From IMG/VR virus record IMGVR_UViG_3300026224_000013, positions 1-5,697 of that record: a stretch of DNA of 5,697 bases. One strand, written 5' to 3'. This DNA comes from a virus. Lineage: Duplodnaviria; Heunggongvirae; Uroviricota; Caudoviricetes. Below the pieces are notes generated by a model. The model did not search any database. It had not been told where the DNA came from and saw nothing but the letters and a program-made list of their open reading frames with translations. How positions within the stretch are numbered: the stretch's first letter is position 1; every line of letters starts with the position of its first letter. Below are positions 1 through 5,697 of this stretch, piece by piece. Both the position numbers and the translations under genes were made by a program.

Positions 1-171
1 TCTGAGACAACATCTGGCAAGGCTGGGACGGAAGTCACTGTCGTTCTCAAAATCGGTGGAGCTGCATGACAAAGTCATCGGGCATTATCTGAACATAAAA
101 CACTATCAATAAGTTGGAGTCATTACCCTGTTATTGATGATGATATTGACAATAAGATTTATGCCTATGCT

Positions 172-897
172 ATGAATAACGCGATATCGTTTTCAAAAGT
201 TATTAATAACGATATAAAGAATGATAAGCCAGTTGTACTTACCTCTCTTGCTGAGGTTCAGAATGATTTGTGGGCCTATTGTATTAAAGTCCAAAAGGGG
301 GCTGACGTCACTTATTCTTTCCGAAAAATCAGCAGGGGGAAAGTCACAACAAATGAACCACAAAATATGACTCAGCGCGTATTCGCTTTGTTTGATAAAA
401 CAGATAAAGAGTTAAGATCATTTGATGGCAGCGCAGTCAATTTTGATGACAAAATCGATTGTATTTATATAAAAGATCAATTTTATGTATTTCATAAGAA
501 AAGTTTTGAGGCTATTGTAGGCTTGGAGGTTGAGTTTACAGAAGCTGCACAAAAAACATTAAATACAATTAAAGAACTTGATCTTATTGAAGGTTTAGAT
601 GTTATTGAACAAGCTATTCTTCATAAGCCATCACTGAGAAAAATTCTCACTCATATCGCTGAGAAAGGTAACCATACGGCTCTGGAAAAGAATGATGTTC
701 AAGCTATGAATGATGTGTTAAAAATGTTTCAGAACGAAGAGTTTAAGACCAATGAGCATGGTAAATTAGTCATAGAAGATGAGAGGCAAGGAAGAAACTT
801 TCTCAAACTGTTAAATGATTATTATAAACAAGGCATGACTACAAAAAAATACTATGGTACGGATAGCGGAAATGTGATTAACCCTATTAAGGCGTAA
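172..897 (+). CDS. Hypothetical protein, 241 aa, AT-rich orphan ORF (candidate moron/accessory gene; function unknown)
   Basis: Uninterrupted ATG-initiated ORF of 726 nt. Composition is strikingly AT-rich (about 28-30% GC by eye) against roughly 50% GC in the phage genes downstream. Product is Lys/Asn/Asp/Glu-rich with no transmembrane segment and no catalytic motif I can recognise (no Walker A, no HxH/HExxH). No obvious Shine-Dalgarno sequence. Confidence 0.65.
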   Translation: MNNAISFSKVINNDIKNDKPVVLTSLAEVQNDLWAYCIKVQKGADVTYSFRKISRGKVTTNEPQNMTQRVFALFDKTDKELRSFDGSAVNFDDKIDCIYIKDQFYVFHKKSFEAIVGLEVEFTEAAQKTLNTIKELDLIEGLDVIEQAILHKPSLRKILTHIAEKGNHTALEKNDVQAMNDVLKMFQNEEFKTNEHGKLVIEDERQGRNFLKLLNDYYKQGMTTKKYYGTDSGNVINPIKA

Positions 898-1096
898 AGC
901 ATATACTATATCTGGAACTGAAATACCAGCCGCCATCAGAAAGAACTGATGGGGCTTACAAATAGTAAGTAAATATAAAATGTTAAGGTATTTTTCATGC
1001 AAAAATGAAAATCATTGGCACAAATTAGAAACTAAGTAAATTGCTAATACTAATAACTTATTATTCTACTTACTATTTGCATGGAGTTGTTGTGAA

Positions 1097-1130
1097 TTGC
1101 TGGAAAGGTGGGTAATGTTTTTGTAGAATC
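1097..1130 (+). promoter_or_regulatory. Candidate promoter of the hok/mok mRNA
   Basis: TGTAGAAT (TG plus TAGAAT -10 at 1124-1129) with a weak -35 (TGGAAA, 1101-1106). The predicted start region just downstream, GGCGGGTGCTTGAGGCTATCTGCCTC, resembles the 5' leader of plasmid R1 hok mRNA as I recall it. Confidence 0.4.
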
Positions 1131-1182
1131 ACGGCGGGTGCTTGAGGCTATCTGCCTCGGGCACGAACACCAAAGGCAGATA

Positions 1183-1256
1183 GAGAAAAGCCCCAGTTAA
1201 CATTACGCGTCCGGCAAGACGCTTAACATTAATCTGAGGCCAATTTCATGCTTTGC
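1183..1256 (-). ncRNA. sok: Candidate Sok-type antisense RNA (antitoxin of the hok module)
   Basis: Minus-strand promoter-like elements: -35 TTGCCT (complement of 1286-1291), 17-nt spacer, -10 TAACCT (complement of 1263-1268), placed antisense over the mok start and leader as in hok/sok of R1. The minus-strand transcript can form a stem (GGCCUCAG/CUGGGGC with one G-U) ending in a U-rich tract (cttttctct). Exact ends are approximate. Confidence 0.45.
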
Positions 1257-1460
1257 ACATGTAGGTTAGCCTCTTACGTGCCGAAAGGCAAGGAGAAGCA
1301 GGCTATGAAGCAGCAAAAGGCGATGTTAATCGCCCTGATCGTCATCTGTTTAACCGTCATTGTGACGGCACTGGTAACGAGGAAAGACCTCTGCGAGGTA
1401 CGAATCCGAACCGGGCAGACGGAGGTCGCTGTCTTCGTAGACTACGAATCTAGAGAGTAA
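1248..1460 (+). CDS. mok: Mok-like in-frame leader/regulatory ORF overlapping hok (70 aa)
   Basis: ATG at 1248 is in frame with hok and adds 19 N-terminal residues (MLCTCRLASYVPKGKEKQA). This resembles the in-frame MokC extension of chromosomal HokC as I recall it. Translation of this frame is inferred by analogy only. Confidence 0.45.
   Translation: MLCTCRLASYVPKGKEKQAMKQQKAMLIALIVICLTVIVTALVTRKDLCEVRIRTGQTEVAVFVDYESRE
1305..1460 (+). CDS. hok: Hok/Gef-family type I toxin (51 aa small membrane toxin)
   Basis: Translation MKQQKAMLIALIVICLTVIVTALVTRKDLCEVRIRTGQTEVAVFVDYESRE carries the hallmark Hok/Gef/RelF pattern: N-terminal TM helix, TRKxLCE motif, periplasmic tail ending YES. AGGAG-like RBS (aaggagaag) lies 8-16 nt upstream of the ATG. 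Confidence 0.88.
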   Translation: MKQQKAMLIALIVICLTVIVTALVTRKDLCEVRIRTGQTEVAVFVDYESRE

Positions 1461-1469
1461 GAGTGACCA

Positions 1470-1491
1470 GGCGGGAGAGTAATCTCCCGCC
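1470..1491 (+). promoter_or_regulatory. Perfect 9-bp stem-loop in the hok mRNA 3' UTR (candidate fold-back/processing element)
   Basis: GGCGGGAGA-gtaa-TCTCCCGCC is a perfect 9-bp stem with a GNRA-type tetraloop (GUAA), immediately after the hok stop. Hok mRNAs are known to carry 3' structural elements (fbi) that pair with the 5' end. Confidence 0.5.
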
Positions 1492-1530
1492 ACCTCTGAT
1501 GTGTCAGGCATCCTCAATGCACCCACACTT

Positions 1531-1562
1531 AACCCGCTTCGGCGGGTTTTTGTTTTTATTTT
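1531..1562 (+). terminator. Rho-independent terminator of the hok transcript
   Basis: AACCCGC-ttcg-GCGGGTT (7-bp stem, UUCG tetraloop) followed by TTTTGTTTTTATTTT. Confidence 0.75.
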
Positions 1563-1570
1563 CAACGCGT

Positions 1571-1600
1571 TTGAAGTTTTGGATAGTGCCGGAATAGAAT
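1571..1600 (+). promoter_or_regulatory. Candidate sigma70 promoter upstream of the small ORF/DUF1367/YbcO/Q-like gene block
   Basis: -35 TTGAAG (1571-1576), 18-nt spacer, -10 TAGAAT (1595-1600). Sequence-only prediction. Confidence 0.3.
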
Positions 1601-1682
1601 CAAAAATACTTAAGTAGCGCGCAGGGAGAAGAGGGATGGACCCCGAACAGGGGAGTGCTATTTATCTGGAAGGATTCTGAAG

Positions 1683-1856
1683 ATGAAAATCGAAGAATTG
1701 CGTGAAATTTTTAGTGAAGATGGCCTCTATGCTGTGCGCGTTGAGAATGGAGAAGTTATCTACACAACGTTAATTCCTGATGATCATGTGATTTTATCTA
1801 TCGAGGCATTCATTGAATACCTTGAAAGGCTCGGTTTCAAGGTGGTTCGCGAATGA
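1683..1856 (+). CDS. Small hypothetical protein (57 aa), acidic, not in the supplied ORF track
   Basis: ATG at 1683 with GGAAGGA upstream and stop at 1854-1856. Translation is MKIEELREIFSEDGLYAVRVENGEVIYTTLIPDDHVILSIEAFIEYLERLGFKVVRE. GC content and codon use match the downstream phage genes. No family assigned. Confidence 0.45.
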   Translation: MKIEELREIFSEDGLYAVRVENGEVIYTTLIPDDHVILSIEAFIEYLERLGFKVVRE

Positions 1857-1915
1857 GTTATAATTCGTAAGCCAGCCTGAACAACTGGCAACCTACAGCG
1901 CCATTGGAGACAGCA

Positions 1916-2515
1916 ATGGCGCATATACAACTGGTCAAACAAACCTCTTCCGGATTACTTCTCCCGGCGACGCCGGAGAGTTGTGATTTTCTGCATCAAA
2001 TCAAAATAGGCGAGTGGATACACGCTGATTTTAAGCGCGTTCGTAACTACGCATTCCATAAGCGTTTTTTCAAACTTCTGCAACTCGGATTCGATTACTG
2101 GACTCCGGTCGGTGGGGCGATCACACCTCGCGAACGAGAACTGCTGTCTGGTTTCGTGGATTACCTGTGCGAATCAGTTGGTCGGGAACACACACCAGCC
2201 CTGAGTGATGCCGCAGAGCAATATCTAAATACAGTTGCGATACGCAGAACCCGGGATACGGCATTGCTAAAGTCGTTTGAGGCTTTCCGCGAGTGGGTAA
2301 CCATTCAGGCCGGATTTTACACCGAGCATCTTTATCCTGATGGTAGCCGTGGGCGTCGGGCGAAATCTATCGCGTTTGCGAATATGGACGAAACCGTGTT
2401 TCAGCAGGTTTATAAATCTGTACTGAATGTGCTGTGGAACTGGATTCTGTTCCGTAAATTTTCCTCTCCGGAACAAGTCGAAAATGTGGCCGCGCAGCTG
2501 CTGGAGTTTGCGTAA
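1916..2515 (+). CDS. Lambdoid nin-region protein, DUF1367-like (199 aa from ATG 1916; the track ORF begins at TTG 1904)
   Basis: Long ORF with GGAGA RBS 5 nt upstream of ATG 1916. Its stop TAA (2513-2515) overlaps the ATG of the next gene. Family assignment is from memory of prophage genes that precede YbcO-like and Q genes, so it is tentative; the coding call itself is firmer. Confidence 0.7.
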   Translation: MAHIQLVKQTSSGLLLPATPESCDFLHQIKIGEWIHADFKRVRNYAFHKRFFKLLQLGFDYWTPVGGAITPRERELLSGFVDYLCESVGREHTPALSDAAEQYLNTVAIRRTRDTALLKSFEAFREWVTIQAGFYTEHLYPDGSRGRRAKSIAFANMDETVFQQVYKSVLNVLWNWILFRKFSSPEQVENVAAQLLEFA

Positions 2516-2805
2516 TGGTGGACTTACGTAAAGCGACGCGGGGGCAGATGTGCACCGTCAGAATTCCTGGCTACTGCAATCACGATCCGGAAACGTCTGT
2601 GCTGGCGCATTACCGACTGGCGGGAACGTGCGGAACAGCGATAAAGCCACACGATATGCAGGCAGCGATTGCCTGTAGCTCGTGCCACGATTTAATCGAC
2701 GGGCGGGTAAAAACCAGCGATTACACCAAAGAAGAATTACGCCTGATGCATGCAGAAGGTGTTTTTCGCACACAAGAAATCTGGAGAAAGGAGGGATATT
2801 TATGA
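2515..2805 (+). CDS. YbcO-like (DUF1364) Cys-rich putative nuclease of lambdoid prophages (96 aa)
   Basis: Translation MVDLRKATRGQMCTVRIPGYCNHDPETSVLAHYRL...IACSSCHDLIDGR has the size and conserved Cys/His spacing I associate with E. coli DLP12 YbcO. Start overlaps the upstream stop (TAATG) and the stop overlaps the downstream start (ATGA). Confidence 0.75.
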   Translation: MVDLRKATRGQMCTVRIPGYCNHDPETSVLAHYRLAGTCGTAIKPHDMQAAIACSSCHDLIDGRVKTSDYTKEELRLMHAEGVFRTQEIWRKEGYL

Positions 2806-3338
2806 TTTACCCAACGAATACAGGAAAAAGCGGAGAACACCTTCGTCTCACCACGCTGGAAAGTGTCTGGATTCAGGGAAAACTACGTATGTGGGGGCGC
2901 TGGTCGTATATTGGCGGCGGCAGGTCAGGGAATATGTTTAACCAGTTGCTGGCATCCCAAAAAATGACAAAAACAGCCATCAATGAAGCCCTGCGCAGAT
3001 TGAAAAAAGCGGGAATTGATAAACCAGAGTTGGAAGCATTTTTGCGTGAGATGATCGAAGGAAAGCAAAAAAGCTGGTTAACTCACTGCACTGATGCAGA
3101 GGCACTAAAAATTGATAGTGTTATAGGTGAAGTTCTGGCGGATCATCCAGGACTACTAAATGTCCTGAGTCAGCGTTATGTGGGGCGAGGGATGAGTAAG
3201 AGAAGGATGGCAGAGTTATTAAACGAACAGTACCCAGAGTGGGCGTTGATTACATGCCGACGTCGTGTTGAGCAGTGGTTGCGTGTTGCTGAGTTCATTT
3301 TGTATTCACCTATGAGAGAAGCGTTCGATTATGCTTAA
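2802..3338 (+). CDS. Putative late-gene antiterminator, Q-like (178 aa from ATG 2802)
   Basis: ATG 2802 has a strong AGGAGGG RBS and overlaps the YbcO-like stop. The gene is the last before a promoter/terminator pair, the tRNAs and the lysis genes, which is where Q sits in lambdoid phages. Family identity is inferred mainly from position and size, not a recognised motif. The longer track ORF from 2682 is rejected as a 5' extension. Confidence 0.55.
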   Translation: MIYPTNTGKSGEHLRLTTLESVWIQGKLRMWGRWSYIGGGRSGNMFNQLLASQKMTKTAINEALRRLKKAGIDKPELEAFLREMIEGKQKSWLTHCTDAEALKIDSVIGEVLADHPGLLNVLSQRYVGRGMSKRRMAELLNEQYPEWALITCRRRVEQWLRVAEFILYSPMREAFDYA

Positions 3339-3345
3339 AAAATCA

Positions 3346-3374
3346 TTGCAAAATGAGCCACAAACTGCTTCAAT
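3346..3374 (+). promoter_or_regulatory. Candidate late promoter (pR'-like) immediately downstream of the Q-like gene
   Basis: -35 TTGCAA (3346-3351), 17-nt spacer, -10 TTCAAT (3369-3374), about 60 nt upstream of a strong intrinsic terminator. This matches the pR'-to-tR' short-transcript layout of lambdoid phages. Weak consensus match. Confidence 0.25.
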
Positions 3375-3434
3375 TTTGGTACGCTTCGCAAAGCTGTATC
3401 GCGAGGCGAATCAAGCGCAATTGAACTTTAATAG

Positions 3435-3462
3435 AACCCGCCATCGAGCGGGTTTTGTTGTT
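3435..3462 (+). terminator. Rho-independent terminator (candidate tR')
   Basis: AACCCGC-catcga-GCGGGTT (7-bp stem) followed by TTGTTGTTTCTG U-rich tract. Confidence 0.55.
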
Positions 3463-3595
3463 TCTGCGGTGTTATATAAGAAACGACATTTAATAATCTC
3501 CTTCAAAATAAATTTGTTTATATATTGTCATGTATATTTTAAGTGAAAGTGAAATATTCACATAAAATAAAAACATATAAATAAATTTACATAAC

Positions 3596-3624
3596 TTGAC
3601 GCAAAGTGTTGTTGCGATTGGAAT
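3596..3624 (+). promoter_or_regulatory. Candidate promoter with AT-rich UP-like region upstream of the tRNA genes (alternative pR' candidate)
   Basis: -35 TTGACG (3596-3601), 17-nt spacer, -10 TGGAAT (3619-3624), preceded by about 130 bp of extremely AT-rich DNA (3470-3595) and about 75 nt upstream of the first tRNA. Confidence 0.3.
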
Positions 3625-3702
3625 ATTAAATCGTATCATCGAAAACGGTTCTGAGGGGGAACTCTTCTTTGCTCGGTGATATCGCTCCCCTGAAGAACCA
3701 AT

Positions 3703-3778
<76 letters not shown>

Positions 3779-3781
3779 TAT

Positions 3782-3856
<75 letters not shown>

Positions 3857-4156
3857 GAGAAACAAGCCTTATTGTATTGCGGCACTGGCGTATTTTTTAT
3901 TACGTGGGAGCAGGTTGTATTGAAAAAGCATTCTGTTCTCTGGCTATGATTTGAGGCCGGGTGTAGCCTCAGTGCTGATTTTTTACGGCAGCAGAATGGT
4001 GCATTATCGGTGGAGATTTTGTATTTCCTGGCAGGGTCGGTGATGCATCATTCTGGTGTTGTAAAAGCACCACAGAGGCGTTCCTCAGTGCGAGGGTGGT
4101 TTAAAGAGTCGGTTTAGCGGGAAACCACAGTATCCATACAGAACGGAATACTTCGG

Positions 4157-4182
4157 GAGGCACCCGACGCCTCGATTTTATT
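4157..4182 (+). terminator. Terminator-like hairpin with U-tract inside the non-coding block
   Basis: GAGGC-acccgac-GCCTC (5-bp stem) followed by GATTTTATT. Confidence 0.4.
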
Positions 4183-4212
4183 ACAATTAAAAATTCATCC
4201 CTTGCATTGACC

Positions 4213-4241
4213 AACCGCCTCCACCAGGCGGTTTTTTTTAT
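4213..4241 (+). terminator. Strong rho-independent terminator inside the non-coding block
   Basis: AACCGCCT-ccacc-AGGCGGTT (8-bp GC-rich stem) followed by TTTTTTATT. Confidence 0.7.
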
Positions 4242-4421
4242 TCTGAATTCAGTTTCTTCATGGCTCGCTACGGCGGGCCTTTTTCATATCCGCGCCACGC
4301 CCGGCGCACATCAAAAACCACAGAGCCTTTCAGGGGTGAGCTTACGGGATGGTCAGTGTGACTTTCTCTGTGGGCTGGTCACCCCCGGGCGGAGGCTCAC
4401 CCACTAAAAGGAAAAGTCACG

Positions 4422-4847
4422 ATGTTTGGTATTTTCAAAAAGAAAACCCGCAAGGCCATTACCGAAGTGAAGAAGATGGAGAACCGCGACGCAGTGGAGG
4501 CGACCGTCTGGGGTGCGTATTCCATTGCATACGCTGACGGCACCTGCGACGCGAAAGAAATCGCAGTACTGGAGAAAACCATTGCAGCACTTCCTGCCTT
4601 TGCACCGTTCTCCGGCGAGATTGCACAAATGAGTGCAAATATCCGCGCCCGTTATGAAGCGTCGCCGCGCTCTGCTAATGCTGAAGCCCTTCGCCAGCTG
4701 GCTGATGTTGCCGGTACTGATGACGCAGTTAATGTGCTGTGCCTGTGTCTGGATATCGCTGACCAGGATGGCATTGGTCCGGATGAAGAAGCACAGCTCA
4801 AGAAAATTGCTCAGGCGCTTCAGCTACCGCTGGAGCAGTACCTGTGA
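4422..4847 (+). CDS. TerB-like (tellurite-resistance TerB domain-like) protein, 141 aa
   Basis: ATG 4422 with AAAGGAAAAG upstream. Soluble, acidic, mostly helical-looking sequence with paired Asp-rich segments (AYADGTCDAKEIAVLEKTIAA... and ...LCLCLDIADQDGIGPDEEAQLKKIAQAL) as in TerB-fold proteins. The family call is from pattern memory, not a search. Confidence 0.65.
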   Translation: MFGIFKKKTRKAITEVKKMENRDAVEATVWGAYSIAYADGTCDAKEIAVLEKTIAALPAFAPFSGEIAQMSANIRARYEASPRSANAEALRQLADVAGTDDAVNVLCLCLDIADQDGIGPDEEAQLKKIAQALQLPLEQYL

Positions 4848-4996
4848 AAAGTGCGCGTCTTGTACTGGCTGCCATCCTGCTGTTTCTGGTAGTGGCGGTG
4901 GATTTCACCGGACGCCTGATGTCAGTGCTTGCCGATGGCGTGCTGGTGGCGATGGCGCTGGTCGTGCTCCGGCCTTTACTGCGTAAATCTGAATAA
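4844..4996 (+). CDS. Putative small membrane protein (50 aa, GTG start overlapping the upstream stop), not in the ORF track
   Basis: GTG 4844-4846 overlaps the TGA 4845-4847 of the TerB-like gene (GTGA). Translation VKSARLVLAAILLFLVVAVDFTGRLMSVLADGVLVAMALVVLRPLLRKSE has two hydrophobic stretches and a basic C-terminus. An internal ATG (about 4907-4909, same frame) would give only 29 aa. Confidence 0.35.
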   Translation: MKSARLVLAAILLFLVVAVDFTGRLMSVLADGVLVAMALVVLRPLLRKSE

Positions 4997-5043
4997 CACC
5001 ACACAAAAGGCATCTGCGGGTGCCTTTGATGGGGTGTTTTTAT

Positions 5044-5069
5044 GGGCCGTTGGTGGCCCTTTTTTATTT
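5044..5069 (+). terminator. Hairpin with U-tract upstream of the holin gene (terminator-like or regulatory)
   Basis: GGGCC-gttggt-GGCCC followed by TTTTTTTATTT. A weaker hairpin AAAGGCA-tctgcggg-TGCCTTT (5006-5027) lies just before it. Confidence 0.4.
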
Positions 5070-5083
5070 ACAGGAGAAAAAGT

Positions 5084-5449
5084 ATGTCTGAACCCTTATC
5101 CGGTTCCGGCACGGCTGCGGCGCTCGGCGGGGCGACGGTATTCGGGCTGTTTACCGGAACGGATTTCGGGATTGTGTTTGGTGCGTTCGCCGGGGCGTTG
5201 TTTGTGGCAACGATGCCGCAGAAGATTTCAGCCTGGCGTGTGGCGGCACATTTTCTGGTGTCGTTCATTGTTGGTGTACTGGGGGCGCGTGTACTGTCAG
5301 CCTGGATTGCATCAAAAACAGGTTATGACGGTACATCTGCGGAGGCACTGTGTGCGGTGCTGGTGGCGGTGGGGCTTAATCTGCTGTTCTGCGTGCTGGT
5401 GATACGTGCACGCGGGAACGTTTCAAAAATCCTTTCATTCCGGAGGTGA
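5084..5449 (+). CDS. Putative holin (121 aa, multi-TM, Gly/Ala-rich)
   Basis: ATG 5084 with AGGAG RBS (5072-5076). Three to four hydrophobic segments and a charged C-terminus (RARGNVSKILSFRR). Stop TGA 5447-5449 lies 2 nt before the endolysin ATG. The track ORF start at 5042 sits inside the upstream hairpin and is rejected. Confidence 0.6.
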   Translation: MSEPLSGSGTAAALGGATVFGLFTGTDFGIVFGAFAGALFVATMPQKISAWRVAAHFLVSFIVGVLGARVLSAWIASKTGYDGTSAEALCAVLVAVGLNLLFCVLVIRARGNVSKILSFRR

Positions 5450-5451
5450 GC

Positions 5452-5697
5452 ATGTCGGGTAAATTCAGATTCAGTCGTCGCAGTGAAAAAAATCTGGAGG
5501 GCGTCAAACCACAGCTGGTTGCTGTCGTTCGCCGTGCCCTTGAGCTGACGGAGGTTGATTTCGGTATTACGGAAGGGCTGCGCACGAAAGAACGCCAGAA
5601 ACAGCTGGTCGCGGAAGGGAAAAGCCAGACCATGAACAGCCGCCACCTGACCGGTGATGCTGTGGATGTTGTGGCTTATGTTGGCAGCCAGGTGTCA
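5452..5697 (+). CDS. Endolysin, peptidase M15 family (L-alanyl-D-glutamate peptidase / VanY-like), 5' partial (82 codons, runs off the window)
   Basis: Translation MSGKFRFSRRSEKNLEGVKPQLVAVVRRALELTEVDFGITEGLRTKERQKQLVAEGKSQTMNSRHLTGDAVDVVAYV... contains the SxHxxGxAxD zinc-binding signature (SRHLTGDAVD) typical of M15 peptidases. GGAGG RBS upstream. Confidence 0.8.
   Translation, partial: MSGKFRFSRRSEKNLEGVKPQLVAVVRRALELTEVDFGITEGLRTKERQKQLVAEGKSQTMNSRHLTGDAVDVVAYVGSQVS

Follow-up and report, generated by a model that had tools for sequence, protein, structure and literature searches.

The open reading frame (ORF) at positions 172-897 of a 5,697-nt viral sequence is very probably (we put the chance at about 0.9) the 3' remnant of a kwaB gene that was interrupted by the insertion sequence IS1; that is, it derives from a known defense gene that was recently inactivated. 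We refer to the whole stretch of DNA that was analyzed, all 5,697 nt, as the window (positions 1 to 5,697 of IMG/VR record IMGVR_UViG_3300026224_000013). A model that read the window without any database searches (the sequence-only reading) had taken this ORF for an orphan gene and for the strongest candidate for an undescribed function. The supposed prime candidate for a new function turns out to be a fragment of a published defense gene, and as a candidate for a new working function it is the weakest. The end of IS1 at positions 1-127 completely alters how the ORF is to be interpreted.

The ORF is present as it had been described: in the ORF list of the window, 172-897 is an ATG-to-TAA frame of 241 amino acids on the plus strand. 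The minus-strand ORFs beneath it are short (56, 44, and 63 amino acids) and lie in AT-rich DNA. The ORF was said to have 28-30% GC and to be far richer in AT than its neighbors of about 50% GC. The contrast holds, but the figure does not: GC content is 34.0% for the ORF (30.6% at third codon positions), as compared to 48.6% for 1916-3338, which is the comparison that had been proposed, and 49.3% for 1101-5697. Within 1101-5697, the lowest 726-nt segment has 39.0% GC, which is above the ORF. The description of the protein as hydrophilic, rich in Lys, Asn, and Glu, and lacking transmembrane segments was accurate as well. It is enriched in K, N, L, I, D, and E, its GRAVY score is -0.50, and no transmembrane-like segment was found in its 241 residues (the maximum KD value over 19 residues is 0.81).

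The ORF is not an orphan: it belongs to KwaB, a protein of the Kiwa defense system. The Pfam model for KwaB (PF16162; DUF4868) matches residues 31-218 of the ORF along positions 2-180 of its 186, with 62.1 bits (the cutoff is 26.3) and E = 9e-17. PADLOC's KwaB model PDLC00223 matches with E = 6.2e-115, ten more PADLOC models of KwaB also match (eleven in total), and PHROGs profiles likewise identify the protein as KwaB. The NCBIfam equivalog for KwaB (NF041623) gives 53 bits, under its cutoff of 200; the ORF is thus a member of the broader KwaB family that lies outside this equivalog. By BLASTP, all 241 residues are identical to residues 100-340 of WP_000915482.1, a protein of 340 amino acids that RefSeq names [quoted passage not shown] The sequence-only reading saw no catalytic or nucleotide-binding motif and judged the protein to be unassignable by eye. 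The profiles do assign it, and RefSeq already annotates the identical sequence. That reading had also proposed searches with HMMER against Pfam and PADLOC, and it named a confident match to a characterized housekeeping or structural phage family as evidence against itself. We did find a confident match to a characterized family, although it is a family of defense proteins and not a housekeeping or structural one.

A Foldseek search with a predicted structure had been suggested too. We made the fold comparison with an intact relative of 340 amino acids (P0001, which is 99% identical). The AF2 model of P0001 has a pLDDT of 79 and a pTM of 0.67. Its top six matches in PDB are all KwaB (9mrx, 9nyu, and 9mtn), with a probability of 1.00, E values from 7.7e-14 to 2e-10, and TM scores of 0.56-0.66 over about 340 aligned columns. 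The next match has E = 0.2, so solved KwaB structures are the only significant matches for the intact relative, which has their fold. A full-length KwaB has two domains and 315-342 amino acids; the window ORF does not have this architecture, but the ancestral allele does.

We first suspected that the ORF was cut at its 5' end because the alignment to PDLC00223 covers only positions 100-338 of the profile's 339. The DNA before the ORF explains where the rest went. The features of this part of the window are as follows.

1-127, plus strand: right end of IS1, with the 3' end of insB in frame 2 (stop codon at 110-112) and the terminal inverted repeat, which ends GGAGTCATTACC at 127.
128-136, no strand: right-hand copy of the 9-bp target-site duplication, CTGTTATTG, which corresponds to kwaB nucleotides 254-262 and is repeated before the left end of IS1 in contig L007.
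128-897, plus strand: 3' remnant of kwaB, nucleotides 254-1023, running from codon 85 (second base) through the stop codon.
172-897, plus strand: the flagged ORF, KwaB residues 100-340 (241/241 by BLASTP), which starts at the internal Met100.
IS1-kwaB junction string: AAGTTGGAGTCATTACCCTGTTATTGATG.

Positions 1-127 are identical at 127 of 127 bases to annotated copies of IS1 ("IS1 family transposase"), which number about 72,000 across 4,965 E. coli genomes. Both the terminal inverted repeat and the coding sequence for the C terminus of InsB are present. A TGA at 67-69 was considered as the stop codon of the transposase and was ruled out, because insB is read in frame 2 and has its stop codon at 110-112. 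In a DNA alignment, the similarity between the window and the intact allele breaks exactly between 127 and 128, and base 128 is nucleotide 254 of kwaB, the second base of codon 85. Thus, the 5' boundary of the ORF, which had been taken for the start of a gene, is not one: bases 1-127 are an IS1 end that was overlooked, and the ORF is an in-frame leftover. It is visible to a reader or a gene caller because Met100 is the first start codon after the junction. Of 39 homologues, 24 have Leu here and 12 have Met.

If IS1 had inserted here, then a reciprocal left junction should exist. We predicted it and then found it by searching metagenome contigs, in a 41-kb contig from JGI (L007). On its minus strand, L007 has an intact kwaA, codons 1-87 of kwaB ending AAGTATACTGTTATTG, and then the left end of IS1, GGTGATGCTGCCAACTT. 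The 9 bp CTGTTATTG, which occur just once in the intact allele (L001, 6001-6009), directly abut the IS1 left end GGTGATGCTGCC, and L007 is 100% identical to the allele of E. coli CEA224S through CTGTTATTG. The upstream fragment encodes KwaB residues 1-87, followed by Gly and a stop codon inside IS1. The 9-bp direct duplication thus flanks the element, with the two junctions on separate contigs. Another contig, L002 (from ENA), does not differ from the window at any base across the right junction; it extends 13 nt further into IS1, and its ends differ from those of the window. All three contigs break off inside IS1, so the whole element is absent from them. Assemblies normally break at repeats.

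The right junction is absent from the 5,426 complete E. coli genomes that we searched. An exact search for it in a collection with one genome per species also found no match, and a strain-level event is not expected to appear in a species representative. From the same site, orientation, and allele, and from the shared 9 bp, we infer that the two junctions arose from one event or genome, while the contigs may come from different samples. Together they read as a simple insertion of IS1, with a 9-bp target duplication, inside codon 85 of kwaB. The insertion is recent, with decay not yet begun, because the remnant has no substitution relative to the intact allele over 1,123 nt. IS1 prefers AT-rich DNA, and the insertion site has just 24% GC over 50 bp; AT-richness probably also made the Kiwa cassette a good target for IS1.

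The intact form of the locus is known. When we compared positions 1-1250 of the window to the 5,426 complete E. coli genomes with megablast, 156 genomes matched at 99.5-100% identity, and all of these matches start at base 128. The best match, CEA224S, is 100.0% identical at the DNA level across 128-1250 (1,123 nt), under a coding sequence annotated as KwaB-like. Its locus consists of a gene for a 204-aa protein, a gap of 2 nt, the 340-aa KwaB, and, downstream, hok. The 204-aa protein (WP_001265627.1) is KwaA (PADLOC PDLC00212, E = 1.3e-101 in L001), and the 340-aa KwaB in L001 matches its PADLOC profile along positions 1-338 (E = 1.5e-159). Each of the 156 E. coli genomes with this variant has an uninterrupted kwaAB, at 99% identity or above, with kwaA abutting kwaB. 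In the window, by contrast, IS1 stands directly upstream of the remnant, and the intact kwaA lies beyond IS1, in L007. Full-length homologues of this KwaB have 337-342 amino acids and occur in many genera, including Klebsiella, Aeromonas, Vibrio, Shewanella, Edwardsiella, Photobacterium, Pseudoalteromonas, and others.

An ENA contig with coverage of about 4x (L003; ERZ21883385, NODE_8547) contains, at 914-1936, kwaA and a collinear kwaB in which codon 96 is TAG instead of TAT. Its gene calls are a 95-aa ORF and an ORF that starts at Met100, which is a second route to the identical 241-aa ORF. The TAG is either an independent inactivation by a nonsense mutation or a sequencing error due to low coverage.

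We propose the following sequence of events. A lambdoid prophage carried kwaA and kwaB, the latter encoding the cytoplasmic DNA-binding effector of Kiwa, in an AT-rich accessory cassette that immediately precedes hok/sok. IS1 then inserted into codon 85 of kwaB, in the 24%-GC DNA, and duplicated 9 bp. This split kwaB into a 5' piece (codons 1-87, Gly, and stop) beyond IS1 and the 3' piece that is in the window.

What was lost can be compared to what is known about Kiwa. Other variants of Kiwa protect against phage and reduce conjugation, and both genes are needed: defense is gone when either is deleted. In those variants, KwaB binds DNA (PMC11785009). Residues 1-185 of KwaB form an N-terminal Rossmann-like domain and residues 186-315 a DUF4868 domain; both take part in dimerization, and DNA binding and Gam binding were mapped to its central channel and the DUF4868 domain (PMC11785009). 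It contacts KwaA via R21, R35, N42/alpha2, the 96-108 loop, and Y157, and the R21/R35/Y157 triple mutant loses defense (PMC11785009). In the AF2 model, the 99 residues that are missing from the ORF comprise two helices (4-15 and 56-74) and four strands (21-31, 45-52, 80-83, and 94-99), or most of the N-terminal sheet. They include the family-invariant residues R29, F47, D89, D90, Y96, and Y98. Residues 88-99, with D89, D90, Y96, and Y98, are missing from the KwaB 1-87 fragment and from the Met100 product alike. With phmmer, PDB entry 9mrx matches the C-terminal 160 residues (E = 1.5e-5) with an offset of about 22 residues. Given this approximate offset and the identity of about 16-25%, the equivalents of R21, R35, and N42/alpha2 would fall in the deleted part. 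By the same approximate offset, the remnant keeps the positions that are equivalent to the published DNA-contact residues.

The remnant does not seem to have expression signals of its own. There is no Shine-Dalgarno core within 25 nt upstream of 172, and no promoter-like site with a score of at least 9/12 was found upstream of 172 on the plus strand. When hexamers upstream of 172 were scored exhaustively, the best sites reached 8/12 (inside IS1) and 7/12 (across the junction). The ends of IS1 are able to form fusion promoters (PMC9330008). With those scores, we rejected a convincing IS1 fusion promoter at this junction, but weak activity is possible. No terminator-like site was found between insB and the ORF, and read-through from IS1 into the remnant is possible. 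It is also possible that a soluble DNA-binding fragment might be made from the remnant.

The family assignment, the IS1 end, the two junctions, the 9-bp duplication, and the loss of 99 residues are direct observations. From there, we infer that the remnant is not a working defense protein and that this prophage has no active Kiwa system, because the remnant lacks its own promoter and ribosome binding site, because the N-terminal part that contacts KwaA is lost, because residues 88-99 are in neither fragment, and because published deletion and interface mutants of either Kiwa gene lose defense. The population data also give no hint that the interrupted form is being maintained, because kwaAB is uninterrupted in 156 of the 156 E. 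coli genomes.

Nevertheless, KwaB(100-340) might be made via read-through from IS1 or a weak fusion promoter and might retain partial activity, either by itself (by binding DNA or Gam) or together with KwaB(1-87) and KwaA. The whole DUF4868/KwaB region of the Pfam model is kept, DNA and Gam binding map to the channel and domain that it encodes (PMC11785009), IS1 fusion promoters are documented (PMC9330008), and kwaA and the 5' fragment of kwaB persist upstream in L007. Split KwaB proteins also occur naturally: 70 of 9,797 Kiwa loci have a two-gene KwaB, and these are thought to be functional (PMC11785009). We found natural splits in L004-L006 as well, with kwaA followed by overlapping ORFs of 164 and 186 amino acids (11 contigs). 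However, these natural splits break near residue 160 with no residues lost, but here the break is inside the N-terminal beta-sheet, and 88-99 are gone from both pieces. Both domains take part in the KwaB dimer, and mutants in the N-terminal interface with KwaA lose defense (PMC11785009). There is no Shine-Dalgarno sequence, and the promoter-like sites reach 8/12 at best. Selection for such an arrangement is not apparent either, as it is present in none of the 156 E. coli genomes. We consider partial activity to be very unlikely. A narrower proposal, that low-level KwaB(100-340) from IS1 read-through acts without KwaA as a free DUF4868 protein that binds DNA and Gam, seems less likely still. 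The points in its favor are the retained DUF4868 region and the documented ability of IS1 to drive genes next to it. If it were true, the fragment might, for example, act as a decoy, sequestering Gam proteins from infecting lambdoid phages and thereby protecting RecBCD, and IS1 would have turned a membrane-gated effector into a stand-alone factor. (In L004-L006, at 1-3561, a 208-aa KwaA and the split KwaB adjoin a DNA methylase and a SacI-like restriction enzyme, which makes a small defense island; this was seen across the 11 contigs.)

Two other explanations were considered. The IS1-kwaB junction could be an assembly chimera at a repeat, with an intact kwaB in the source: the window and L002 are both short contigs of metagenome type with an end within IS1, and no complete E. 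coli genome contains the junction. But the join is at the terminal base of IS1 and not at a shared k-mer, L002 has the identical junction with different ends, and the reciprocal left junction in L007 has the expected 9-bp duplication, which a chimera would not produce. We regard a chimera as extremely unlikely. We give almost no credence to the original reading of the ORF as a complete gene from no known family with an undescribed function in exclusion or abortive infection. It fits the variable accessory region, the AT-rich composition, and the lack of a DNA match in a phage collection, but it is refuted by the KwaB matches in Pfam, PADLOC, and PHROGs, by the 100% identity (241/241) to residues 100-340 of a longer KwaB, and by the IS1 end directly upstream. 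As to the type of function, phage defense was the right idea and abortive infection was not: Kiwa is reported not to act in this way (PMC11785009). An inactivated kwaB therefore remains our preferred reading.

The sequence-only reading was right that this is a horizontally acquired accessory gene in a lambdoid prophage, beside a toxin-antitoxin module. In the intact locus, kwaA and kwaB form a 2.0-kb island of 23-37% GC between flanks of 49-50% GC. The features on the right side of the cassette are listed below.

898-1122, no strand: AT-rich 3' flank of the Kiwa cassette (30.0% GC for 898-1100), identical in the genomes that carry Kiwa.
1123-1163, plus strand: right-hand copy of an imperfect direct repeat of 41 nt (83% identity) that brackets the Kiwa cassette, which corresponds to L001 6996-7036 and is also the start of hok/sok.
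1136-1310, plus strand: hok/sok regulatory RNA (Rfam RF01794, sok; 113.2 bits against a gathering threshold of 59; E = 5e-26), which is outside Kiwa.
1305-1460, plus strand: coding sequence of the hok toxin, 51 amino acids (MKQQKAMLIALIVICLTVIVTALVTRKDLCEVRIRTGQTEVAVFVDYESRE), inside the ORF at 1248-1460; Pfam PF01848 (HOK_GEF) matches the called product in L002.

Prophages that lack Kiwa match the window from base 1123 onward, which marks the right boundary of the cassette. A repeat search of L001 placed the two copies of the 41-nt repeat at 4977-5017 and 6996-7036, with a spacing of 2019 nt, at the GC transitions around kwaAB. The left copy resembles a remnant of hok/sok, and another short match (88%, between L001 5007-5023 and 7373-7389) is similar to the 3' end of hok. 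This suggests that the cassette may have entered beside or into a hok/sok locus by recombination. Both the Hok/Gef peptide and the sok RNA region are present in the window, and CEA224S has a 156-nt "Hok/Gef family protein" annotated at the matching place. This variant of Kiwa and hok/sok seem to be tightly linked, as 156 genomes match 128-1250 and 156 carry kwaAB; presumably, these are the same genomes. DNA from 128-1100 had no match among 50,697 phage records. The Kiwa cassette is found in prophages inside bacterial genomes and not in deposited phage genomes.

Downstream of hok/sok, gene calls in L002 and Pfam identify Rem, DUF1367, YbcO, and a DUF1133/Q-like gene. The ORF had been placed upstream of a Q-like regulator, and such a gene is indeed downstream, but its assignment to Q is weak. 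The ORF list has a 218-aa ORF with a GTG start at 2682-3338, which overlaps ybcO, and the call in L002 is 178 amino acids at 2802-3338 (MIYPTNTGK...). The product of 2802-3338 matches DUF1133 in Pfam and, weakly, antiterminator Q, so the label "Q-like regulator" is weakly supported. Downstream of this gene, at 3703-3856, are tRNA-Thr(TGT) and tRNA-Gly(TCC); lambdoid and Stx-type phages often carry tRNAs downstream of Q. A second AT-rich patch (3401-3700, 29-31% GC) overlaps a 71-aa ORF at 3331-3546 that has no match in Pfam in the identical L002. About 560 nt of apparently noncoding DNA (3857-4421) lie between the tRNAs and a TerB-like gene. The prophage segment, 128-5697, is a mosaic. Coverage of it stays below 80% in every complete E. 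coli genome, and the part from Kiwa to hok is 99.5-100% identical to one set of genomes while the part from DUF1367 to the holin is 89-93% identical to others (porcine ETEC and mouse isolates).

Overall, the family, its mechanism, its structures, and the exact protein sequence are already public. The only particular feature of this copy is an IS1 knockout allele, and this is ordinary. It is a clean natural example of how an insertion sequence disables the Kiwa system of a prophage, for which we recovered the target duplication and the junctions on both sides, and it illustrates the ordinary turnover of defense genes. Gene callers report such remnants as 241-aa "KwaB" proteins, and for metagenomes this can inflate the counts of defense genes or of "solo" KwaB.

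The closest known system is the locus that encodes WP_000915482.1 and WP_001265627.1, which 156 complete E. coli genomes carry in lambdoid prophages. The 241 residues are identical, as are 1,123 nt that include the 3' flank and the start of hok/sok. The window copy lies at the same spot as in CEA224S-type loci, immediately upstream of hok/sok, but it lacks codons 1-84 and has IS1 instead of kwaA before it. The downstream genes of the window (DUF1367, YbcO, and DUF1133/Q-like) differ from those of CEA224S, as expected for a mosaic prophage.

As compared to the characterized Kiwa systems (O55:H7 RM12579, ECOR8, ECOR12, and ECOR49; structures 9mrx, 9nyu, and 9mtn; Zhang, Todeschini et al., PMC11785009), the full-length ancestor has the same family and fold and the same two-gene operon with a membrane KwaA (four transmembrane segments). 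It belongs to a divergent subfamily, with 340 instead of 315 amino acids and about 16-25% identity (16-17% by structural alignment). This subfamily is probably not that of ECOR49 or O55:H7, because published residues (such as P102/N103/Q104 of ECOR49) do not fit the sequence in the window. Unlike the characterized proteins, the truncated copy is predicted to be unable to form the KwaA-KwaB interface via R21, R35, and alpha2. As in naturally split KwaB, the C-terminal part is a separate ORF, but in the window the break is at 85-100, within the N-terminal domain, with 768 bp of IS1 between the pieces and 12 residues lost. Finally, the insertion resembles other gene disruptions by IS1, with the same terminal IS1 sequence, a 9-bp direct repeat, and an AT-rich target, and nothing about it is unusual.

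Follow-up and report, generated by a model that had tools for sequence, protein, structure and literature searches.

The DNA analyzed here is a stretch of 5,697 nt of viral origin (the window), and its positions 1097 to 1562 raise two questions: whether a complete type I toxin-antitoxin module of the hok/mok/sok type resides there or a degenerate copy, and what such a module would do for a prophage. We consider it very probable that an intact hok/mok/sok module of the hokW/hokD lineage occupies this region, as a moron in the early-right part of a lambdoid prophage. An earlier note, made from the letters alone, had proposed a complete module embedded in a prophage, with a promoter-like element, a leader resembling that of R1, a 51-aa Hok/Gef-family toxin, a GNRA-capped 9-bp hairpin, and an intrinsic terminator. 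That description holds: every part it listed is present, at or within a few bases of where it had been placed, the promoter-like element, hairpin, and terminator having been located by scans, and the parts are accompanied by Rfam, Pfam, and PHROG matches and by a lambdoid gene context. To judge from its sequence, the module looks functional. The locus is already known and annotated and is of a common kind; its biological role in the prophage is what we infer below.

Membership of the family is established at both the RNA and the protein level. The Rfam sok/hok-leader model (RF01794) matches 1136-1310 on the plus strand over the full model (1-157), with 113.2 bits against a gathering score of 59 and an E-value of 5e-26, and both the sequence and the structure of the conserved hok leader are therefore recognized. 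Given that this match lies on the plus strand, it identifies the hok mRNA leader and is alone no proof of an antisense gene. The leader sequence GCTTGAGGCTATCTGCCTC at 1140-1158 is identical to the R1-type leader at 18 of 19 positions, which bears out the likeness to R1 first proposed. For the protein, Pfam HOK_GEF matches the 51-aa Hok (E-value of 9.8e-23, 79.9 bits against a cut-off of 22) and PHROG 251, "MokW-like host killing," matches it as well (E-value of 1.3e-32); these matches and the identity to HokW described below identify a small (~50 aa) Hok/Gef membrane toxin. The Rfam and Pfam E-values, taken with z-scores of -8.1 (mRNA fold) and -5.1 (Sok fold), rule out chance. We ascribe the sub-threshold Rfam matches to Trp_leader, STnc100, CsrC, mir-2063, and Plastid-ycf2 to chance or to tRNA antisense.

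The sense-strand transcript and its reading frames are laid out as follows.

1101-1129, plus strand: hok/mok mRNA promoter from the consensus scan, with -35 TGGAAA (1101-1106), a 17-nt spacer, and -10 TAGAAT (1124-1129).
1136-1556, plus strand: full-length hok/mok mRNA of ~420 nt (421), with its probable start at 1136-1137 and its probable end at the terminator T run.
1236-1239, plus strand: mok Shine-Dalgarno (SD) sequence GAGG, conserved among alleles and homologues.
1248-1460, plus strand: mok leader open reading frame from the ORF list, 70 aa, in frame with hok and identical to MokW at 67 of 70 residues.
1305-1460, plus strand: hok toxin gene, 51 aa, with SD AAGGAG at 1290-1295, a HOK_GEF match, and identity to HokW at 49 of 51 residues.
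1531-1556, plus strand: intrinsic terminator from the terminator scan, AACCCGC-UUCG-GCGGGUU (stem 1531-1548) followed by a T run.

The consensus promoter scan is weak alone, with three sites found against 0.8 expected. The hok -10 TAGAAT aligns with the -10 of K-12 hokC (TATAAT) and of R1-type hok (TATGAT) and is common to hokW, whereas the -35 region varies from one phage context to another. The start of the mRNA was placed where the Rfam model begins, at 1136, which corresponds to the position where the R1-type mRNA was taken to begin. At the other end, the terminator is identical in K-12 hokD and Qin-type loci, whereas the terminator and downstream DNA of the Sp5 hokW locus differ from 1535 on.

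The hokW-mokW-sokW locus of phages 933W and Sp5 (VT2-Sakai, or Sakai prophage 5) shares 94.2% DNA identity with the window over 1123-1534 and has the same architecture, in which a 70-aa mok is in frame with a 51-aa hok and is accompanied by a 71-nt antisense RNA; both loci are prophage-borne. Transfer of the VT2-Sakai annotation places sokW at 1186-1256 on the minus strand, mokW at 1248-1460, and hokW at 1305-1460. The two Hok proteins differ solely in their last two residues, RE here and EK in HokW, and 7 of the 24 nucleotide differences within 1123-1534 are clustered at 1240-1255, in the 5' tail of Sok and the start of mok. HokW is toxic and is neutralized by sokW (PMC8621323). By analogy, based on the 49 of 51 residues identical to HokW, Hok of the window would be toxic and would be neutralized by Sok, with RNase III-dependent decay of the mRNA. 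The earlier reading had overlooked that the locus is essentially hokW/hokD, annotated and partly characterized, and that the role of the 9-bp hairpin has been defined in R1.

The mok and hok genes share a reading frame and a stop codon, with 57 nt between their starts, and mok has its own SD sequence. The in-frame arrangement had been likened to K-12 mokC/hokC and set apart from that of R1, and the ORF list and the K-12 locus agree on this point: in hokC/mokC/sokC (gef), mok is likewise in frame and has its stop codon in common with hok. That locus is a chromosomal core locus, and its Hok is ~78-80% identical to Hok of the window. The R1 locus (hok/mok/sok, or parB) differs in being carried on a plasmid rather than a prophage, in a Hok protein of only remote similarity (HokW and R1 Hok share 44% identity), and in its mok frame, given that the R1 mok ATG at 116 and hok ATG at 174 are 58 nt apart and thus out of frame (PMC9841398). 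An IncFII plasmid encoding a Hok identical to that of R1 was used as our R1-type sequence, alongside the published R1 coordinates, and in this allele the spacing is 57 nt and mok is in frame. Close alleles thus differ in their mok frame, in agreement with published work in which translation of mok up to the start of hok is what matters, and not the Mok product. The GAGG motif is also the mok SD of R1 (PMC9841398); it shows zero entropy among 10 close alleles, occurs as (C/T)GAGG in 32 of 33 homologues, and is retained together with the mok ATG in nearly all of them.

On the opposite strand, two elements were placed.

1186-1256, minus strand: Sok antisense RNA, ~71 nt, with coordinates transferred from the sokW misc_RNA of AP000422.
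1263-1291, minus strand: Sok promoter, with -35 TTGCCT (1291 to 1286), a 17-nt spacer, and -10 TAACCT (1268 to 1263), for a start near 1256.

These features are consistent with a predicted cis-encoded Sok that has its own promoter and is complementary to the region where mok translation starts. Its span agrees with the 1183-1256 suggested earlier, and the K-12 sokC is annotated at the equivalent position. The RNA consists of a 5' single-stranded tail (1256 to 1240), a long hairpin, and a U-rich tail, and it covers both the SD sequence and the start codon of mok; its fold has a free energy of -31.7 kcal/mol (z of -5.1), and its hairpin is identical to that of sokW but longer than that of R1 Sok or sokC. 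The earlier note had also described an antisense promoter positioned for a Sok-like RNA, and the minus-strand promoter found there is identical to the promoter region of sokW over the 30 nt of the published hokW probe YO-597 (Takada et al. 2021, PMC8621323). As we read primers YO-421/422, the "pro-less" mutant of sokW changes TAACCTA to GAGCCGG, i.e., the Sok -10, and this promoter mutant loses antitoxin activity (PMC8621323). A -10 of the form TAnnCT and a -35 of the form TTGnCn are retained in most of the 33 homologues, whereas sokC has a different -10. The consensus promoter scan, which required 9 of 12 matches, did not detect the Sok promoter because it scores only 7/12, a score shared by the R1-type Sok promoter (TTGCGC/TATCCT).

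For a long-range RNA switch of the hok type, the following elements were identified.

1136-1147, plus strand: tac element, GGGUGCUUGAGG, whose partner is fbi in the full-length mRNA; in the open form it pairs with 1188-1194.
1188-1194, plus strand: upstream complementary box or anti-SD, AAGCCCC, partner of the mok SD in the closed form and of tac in the open form.
1470-1491, plus strand: 9-bp hairpin with a GUAA loop, GGCGGGAGA/TCTCCCGCC, 100% complementary.
1512-1524, plus strand: fbi (fold-back inhibition) element, CCUCAAUGCACCC, pairing with 1136-1147.

The same elements are found in R1, which has tac/fbi, the anti-SD, the mok SD GAGG, the position of the Sok promoter, and the 3' protective hairpin in common with the window, together with the leader motif GCUUGAGGCU(A/U)UCUGCCUC. 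Folding had been proposed as a check on 5'-3' pairing, and the minimum free energy (MFE) structure of the full-length mRNA 1136-1556 (-179.7 kcal/mol, z of -8.1) contains the tac/fbi clamp, with 1136-1147 paired to 1512-1524 over 12 bp, and the mok SD is paired to 1190-1194 (1190-1192 with 1238-1240). The tac stem, for its part, belongs to the consensus structure of RF01794.

To examine the conservation of this structure, 47 related loci were collected from species-representative genomes, and 33 distinct full-length mRNAs were aligned with MAFFT; these derive from Escherichia, Shigella, Kluyvera, Citrobacter, Photorhabdus, Pantoea, and the IncFII R1-type plasmid. When the structure of the window was laid on the alignment, 82% of cells were paired, compared to 38-49% in slid controls, and 40 pairs were changed on both sides, compared to 14-22 in the controls. 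The tac/fbi helix was 89.6% paired, with U-A and C-G covarying in a ratio of 19:11, C-G standing in place of U-A in 11 sequences. In the MAFFT alignment, the inner part of fbi is misplaced in some genera (by one column in Photorhabdus), such that pairing in this half of the helix is undercounted, and the 5'-3' duplex was therefore also folded sequence by sequence. A duplex of ~12 bp was obtained in all 33 homologues, at -17 to -27 kcal/mol, and that of the window (-21.5 kcal/mol) was more stable than the shuffled mean (-13.6 kcal/mol). Long-range closure is thus seen in the MFE structure, in covariation, and in per-sequence duplexes.

The second state of the switch, in which the RNA would refold to an open, translatable form after 3' trimming, was approached by constrained folding. 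In the full-length RNA, adopting the open tac-stem form costs 13.2 kcal/mol relative to the closed form, but in the 3'-trimmed RNA (1136-1496) the open form lies only 1.3 kcal/mol above the MFE. The MFE of the trimmed RNA shows a 5' metastable hairpin and not the tac stem, as does that of the R1-type control in silico; the modeled refolding is, therefore, supportive rather than decisive. The 9-bp hairpin, a stable stem-loop behind the stop codon, was 94.8% paired across the homologues with four covarying pairs. It is the counterpart of the stem-loop that protects the 3' end of the processed mRNA in R1, and here it would end a truncated hok mRNA of ~360 nt. For the equivalent R1 stem, 19 loss-of-function substitutions are known; they disrupt a C-G pair, and the truncated mRNA is no longer formed (PMC9841398).

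A degenerate leader or antisense region, as reported for some chromosomal hok remnants, had been named as the finding that would speak against a complete module, and this check was negative. In K-12, hokD (relF) of the cryptic Qin prophage belongs to the same lineage and lies in the same neighborhood, with hok followed by rem, and its fbi and terminator are near-identical to those of the window. However, the alignment of K-12 hokD with the window begins only at the hok SD: just the hok SD, coding region, and 3' untranslated region are kept, while the promoter, tac, Sok, and mok have been replaced by relBE, with relE in place of the leader. Its Hok also ends in TAYEPEE, compared to VDYESRE here. 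Other copies have decayed differently, with IS186 having replaced the fbi region in K-12 hokC. One further E. coli genome copy (L013) is degenerate and has no 5' motif. None of the lesions of these three copies occurs in the window, and the prophage copy keeps everything that K-12 hokD has lost. We considered that the locus could be a degenerate remnant like K-12 hokD, and we rejected this idea because the window aligns with full-length loci throughout.

The module sits within recognizable lambdoid genes. Downstream of it are a 57-aa Rem-family ORF, a NinB/Orf-like gene (DUF1367), a YbcO/HNH gene, and a Q-like antiterminator, followed further on by tRNA-Thr, tRNA-Gly, a TerB-like moron, and a holin. 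Upstream, a 241-aa ORF (172-897) matches residues 100-340 of a KwaB-like protein of 340 aa with 99% identity, and positions 1-127 are the end of an IS1, 96% identical to IS1A, that stops exactly at the IS terminus; kwaB is therefore truncated by IS1. In all eight contigs encoding an identical Mok-Hok, the module follows the replication genes and precedes Q, co-oriented with them, and in four of the eight an intact Kiwa (KwaA-KwaB) pair lies directly upstream. Two of these contigs are 99.5% identical to window positions 128-4243.

The locus is also widely distributed. At least 80% of window positions 1000-1700 is held by 1,572 of 5,426 complete E. coli genomes, where it is annotated as hokD and rem, and 79 phage records contain the module. 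The exact 51-aa Hok occurs on at least 1,000 public contigs and has a MULTISPECIES RefSeq entry, and the exact 70-aa Mok-Hok product occurs on at least 108 contigs. A 2026 preprint catalogued 44,248 Hok homologues and found them enriched in prophages. The locus carries little weight as a discovery, belonging to a family that is among the best-studied RNA-regulated toxin-antitoxin systems, and its nearest relative, hokW-sokW, had been annotated in 933W and was studied by experiment in 2021. For a choice among the roles proposed for prophage hok/sok (lysis aid, addiction, and phage exclusion), the window offers no better test than existing strains. Its value is as a clean full-length example of the hokD lineage, given that the K-12 reference copy is a leaderless remnant. 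The NCBI annotation pipeline names the E. coli counterparts hokD, and such labels hide the mok and Sok parts.

How the module would work can be proposed from the R1 and hokW paradigms; the sequence and structure prerequisites of each step were checked in the window, and the dynamics are modeled on those systems. The weak constitutive promoter at 1101-1129 would give rise to the full-length mRNA of ~420 nt, in which the 5' tac (1136-1147) would be clamped on the 3' fbi (1512-1524) and the mok SD (1236-1239) sequestered by the anti-SD (1188-1194), such that the closed mRNA would permit neither translation nor Sok binding. Slow 3'-exonucleolytic trimming would remove fbi and halt at the 9-bp hairpin (1470-1491), whereupon the 5' end would refold onto the anti-SD and free the mok translation start region. 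During normal prophage transcription, the ~71-nt Sok (1256 to 1186, from the promoter at 1291 to 1263) would pair with this region, blocking translation of mok and hence the coupled translation of hok, and would trigger RNase III cleavage. Once Sok synthesis stops, processed mRNA would accumulate, mok and hok would be translated, and the 51-aa Hok would damage the inner membrane.

By analogy with hokW, the module is most likely activated upon prophage induction, where it would help lysis and phage release; addiction or stabilization is the main alternative. HokW is made after mitomycin C treatment in a RecA-dependent manner, and phage release drops two-fold when the locus is deleted (PMC8621323). 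These results for hokW-sokW are the only ones to bear directly on the role of a nearly identical locus. The Sp5 hokW locus sits elsewhere, near the right end of its prophage, whereas the module of the window lies between the replication genes and Q, and so the role of hokW may not transfer. The position between the replication genes and Q and the orientation shared with the early-right operon could, speculatively, wire the module to prophage induction: antiterminated early read-through would run against the convergent Sok promoter and silence Sok, leading to timed Hok, while the hypervariable Sok 5' tail (1241-1255) would prevent cross-talk between co-resident hok/sok copies. We think this idea improbable; if it were correct, prophage induction would be converted into timed Hok production.

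We hold it possible, and on balance unlikely, that the main role is addiction or prophage stabilization, whereby loss of the element would deplete the short-lived Sok and Hok made from the stable mRNA would kill the cell. This is the established mechanism of R1 hok/sok, all of the RNA elements for a delayed-activation switch are present in the window, and the depositors of 933W and VT2-Sakai annotate mokW/hokW with "prophage maintenance." However, mis-segregation does not eliminate an element present in a single chromosomal copy, and the chromosomal loci that were tested showed no post-segregational killing.

Abortive infection or exclusion, in which an incoming phage would shut off host transcription, deplete Sok, and release Hok, appears quite unlikely as the main role. 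An observation in its favor, cited in the literature, is that R1 hok/sok on a high-copy plasmid cut T4 plating by 42% and plaque size by ~85%, although the effect on T4 was modest and required a high copy number. Moreover, a published survey found no enrichment of hok beside defense systems, no PADLOC model matches the prophage Hok, and the measured effect of hokW favored phage release.

[quoted passage not shown] Against this reading, no regulatory element has been lost from conservation, the RNA switch bears the mark of selection in its compensatory changes across genera, HokW with the same C-terminal VDYES is toxic, and native HokW is made from its prophage after induction. Activation upon induction thus remains our preferred reading of the role.

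One further element lies within the hok coding region.

1438-1452, plus strand: candidate TadA A-to-I editing site in the full-length MFE structure, a 4-bp stem with the 7-nt loop CUACGAA containing the Tyr47 codon UAC.

We take the loop CUACGAA to be identical to the anticodon loop of tRNA-Arg(ACG), and editing at this candidate site would change Tyr to Cys. The TACGAA of the loop is invariant in all 33 homologues, and the stem covaries, with CG and UA in a ratio of 16:16. Editing has been reported for hokB, hokC, hokD, and hokE (bioRxiv 10.1101/2025.08.07.668861).

The hok gene in the window likely contains an A-to-I editing site at 1438-1452, at which tyrosine would be recoded to cysteine. 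The Tyr47 codon UAC is located there within a 7-nt loop, CUACGAA, carried on a 4-bp stem. TACGAA was unchanged in 33 of the 33 homologues (distinct full-length hok mRNAs from six genera and an IncFII plasmid), and the stem under the loop covaries among them. Its sequence matches that of the anticodon loop in tRNA-Arg(ACG), the TadA substrate. A-to-I editing with Tyr-to-Cys recoding has been reported for hokB, hokC, hokD, and hokE (bioRxiv 10.1101/2025.08.07.668861).

Nowhere in the mRNA does a 15-nt stretch vary more than at window positions 1241-1255, which hold the 5' tail of Sok and the first mok codons. In a comparison of 10 closely related but distinct alleles, all with 86% identity or more, the mean entropy was 0.92 bits at 1241-1255 versus 0.18 overall, and the adjoining Sok hairpin and mok Shine-Dalgarno sequence were almost invariant. 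This variability could be due to relaxed constraint or to selection that keeps the antisense RNAs of co-resident copies specific.

Upstream of hok/sok, window positions 1-127 are the terminal 127 bp of IS1 (96% identity to K-12 IS1A) and stop exactly at the end of the element. The insertion site was a kwaB-like gene; the region adjoining the IS1 end (128-897) includes an ORF at 172-897 that corresponds to residues 100-340 of a 340-aa KwaB-like protein of the Kiwa defense system, with 99% identity. Since IS1 lies inside this gene and only residues 100-340 are left, the Kiwa system beside hok is disrupted in the window. Intact relatives were found in four contigs (L057, L059, L060, and L061) whose Mok-Hok protein is identical to that of the window. 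Each carries a complete KwaA-KwaB pair directly upstream of, and co-oriented with, hok/sok (about 6011-8213 in each), and the genes sit together, with the replication genes to one side and the nin/Q region to the other. Kiwa plus hok/sok thus looks like a recurrent moron cluster of lambdoid prophages.

The NCBI labels for the exact 70-aa Mok-Hok product include Salmonella enterica serovar Typhi assemblies, E. coli, and Shigella, and suggest that the same prophage module may span genera. Decayed copies of this hok lineage were also observed: a Kluyvera sp. locus (L039) has a relE-hok fusion resembling K-12 hokD, and in an E. coli locus (L013/L014) the 5' tac motif is replaced. These copies are useful contrasts to the intact locus in the window.

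Downstream of hok, the following features were assigned:
1683-1856, 57-aa ORF with a match to PHROG 340
3703-3778, tRNA-Thr(TGT), phage-borne
3782-3856, tRNA-Gly(TCC), phage-borne
4422-4847, TerB-like ORF, PHROG 632 "tellurite resistance" moron

At the position equivalent to the first of these, the related locus L062 encodes a 57-aa product with the Pfam Rem family. K-12 Rem is 83 aa, whereas the ORF in the window is shorter, and homology between the window and the Qin-type rem locus stops near 1697-1750. The two tRNA genes are located between a Q-like antiterminator and the lysis genes, the same position at which Stx phages carry tRNAs and stx. The segment at 4244-4991, with the TerB-like ORF, is missing in the closest relatives. 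Given that L060 and L061 match window positions 128-4243 at 99.5% and pick up again at 4992 at about 87%, this gap indicates a mosaic replacement upstream of the holin.

Follow-up and report, generated by a model that had tools for sequence, protein, structure and literature searches.

A SokW-type antisense RNA gene, probably expressed, in the hok/mok locus of a lambdoid Escherichia coli prophage

The window analyzed here, a stretch of 5,697 nucleotides of viral DNA (IMG/VR record IMGVR_UViG_3300026224_000013, positions 1 to 5,697), is part of a lambdoid prophage in which a hok locus lies between a KwaB-like gene and DUF1367/YbcO/Q-like genes (Table 1). The 170 nt of the window that lie upstream of the KwaB-like ORF showed no KwaA-like partner. 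A KwaB-like gene also precedes hok in E. coli CEA224S (NZ_CP166080), whose hok allele is identical to that of the window over positions 1095-1320. The small ORF that follows the hok locus is succeeded, in this order, by DUF1367, the YbcO nuclease gene, a DUF1133/Q-like antiterminator gene, tRNA-Thr, tRNA-Gly, a TerB-like ORF, DUF3927, a holin gene and the start of a further ORF, whose counterpart in one relative (L002) carries the annotation M15 metallopeptidase. In Stx phages, too, tRNA genes occupy the position behind the antiterminator gene.

Table 1. Features of the hok/mok/sok locus and its surroundings, in window coordinates.
Feature	Position	Strand	Basis
KwaB-like ORF, directly upstream of hok	172-897	plus	PF16162 Kiwa defence KwaB-like domain, E = 9e-17
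Candidate hok promoter, TGGAAA-17-TAGAAT	1101..1129	plus	promoter scan, 9/12
Predicted full-length hok mRNA	1136..1556	plus	Rfam RF01794 start, fold, terminator
Sok stem-loop and U-rich tract CUUUUCUC, presumed intrinsic terminator	1241..1189 (stem-loop), 1190..1183 (tract)	minus	fold
Predicted Sok antitoxin RNA, 71 nt, 5'-GCAAAGCAUGAAAUUGG...GGGGCUUUU-3'	1256..1186	minus	sokW misc_RNA of AF125520 transferred via alignment
mok translation initiation region, predicted Sok target (SD GAGG 1236-1239, ATG 1248-1250)	1236..1250	plus	sequence
mok ORF, 70 aa, in frame with hok	1248..1460	plus	ORF list; arrangement as in mokW and the R1-type locus
Predicted Sok single-stranded 5' tail GCAAAGCAU, 9 nt, with the anti-start codon of mok	1248..1256	minus	unpaired in MFE and centroid structures
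Sok promoter -10 hexamer, TAACCT	1268..1263	minus	direct sequence reading; same in Sp5/933W
Sok promoter spacer, 17 nt	1285..1269	minus	direct sequence reading
Sok promoter -35 hexamer, TTGCCT	1291..1286	minus	direct sequence reading; same in 933W
hok SD, AAGGAG	1290-1295	plus	
hok toxin ORF, 51 aa, MKQQKAMLIALIVICLTVIVTALVTRKDLCEVRIRTGQTEVAVFVDYESRE	1305..1460	plus	Pfam PF01848 Hok/gef, 81.1 bits, E = 4.3e-23
hok mRNA intrinsic terminator	1531..1556	plus	terminator scan: stem 1531-1548, 7 pairs, then TTTGTTTTTA
Small ORF after the hok locus	1683-1856		
Tandem tRNA-Thr(TGT) and tRNA-Gly(TCC), downstream of the Q-like antiterminator gene	3703-3856	plus	

The hok/mok/sok locus of the window is complete, with the hok ORF, the SD sequences, fbi and the terminator all intact. 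The candidate hok promoter ends 7 nt before position 1136, where a full-model match to Rfam RF01794 begins (1136-1310, plus strand; 113.2 bits against a gathering threshold of 59, E = 5e-26), and its TAGAAT is conserved among relatives. The mRNA predicted from 1136 to 1556 has a minimum free energy (MFE) of -179.7 kcal/mol (z = -8.1) and pairs its 5' and 3' ends. In the MFE structure, tac (GGGUGCUUGAGG, 1136-1147) is predicted to pair with fbi (CCUCAAUGCACCC, 1512-1524), the tac/fbi arrangement of hok mRNAs, whose end-pairing mechanism is summarized in PMC9841398. The MFE structure of the 3'-truncated mRNA (1136-1511) has another 5' hairpin and a partly paired SD and does not reproduce the tac/ucb refolding of R1, by which the mok SD and the Sok target are exposed; a thermodynamic prediction over 376 nt is not decisive, and visual inspection suggests a possible pairing of GGGUGCUU with AAGCCCC (1188-1194). 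The in-frame 70-aa mok was considered as an unusual feature and dropped, as the R1-type plasmid locus also has an in-frame mok, with its ATG 57 nt 5' of the hok ATG.

Conservation was assessed across 50 distinct leaders, taken from prophage contigs of IMG/VR and from phage 933W. When the MFE structure of the window was mapped on the 50 full-length mRNAs, 94% of the cells were paired, compared with 35-43% when the partners were slid, and 13 pairs were changed on both sides, compared with 7.2 +/- 1.5 in shuffles; the mapped structure came from one of the aligned sequences, that of the window, which biases these figures in its favor, and most helices are nearly invariant. The tac/fbi end helix is 99.8% paired but almost invariant, so that covariation adds little there. 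No clear covariation was detected between the variable patch at the mok start and its predicted 3' partner (helix 6, 87.8% paired, one pair changed on both sides). In the 5' hairpin of the hok leader (1148-1184 of the plus strand; alignment columns 13-49), a compensatory change was observed at columns 15/47 (A-U, 31 relatives; G-C, 16 relatives), which supports this stem without relying on the sequence of the window.

On the minus strand, within the 5' part of mok, lies TTGCCT-17-TAACCT, a pair of hexamers that an earlier, sequence-only reading of this DNA had put forward as the promoter of a Sok antitoxin RNA. Direct reading of the sequence confirmed the coordinates and features given there, and also the weak consensus match of the -10: TAACCT scores 3/6 and TTGCCT 4/6, together 7/12. 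An extended -10 is absent. The -35 retains its TTG, and the -10 retains T1, A2 and T6; these are the most important positions of sigma-70 promoters. The hexamer match by itself is at chance level, being statistically indistinguishable from 19 other sites of equal or better quality that a script counted in the 5.7-kb window (a density of about 1.7 per kb per strand), and a sigma-70 consensus scan of positions 900-1700 did not report it. Because the scans list neither the Sok promoter nor the Sok terminator, consensus matching is unusable as support, which comes instead from context and homology. The site is homologous to the promoters of R1 Sok and SokW, and it rises above chance because its -35, spacer, -10 and +1 are identical to those of the 933W/Sp5 sokW promoter and because 43/50 relatives keep the site.

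The predicted +1 of Sok is G1256, 7 nt past the -10, at the same distance as in R1. A transcript 1256..1186(-) would cover both the start codon and the SD of mok, in line with the antisense course claimed for it. Folding of the 74 nt from 1256 to 1183 on the minus strand gave a free 5' tail of 9 nt and one long hairpin followed by CUUUUCUC, at -30.2 kcal/mol (z = -4.97), and none of 200 shuffled sequences was equally stable. The transcript is predicted to end in CUUUU at 1190..1186, after the long hairpin, and the fold thus bears out the stem and U-rich tract that had been placed near 1183-1195, although a simple terminator scan did not call this hairpin. In silico, the short RNA fits a molecule of about 64-71 nt with a free 5' tail, one stable stem-loop and a U-tract. 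Complementarity to the mok initiation region, the lack of which had been proposed as a refutation, comes with any antisense RNA encoded in cis, and such a test cannot fail. The proposed Sok-type geometry is that of phage 933W (GenBank AF125520), in which sokW is annotated opposite mokW/hokW as a misc_RNA of 71 nt, with ends that may be annotated by homology rather than mapped. In the alignment, sokW, mokW and hokW of 933W map to positions 1256..1186(-), 1248-1460 and 1305-1460 of the window, in agreement with the proposed geometry. The hokW-sokW locus is also found in AP000422.

The strand of the small RNA deserves comment, as RF01794 is named 'sok antitoxin (CssrC)' and its full-model match of 113 bits lies on the plus strand. 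Taken literally, the small RNA of the locus would be a plus-strand molecule of positions 1136-1310, a sense fragment of the hok leader, and there would be no minus-strand antisense RNA. We consider this extremely unlikely. The model runs from the 5' end of the hok mRNA to the hok AUG, so that it describes the hok leader and not the Sok of about 70 nt on the minus strand. Moreover, GenBank places sokW on the opposite strand, the northern probe used for sokW (YO-592) is plus-sense and so detects a minus-strand RNA, and a sense fragment would be unable to block mok translation by pairing. In the RefSeq records of these hok loci, the hok CDS was found with no sok RNA annotated. Because RefSeq lists the hok CDS only and the Rfam model matches the mRNA-sense strand, automated annotation tends to miss the antitoxin or to assign it to the wrong strand.

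The sequence-only reading had left open whether so weak a -10 still expresses the antitoxin. By analogy, published work on the same promoter sequence would largely answer this question. From -35 to +1, the 933W promoter is 100% identical to that of the window. In a lysogen of Sp5 (Sakai prophage 5), Takada et al. (2021, PMC8621323) saw sokW RNA by northern blotting with the plus-sense probe YO-592; protection from HokW was lost in a 'pro-less' promoter mutant constructed with primers YO-421/YO-422 and was regained in part when sokW was provided in trans. The antitoxin activity of sokW was partly dependent on RNase III and Hfq (PMC8621323). By our own reading of the primers, YO-421/YO-422 change TAGGTTA of the plus strand to CCGGCTC, so TAACCT becomes GAGCCG and the mutation falls on the -10. 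Another probe of that study, YO-597, corresponds to the Sp5 sequence CCTTGCCTTTCGGCACGTAAGAGGCTAACC and is identical to window positions 1293..1264(-).

These data bear on the idea that the promoter is a decayed relic, from which Sok would be barely or not transcribed, the locus being an inactive remnant kept silent in some other way, for instance through the folding of hok mRNA or the weakness of the hok promoter. The 3/6 and 4/6 hexamers without an extended -10, unlisted by the consensus scan, would be expected of such a relic, and chromosomal hok loci (hokA/B/C) have been reported to be unable to mediate post-segregational killing (bioRxiv 10.1101/2025.08.07.668861). We nevertheless find decay unlikely. 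In Sp5, a detectable and functional SokW is made from a promoter with the identical sequence between -35 and +1 (PMC8621323), the key positions of both hexamers are retained, the promoter is kept in 43/50 relatives while the adjoining 22 nt vary freely, and hok has kept its ORF, SDs, fbi and terminator. A hok locus that is intact but lacks Sok is toxic even at single copy (PMC9841398), which argues that the persisting, intact allele of the window has a working antitoxin. The weak -10 appears to be normal for the hok/sok family rather than a sign of decay, because TATCCT of the R1-type locus is also a poor match to the consensus, although R1 Sok has been described as having a strong promoter.

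Among the 50 relatives, the exact TTGCCT-17-TAACCT is the prevailing form (43/50). The entropy per column is 0.0 bits in the -35, which shows no variation in its aligned columns, 0.14 in the -10, 0.13 in the spacer and 0.23 in the Sok hairpin, whereas it reaches 0.86 in the Sok 5' tail region (1241-1256), the most variable part of the locus. The Sok hairpin is nearly invariant, and its mirror hairpin on the mRNA strand (helix 5) is 99.7% paired, with 3 compensatory pairs. The mok SD GAGG is invariant, and the mok ATG is present in all but one of the aligned relatives. In a search of one genome per species, the exact Sok promoter gave 7 matches, in E. coli, in Shigella and in MAGs or assemblies of other taxa, where the short contigs concerned look like contamination; two promoter copies were found in one genome only, and these matches are too few for a co-residence statistic.

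Several relatives depart from the common form. A few read TTGACC as the -35 through a 1-nt insertion, a variant closer to the consensus that is found in L006, L010, L049, L050 and L061 (aligned positions 1269-1291), with a spacer of 18 nt; in L049 and L061, an extra 1-nt deletion by the -10 brings the spacer to 17 nt, and the -10 itself is CAATCT. L006 and L010 also have a 2-nt deletion past the mok ATG, which would shift mok out of the hok reading frame. In L020, L049 and L061, about 20 nt of the Sok stem-loop are missing (aligned positions ~1197-1235) and a shorter, different sequence, CCCGA...CTATAAATCGAAG, is found, with 3 compensatory pairs at the base of the helix; this looks like a distinct type of Sok hairpin on the same hok backbone. 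In L040, ACG replaces the mok ATG (aligned positions 1248-1250), which could silence the translation of mok and hence of hok.

Conservation alone is no proof of promoter function, because positions 1263-1291 lie within conserved predicted mRNA helices (7-9) and beside the hok SD. The hexamers might thus have been kept solely by constraints on the plus strand, namely the mok codons, the hok SD and the mRNA helices, with the antisense transcript starting elsewhere; another weak hexamer pair, TTAACA-18-TAGCCT, is indeed present at 1329..1300(-). This explanation is very improbable in our view. In Sp5, the mutation that we read as equivalent to a change of TAACCT removed antitoxin activity, part of which was regained with sokW in trans, and the 5' end of R1 Sok lies 7 nt past the homologous -10. 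The alternative site, for its part, finds no support in any homologue.

A hypervariable patch (1241-1262) separates the mok SD from the Sok -10; it comprises the 5' tail of Sok, the context of the anti-AUG and the first five codons of mok. The 22 nt past the -10 occur in 18 variants among the 50 distinct relatives, and the variant of the window recurs in several IMG/VR contigs. In Shigella flexneri SFBU1023 (CP182556.1), two co-resident copies (L089 and L090) share the Sok promoter and differ in their 5' ends, GTTCAGCATGGATTGA and GTGAGACATAGATTGG; this is a single case. E. coli O157:H7 has 13 hok genes, and R1 hok escapes silencing by chromosomal Sok RNAs (PMC9841398).

We tentatively raise the possibility that the 1241-1262 patch is a diversifying 'address label', by which each prophage Sok would silence its own hok mRNA only. 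If so, the modules of a multi-copy cell would be independently addictive or inducible, similar to the antisense-RNA loops that define plasmid incompatibility groups, and a variable tail acting as the specificity determinant would explain how many hok/sok copies (up to 9 places per genome) coexist in E. coli without cross-silencing. The two tails of SFBU1023 and the failure of chromosomal Sok RNAs to silence R1 hok fit a specificity role, but relaxed constraint explains the same data; the two are inseparable here, because a cis-antisense pair stays complementary whatever its sequence.

Taken together, these results make it very probable that the lambdoid E. coli prophage carries a complete type I toxin-antitoxin module, a hokW/sokW- or hokD-type allele of hok/mok/sok, in which sok occupies positions 1186-1291 of the minus strand. 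The sok product would be an antitoxin RNA of the SokW type, which is probably expressed. That the window allele is transcribed, where exactly its RNA begins and ends, and that it acts as an antitoxin are inferred by analogy with the Sp5 homologue, which has an identical promoter and from which the experimental support comes. The minus-strand promoter and short hairpin RNA belong to an ordinary, characterized hok/sok module, already known and first annotated in phage 933W. The prophage thus carries a complete Hok toxin module that is probably regulated, the weak-looking promoter being the normal form in this family.

The module may operate as follows. A sigma-70 promoter within the first mok codons would start transcription around G1256, and Sok would be transcribed continuously from this internal promoter as an RNA of about 71 nt, in which a free 5' tail of 9 nt is followed by a single long terminator hairpin. 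Judging from R1 Sok and Sp5 SokW, this tail would make contact with hok mRNA at the mok start region, after the mRNA has been processed at its 3' end and refolded. A full duplex over the SD and ATG of mok would then block the translation of mok, and hence the coupled translation of hok, and RNase III would cleave the duplex. Should Sok synthesis stop or Sok be lost, as SokW is after prophage induction, the stable hok mRNA would be translated and Hok would damage the inner membrane. The prophage relative, hokW-sokW of Sp5, has been linked to lysis and phage release (PMC8621323).

The closest characterized system, hokW-sokW of the Shiga-toxin phages 933W/Sp5, is the same type of locus in a lambdoid prophage, and the matched stretch is about 94% identical. 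In addition to the promoter, the two loci share without change the Sok hairpin with its U-tract (1186-1240) and the SD sequences of both mok and hok; in each, mok runs in frame with hok, and Hok has 51 aa. From 1136 to the hok ATG, the differences are leader substitutions at 1164 and 1174 and 7 substitutions clustered in 1241-1255, which correspond to +2 to +16 of Sok and to mok codons 2-3. With 7 differences from the tested SokW in the tail region, RNA stability or pairing kinetics could differ. The Hok C terminus is SRE in the window and SEK in 933W. Homology stops about 24 nt past fbi, and the clear hok terminator of the window (stem 1531-1548) is absent from 933W. The surroundings differ as well, as the 933W locus is flanked by L0139 and a YgiW/YdeI-like ORF, in contrast with the KwaB-like gene and the DUF1367/YbcO/Q-like genes of the window.

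With respect to chromosomal loci, this type of hok locus was found in 4720/5426 complete E. coli genomes, at a median of 2 and up to 9 places per genome, and it matches 79 phage records. Among the best matches listed, the nearest chromosomal relatives are 93-96% identical over 1090-1570, and RefSeq names them hokD or Hok-Gef family, which relates the window to hokD (relF) and hokC (gef) of E. coli. The K-12 copy of hokD presumably sits behind relBE without a leader of its own, and the window would differ from it in having a full leader with sok.

Lastly, the type system is parB (hok/sok) of plasmid R1. In an R1-type IncFII plasmid locus, TTGCGC-17-TATCCT aligns exactly over TTGCCT-17-TAACCT of the window, within a common GTAAGAGGCTA-CCT block. 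The 5' end of R1 Sok was fixed by means of anti-Sok PNA sequences, its tail, GACUAGACAUA, being deduced from that of PNA-1 (TATGTCTAGTC). In both systems, +1 lies 7 nt past the -10, a free 5' tail with the anti-AUG precedes a single hairpin, the 70-aa mok is in frame with hok, and the ends of the mRNA pair through tac and fbi. R1 Sok is an unstable RNA of 64 nt made from a strong promoter, with an 11-nt tail that makes the first contact with hok mRNA (PMC1635323), compared with the 71 nt and 9-nt tail predicted for the window. The leaders are 71% identical in alignment columns, and HokW is 44% identical to R1 Hok (Takada et al., PMC8621323). The R1 locus is plasmid borne and acts in post-segregational killing, in contrast with the lysis and phage release to which the prophage relative was linked.

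Follow-up and report, generated by a model that had tools for sequence, protein, structure and literature searches.

Organization of the late control region

The stretch of DNA analyzed here, referred to as the window (5,697 nucleotides; overall G+C content 46.4%), is from a lambda-like E. coli prophage and exhibits an ordinary lambdoid late-control architecture. A gene for a Q-like antiterminator is followed by a promoter region designated P1, an intrinsic terminator (tR'), an AT-rich tract, a second promoter region (P2), two tRNA genes, and two further predicted terminators (Table 1). Genes encoding a holin and an endolysin are located downstream of tR'. The elements were delineated by comparison with approximately 90 related loci.

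A consensus scan of the window detected 10 promoter-like sites, compared with 8.3 ± 2.8 in shuffled sequences, indicating that such calls are not above chance on a single sequence. The scan called neither of the two hexamer pairs proposed in the initial annotation (3346–3374 and 3596–3624). In both pairs, the second position of the -10 hexamer (TTCAAT or TGGAAT) is not A. The scan did call TTGCGA-16-TATCAT at 3612–3639. It also missed the terminator at 3435, and we think that its greedy stem extension consumed the T-run. In an Rfam scan of the window, neither the P1 transcript nor the P2 leader nor the AT-rich tract could be assigned convincingly to a family; the best match, Trp_leader (22 bits, with a gathering score of 41; E-value 0.5), is at chance level.

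Table 1. Features of the late control region (coordinates in the window)
Feature	Position	Strand	Evidence
Q-like antiterminator gene, DUF1133 family, remote homologue of phage 21 Q	2802–3338	+	Pfam, profile comparison, PDB matches
P1 -35 hexamer TTGCAA	3346–3351	+	TTG 17 bp upstream of TTCAAT in 82 of 87 core instances
Candidate Q-binding element AATGAGCC	3352–3359	+	7 of 8 positions match phage 21 QBEd AATGAGCA
Invariant spacer half AAACTGC	3362–3368	+	Identical in the E. coli loci of every Q specificity class
P1 -10 hexamer TTCAAT, non-canonical (T at position 2)	3369–3374	+	TTCAAT in 78 of 87 instances
Candidate sigma-dependent pause element TACGCT; predicted start near A3381	3380–3385	+	TAnGCT in 85 of 87 instances
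Conserved initial transcribed region	3386–3410	+	Conserved across E. coli loci
Intrinsic terminator tR'	3429–3466	+	Fold energy -17.4 kcal/mol, 13-pair stem then U-run
AT-rich tract upstream of P2, imperfect palindrome at 3509–3589	3463–3611		G+C 0.228
P2, predicted tRNA cassette promoter: TTGCGA (3612–3617), 16-bp spacer, TATCAT (3634–3639)	3612–3639	+	Scan call and nine lineages
Leader hairpin, 5' end of the P2 transcript paired with bases just before the tRNA	3647–3699	+	Fold energy -20.4 kcal/mol
tRNA-Thr (UGU)	3703–3778	+	ARAGORN and Rfam; 100% identical to K-12 thrU
tRNA-Gly (UCC)	3782–3856	+	ARAGORN; 96% identical to K-12 glyT
Cassette trailer ending in terminator 4213–4233 and T-run	3857–4243	+	Travels with the tRNAs
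Second terminator, next module before the late genes	4262–4284	+	Scan; fold energy -14.5 kcal/mol

A Q-like antiterminator of the DUF1133 family

The Q-like protein matches Pfam DUF1133 with an E-value of 1e-101 and Phage_antitermQ with an E-value of 5e-7, and PDB entries 6p18 and 6jnx are matched with an E-value of 4e-5. Since a structure prediction based on a 27-sequence alignment reached a mean pLDDT of only 55.6, too poor for a fold search, a profile comparison was used in its place. The hhalign comparison with the Q protein of phage 21 (Q21) yielded a probability of 94.8% and an E-value of 4.9e-8 over 135 columns, covering nearly the full length. Relative to Q21, the protein lacks approximately 13 residues aligned to the 105–121 loop, which contacts the minor groove and a second protomer, and carries approximately 28 extra residues near positions 40–75. 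The loop linking two protomers in Q21 is absent from the DUF1133 Q proteins in the alignment. The gene is situated upstream of the late promoter unit, as in the pR'-qut-tR' cassettes of lambdoid phages.

The predicted late promoter P1 and its short transcript

Comparative evidence places the predicted promoter P1 at exactly 3346–3374, as the initial annotation had proposed, with TTGCAA, the 17-bp spacer, and TTCAAT all present. The TTG-17-TTCAAT geometry is maintained behind five different, unrelated kinds of upstream sequence; in one of these the core lies within the Q ORF, and in another it is located 0.9 kb away from Q. The P1 core follows every DUF1133 Q gene examined, except at one locus that is too short to reach it. 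It remains intact in the class d loci, in which an isrK/C4/antirepressor module of approximately 0.9 kb separates it from Q. TTCAAT has T at a position where A is nearly universal, and P1 is not called by the consensus scan. The TG at 3366–3367 occupies the extended -10 position. Among the relatives, a TG at this place coincides exactly with a -10 hexamer that has no A at position 2; the aligned hexamer is canonical in distant relatives (TATCTT in Rac-SA53 and TAGTTT in Providencia). The corresponding spacer half in Klebsiella loci is AAACTGC or AAAGTGC.

TACGCT, located just downstream of the hexamers, matches the sigma-dependent pause element (SDPE) TAAGCTG annotated in the phage 21 record OL657228, and we infer that P1 transcription starts near 3381. 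The possibility that TAnGCT is itself the true -10 hexamer was rejected, as neither a -35 hexamer nor a TG motif is conserved at the spacing this would require. The AAGCTG of the initial transcribed region is kept in Providencia and Edwardsiella. A hairpin at 3382–3408 was considered as a selected RNA structure and rejected, as its pairs are broken without compensation in several variants.

The terminator previously assigned to 3435–3462, approximately 60 nt past the first promoter, is present as described. Its core stem, AACCCGC/GCGGGTT, spans 3435–3454, and the -10 hexamer of P1 ends 60 nt before the stem. The place of tR' is taken by at least four unrelated hairpins in the relatives, with the T-run beginning 65–75 nt past the pause element in almost every case; the interchangeable terminators always give a predicted RNA of approximately 75–85 nt. 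As in lambdoid late cassettes, the terminator is positioned shortly downstream of the promoter and ahead of the late genes.

Comparison with the annotated phage 21 record revealed that the layout of this unit matches that of the phage 21 pR'. The late cassettes of phage 21 and the window share the order of Q, promoter, short transcript, terminator, two tRNA genes, and lysis genes, and the phage 21 record contains the same succession of elements (-35, Q-binding element (QBE) in the spacer, non-canonical -10, start, SDPE, terminator, two tRNAs, and lysis genes). Both combine a non-canonical -10 hexamer with a 17-bp spacer carrying a TGAGC motif, and a TAnGCT pause element occurs just after the start in both. 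The two also differ in several respects. The promoter hexamers of the window are 2 bp closer to the pause element, and its predicted transcript is approximately 80 nt long, compared with about 45–50 nt in phage 21. Furthermore, approximately 240 bp containing a second promoter separate tR' from the tRNA genes in the window, whereas the tRNA follows directly after the T-run in phage 21. On this comparative evidence, unit 1 (3346–3462) is a predicted Q-dependent late promoter unit. The related loci and the phage 21 layout thereby support the earlier reading of the segment as a pR'/tR'-type short-transcript unit acted on by Q.

A related arrangement is known from the Gifsy-1 antQ-isrK locus (PMC4825925): in class d loci, relatives of the Q gene of the window are followed by Rfam isrK, which the window lacks. 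IsrK was rejected as the counterpart of the P1 RNA, since isrK/C4/antirepressor constitutes a module inserted between Q and the P1 core in these loci.

A candidate Q-binding element that co-varies with the predicted recognition helix

The TGAGC of the candidate QBE starts 26 nt before the pause element, the same distance as for QBEu of phage 21. This distance, counted by hand, also occurs with other motifs in Providencia, Edwardsiella, and Rac-SA53. The class of the spacer motif coincides with the class of the predicted recognition helix, defined as the segment aligned to the Q21 helix after the 105–121 loop, in 88 of 88 loci. Q21 itself (TCRREV with TGAGCA) fits the class of the window (TCRRRV with TGAGCC). 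The association is confounded by physical linkage, in that the -35 hexamer, the downstream spacer half, and the terminator type partly predict the helix class; the conditional entropy of the helix class is 0.08 bit given the motif and 0.44–0.57 bit given the linked features.

No second TGAGC-type subsite was seen in the window. Q21 uses two directly repeated 8-bp subsites that bind two protomers, whereas one TGAGC-like subsite is visible in the window. The place of the downstream subsite is held by AAACTGC, independently of the Q class.

It is quite possible, and we propose tentatively, that the DUF1133 antiterminators represent a loop-less branch of the Q21 family, which would recognize a single DNA subsite 26 nt upstream of the pause element. 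The helix residues would then set the subsite sequence, and co-resident late switches would be insulated from each other. As part of the same proposal, the recognition helix may specify the subsite through two or three of its residues: TC-RR-R may read TGAGC, TC-EK-R may read TTACG, TC-ER-R may read TGACG, TC-RN-R may read TTAGC, and T(Y/H)Q(D/N)R may read TTACC.

A portable tRNA cassette with its own predicted promoter

The comparative evidence shifts the second promoter by 16 bp, from 3596–3624 in the initial annotation to 3612–3639. The earlier TTGACG-17-TGGAAT pair was rejected as not conserved; its TTGACG (3596–3601) is absent from loci L093, L094, L045, and L029. At P2, TTG and TAnnAT are each present in nine of nine lineages at a fixed spacing of 16 bp, with unrelated spacers. 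The idea of a second promoter driving the tRNAs independently thus gains support at the revised position. The leader helix downstream of P2 pairs in 92.4% of the alignment cells, compared with 30–77% for slid partners. Four of its pairs change on both sides, a sign of covariation, and RNAalifold finds the same helix.

The trailer shares 81–96% identity with related loci, and the match ends at 4243. The conserved cassette block ends at the 4213 terminator, which has a fold energy of -12.1 kcal/mol for 4213–4233 and is followed by eight T residues. The terminator at 4262–4284 occurs without the cassette in loci L018–L025. The cassette is found after a methylase gene, and not after tR', in three loci (L029, L033, and L094) and as the second copy in L004. 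Having its own predicted promoter and terminator and occurring in several genomic contexts, it has the properties expected of an autonomous tRNA unit. As delineated by these predicted elements, unit 2 (about 3463–4243) is a self-contained portable cassette comprising AT-rich DNA, a predicted sigma-70 promoter, a leader hairpin, tRNA-Thr, tRNA-Gly, a trailer, and a terminator.

The two tRNAs correspond to thrU and glyT of the host thrU-tyrU-glyT-thrT-tufB operon (identities in Table 1), and the cassette lacks tyrU and thrT. The host promoter and P2 both have AT-rich DNA upstream. However, the host operon has no detectable similarity to the window upstream of the tRNA, and its leader is approximately 10 nt long, in contrast to approximately 57 nt with a conserved hairpin in the cassette. 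A derivation of P2 and the AT-rich tract from the host thrU promoter was rejected, as the similarity starts 2 nt before the tRNA. In the phage collection, no similarity to the P2 region was found apart from vB_EcoS-683R6.

In the Stx2a EHEC phage Sp5, dRNA-seq located a primary transcription start downstream of tR' and ahead of the tRNA genes, which was read as a tRNA promoter (Sy et al. 2020; PMC7547250). The same arrangement is proposed here for P2. Sp5 differs from the window in its Q type, its 258-nt pR' transcript, and its tRNAs, the ileZ/argN/argO set.

The AT-rich tract

The description of positions 3470–3595 as very AT-rich holds, with a G+C content of 17.5%, compared with 46.4% for the whole window. 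Of the GTGAAA direct repeat reported within it, GTGAAAGTGAAA is present at 3543–3554 but is not kept in close relatives, where the site reads GTGAAAGTGAAT (E. coli W), GTGAAAGTAAAT (L007), or AATGAAGGTGAAA (L073). The suggested likeness to UP elements does not extend to the canonical position at -40 to -60: in P2, the segment from -38 to -56 (CTTGACGCAAAGTGTTG) is not rich in A+T, and the tract lies further upstream, stopping approximately 55 nt before the predicted start. Searches of the tract, including 3470–3595, with the exact IHF consensus WATCAANNNNTTR and an exact FIS-like pattern, which capture degenerate sites poorly, found no match, and the single IHF match is outside the region. The palindrome at 3509–3589 was considered as a conserved RNA or DNA structure, such as an RNase III site, and rejected; it has a z-score of -2.8 in the window, is lost in L007, and is absent from divergent cassettes.

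Alternative interpretations

The assignment of P1 as the late promoter has to be weighed against a reading in which the role of Q-dependent late promoter actually falls to P2 and unit 1 is only the end of the Q operon, consisting of a conserved 3' UTR and terminator. In favor of this reading, the scan picked up P2 but not P1, the -10 hexamer of P2 (TATCAT) is the better of the pair, and the TTCAAT of P1 lacks A at position 2. However, P2 and the AT-rich tract are missing from most DUF1133 Q loci: the cassette occurs in 205 of 5426 genomes, whereas the P1 core occurs in 1839 of the 5426 E. coli genomes, about a third of the complete genomes. P2 is also found with the tRNAs at sites that do not adjoin Q, and no -10-like pause element or Q21-like motif precedes or follows it. 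The P1 core, for its part, keeps a promoter geometry for which a 3' UTR would have no use, sits 0.9 kb from Q in the class d loci, and has the layout of the mapped phage 21 pR'. A late promoter at P2 is thus very improbable. It is also unlikely that the P1-tR' unit mainly encodes a trans-acting small RNA like StxS or IsrK, with the conservation reflecting the RNA instead of Q loading. Changes on one side only disrupt the 5' hairpin, with no compensation, and relatives have freely swapped both the 3' half and the terminator, so that no RNA sequence is conserved beyond about +30. Moreover, no Rfam family matches beyond the chance-level Trp_leader. These observations are set against the regulatory action of short pR'-tR' RNAs in Stx phages (PMC7547250), the stable folding of the 86-nt P1 transcript (z-score -3.85), and the strong conservation of the transcribed part at 3386–3410. 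A small-RNA role would not exclude a late-promoter role.

The AT-rich DNA upstream of P2, the weakest step of the proposed mechanism, would most likely serve as an upstream activating or nucleoid-protein region. The low G+C content directly upstream of P2 (0.16–0.28) is kept in all nine lineages despite their differing sequences, and a TTTAC motif approximately 22 nt upstream of the -35 hexamer is kept in most of them. AT-rich DNA likewise precedes host tRNA promoters, for example that of thrU. These features argue against a tract without a promoter role, which could be a scar of recombination, filler where two modules meet, or DNA silenced by H-NS. We regard such a tract as somewhat doubtful yet possible, considering that divergent cassettes do not share its sequence, that neither the palindrome nor the hexamer repeat is kept, that the exact-pattern searches found no IHF or FIS match in it, and that it is located at the junction of the tR' module and the cassette.

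Discussion

The initial annotation held that the true late promoter could not be decided from sequence alone, a position overturned by the comparison of related loci. Unit 1 accompanies every DUF1133 Q gene examined, even across the 0.9-kb module, and has its layout in common with the mapped phage 21 pR', while unit 2 travels with the tRNAs, also away from Q. The region at 3346–4243 probably consists of two independent transcription units, a Q-dependent late promoter unit and a portable tRNA cassette. A literature search found no papers on the DUF1133 late promoter, and the predicted details of the late-gene switch for this Q family are newly worked out here.

These features suggest a mechanism in which the host sigma-70 RNA polymerase would start near 3381, sigma would re-bind the -10-like TACGCT, and the polymerase would pause approximately 15–18 nt downstream, by analogy with phage 21. 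Without Q, the polymerase would stop at the hairpin and T-run at 3435–3462, releasing an RNA of approximately 80 nt. Once the DUF1133 Q protein is made, its helix-turn-helix would read AATGAGCC in the promoter spacer, and Q would load on the paused polymerase. The modified polymerase would then ignore tR', the 4213 cassette terminator, and the 4262 terminator, so that antiterminated transcription would reach the TerB-like gene, the holin, and the endolysin. From P2, transcription would start near 3645–3647 and yield a precursor whose first bases pair with those just 5' of tRNA-Thr; the precursor would carry both tRNAs and end at the 4213 terminator. Since a polymerase started at P2 would not have passed the candidate Q-loading site, the tRNAs could be made in the lysogen without leak into the lysis genes.

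The coordinates of the promoter, the pause element, the candidate Q-binding site, and the terminator provide a testable map of the late switch for a very common prophage type, whose Q protein is still labeled in databases as a domain of unknown function. LT-II phages and some Stx phages belong to this type. The cassette illustrates how phage cargo may be expressed in a lysogen while its own terminator shields the lysis genes. If the proposed pairing of recognition helix and subsite is true, co-resident prophages of different classes would keep their late switches insulated, with no cross-activation of lysis genes, and the same pairs would offer orthogonal antiterminator/site combinations for synthetic biology.

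A probable pR'-type promoter conserved with the Q gene

The window covers the region that controls late expression in a lambdoid E. coli prophage. Its closest match is the E. coli W prophage (99.5% identity), whose RefSeq record leaves the stretch from the DUF1133 gene to the tRNAs without annotated features. At the KwaB position, the E. coli W prophage carries DUF262 and AAA ATPase genes instead. All the elements listed in the initial annotation are present in the sequence at the positions assigned to them. A promoter scan of the window returned 10 promoter-like sites versus 8.3 ± 2.8 in shuffled sequences; it called neither of the two hexamer pairs proposed in that annotation and called TTGCGA-16-TATCAT at P2. 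A promoter call on a single sequence therefore weighs little, and the case rests on related loci.

Features of the late-control region (window positions unless a locus is named)
Feature	Position	Remarks
KwaB-like ORF (Kiwa defence family)	172–897	First in gene order, upstream of Q operon
hok/sok toxin-antitoxin locus	1136–1460	Rfam sok, 113 bits; upstream of Q operon
DUF1367, then YbcO genes		Between hok/sok and DUF1133 gene
DUF1133 (Q) gene	2802–3338	178 aa
P1, predicted pR'-type promoter	3346–3374	-35 TTGCAA, after Q stop codon
Spacer motif AATGAGCC	3352–3359	
Candidate pause element TACGCT	3380–3385	
Terminator tR'	3429–3466	-17.4 kcal/mol
AT tract	3470–3595	G+C 17.5% (whole window, 46.4%)
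Imperfect palindrome	3509–3589	About 81 bp
TTTAC(A)	3585–3590	About 22 nt 5' of P2 -35
P2, predicted promoter	3612–3639	
Predicted leader helix	3647–3660 with 3686–3699	Just 5' of tRNA
tRNA-Thr(UGU)	3703–3778	
tRNA-Gly(UCC)	3782–3856	
Non-coding trailer	3857–4243	About 350 nt, 3' of tRNA-Gly
Cassette terminator	4213–4233	-12.1 kcal/mol, eight T
TerB-like and DUF3927 ORFs, then holin and M15 endolysin		Downstream of about 350 nt of non-coding DNA with terminators
isrK/c4-a1b1/C4 region after Q (Rfam)	L031 2076–2274; L034 3075–3273; L046 3088–3275	Related loci

We compared 80 viral-contig loci, several annotated phages and loci from E. coli genomes. What they have in common 3' of the Q gene is the core AAACTGC TTCAAT nnnnn TAnGCT TCGCAAAGCTGTAyCGCGAGGCGAA; among 5426 complete E. 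coli genomes, 1839 contain part of it. The sequences 5' of the core form mutually unrelated contexts, in each of which TTG lies exactly 17 bp before TTCAAT. Besides the arrangement in the window, the -35 hexamer is TTGATT and includes the TGA stop codon in a second context, is TTGCTT within the Q ORF in a third, and is TTGCAA or TTGCAT in a fourth, where isrK, c4-a1b1 targets and the C4 antisense RNA follow Q. Among 87 core instances, the in-register TTG is found in 82, the -10 hexamer TTCAAT in 78, and TAnGCT in 85. The terminator position is filled by at least four unrelated hairpins, and the T-run starts 65–75 nt past TAnGCT in nearly all instances. The initial annotation had interpreted 3346–3462 as a pR'/tR' unit, and the comparison supports this interpretation, with the core conserved alongside the Q gene, in the order of phage 21. 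It had also held that the late promoter was undecidable from sequence alone; the locus comparison answers in favor of P1.

The E. coli and Klebsiella forms of P1, with T at -10 position 2, carry TG in the extended -10 position, and relatives with a canonical -10 hexamer have no upstream TG dinucleotide. The TG reads as compensating for the T at position 2. Hexamer spacing and a 2-bp shift relative to phage 21 would place the transcription start near A3381. The first ~30 nt of the P1 transcript (3386–3410) are strongly conserved, with AAGCTG kept even in Providencia and Edwardsiella, and may form part of the pause signal. A possible hairpin in this early transcript is broken without compensation in variants.

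In loci of the fourth context, the core is displaced about 0.9 kb downstream by an apparent insertion resembling a P1-type ImmI antirepressor module. The corresponding module in Gifsy-1 also has an antirepressor gene (PMC4825925). Since the Q-dependent core lies past the isrK module, Gifsy-1 IsrK would not be a late-promoter RNA.

The DUF1133 protein and its layout resemble phage 21

The window Q protein matches Pfam DUF1133 (E = 1e-101) and, weakly, Phage_antitermQ. Against the Q21 structures 6jnx and 6p18, the single protein scored E = 2e-4 and a 27-homologue profile E = 4e-5. Profile-profile comparison with Q21 gave a probability of 94.8% (E = 4.9e-8, 135 columns), spanning alignment residues 14–179 and Q21 residues 6–153. 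The Q21 B1–B2 loop (residues 105–121), which is the loop of the helix-turn[loop]-helix (bioRxiv 10.1101/651190), lies partly opposite a 13-residue gap in the DUF1133 alignment, and the DUF1133 protein has about 28 additional residues near positions 40–75. The AlphaFold model was too poor for use (pLDDT 55.6).

The phage 21 record OL657228, whose annotation cites the structural papers, supplied a characterized pR' of the kind that the initial annotation had proposed for alignment, and it shows the same element order as the window. Phage 21 has TTGACA, a spacer containing the upstream and downstream Q-binding subsites (QBEu ATTGAGCA and QBEd AATGAGCA), AACACT, the start site, the sigma-dependent pause element TAAGCTG, a terminator, tRNA-Asn and tRNA-Thr, and the lysis genes. 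TACGCT in the window is the counterpart of phage 21 TAAGCT. The window spacer motif agrees with QBEd in 7 of its 8 positions, and one related locus (L024) has the exact QBEd sequence. The distance from the start of TGAGC to the pause element is 26 nt in the window (3354 to 3380), as is that from QBEu in phage 21 (1994 to 2020 in locus L086). In distant DUF1133 loci the layout persists in other sequences: TTGATT-17-TATCTT-5-TAAGAT in Rac-SA53, where GCCGTT comes next, as it does in phage 21; TTGCAA-17-TTGAAT-5-TAGGCT in Klebsiella, overlapping the Q stop codon; TTGACT-18-TAGTTT-5-TATGCT in Providencia; and, in Edwardsiella, TTACC 26 nt before TACGCT with promoter hexamers spaced differently.

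Helix class and spacer motif

In Q21, the second helix of the helix-turn[loop]-helix touches base edges in the major groove (bioRxiv 10.1101/651190). The Q proteins were aligned, and the segment opposite the Q21 helix following the 105–121 loop was read as the class. Across 88 loci, each class is paired with one motif in the upstream spacer half and no motif is common to two classes, a pairing confounded by linkage, as the Q 3' end lies <100 bp from the spacer in most loci and segments neighboring the motif also partly predict the class.

Helix classes and their spacer motifs
Helix segment	Loci	Motif
TCRRRV	21	A(A/G)TGAGC(C/A)
TCEKRI	31	T(C/T)TTACG(C/T); CTTTACGC in Rac-SA53
TCERRI	18	TTTGACG(T/C)
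TCRNRI or TRRNRI	14	TTTTAGCC; TTTTGCCA once
Single loci: L075 (E. coli-type viral contig), one Klebsiella phage, Providencia, Edwardsiella	4	Own helix-motif pairs

Klebsiella phage 1 LV-2017 falls in the helix class of the window despite 63% overall identity, and Q21 itself belongs there (TCRREV with TGAGCA). Because the downstream spacer half AnAAACTGC is invariant across classes, a second Q21-style subsite is not evident.

The tRNA cassette and its predicted promoter

The 240-bp stretch separating tR' from the tRNAs is found in 205 of 5426 E. coli genomes and one phage record. Diverged versions precede the same Thr-Gly pair in L045, L029, L033, L046, L092–L094 and the second SerU-LTIIb copy; in L029, L033, L094 and the latter, it is a DNA methylase gene, rather than tR', that precedes the cassette. 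Nine lineages were anchored without gaps. They share a -35 hexamer TTG(A/C)(A/G)(A/C), a 16-nt spacer of unrelated sequence, a -10 hexamer TA(T/A)(T/C)AT, and, after another 6–7 nt, a conserved CGGTTC; transcription would begin around 3645–3647. A second promoter, as initially annotated at 3596–3624, is probably real in function, but it had been placed 16 bp too far upstream, and its TTGACG is missing in four of nine lineages. For the Stx2a phage Sp5, dRNA-seq mapped a primary start to the interval from tR' to the tRNAs (PMC7547250). In phage 21, the first tRNA lies directly 3' of the T-run, and an internal tRNA promoter is therefore optional in this architecture. Three loci (L009, L034 and L061) have two more tRNA genes 5' of the Thr-Gly pair, the first of them immediately preceded by TTGCAG-17-TATTAT, ~150–160 nt upstream of Thr-Gly; internal tRNA promoters downstream of tR' may thus be widespread among such prophages.

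In a ten-sequence alignment, 92.4% of cells in the leader helix pair, versus 30–77% with slid partners; four pairs are changed on both sides, and RNAalifold returned the same helix. These related sequences lend moderate support to its conservation. The block co-travelling with the tRNAs reaches 4243, the end of the cassette terminator. The trailer travels with it and has a weak STnc100 match (4048–4243; 20 bits, E = 0.37), and the relative L064 has a full match (86.6 bits); the trailer may be a diverged small-RNA gene ending at the 4213 terminator. The phage tRNA-Thr and host thrU share 100% identity that extends 2 nt upstream; for the tRNA-Gly and host glyT the identity is 96%. The DNA upstream is unrelated to the host promoter. 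These near-identities, together with the absence of host tyrU and of the spacer between the two genes, suggest that the tRNAs were captured from the host operon, with a subsequent deletion.

The AT tract may plausibly serve in upstream activation or nucleoid-protein binding. G+C upstream of P2 is low in all lineages (0.16–0.28), and the tract ends ~55 nt upstream of the predicted start, with CTTGACGCAAAGTGTTG between it and the -35 hexamer. That the tract is filler is a less favored reading of appreciable weight: the sequence is not kept among lineages, and exact IHF and FIS-like patterns had no match in the tract, including the IHF site that the initial annotation proposed to look for. The palindrome (23-nt arms, 83% complementary; inner 13-nt arms, 92%) gives folding z-scores of -2.8 (RNA) and -2.5 (DNA); it is interrupted in L007, and divergent cassettes lack it. 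TTTAC(A) recurs in most lineages with differing flanks (aligned in L045, L046, L092–L094 and L004), and the window has another, similar copy, ATTCACATAA, 29 bp further upstream.

A proposed late switch

In the lysogen, transcription from P1 would halt at tR' and that from P2 at 4213, so that one short RNA and two tRNAs would be made and the lysis genes would stay silent. Upon induction, Q would bind the spacer motif and load onto polymerase paused at TACGCT. The Q-loaded polymerase would then read past three terminators (tR', that of the cassette and the one at 4262) and go on to transcribe the TerB-like, holin and endolysin genes.

Such a region is nothing unusual in a lambdoid phage. What appears new, judged from sequence comparison, is the assignment of positions to the control elements that go with DUF1133-type Q proteins and the suggested pairing of helix and motif. 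LT-II and pertussis-like toxin genes lie downstream in prophages with the same Q family (Rac-SA53, 2038–2500 in L087; SerU-LTIIb, L004), and their expression is therefore probably under the control of the late switch proposed here.

Follow-up and report, generated by a model that had tools for sequence, protein, structure and literature searches.

STnc100 (Rfam RF02076) is a prophage-encoded small RNA (sRNA) of Salmonella and Escherichia coli that is present in 11 copies in EDL933, where copies are expressed and one has been confirmed by Northern blotting (PMC5331693). Members of this family other than the one described here occur, by Northern blotting and RNA-seq in EDL933, as discrete RNAs of about 160–210 nt that are bound by Hfq (PMC5331693, PMC4104026, PMC12711010). 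Downstream of stx2B, at a distance of 75 nt, there is a copy that overlaps EcOnc27/sRNA103, an Hfq-bound RNA (PMC12370729, PMC12711010, PMC4104026), and RpoD ChIP-exo signal has been recorded at STnc100 promoters in Salmonella LT2 (PMC10794520). Also related to the STnc100 family is PasD, known as EcOnc13, of EPEC and EHEC; PasD is Hfq-dependent, has targets identified by RIL-seq (PMC8550237) and, according to RNA-seq and Northern analysis, has its 5' end at the base that opens the closing stem (PMC8550237, Table S6). Common ancestry of PasD and STnc100 has been reported (bioRxiv 10.64898/2026.05.13.724894). Furthermore, lambdoid prophages can carry convergent sRNA pairs at their pR' moron site (Tree et al. 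2014, PMC4104026).

The locus considered here lies within a 5,697-nt stretch of a Caudoviricetes genome (positions 1 to 5,697 of IMG/VR record IMGVR_UViG_3300026224_000013), hereafter the window, and fills the 565-bp gap between a pair of tRNA genes and the lysis genes. The original prediction had treated this gap (3857–4421) as a single unit of about 560 bp. It is instead made up of three modules with differing evolutionary histories, the last ~170 bp being a distinct and far more widespread module that includes the leader of TerB. The middle module (3975–4243) is read here, with a probability of about 70 %, as a + strand gene for a structured sRNA that forms a divergent sister subfamily, termed F1, of STnc100. 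The tRNA genes, the trailer and F1 itself comprise the following features.

3703–3778, + strand: tRNA-Thr(UGU) (ARAGORN; Rfam tRNA)
3782–3856, + strand: tRNA-Gly(UCC) (ARAGORN; Rfam tRNA)
3857–3974, + strand: trailer of tRNA-Gly
3951–3972, + strand: trailer hairpin (terminator-pattern scan), 6 nt away from its T-run
3975–4243, + strand: F1 RNA module, consisting of P1 hairpin, P2 domain, AU-rich linker and intrinsic terminator
3979–4067, + strand: P1, a long imperfect hairpin of ~90 nt (inverted repeat; RNAalifold consensus; covariation)
3982–4009 with 4038–4065, + strand: consensus pairs of P1, with apical region 4010–4037
4062–4067, + strand: -10-like TAAAAG, a putative promoter element 7 nt before the P2 closing stem
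4075–4173, + strand: P2, five helices (RNAalifold consensus; covariation)
4075–4080 with 4168–4173, + strand: P2 closing stem, covarying (CG to UA or the reverse in 10 of 21 sequences, plus two more pairs)
4083–4086 with 4092–4095, + strand: P2a, loop AGUGC, invariant in 21 sequences
4096–4102 with 4122–4128, + strand: P2b
4129–4135 with 4146–4152, + strand: P2c, covariation at three pairs
4153–4157 with 4163–4167, + strand: P2d, loop AGGCA, invariant in 21 sequences
4174–4212, + strand: AU-rich single-stranded linker, unpaired in the consensus, with more variation than any other part of the core
4213–4241, + strand: Rho-independent terminator of F1, an 8-bp stem (AACCGCCT/AGGCGGTT) followed by T8

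The absence of a credible ORF, as first proposed, holds up: the longest ORFs of the block span 30–66 aa, and the eight submitted to Pfam (a frame-shifted ORF at 4349–4537 that runs into TerB was left out) returned no match at E<=1. Among homologues, 1-nt indels fall within the most conserved stretch, such that the reading frame differs between copies; these indels in the core, together with the lack of Pfam matches, show F1 to be non-coding. The + strand of 3857–4421 folds to -213.6 kcal/mol, compared with -174.2±6.6 kcal/mol for shuffled sequences (z -6.0, with 0 of 100 as low), the minus strand reaches a z of -1.9, and the core 3975–4243 folded by itself gives a z of -5.9. In the consensus structure of 21 sequences, 97.8 % of cells are paired, and 13 pairs carry compensatory changes vs 6.7±1.7 in shuffles (0/500) and 2–4 in slid controls, so the covariation check put forward with the original prediction comes out in favour of structure. 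Homologues with as little as 71 % identity keep their pairing through such changes, G:U makes up 10 % of cells, and pairing on the opposite strand would fall to 87.5 %. As judged from the alignments, these substitutions show the fold of F1 to be conserved.

All the sequence elements that had been picked out beforehand are present. The repeat 3992–4004/4043–4055 forms the centre of a larger inverted repeat whose arms measure 29 nt (3981–4009/4038–4066, 79 % complementary); the stem GTGGTTT/AAACCAC sits at 4096–4102/4122–4128; and GC-rich palindromes occur at 4292–4307, 4318–4325/4366–4373 and 4334–4346/4390–4402. The two terminators that had been claimed both fit the pattern scan but fared differently on comparison. 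The terminator at 4213–4241 is conserved, being found in every homologue, plasmid copies included, with a loop of varying sequence. Conversely, the pairing of 4157–4182 is not kept, and a transcript end at 4182 is not upheld, as this element is the 3' side of the P2 five-helix domain; its hairpin displays 0 compensatory changes and a C:G pair that is broken in 10 of 21 homologues, and its 3' half covaries with 4075–4080.

F1 was found in 434 of 5426 E. coli genomes (~8 % of complete genomes), in 143 plasmids, 129 of which are conjugative, and in two deposited phage records. E. coli A36 is a lysogen for this very prophage (NZ_CP028739, 3331051–3331618), and E. coli W harbours a close homologue of the module. 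Beyond E. coli, it was seen only in E. ruysiae, in a scan of one genome per species that required exact invariant motifs and from which more divergent relatives in other genera would escape. BLAST matches of the module stop at the 4213–4241 terminator, and the genes downstream vary by copy, including TerB, holin, a subtilase toxin, a DMT transporter or an IS element. Plasmid copies are located in cargo or IS-rich regions, beside AIDA-I or a DMT transporter, and not among leading-region genes. On this comparative evidence, F1 is shown to be a discrete module that recombines as a unit. In accord with the suggestion that this is a cargo site, relatives carry toxins here, i.e. subtilase AB5 directly downstream of F1 in L298, LT-IIb further downstream, past the lysis genes, in L002, and Stx2 (PMC4104026, PMC12370729). 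Three copies (L182, L294 and L298) have deletions or changes in otherwise "invariant" loops and may be decaying. Some 8 % of complete E. coli genomes and >100 virulence or conjugative plasmids carry F1 without annotation. It escapes the Rfam STnc100 model; building a model from the present alignment would close this annotation gap and extend the STnc100/PasD superfamily to non-EHEC prophages, including carriers of subtilase and LT-II toxins.

The search of Rfam with Infernal, also proposed at the outset, yielded STnc100, whose model matches the window end to end (4048–4243) at 20.0 bits, below its gathering score of 47; this shortfall is what makes F1 a sister subfamily outside curated STnc100 membership. 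Relatives score 21.7–39.2 bits against the model, two plasmid relatives found by BLAST reaching 39.2 and 33.9 bits (E 4e-5 and 1e-3), and no F1 member tested (L009, L021, L038 and L059 included) attains the gathering score. PasD2 and PasD1, at 41.4 and 37.7 bits, are similar to the two plasmid relatives, and true STnc100 loci score 60–162 bits. In the reciprocal direction, a covariance model of P2 built from F1 alone finds genuine STnc100 loci full length at 20–41 bits, scores that arise partly by construction since these loci were picked by a pattern sharing a 13-mer with F1. The same model also finds an STnc100-type element (L181) at a locus fetched for another reason (30.8 bits, E 6e-7). 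The tie to Hfq-binding prophage sRNAs of pathogenic E. coli that had been suggested is borne out as a relationship to STnc100, EcOnc27 and PasD.

The architecture of STnc100 closely parallels that of F1. All five helices re-form in it from different sequences, three of them entirely different, and both RNAs have a closing stem, P2a (loop GUGCG), a pair of variable hairpins and CGGGAGGCACCCG as an invariant hairpin, followed by an AU-rich linker and then an intrinsic terminator. Both elements belong to the late part of lambdoid prophages, where they share the strand of Q and the late genes and lie downstream of Q, often right after a tRNA array, and in both a hairpin stands between the T-run of the tRNA terminator and the domain. 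However, P1 is much longer in F1 (~90 nt), and its size is specific to the F1 subfamily, such that the domain is ~235 nt from the tRNA vs ~122 nt in STnc100. Moreover, F1 is linked to tRNA-Gly(UCC), itself preceded by tRNA-Thr(UGU), and STnc100 to tRNA-Arg, and F1 has no convergent anti-sRNA (AgvB/AsxR) at its 3' end, given that the window contains no Rfam match to one and the terminator no minus-strand U-run. The convergent pR' pairs are likewise sRNA genes that accompany or replace moron cargo between Q/pR' and the lysis genes, although the window contains the sense partner only, the anti-sRNA class (51–60 nt, AgvB/AsxR) being absent. Within P2, distant copies show compensatory changes in P2d (UAGGG/CCCUA in L298, UCGGA/UCCGA in L182). 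That F1 and STnc100 rebuild the same five-way junction and the same two loops from wholly different helix sequences suggests that the function of the family depends on the fold and not on the seed alone.

PasD1 and PasD2 of EPEC E2348/69 (EcOnc13 of EHEC) are 172–173 nt long, and F1 RNA would be of similar size if it starts at the closing stem. PasD is also a prophage late-region sRNA with below-threshold matches to the STnc100 model, and its seed in the AU/U-rich linker before the terminator and its 5' end on the closing stem would, by analogy, have counterparts in F1. PasD lies after a DUF3927 gene and before an esterase gene, whereas F1 lies before TerB–DUF3927. Comparison of PasA and PasD with the window by blastn (word size 7) gave chance-level matches only, the F1 P2 model found no match in the PasD loci L006 and L007, and the PasD seed (CCUUGUGAG; UGUGAG) is absent from the window linker (4174–4212). 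Identity with PasA, PasC or PasD was rejected, as there is no blastn similarity to the E2348/69 loci at their published coordinates; in addition, PasA and PasC are both antisense after the esterase gene, absent from the window.

By analogy with PasD, the linker of F1 is likely the Hfq-binding and seed region, the PasD seed being situated in the equivalent segment (PMC8550237, text on fig. S5). The L021-type linker (TCCTTTTATCGTTTT) matches PasD (TCCTTTTATCATTTT) at 14 of 15 positions. When the linker of the window was paired by RNAduplex with the ten translation-start regions of the window, none did better than with shuffled linkers. Two weak promoter candidates are present in F1, TGnT(A/G)ATTT just before P1 and TAAAAG before P2. 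The distance of TAAAAG to the closing stem equals that of TTAAAA/TGTTAAAAG upstream of PasD and STnc100; it is a weak element, without the -7 T, it is replaced in the L009/L021 variants, and a convincing -35 for this putative promoter was not found.

In a working scheme modelled largely on PasD, the mature F1 RNA would be ~167 nt long, with its 5' end at or near the P2 closing stem (~4074/4075), and would originate either from the weak TAAAAG in the 3' arm of P1 or from the processing of tRNA-operon read-through, where the 29-bp P1 stem could naturally serve as a substrate for an RNase III-type enzyme. The AU-rich linker and the U-tail of the terminator would bind Hfq, the linker would carry a variable seed for pairing with host or phage mRNAs, as PasD does by RIL-seq, and the invariant P2 may act as a stability or protein-binding module. 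In the lysogen, the terminators at 4213–4241 and 4262–4284 would halt constitutive tRNA/sRNA transcription before TerB and the holin–endolysin genes. Antitermination by Q is standard in lambdoid phages, and during lytic growth Q-modified polymerase from pR' would presumably read through both terminators. A predicted hairpin in the TerB leader would occlude the ribosome-binding site, so that read-through alone would yield little TerB translation.

The role of P1 bears on where such a transcript begins. P1 has 23 pairs, seven with compensatory changes, 96.5 % of its cells are paired, and 93 of 503 cells are G:U, a content consistent with + strand RNA. It is part either of a precursor or longer isoform or of a tRNA-operon read-through transcript. 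A possible, if doubtful, account is that the prophage tRNA-Thr/tRNA-Gly operon yields this RNA as its 3' external transcribed spacer, rather than the RNA having a gene of its own: a single transcript, begun at the tRNA promoter or at pR', would end at the 4241 terminator and be cut by RNase P/E at the tRNAs and by RNase III within P1, which would leave the tRNAs and a structured, stable 3' fragment. This account overlaps with the sRNA-gene reading and differs from it in biogenesis alone. The RNA would then act like 3'ETS-leuZ, which, as Lalaouna et al. reportedly described in 2015, is an sRNA that works as a sponge and is excised from a tRNA operon's 3' external transcribed spacer. Like F1, 3'ETS-leuZ follows the last tRNA of an operon, ends in a Rho-independent terminator and is plausibly released by processing; however, it is ~50 nt long, abuts the tRNA and lacks a complex fold, whereas F1 is 118 nt from the tRNA, 170–265 nt in length and may own a promoter. 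The upstream tRNAs score 73.8 and 65.6 bits with the Rfam tRNA model, and linkage to them is tight, on the same strand and at a fixed distance, as a tRNA ends 231–239 nt upstream of the P2a motif in 40 of the 46 F1 elements with enough upstream sequence (Gly in 36, Arg in 4), and even the plasmid copy L005 keeps a tRNA remnant (5349–5422; Rfam tRNA, 37 bits). The trailer is the most variable part, having diverged in SerU copy 2 and on plasmids, and the spacer that separates the end of the tRNA from the point where the BLAST match begins has a constant length of 113–114 nt. At 3970–3978 there is a conserved box, CAGTGCTGA, leading into a T-run (3979–3984), and this CAGTGCT box plus T-run is kept among homologues (nearly invariant alignment columns 5–19). 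There is no canonical terminator between tRNA-Gly and P1, since the 3951–3972 hairpin is 6 nt off its T-run. Furthermore, P1 lies upstream of the PasD-equivalent 5' end and yet covaries and is rich in G:U, and must therefore be transcribed, and the -10-like box is a weak one that some variants lack. On the other side, PasD and STnc100 have recognizable promoters at the equivalent place, with RpoD ChIP-exo signal at those of STnc100 (PMC10794520), the 5' end of PasD maps to the closing stem, and among the 114 STnc100 elements whose upstream sequence is long enough, only 30 show a tRNA on the same strand less than 400 nt or so away, so that the family needs no tRNA operon. The fixed tRNA linkage and the covarying P1 pose a testable question of biogenesis, i.e. 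own promoter vs tRNA-operon processing. As for the tRNA genes themselves, a tRNA pseudogene in the spacer was rejected, since ARAGORN finds only the two tRNAs and there is no tRNA match in 3940–4260 at E<=10.

It is unlikely that the interval works solely in cis, as an insulator or attenuator that shields TerB–holin–endolysin until Q is made and that gives no trans-acting RNA product. The block does have four terminator-like sites in 565 bp (3951–3972, 4157–4173, 4213–4233 and 4262–4279) compared with 1.8±1.2 in shuffles, it stands between constitutively useful tRNAs and lethal lysis genes, and the TerB leader may additionally occlude the ribosome-binding site. However, a terminator would suffice for this purpose, and a five-helix domain of 100 nt whose loops are invariant and whose stems covary, maintained from phages to plasmids, would go unexplained. 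The same module also precedes unrelated downstream genes, and EHEC-type prophages manage with a single 4262-type hairpin between the tRNAs and TerB.

Less probable still is that the invariant P2 domain shared with STnc100 is more than a seed scaffold and is a functional structured RNA per se, in one version a cloverleaf-like molecule born beside phage tRNA genes, freed by tRNA-processing enzymes and bound by a host or phage protein (e.g. a tRNA-targeting defence nuclease or a modification enzyme), for which it would be either decoy or ligand, with the linker being secondary. In this reading the loops AGUGC and AGGCA could make a 3–4-bp loop–loop contact (GUGC:GCAC), the potential for which is partly kept in the divergent copies L182 and L298. 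With its five-way junction and 2-nt linker after the closing stem, P2 resembles a class II cloverleaf in topology only; its loops are 5 nt each and are neither T- nor D-loops.

The alternative offered in the original prediction alongside one or more sRNAs was the remnant of a lost moron. The first half of that proposal survives as a strong candidate sRNA gene at the Q-to-lysis moron site, ending at the 4213–4241 terminator, and the second is very improbable and largely refuted. A decayed scar of lost cargo or extra tRNA genes, conserved only as a young hitch-hiker, would suit a known moron insertion point (PMC4104026), the degraded look of the L182, L294 and L298 copies and the direct repeat CCTCAGTGC (3967–3975 and 4083–4091), which hints at past duplication. 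Nevertheless, no tested ORF matches Pfam, ARAGORN finds nothing further, STnc100 is the only Rfam match in 3940–4260 at E<=10, and copies differ in the frame in which the most conserved stretch is read. Neutral decay does not yield compensatory changes that keep pairing down to 71 % identity, the block has no protein similarity, and its conservation and covariation are of the kind that a functional RNA shows.

It is just as hard to credit that the palindromes act as DNA, whether by serving a phage regulator as operators or by forming hairpins for single-strand initiation or promoter function, for although 129 of the 143 plasmid copies are on conjugative plasmids and several perfect GC palindromes lie upstream of TerB, the plasmid copies are in cargo/IS-rich regions rather than among leading-region genes, many G:U pairs work on the + strand only, the fold z-score is strand-asymmetric and every copy of the module has its own terminator. 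The related idea of a plasmid leading-region ssDNA promoter or ssi site, raised by the matches to conjugative plasmids, was rejected because of the plasmid contexts and the strand-specific G:U pairing.

Downstream of the candidate F1 sRNA gene, the third module consists of the following.

4255–4421, + strand: tRNA-array terminator hairpin plus TerB leader, an independent module
4262–4284, + strand: second terminator hairpin, GGCTCGC-TACG-GCGGGCC plus T5 (pattern scan; conserved)
4292–4307, + strand: small GC hairpin, GCGCC-ACGCCC-GGCGC, part of the module upstream of TerB
4308–4425, + strand: TerB leader, predicted to form a long irregular hairpin (RNAalifold)

A 4262-type hairpin occurs directly after tRNA-Ile-Arg-Arg in L184, L185 and L187, and after the tRNA array but upstream of STnc100 in L068; in EHEC-type prophages the TerB-leader module follows the tRNA array directly, without an sRNA between. 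The pairs of the 4292–4307 hairpin are almost invariant in 60 sequences, such that covariation is uninformative either way. Within the predicted TerB-leader hairpin, an anti-SD CCUUU (4326–4330) pairs with the SD AAAGG (4407–4411), a pairing that is invariant, and 4308–4312 pairs with the AUG region (4421–4425). RNAalifold on eight sequences gives this fold eight pairs with compensatory changes, and, when applied to 60 distinct sequences, the eight-sequence fold is 96.1 % paired with six compensatory pairs vs 0–4 in slid controls. A de novo alifold of the 60 sequences chose a different fold, with no compensatory pair, and for this reason support is only moderate for a leader hairpin that would sequester the SD and start codon. 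The segment 4333–4402 bears what we take to be a resemblance to ERIC primer motifs; an ERIC-like repeat was set aside because the region is a conserved TerB leader at a fixed position. Relatives of the leader vary in the length of a poly-G tract. Of 5426 E. coli genomes, 1387 carry the TerB-leader module, and the leader, carried by a quarter of E. coli genomes, is a second unannotated candidate for a regulatory RNA.

The window covers the late-regulatory region of a lambdoid prophage of Escherichia, and its non-coding block, which is 98.6% identical in E. coli A36, contains a conserved, terminator-ended, non-coding, plus-strand structured RNA module, here termed F1 (3975-4243), at the position of the prophage sRNA STnc100. 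Judged from sequence, F1 forms a divergent subfamily, so far unannotated, within a known prophage sRNA family; it is accompanied by a separate putative regulatory leader and is not a new kind of element. The gene order is as follows.

1136-1460, complete hok/sok locus, a type I toxin-antitoxin (Rfam sok, 113 bits at 1136-1310)
within 1248-1460, Hok ORF (MKQQKAMLIAL..., beginning at 1305)
ending at 3338, Q-type antiterminator
3612-3639, sigma-70-like site TTGCGA-16-TATCAT, candidate tRNA promoter
3703-3778, tRNA-Thr(UGU)
3782-3856, tRNA-Gly(UCC)
3857-4421, non-coding block, 565 bp
4422-4847, TerB-family gene
downstream of the TerB gene, in order: DUF3927 gene, two holins, M15 endolysin

All of the sequence features listed in the original prediction were recovered when the block was re-scanned, including a 12/13 repeat that proves to be the centre of an inverted repeat with 29-nt arms. 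The claim that the block lacks a credible ORF also stands, as its ORFs span 30-66 aa, the eight that were searched against Pfam gave no match, and single-base indels separate homologues within the best-conserved stretch. The fold of the plus strand has a z-score of -6.0 (0/100 shuffles), that of the minus strand -1.9. While the ~560-bp interval was correctly described as non-coding structured DNA, it is not one unit but three modules, as delimited by BLAST against 5426 complete E. coli genomes, phages and plasmids. Positions 3857-4243 move as a unit, with the match ending exactly at the 4213-4241 terminator; conservation in this stretch is far higher across 3975-4243 than in the tRNA trailer (3857-3974). 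The remainder, 4255-4421, co-travels with the TerB gene, occurs in 1387 of the 5426 E. coli genomes versus 434 for the core, and in EHEC-type prophages directly follows tRNA-Ile-Arg-Arg with nothing between. Given these separate distributions, the window is therefore a mosaic of tRNAs, an inserted RNA module and the usual tRNA-terminator/TerB-leader module.

The consensus structure of F1, obtained with RNAalifold from an alignment of 21 distinct sequences, comprises a long hairpin (P1), a five-helix domain (P2), a linker and, directly 3' of the linker, a terminator.

3982-4009:4038-4065, plus strand, P1 long hairpin
4075-4080:4168-4173, plus strand, P2 closing stem
4083-4086:4092-4095, plus strand, P2a, loop AGUGC
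4096-4102:4122-4128, plus strand, P2b
4129-4135:4146-4152, plus strand, P2c
4153-4157:4163-4167, plus strand, P2d, loop AGGCA
4174-4212, plus strand, AU-rich unpaired linker
4213-4241, plus strand, F1 terminator

Across these sequences 97.8% of cells are paired, and there are 13 compensatory pairs, against 6.7±1.7 in column shuffles (0/500) and 2-4 with partners slid. The covariation is located in P1, the closing stem and P2c; P2a and P2d do not vary in this set, and compensatory changes in P2d appear in more distant copies. Since G:U pairs fill one in ten cells overall and 18% in P1, such that pairing on the other strand would drop to 87.5%, the structured molecule is the plus-strand RNA. A further terminator proposed at 4157-4182 (GAGGC/GCCTC) has no compensatory changes, is broken in 10 of the 21 sequences and must be abandoned; its 3' bases covary with 4075-4080. 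Between the two origins first suggested for the block, an sRNA or the remnant of a lost moron, the former appears from sequence to be essentially right, while a moron scar is rejected on the lack of protein similarity and on covariation and conservation as a functional RNA. The CAGTGCT box 5' of the T-run is almost invariant. A direct repeat, CCTCAGTGC, lies on either side of P1 (3967-3975 and 4083-4091), and its upstream copy and the GAGGC found at 3952-3956 together look like the beginning of P2 (GAGGCGTTCCTCAGTGCG), which suggests either a partial duplication or insertion of P1 into an older element.

An Rfam scan of the block gave no match above threshold, and the sole meaningful match below it was to STnc100 (RF02076, gathering score 47 bits), with 4048-4243 aligned to the full length of the model at 20 bits. 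Plasmid relatives found by BLAST scored 39.2 and 33.9 bits against the same model (E 4e-5 and 1e-3; 53-kb search), comparable to the scores of PasD2 and PasD1 from EPEC E2348/69 (41.4 and 37.7 bits; coordinates from PMC8550237 Table S6); a common ancestor of PasD and STnc100 has been inferred in a preprint (10.64898/2026.05.13.724894). Conversely, a P2 covariance model built from F1 sequences alone matched genuine STnc100 loci (60-162 bits to Rfam) over its full length with 20-41 bits, scores that arise partly by construction because the retrieval pattern shares a 13-mer with F1; in locus L181, which had been retrieved for an unrelated purpose, it also matched an element of STnc100 type (30.8 bits, E 6e-7). 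In model-to-sequence alignments, all five helices are re-formed in STnc100 from different sequences, with CAUGGUG/CACCAUG in place of GAGGCG/CGCCUC in the closing stem, GCGAUC/GAUCGC-type pairing in place of GUGGUUU/AAACCAC in P2b, and GGAUUCAG/CUGAAUUC in place of AGUAUCC/GGAAUACU in P2c. Because the F1 members tested fell short of the STnc100 gathering score and the P2 model found no match in PasD loci, F1 is assigned to an STnc100/PasD superfamily as a sister subfamily and is not counted among the curated members of STnc100. PasD is additionally linked to F1 by the 14/15-nt identity between its linker and that of the F1 variant typified by L021. The P2 model also revealed tandem arrays of four to five STnc100-like five-helix domains, each on a single viral contig (L090 4378-5459 and 8430-8517; L065 2324-3352).

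Homologues of F1 were drawn from two deposited phage records, L003 and L002 (the latter has two copies), as well as from E. coli chromosomes, E. ruysiae (L008) and 52 IMG/VR contigs. They also occur, at 71-77% identity, on 143 E. coli plasmids, mostly conjugative IncF, as in pLD39-1-134kb (L004 6001-6195), where F1 adjoins an AIDA-I adhesin operon, and pVir68 (L005 5534-5749), where it lies just 5' of a DMT transporter with a tRNA remnant upstream (L005 5349-5422). Some chromosomal copies (L182 2349-2455, L294 1303-1397) are altered in otherwise invariant loops (AGGCA to AGAUA, AGUGC to GAUGC) or have a 13-nt P2b deletion, and are either decaying or members of another subfamily; the RefSeq annotation of L294 places a hypothetical CDS of 137 aa (locus 1271-1684) across the element.

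Of the 46 F1 elements whose upstream sequence was long enough, 40 have a tRNA on the same strand (Gly 36, Arg 4) that ends 231-239 nt 5' of the P2a motif, whereas 30 of the 114 STnc100 elements likewise covered have tRNA-Arg ~122 nt upstream. The ~110-nt gap in spacing is largely P1, in whose place STnc100 loci have a shorter predicted hairpin between the T-run of the tRNA terminator and the domain. The genes 3' of F1 vary by prophage and include TerB, holins and a subtilase AB5 toxin, which confirms that this is a cargo site and that F1 is a module in its own right. In E. coli SA53-3 (L298 1201-1917), the subtilase AB5 genes (B subunit, then S8 peptidase) directly follow a degraded F1 that comes after tRNA-Thr/tRNA-Gly. 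An STnc100 copy 75 nt 3' of stx2B overlaps the Hfq-bound EcOnc27, and STnc100 and the antisense anti-sRNAs AsxR and AgvB form the "convergent sRNA pairs" of the pR' moron site (PMC12370729, PMC12711010, PMC4104026). Likewise, AgvB and AsxR genes at or above the Rfam gathering score abut the STnc100 3' end on the opposite strand in two comparison loci (L100 2647-2901; L119 8-242), each convergent pair sharing its terminator region; the Rfam scan found no AgvB or AsxR partner in the window.

The finding on the block is real, and the expression, ends, Hfq binding and targets of F1 are predicted. By analogy with PasD and STnc100, the mature RNA would begin at the closing stem (~4074/4075) and be ~167 nt long, since in PasD the mapped 5' end coincides with the closing stem's first base (PMC8550237). 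PasD, STnc100 and F1 all have a -10-like, A-rich box 6-8 nt further 5'. However, two observations count against a simple own-promoter model: the F1 box (TAAAAG, 4062-4067) is weak, without a good -35 and changed in some variants, and P1 lies upstream of this start yet is clearly selected as an RNA hairpin. Part of the RNA at least thus probably comes from transcripts started upstream, probably at the tRNA promoter candidate (3612-3639) or pR', and P1, a 29-bp imperfect duplex, is a plausible RNase III-type processing site. Going by the RIL-seq data on PasD and the Hfq cross-linking of EcOnc27, Hfq would be bound by the linker, which is AU-rich, and the U-tail, and these would present a variable seed; a search for linker targets within the window gave none that was convincing. 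Because the P2 loops and junction are invariant across F1 and STnc100, a role for P2 beyond seed scaffold is suggested, be it in stability, in binding a protein or in a tertiary contact. The passage of Q-modified polymerase through terminators during lytic growth is established lambdoid biology; in the lysogen, the terminators at 4213-4241 and 4262-4284 should keep transcription confined, and in the lytic cycle such polymerase should read through them.

The TerB leader is a separate structured element.

4262-4279, tRNA-array-type terminator hairpin, plus T-run (to 4284)
4292-4307, small GC hairpin, invariant
4308-4425, predicted long irregular hairpin of the TerB leader

In the long hairpin, one helix of which is the predicted GGGTGAGC...GCTCACCC palindrome, CCUUU (4326-4330) is predicted to pair with AAAGG (4407-4411), the Shine-Dalgarno, while the AUG region is the predicted partner of 4308-4312. 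RNAalifold on eight diverse sequences gave eight compensatory pairs, and the same structure imposed on 60 distinct sequences was 96.1% paired, with six compensatory pairs versus 0-4 in slid controls. Since the unconstrained fold of the 60 gives another structure, with no compensatory pairs, support for a hairpin occluding the ribosome-binding site is moderate. A competing pairing, CCACAGAG/CTCTGTGG, is invariant. Coding by the leader is ruled out by indels of 2, 3 and 5 nt. At the position of 4333-4336, inside the helix predicted to occlude the TerB ribosome-binding site, some relatives have 4 to 12 G, and where the window reads GGGG-T-G, other prophages (e.g. L189, L190-L195, L072, L137) have an uninterrupted run of 6 to 12 G. 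Such length variation is typical of slipped-strand, phase-variable tracts.

Elsewhere in the window, the region 3' of Q (3339-3702) contains a terminator-like hairpin and T-run at ~3437-3461, a candidate pR'/tR' short RNA, followed by a very AT-rich stretch; a weak Trp_leader-type Rfam match covers 3371-3461 (E 0.5). Two successive hairpins with T-runs lie between the DUF3927 and holin genes (4997-5083), and, because the same segment is also found 5' of the holin in SerU-LTIIb and vB_EcoS-683R6, they represent a conserved holin leader or terminator module.

Follow-up and report, generated by a model that had tools for sequence, protein, structure and literature searches.

The closest described relatives of the locus considered here are found in the phages P1 and P7. 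According to the GenBank notes, from which the descriptions of these genes are taken, the gene order is tciA-tciB-tciC in P1, and terB, a TciB-like gene and Upf69.6 in P7. The start of tciB overlaps the stop codon of tciA (TGATG in P1), tRNA genes are located nearby, and the function of the P1 tci genes has been assigned by homology only, as is the case here. P1 tciA, tciB and tciC are non-essential for plaque formation, as judged by CRISPRi (PMC10695390), and the P1vir transcriptome paper only lists the tci genes as mis-regulated. The authors describing D6-like plasmid prophages class these genes as morons "in the tRNAs region" and state that resistance needs testing (PMC6799933), and orphan terB genes of phages have been noted by others (PMC7371120, PMC8421299). 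No functional study of tciA or tciB was found in the searched literature.

Phage-inhibition and colicin-resistance phenotypes have historically been tied to the ter locus (PMC7371120, PMC6799933). TerB-type proteins have been described as amphitropic, and TerB domains form part of Shango, Bunzi and Dionysus, defence systems linked to the membrane, for which membrane surveillance has been proposed (bioRxiv 10.1101/2025.09.30.679545).

The window analyzed here, that is, the whole stretch of 5,697 nt of viral DNA, contains a homologous tciA-tciB pair. Its identity, its anatomy and its nature as a cargo cassette can be stated with high confidence. The preliminary description of this DNA implied that the pair was new; its statement that no characterised function is known still holds. 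The pair itself is not new: public annotation already covers it, together with the overlap and the location, and it has been named since the annotation of the P1 genome. The genes are called tciA/tciB in P1 and JLK-2012, and the pair appears in routine PGAP annotation.

The cassette and its insertion slot

As seen from the ORF list, Pfam, ARAGORN, Rfam and the terminator scan, the window represents the late-regulatory part of a lambdoid prophage. It contains, in this order, a KwaB-like ORF, hok/sok, DUF1367, YbcO, the Q-type antiterminator gene, tRNA-Thr, tRNA-Gly, several terminator-like hairpins, tciA, tciB, the holin gene and the M15 endolysin gene (Table 1). The window is a mosaic, and as a whole it occurs in no complete E. 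coli genome. The holin matches Phage_holin_8 with residues 1-98 and Phage_holin_3_7 with residues 91-117 (Pfam); judging by these matches and by alignments to E. coli A36 (CP028739), which carries the same arrangement, its gene is a chimera formed by deletion from two holin genes. The presence of tRNA genes upstream of tciAB is also seen in other phages (cf. P1, P7, JLK-2012 and Asesino).

Table 1. Positions of the features of the tciA-tciB region in the window.
Feature	Position	Strand	Basis or remarks
Q-type antiterminator gene	2802..3338	+	Pfam DUF1133, E 1e-101, plus Phage_antitermQ
tRNA-Thr(tgt) and tRNA-Gly(tcc)	3703..3856	+	ARAGORN, Rfam
Terminator-like hairpins (two) followed by T-runs, upstream of the cassette	4213-4233, 4262-4279	+	terminator scan
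tciA-tciB cargo cassette (leader and two genes)	about 4313..4992	+	about 680 bp; blastn vs L004
Cassette leader	4313..4421	+	108 nt
tciA homologue, encoding a soluble, acidic protein of 141 aa with the TerB fold and a basic N-terminal helix	4422..4847	+	ATG start
GTGA start/stop overlap, putative translational coupling junction	4844..4847	+	
tciB homologue, 50-aa hydrophobic membrane peptide	4844..4996	+	GTG start; Pfam DUF3927, PHROG 1470
Terminator-like hairpin with T-run in the cassette-to-holin gap	5044..5059	+	terminator scan
Holin gene	5084..5449	+	Pfam Phage_holin_8, E 2.7e-19
M15 endolysin gene	from 5452		

The borders of the cassette are defined by the blastn comparison with the colinear prophage L004, where window positions 4223-4312 correspond to L004 positions 3001-3089, and window positions 4993-5372 to L004 positions 3097-3478. 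L004 has no equivalent of the segment 4313-4992, with about 7 bp in place of the cassette. This clean 680-bp indel at a fixed site between conserved flanks is the presence/absence pattern of a moron or cargo insertion, and it bears out the earlier observation that the pair is inserted directly before the holin. Downstream, the cassette extends to the tciB stop codon, the sequence from 4993 onward being the backbone common to L004, and the holin gene starts 88 nt past the end of tciB. The slot itself, between the Q/tRNA/terminator region and the holin, is occupied in phiP27 by stx2e, with a frameshifted 3' remnant of tciB downstream of stxB.

The hairpins flanking the cassette belong to the backbone. 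The two located just upstream of it are also present in the cassette-free L004, and the one in the gap before the holin is conserved in phiP27, A36 and L004. Moreover, no sigma-70-like promoter was found in the region 4230-4425 by either the terminator/promoter scan or a relaxed scan, both addressing sigma-70 consensus sites only. Hence, the cassette lacks a recognisable promoter and a terminator of its own, which characterize a classical moron. Since no promoter was found and two terminator-like hairpins are located upstream, the expression of the cassette is probably late and Q-dependent, occurring by read-through. The leader has no match to any Rfam family; a structured RNA in the segment 4300-4430 was considered and rejected, as the fold is no more stable than those of shuffled sequences (z -1.13).

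TciA, TciB and their junction

The start codon of tciA is preceded by a Shine-Dalgarno-like AAGGA (4408-4412, 9 nt ahead of the ATG). The encoded protein has a pI of 4.8 and no hydrophobic segment (the best 19-residue Kyte-Doolittle window is 1.21), and strong amphipathicity combined with basic charge is confined to its N-terminus (net +6 over 18 residues). It is 86% identical to P1 TciA, of equal length (141 aa), in a gap-free alignment, and megablast against phage records matched P1 tciA at 80% nucleotide identity. Over its full length TciA belongs to PHROG 632, "tellurite resistance" (E 4e-65).

The Pfam TerB model (PF05099) matches residues 11-57 only, with E 1.2e-7 and 32.4 bits (cut-off 24.4). 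When 1.84 billion cluster representatives were searched exhaustively with HMMER, 175 relatives were obtained, and PF05099 is matched by all 94 of the 94 aligned full-length homologues. A single-sequence phmmer search of TciA against the PDB gave no match and missed 2JXU, the solved structure of Klebsiella TerB, so that a profile was needed: the profile of the 94 homologues matches 2JXU with E 1.9e-30 (query 6-143, chain 12-150), spanning the whole length. The AF2 model consists of six helices (pLDDT 92.7), in agreement with the all-helical TerB-like fold. The duplicated acidic motif D-G-x5-E is retained as D39-G40...E46 and D116-G117...E122, where G40, E46, G117 and E122 are each conserved in at least 90% of the 94 homologues. 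Given the profile match to 2JXU, the AF2 fold and the retained motif, TciA is a bona fide TerB-family protein with the TerB fold. The TerB-like soluble protein with acidic segments suggested from the sequence alone is thus confirmed by Pfam, by the model and by both motifs, and its proposed comparison with TerB models has revealed homology over the full length.

TciB matches Pfam DUF3927 (E 2.4e-14) and PHROG 1470, "TciB-like" (E 2.5e-24), and is 49% identical to P1 TciB, with a common D-F-T / S..L.DG / WP motif. It is strongly hydrophobic (GRAVY 1.4) and basic (pI 10.8), with basic residues at both ends. The two hydrophobic stretches, approximately residues 5-19 and 25-43, are split by D20-F-T-G-R24, and the D-F-T loop, S27, D31 and P44 show no or almost no variation across homologues. 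A two-helix hairpin is suggested by hydropathy and by the charge distribution (the positive-inside rule), and not by the AF2 model, which is one continuous helix of 47 residues (2-48, pLDDT 93). Neither TciA nor TciB matches any holin or antiholin family in Pfam and PHROGs, or any NCBIfam family at E 0.01.

The pooled pN/pS ratios are 0.08 for tciA and 0.38 for tciB, and both genes are under purifying selection. Variable sites of tciB are distributed over the three codon positions as 28/17/37, and the other two frames across tciB contain stops in nearly all copies. Judged by its conservation, tciB is a real gene and more than a chance ORF.

The GTG start of tciB (4844-4846) overlaps the TGA stop of tciA (4845-4847), with GGAG at 4832-4835, 8 nt ahead of the GTG. 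Among the 77 distinct tciA-tciB DNA sequences from viral contigs, this overlap (-4) is kept in 71; the standard lengths of 141 and 50 aa are observed in 62, a truncated tciA with an intact tciB in six, and the remaining ones have tciB of 42-54 aa. Other forms of the junction are TGATG in P1, TAATG in L174 and the adjacent TAA-ATG in FSL SP-076. A scan of species genomes with a single protein identified 12 loci, and the two-gene arrangement is present in 11 species-level loci, which are distributed over Citrobacter, Enterobacter, Erwinia, Scandinavium, Pseudescherichia and others; the TciA of one of them is only 43% identical. In these data, with one genome per species, every full-length locus keeps the TciB peptide with a GTGA, TGATG or TAATG junction. 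A natural TciA-TciB fusion of 196 aa (P0051) exists as well.

As the overlapping or abutting start is conserved in several junction forms, coupled expression of tciA and tciB can reasonably be inferred, in line with the preliminary description. Its other statements about this part of the locus also stood: the GTG start overlapping the upstream stop agrees with the ORF list and with an independent translation, the overlap is conserved in the viral contigs, as it had proposed to check, and the 50-aa ORF with two hydrophobic stretches proved to encode a conserved hydrophobic peptide (by hydropathy, DUF3927 and pN/pS).

Distribution and genomic contexts

The order annotated by PGAP as TerB family, DUF3927 and putative holin is present in at least 162 of the 5,426 complete E. 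coli genomes, at 87-96% nucleotide identity, and another 171 matching places are on P1-type plasmids. A phage record, PP818812, is 94% identical and annotated as "tellurite resistance protein", "hypothetical protein" and "holin".

The contexts of the pair are diverse. In one of them, tciAB is located between Q and the holin, with Q proteins of three families and with different endolysins, three types of which are found beside tciAB. In JLK-2012, where the genes are annotated as tciA and tciB, Q is followed by tRNAs, tciA, tciB and yjhS. In L171, L173 and L180 the pair directly follows a cI-like HTH(+S24) repressor gene, with which it shares the strand, while cro/cII-like genes run divergently; this is the position of lambda rexAB. 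In P1 and P7 it belongs to the ban operon, behind the C1 operator, and tciAB is also found adjoining a P1 Dmt-like methyltransferase gene. Finally, strictly virulent phages carry it in their early regions, namely FSL SP-076 and SP-058 (N4-like phages of Salmonella) and Asesino (a jumbo phage of Erwinia).

As the pair is found in P1/P7, in the rex slot, and in N4-like and jumbo phages, it is not bound to the lysis genes, and its association with the holin is only positional. The specific link to lysis genes and lysis timing proposed earlier is not supported, and these contexts, where the pair is far from the lysis genes, contradict a holin-specific regulator. The tciAB module is a horizontally mobile, self-contained and portable cargo.

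Sister phages show a specific pattern. The TerB partners are only 31% identical in P1 and P7, and 35% in SP-076 and SP-058, while the TciB peptides within each of these pairs are near-identical despite the divergence of TerB. TerB is thus swapped wholesale beside a conserved TciB, which fits either a conserved generic interface or the absence of a tight complex. Some distant TerB homologues have no called TciB partner. A general rule that homologues with identity of 41% or lower lack TciB was considered and rejected, being contradicted by P7, Asesino, FSL SP-058 and JLK-2012.

Possible role and comparison with known systems

The best reading of these data, to which we assign about even odds of being correct, is that tciAB is a portable, translationally coupled accessory module of the inner membrane, expressed here from the late transcript. 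TciB would be an inner-membrane peptide with basic ends, a D-F-T turn and a membrane-embedded Asp, and the GTGA overlap would couple translation, so that TciA and TciB are made together. As TerB-type proteins are described as amphitropic, TciA may associate with the inner membrane from the cytoplasmic side, recruited by its basic helix, by TciB or by both. Transcription of the cassette, which precedes the holin, would most likely depend entirely on Q-modified RNA polymerase. Since strictly virulent phages also carry the pair, TciAB most likely acts in lytic development, and in this prophage the apparent transcription with the late genes only points to the same stage. There it may guard or monitor the inner membrane of the infected cell. 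The candidate threats would be superinfecting phages, pore-forming colicins and membrane-targeting abortive-infection effectors, which recall Phi and PacB, the phenotypes associated with the ter locus. A physiological role in membrane guarding or exclusion is suggested only tentatively. An accessory module is expected to be non-essential, and the non-essentiality of P1 tciA/B/C fits this expectation. The six sequences with truncated tciA and intact tciB, the single AF2 helix of TciB and the rexAB-like slot in three prophages count against this reading. We do not regard the pair as a component dedicated to the lysis cassette. An accessory defence or superinfection module, as suggested in the preliminary description, is a live possibility.

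The strongest rival explanation, which we nevertheless regard as unlikely, is a lysogen-protecting defence or abortive-infection pair, with TciA sensing the membrane or ions and TciB acting as a depolarising effector upon superinfection, similar in function to lambda RexA/RexB or Dionysus DinB/DinC. The rexAB-like slot of tciAB in L171, L173 and L180 suggests expression in lysogens, TerB domains belong to the validated systems Shango, Bunzi and Dionysus, and a TciB that stays constant next to strongly diverged TerB alleles resembles a system in which the sensor varies and the effector does not. Moreover, an acidic upstream protein followed by a basic downstream one resembles sensor/effector or antitoxin/toxin pairs. 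However, no PADLOC model matches TciA or TciB (PADLOC-DB 2.0, E ≤0.1), no promoter is detectable in the window, where two terminator-like hairpins precede the cassette, and the strictly virulent N4-like and jumbo carriers have no lysogen to protect. Truncated tciA alleles with an intact tciB would also be unexpected if free TciB were toxic.

It is improbable that the pair regulates lysis timing, with TciB (together with TciA) being antiholin-like or modulating the adjacent holin. TciB is a small membrane peptide, and the pair is immediately upstream of the holin gene here and in the E. coli genomes counted above, and probably on the same late transcript. Yet neither protein can be assigned to a holin or antiholin family, the same holin is found in prophages that lack the cassette (L004), and the slot may hold unrelated cargo, namely stx2e in phiP27 and two hypothetical proteins in L004. 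Elsewhere the pair is far from the lysis genes, and where it is near them, it is beside endolysins of three types.

Still less probable is a tellurite/colicin resistance determinant equivalent to TerB of terZABCDE. The homology to TerB is full-length, and databases name TciA "tellurite/colicin resistance protein", but these names are homology transfers only, and homologues of terC, terD, terE and terZ are absent from the window and from the neighbourhoods examined. The authors reporting phage terB genes regard the operon as incomplete, and resistance as unlikely or as yet to be tested (PMC8421299, PMC6799933).

The least probable explanation is an addiction pair, in which an acidic TciA would neutralise a small basic membrane toxin TciB: the consecutive products with pI 4.8 and 10.8 and the 4-nt overlap resemble the type II toxin-antitoxin organization, and the pair is present on P1-type plasmid prophages, but alleles with truncated tciA and intact tciB persist, virulent carriers need no addiction, no toxin-antitoxin family is matched (PADLOC at E 0.1, NCBIfam at E 0.01; in Pfam only TerB and DUF3927), and CRISPRi knock-down of P1 tciA is tolerated (PMC10695390).

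A more novel reading, to which we assign a low probability, is that TerB and TciB form a single widely shared inner-membrane module of phages, in which a constant TciB and rapidly swapped TerB sensors would serve counter-defence or exclusion during infection by protecting membrane energisation. It would cover lambdoid, P1/P7/D6-type, N4-like and jumbo phages, with a logic similar to that of T4 rII versus Rex, and, if true, it would provide the first defined phage function for an orphan TerB domain. The finding itself matters little, the pair being ordinary, common and already annotated phage cargo. Its residual value is in the coupling of a TerB-fold protein to a peptide of about 50 residues across temperate and virulent phages, in the fact that tciAB occupies two classic sites of phage cargo, those of stx and rex, and in the replacement of TerB next to a conserved peptide. 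A small, genetically tractable phage version, from P1 or from this prophage, would be a convenient entry to the mechanism of TerB-domain defence.

Among the known systems, Shango (SngA), Bunzi (BnzA) and Dionysus (DinB with the pore-forming DinC) likewise have a TerB-domain protein beside membrane or effector components. They add large components, namely an ATPase/helicase, a MAEBL-TM protein and a four-TM pore-former, while no ATPase or helicase partner is seen near tciAB in the Pfam scan of the window. Unlike these systems, TciAB is phage-borne, including virulent phages. The analogy with lambda rexA-rexB is functional only: rexA-rexB is likewise a two-gene accessory pair with a soluble and a membrane component, and its slot is held by tciAB in three prophages, while here the pair is in the late region and not in the immunity region. 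RexB also crosses the membrane several times and greatly exceeds TciB in size.

With TerB of terZABCDE (2JXU), TciA has in common the full-length homology, the all-helical fold and the duplicated D-G-x5-E motif. The partners TerC, TerD, TerE and TerZ are not found here, and no TerC/TerD-family genes are present among the window ORFs, in the Pfam scan or in the annotated neighbourhoods of related loci; instead, the partner of TciA is a 50-aa DUF3927 peptide unrelated to TerC.

The pair of JLK-2012 from E. coli O55:H7 occupies the same slot, past Q and tRNA-Thr/Gly, with the same two-gene overlap; its TciA is only 42% identical, and its tciB is followed by yjhS and not directly by a holin. The P1 module differs in location, being a part of the C1-controlled ban operon, while the pair studied here belongs to a phiP27-like lambdoid prophage, with Q and the tRNAs on one side and the holin on the other. 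It also differs in the start codon of tciB, which is ATG with a 1-nt overlap in P1 and GTG with a 4-nt overlap here. P1 tciC has no counterpart here, and, as the cassette ends at tciB, tciC is not universal to the module. The core of the P1-type module is the same in both: a TciA-type TerB protein of about 141 aa and, downstream of it, an overlapping gene for the DUF3927/TciB peptide.

Probable recombination at the tciA-tciB pair

The TerB-fold proteins encoded by tciA are only 31-35% identical between the sister phages P1 and P7, and likewise between FSL SP-076 and FSL SP-058, while the adjacent membrane peptides (TciB) are nearly identical in both sister pairs. The divergent TerB beside a near-identical TciB implies that only the TerB gene was exchanged, the breakpoint lying close to the start of tciB. 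Moreover, in the metagenome contig L176 (positions 1964-2152) the leader and the first 30 nt of tciA are 88.6% identical to window positions 4260-4452, while the remainder of its TciA shows only 43% protein identity to the window TciA; this drop in identity points to a recombination mosaic inside tciA.

Among the 77 distinct tciA-tciB alleles from viral contigs, tciA is cut short by an early stop in six (46 or 21 codons), with tciB intact. In one assembly-derived protein of 196 aa, P0051, a frameshift at the junction has fused TciA to TciB.

In phiP27, a frameshifted 3' remnant of tciB is retained downstream of stx2eB (L003 3490-3600), its homology beginning at window position 4902. In an ancestor, the Shiga-toxin cassette thus took the place of tciA together with the 5' portion of tciB.

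The holin gene and a related phage

Residues 1 to ~101 of the window holin correspond to the Phage_holin_8 gene found in related prophages, whereas its last ~20 residues (NLLFCVLVIRARGNVSKILSFRR) align with the C-terminal end of the second holin in those prophages; ~296 bp present in the E. coli prophage carrier A36, phiP27, pPE4 and the colinear cassette-free prophage L004 are absent here. According to these alignments, the gene is an in-frame deletion chimera of two holins, and this prophage may have a defective or altered lysis cassette.

A second in-frame ATG is situated 14 codons 5' of the holin start (window 5042-5083; the extension would be MGRWWPFFIYRRKS), in a region overlapping a terminator-like hairpin (5044-5059). 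It is the annotated holin start in phiP27, and could reflect a dual-start holin or simply mis-annotation.

The recorded host of PP818812.1 ("Actinobacillus phage vB_Apl-pPE4") is A. pleuropneumoniae. Given 89-94% identity to the Escherichia-type prophage region of the window over Q, tciAB and the lysis genes, this attribution looks doubtful.

Other genes of the window and tRNA neighbors

The KwaB-like ORF aligns with the KwaB model, 339 positions long, from position 100 to 338 (E 6e-115). Codon 23 of the window is a stop in the same frame, and the protein therefore lacks ~100 N-terminal residues. No KwaA is visible within the window. In the hok/sok-type locus, the sok match (1136-1310, E 5e-26) is overlapped by a Hok-like ORF of 70 aa (1248-1460).

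Features of the window and tRNA genes near the TerB-TciB pair
Feature	Window position	Details
KwaB-like ORF (Kiwa defence)	172-897	PADLOC KwaB model
hok/sok-type toxin-antitoxin locus	1136-1460	Rfam sok and Hok-like ORF
Upstream tRNAs, window	3703-3856	Thr/Gly
Chimeric holin gene	5084-5449	Junction about 5372-5376; alignment to related prophages
Upstream tRNAs, JLK-2012		Asn/Thr/Gly
tRNAs near pair, P1/P7		Asn/Thr upstream, Ile downstream
Upstream tRNAs, jumbo phage Asesino		Trp/Cys

The TerB-TciB pair has tRNA genes just upstream in unrelated phages (the window, P1, JLK-2012, P7 and Asesino), and the tci genes of D6-like plasmid prophages have likewise been described with tRNAs (PMC6799933).

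Follow-up and report, generated by a model that had tools for sequence, protein, structure and literature searches.

The lysis region at the downstream end of the viral sequence analysed here raises the question of whether its single holin-like open reading frame (ORF) is a native gene, or whether it was formed from the two neighbouring holin genes found in its relatives. The window, i.e., the whole stretch of 5,697 nucleotides under analysis (positions 1 to 5,697 of IMG/VR record IMGVR_UViG_3300026224_000013), comes from the late region of a lambdoid E. coli prophage, in which a KwaB fragment is followed in order by hok/sok, a NinB-like gene, a YbcO-like gene, a Q-like gene, tRNA-Thr, tRNA-Gly, tciA, tciB and the lysis region. 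With the exception of the KwaB fragment, the remaining genes read in the window appear intact. The Q-like gene is present as an identical copy on a second contig (L003), where it carries the Pfam tags DUF1133 and, weakly, Phage_antitermQ. The nearest phage records are those of phiP27, which was reportedly sequenced in 2002, and of the so-called 'Actinobacillus' phage pPE4, while the nearest complete genome is that of E. coli STEC313 (NZ_CP041433; L005); all three are annotated with a pair of holin genes and, downstream of it, the gene of a 125-aa M15 endolysin. On sequence grounds, this is where the lysis module of a lambdoid E. coli prophage of the phiP27 type begins, and the cassette itself is ordinary and already known, its genes being annotated by RefSeq in numerous E. 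coli genomes. The novelty is limited yet tangible: two adjacent holin genes have been fused in frame through microhomology, at a precisely defined point, and the fusion circulates in nature. The features on which this account is based are collected in Table 1.

Table 1. Predicted features of the lysis region and its upstream neighbourhood (window coordinates).
Feature	Position	Strand	Basis
Q-like late antiterminator gene	2802..3338	+	phrog_753 'anti-termination protein Q-like', 1.1e-76
tciAB moron: tciA 4422-4847, tciB 4844-4996, hairpin 1	4390..5032	+	inserted relative to L067
Hairpin 1: core 5006-5027, outer pairs 4995-5000/5033-5038, then U-run	4995..5041	+	RNA fold
Hairpin 2: G+C-rich 5-6 bp stem, then U6 (5060-5065)	5044..5065	+	terminator scan, fold
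Shine-Dalgarno AGGAG, 7 nt upstream of ATG 5084	5072..5076	+	sequence
Chimeric holin ORF, 121 codons + stop	5084..5449	+	ORF list, translation, split family matches
Holin 1-derived part, residues 1-93	5084..5363	+	near-identity to unfused holin 1 genes
Junction: one surviving 9-nt repeat TGGCGGTGG, residues V94-A95-V96	5364..5372	+	STEC313 comparison
Holin 2-derived part: last 25 codons + stop	5373..5449	+	100% identity to STEC313 holin 2 3' end
Coupling junction: GGAGG Shine-Dalgarno, holin stop TGA 5447-5449, endolysin ATG 5452	5442..5454	+	sequence
M15C L-alanyl-D-glutamate peptidase endolysin, first 82 of ~125 codons	5452..5697	+	phrog_465, 3e-45

The first-pass annotation had described the region as a lysis cassette, in which a Gly/Ala-rich holin with three to four hydrophobic segments precedes an M15 endolysin, and had suggested profile searches against holin and Peptidase_M15 families. 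Those searches bear out the cassette: the first ORF matches holin families, with 69.9 bits to Phage_holin_8 (PF16931; curated cut-off 26.4) and an E-value of 1.6e-32 to phrog_198 'holin', and the second encodes an M15-type endolysin, the full-length orthologue of which matches Peptidase_M15_4. The physical description of the first product is equally well founded. Kyte-Doolittle hydropathy reveals three strong segments (residues ~27-45, ~51-76 and ~83-110) and a weaker, Gly/Ala-rich one (~7-24), while glycine and alanine make up 28% of the residues. An AlphaFold model, whose low confidence (mean pLDDT 62, pTM 0.38) renders it too weak for a fold search and suited to helix boundaries only, places helices at residues 7-24, 28-43, 50-79 and 84-120. 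The product thus displays the attributes of the holin class, with a length of 121 aa, three to four hydrophobic segments, a charged tail (RARGNVSKILSFRR) and a gene that ends 2 nt short of the endolysin ATG. Its start at 5084, which is also the one used by RefSeq and in pPE4, is preceded by a conserved AGGAG, the hexamer CAGGAG being invariant in 34/34 aligned sequences. An in-frame ATG at 5042, which would give a protein of 135 aa (cf. the phiP27 L28 annotation), was rejected as the start, as it lies between the two upstream hairpins and is without a Shine-Dalgarno sequence.

It is in its family matches that the ORF departs from a native holin. The Phage_holin_8 match covers residues 1-98 and ends at profile position 96 of 121, such that the full-length architecture of the family is not attained and its C-terminal ...SFIHQQDI..SGL.. 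segment is absent. Residues 91-117 instead align with positions 53-79 of the 80-position Phage_holin_3_7 profile (PF05449), at 20.4 bits and therefore below the cut-off of 25.4. In relatives of the window these two families are represented by two overlapping genes, designated here holin 1 (130 aa, Phage_holin_8), which matches its profile from position 1 to 121, and holin 2 (91 aa, Phage_holin_3_7/phrog_217), which scores 76.4 bits over profile positions 2-79 and belongs to the Pfam Phage_holin_3 group ('Putative 3TM holin, Phage_holin_3'). Phage_holin_8 and Phage_holin_3_7 proteins are poorly studied.

Comparison with the cassettes of phiP27 (L28 holin, L29 holin, L30 endolysin; NC_003356) and STEC313 locates the discrepancy to the nucleotide. 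Both share with the window the upstream hairpins, the ribosome-binding site, the M15 endolysin and the gene order, and their sequences are 90-99.7% identical to the window across the holin 1 part, with the 3' end of holin 2 identical in STEC313. They differ in possessing two overlapping holin genes (130/144 aa and 91 aa), where the window has one chimeric gene of 121 aa and 292 bp fewer. Alignments to pPE4, phiP27 and STEC313 indicate that the window is without exactly the 292 bp that lie between two copies of the 9-mer TGGCGGTGG, which STEC313 carries at offsets 280 (in holin 1) and 572 (in holin 2) from the holin 1 start. Such an exact gap, with the repeat at both breakpoints, is characteristic of a deletion by microhomology or slippage. 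The unfused holin 1 genes of L028, L031, L036 and L038 differ from the window by one mismatch in 289 nt. The predicted product consists of holin 1 residues 1-93, a shared (V/L)-A-V and holin 2 residues 67-91, the latter comprising half of the third transmembrane helix and the cationic tail RARGNVSKILSFRR. It is therefore almost certain, from the sequence comparisons, that the 121-aa 'holin' is a chimera created by a deletion that fused two neighbouring holin genes.

The first-pass annotation had instead taken the ORF for a native, single, multi-transmembrane holin of non-lambda type, with hairpins that attenuate or time its expression. The match of the N-terminal 98 residues to Phage_holin_8, above the curated cut-off, agrees with that proposal, and the hairpins it invoked are real and conserved. 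The premature end of that match, a C-terminus whose 25 residues recur unchanged at the end of another gene, close relatives that all have two genes and a 292-bp gap flanked by the repeat nevertheless leave it with very little probability, and the behaviour of the hairpins (see below) also speaks against it. What stands of the earlier description is thus the holin-family match and the hydrophobic segments, while the idea of a native gene does not.

The fusion is in frame because the repeat occupies the same codon phase in both genes, holin 2 being in the +1 frame relative to holin 1, and because 292 bp (97 x 3 + 1) were removed; since the shared phase of the repeat makes this outcome automatic, it does not constitute evidence of selection. 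In both parents the junction lies in the middle of a hydrophobic helix, the two helices share an inferred orientation, and the hybrid segment ALCAVLVAVGLNLLFCVLVI is hydrophobic along its whole length. The structure model tentatively predicts one continuous helix, residues 84-120, across the junction.

The direction of the event, from two genes to a fused one, is not in doubt on the basis of the family distributions. Relatives of holin 2 were found in 73 phage records, those of holin 1 in 14, where, in the cases checked, the gene lies directly beside a holin 2 gene; both parent families are thus old and independent, which argues that the two-gene layout is the older. The converse scenario, i.e., an ancestral fused gene split into two by an insertion, was rejected, as each parent matches its profile over the full length and has distant relatives in other phages, whereas the chimera matches only part of each profile. 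Both TGGCGGTGG copies were found in only 4/83 unfused relatives, from which it follows that the substrate for the deletion is itself uncommon.

The fused allele is correspondingly rare in the collections searched. The two-gene layout (130 + 91/92 aa) is present in 79/80 of the best IMG/VR relatives, and in the best 40 of 85 full-coverage E. coli genomes a 211-nt junction query matches in two pieces that span 503 bp, meaning that these genomes are unfused. A 42-nt junction probe, designed so as to be unable to seed on either parent, returned no match in 5,426 complete E. coli genomes or in 50,697 phage records. Likewise, a 23-mer junction pattern was absent from GTDB species representatives and from IMG/VR, and in the JGI metagenome set was found on one contig only, the already known JGI carrier. 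Among 5.8 billion proteins, 100% query coverage was attained only by the chimera's own two-member cluster, and no deep lineage of 121-aa proteins with this exact C-terminus was found. The allele was recovered on four metagenome contigs, namely the window, L003 (ENA ERZ27241745), L087 (ERZ27241748) and L004 (JGI 3300003337), which represent at least two studies and two haplotypes, and the chimeric ORF is intact on all four. The second haplotype, that of L087, differs by four holin nucleotides, three of them synonymous and one non-synonymous (F20Y), and all four variant bases are existing polymorphisms of unfused alleles, a pattern that suggests either recombination between prophages or a deletion that arose independently. 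These holin genes were also encountered in other broken forms, including a frameshift with read-through into holin 2 and a truncation.

Given this distribution, the possibility had to be weighed that the junction is an assembly or sequencing artefact of metagenomes that contain several related prophages. Every carrier is indeed a short metagenome contig, and the contigs break or hold Ns in the polymorphic endolysin region, a sign of mixed prophage populations. Against this, the assembly k-mer is far longer than the 9-nt repeat (cf. the k141 names of the ENA contigs), one JGI assembly and two ENA samples share the junction, in two haplotypes, and the holin ORF of L004 is free of Ns and mismatches. 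An artefact is accordingly considered highly improbable, and the deletion is treated below as genuine.

The two hairpins that the first-pass annotation had noted before the holin ribosome-binding site, the second of them with a U-tract, were recovered by RNA folding (5006-5027, and 5044-5059 followed by U6). The core of hairpin 1 comprises 9 bp (5006-5014 with 5019-5027) closed by a UGCG loop, while the full structure begins within the tciB stop codon (4994-4996), of which it takes in the final two bases; its U-run adjoins the stem only if the weaker outer pairs (4995-5000/5033-5038) form. Hairpin 2, the stem of which pairs 5044-5048/49 with 5054/55-5059 as GGGCC(G)...(U)GGCCC directly upstream of the holin ribosome-binding site, has the form of an intrinsic (rho-independent) terminator, i.e., a G+C-rich stem-loop followed by U6, and a terminator scan independently selects 5044-5059 plus TTTTTTATTT. 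The 96-nt stretch 4995-5090 folds at -34.4 kcal/mol (z = -2.93), a value equalled by 1/200 shuffled sequences, and nine terminator-like sites occur in 3300-5697 against an expectation of 2.7 +/- 1.9. Across 33 distinct relatives, 89% of pair cells in the two hairpins are standard, compared to ~50% when the partners are slid, and the loop positions vary freely. Individually, the hairpin 1 helix is 89.5% paired across 33 relatives, while 98% of hairpin 2 cells are paired, its changes being almost all of the GC-to-GU type. Covariation was rejected as proof of the hairpins, because the relatives are too similar and double compensatory changes are few (5 pairs), even though changes that keep the pairing are more frequent than those that disrupt it. 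A known RNA family at or upstream of the hairpins was likewise rejected: an Rfam scan at gathering thresholds returned sok and the two tRNAs only, and a permissive scan of 3850-5100 returned sub-threshold, chance-level matches only (suhB/mmgR, 18.4 bits over 5015-5074).

As for the function of these structures, the earlier suggestion that they attenuate or time holin expression does not hold up well. One relative, L067, aligns to window positions 4254-4389 and then directly to 5033-5372, with 4390-5032 missing, from which it is concluded that tciA, tciB and hairpin 1 form one inserted cassette and that hairpin 2 belongs to the backbone. Hairpin 1 is present in 60/83 relatives and is absent from L067 along with tciAB, while hairpin 2 is kept in 68/83, including ones with unrelated upstream sequence. 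Hairpin 1 is thus probably the terminator that closes the tciAB moron, and hairpin 2 is of plain terminator form; furthermore, neither covers the holin Shine-Dalgarno sequence or start codon in the centroid structure. Since the one hairpin travels with the moron and the other with the holin backbone, both are better read as putative intrinsic terminators than as a holin-specific attenuator or timer. Judging from structure, position and lambdoid precedent, the two would halt unmodified RNA polymerase in the lysogen, with hairpin 1 closing the moron and hairpin 2 guarding the lysis genes, while during lytic growth polymerase modified by the Q-like protein (2802-3338) would read through both.

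The endolysin gene, which starts at 5452 rather than 5453, runs off the window edge, and the first-pass annotation had held that a signal-anchor or C-terminal domain could not be assessed for this reason. Its N-terminus, however, lies within the window and is hydrophilic, and relatives, together with the same allele on L004 and L087, indicate that only ~43 further residues follow, with no extra domain. The C-terminus reads ...KDGPHFQLKR on L004 (the same fused allele, with Ns elsewhere) and in STEC313, while the L087 contig stops at residue 100 of the endolysin, short of ...DGPHF.... No SAR signal-anchor was detected in the N-terminus MSGKFRFSRRSEKNLEG, which is charged and reaches a highest 19-residue hydropathy of 0.94. 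The SxHxxGxAxD motif attributed to the protein earlier was readily located (S63, H65, G68, A70 and D72). The zinc ligands H65 and D72 are encoded within the window, while the catalytic Asp and the third ligand, a His, lie beyond its edge and are visible only in relatives and on further contigs with this allele. H65 and D72 correspond to H66/D73 of EndoT5 and H62/D69 of EndoRB49, and the phiP27 endolysin is already among the sequences of a published M15_C alignment in which the zinc ligands and the catalytic Asp are defined (PMC10487532). The window fragment has no Pfam match above cut-off, while the full-length STEC313 orthologue matches Peptidase_M15_4 with 45.2 bits (cut-off 25) and retrieves the PDB entries 23ri (1.4e-43), 8q2g (~1e-43), 5opz (ChiX; 2e-42) and 2mxz (T5; 3e-23). 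The M15C peptidases EndoT5 (2mxz), EndoRB49, 8q2g, 23ri and Serratia marcescens ChiX (5opz) are likewise single-domain proteins of ~125-137 aa and share with the window endolysin the motif carrying the first His and Asp zinc ligands. Of these, ChiX works with the holin-3 protein ChiW in secretion and not in lysis (PMC4259817). As judged from its sequence, the endolysin is a small, soluble, cytoplasmic M15C L-alanyl-D-glutamate zinc peptidase, which, being without a signal-anchor, would depend on large holin-made holes to reach the cell wall. On L004 the gene is called as two pieces of 68 and 65 aa; a pseudogene was rejected as the explanation, the break being caused by Ns and by a single ambiguous additional base, all within a polymorphic patch. 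Over 4386-5592, every difference between L004 and the window is an N.

The dependence of the endolysin on holin-made holes brings the fate of the chimera to the fore. The reading towards which the sequence comparisons lean, by a modest measure of confidence, is that the cassette is lysis-impaired or mistimed, as one of several decay alleles of the locus. This is suggested by the destruction of holin 2 and by the loss from holin 1 of its conserved last 34 residues, which are nearly invariant across 34 aligned sequences. Holin 2, whose three hydrophobic segments, strongly basic first loop and basic tail follow the class-I pattern, is the partner conserved across many phages and is here reduced to its last 25 residues. 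The chimera may still be able to insert in the membrane with native-like topology.

The chimera could alternatively be a working holin, i.e., a functional one-gene version of the two-gene system with possibly altered timing, an account that is entertained with less than even confidence. The mechanism it envisages, held at the same tentative level, is that the four-helix core of holin 1, with a hybrid last helix, and the cationic cytoplasmic tail of holin 2 would suffice to release the soluble endolysin. The deletion joined in frame two helices of the same predicted orientation, the low-confidence model has a continuous helix at 84-120, and the predicted topology is compatible with both parents. 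The ribosome-binding site, the terminator context and the endolysin coupling are unchanged; both the cationic tail of holin 2 and the way its translation is coupled to that of the endolysin are preserved, and the GGAGG/TGA/ATG arrangement is the same in pPE4, phiP27 and STEC313, having been inherited from holin 2 and the endolysin gene. On all four contigs, moreover, the ORF is undamaged, and its two haplotypes are separated by three synonymous changes and one non-synonymous change. Genetic data also bear on this point. In porcine Shiga toxin-producing strains (STEC), replacement of holin 1 abolished enrofloxacin-induced Stx2e release, and plasmid-borne holin 1 alone restored antibiotic-induced release, although the replaced stretch, judging from the primer sequences, also took in the start of holin 2 (PMC12571312). 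As holin 1 alone sufficed to restore toxin release in that system, it may be the hole-former, and 96/130 of its residues survive in the chimera. Several observations nevertheless speak against a working chimera: the allele is extremely rare, both parent genes are retained in 79/80 relatives, the deleted holin 1 C-terminus is nearly invariant, the in-frame result follows automatically from the codon phase of the repeat, and the variant bases pre-exist in unfused alleles and so may reflect recombination rather than long persistence. A stronger proposal, that the chimera is a functional natural one-gene replacement in which a Phage_holin_8 core has acquired the last helix and tail of an unrelated class-I-type holin, perhaps recurrently through slippage at the 9-nt repeat, is considered rather unlikely; were it true, it would represent a natural domain swap and would indicate that the membrane cores and C-terminal tails of holins can be exchanged as modules.

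Under the favoured reading of impaired or mistimed lysis, an inactive chimera would offer a clean example of the disarming of a prophage lysis gene. An active one would provide a natural chimera with which to separate the hole-forming parts of Phage_holin_8 and Phage_holin_3_7 proteins from those that set the timing. A caution also applies, namely that an ORF that looks like a tidy 'holin', and is still labelled so by family searches, may have arisen by deletion. The locus also bears on Stx2e release, the cassette's holin 1 having recently been tied to antibiotic-induced toxin release in porcine STEC (PMC12571312); phiP27 has stx2e at the position occupied by tciAB in the window.

The general layout of the region recalls that of phage lambda. 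In the lambda late operon, Q antitermination is followed by the S holin, the R endolysin and Rz/Rz1. The window has, in a similar manner, a Q-like gene upstream, terminators between this gene and the lysis genes, and the order holin then endolysin; a further point in common is the membership of the deleted holin 2 in the Pfam Phage_holin_3 group. It differs from lambda in that the endolysin is a peptidase and not a transglycosylase, in that the holin 1 family is Phage_holin_8, and in the presence of tRNA genes and a moron between Q and holin; furthermore, no dual-start motif is evident. The moron itself has a counterpart in phage P1, the tellurite/colicin-resistance moron tciA/tciB. In profile searches, tciA was assigned to TerB/phrog_632 'tellurite resistance' and tciB to DUF3927/phrog_1470 'TciB-like', and the window tciA is ~80% identical at the DNA level to P1 tciA. 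Unlike in P1, the window tciAB genes form a cassette with its own terminator-like hairpin, located just upstream of a lambdoid prophage holin.

The interval between the Q-like antiterminator gene and tciA, the first gene of the moron cassette that precedes the holin, contains several small elements (see table below). The end of the Q-like gene is overlapped by a 71-aa ORF for which no family match was found, and a terminator-like hairpin (AACCCGC-CATCGA-GCGGGTT, then TTGTTGTT) is located within this ORF at positions 3435-3462. Beyond the ORF, an AT-rich stretch harbors a promoter-like site (3612-3639) and constitutes a candidate late promoter region. The tRNA pair which follows is shared with the prophage of E. 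coli STEC313, where it occupies the same place between Q-like gene and lysis cassette, whereas phage phiP27 carries tRNA-Ile and tRNA-Arg at this position. The long imperfect stem-loop just 5' of the tciA start returned no match in Rfam. Its homologue in L067, a relative that lacks tciAB, is 81% identical and directly precedes hairpin 2, i.e., the predicted terminator before the holin ribosome binding site, and the holin.

Features identified in the window and, for the candidate o-spanin, in two related sequences
Feature	Position	Strand	Evidence or location
KwaB-like ORF	172-897	+	PADLOC PDLC00223, 6e-115
Toxin-antitoxin module, hok/sok-type	1136-1460	+	Rfam sok and Hok/Gef-family ORF
71-aa ORF	3331-3546	+	overlaps end of Q-like gene
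tRNA-Thr(TGT) and tRNA-Gly(TCC)	3703-3856	+	between Q-like gene and lysis genes
Long imperfect stem-loop	4323-4398	+	just 5' of tciA start; -42 kcal/mol, z = -1.96
Small lipoprotein gene, candidate o-spanin	L004 1876-2130; L005 (STEC313) 7257-7779		downstream of endolysin

On the far side of the endolysin gene, the candidate o-spanin possesses a lipobox (LLVGC or LLAGC) and a mature part of about 30 aa with three Cys residues. In L004, a metagenome contig with the same fused holin allele as the window, its gene and the 3' end of the endolysin gene overlap, as is also the case for L31 of phiP27. In STEC313, it is located about 760 bp further downstream, past two small membrane-protein ORFs. In the list of Kongari et al., the phiP27 spanins figure as singletons and have the shortest periplasmic length.

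Further damaged alleles of the two-holin locus are present in public data: in two of the three proteins concerned (P0025, P0083 and P0087), a frameshift lets the holin 1 reading frame run on into that of holin 2, while in the other, holin 1 residues 1-95 are joined to unrelated sequence. The DNA of PP818812.1 ('Actinobacillus phage vB_Apl-pPE4') is 93% identical to the E. coli prophage sequence over tciA, tciB, the two holin genes and the endolysin, which is surprising for a phage assigned to Actinobacillus pleuropneumoniae, and its host attribution may therefore deserve checking.

The endolysin gene contains a short polymorphic patch (5577-5592, + strand), which reads ACGAAAGAA in the window and AGTAAGTAT in both pPE4 and L003, a further contig with the fused allele, while L004 has Ns. 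The window, L003 and L087 (another such contig) all end within this gene, 3' of the patch, which suggests that the samples hold several related, co-resident prophages.

Near the start of the window, the match to KwaB of the Kiwa defence system is very strong, yet confined to positions 100-338 of the 339-position profile. A stop codon in the same frame is located upstream of the ORF, at about 67-69, and the window contains no KwaA. The ORF appears to be a KwaB that lacks its N-terminus, or else a shorter KwaB variant, within the prophage. In the toxin-antitoxin module, sok (1136-1310; 113 bits) is overlapped by the Hok/Gef-family ORF (1248-1460), which corresponds to phrog_251 ('MokW-like host killing').
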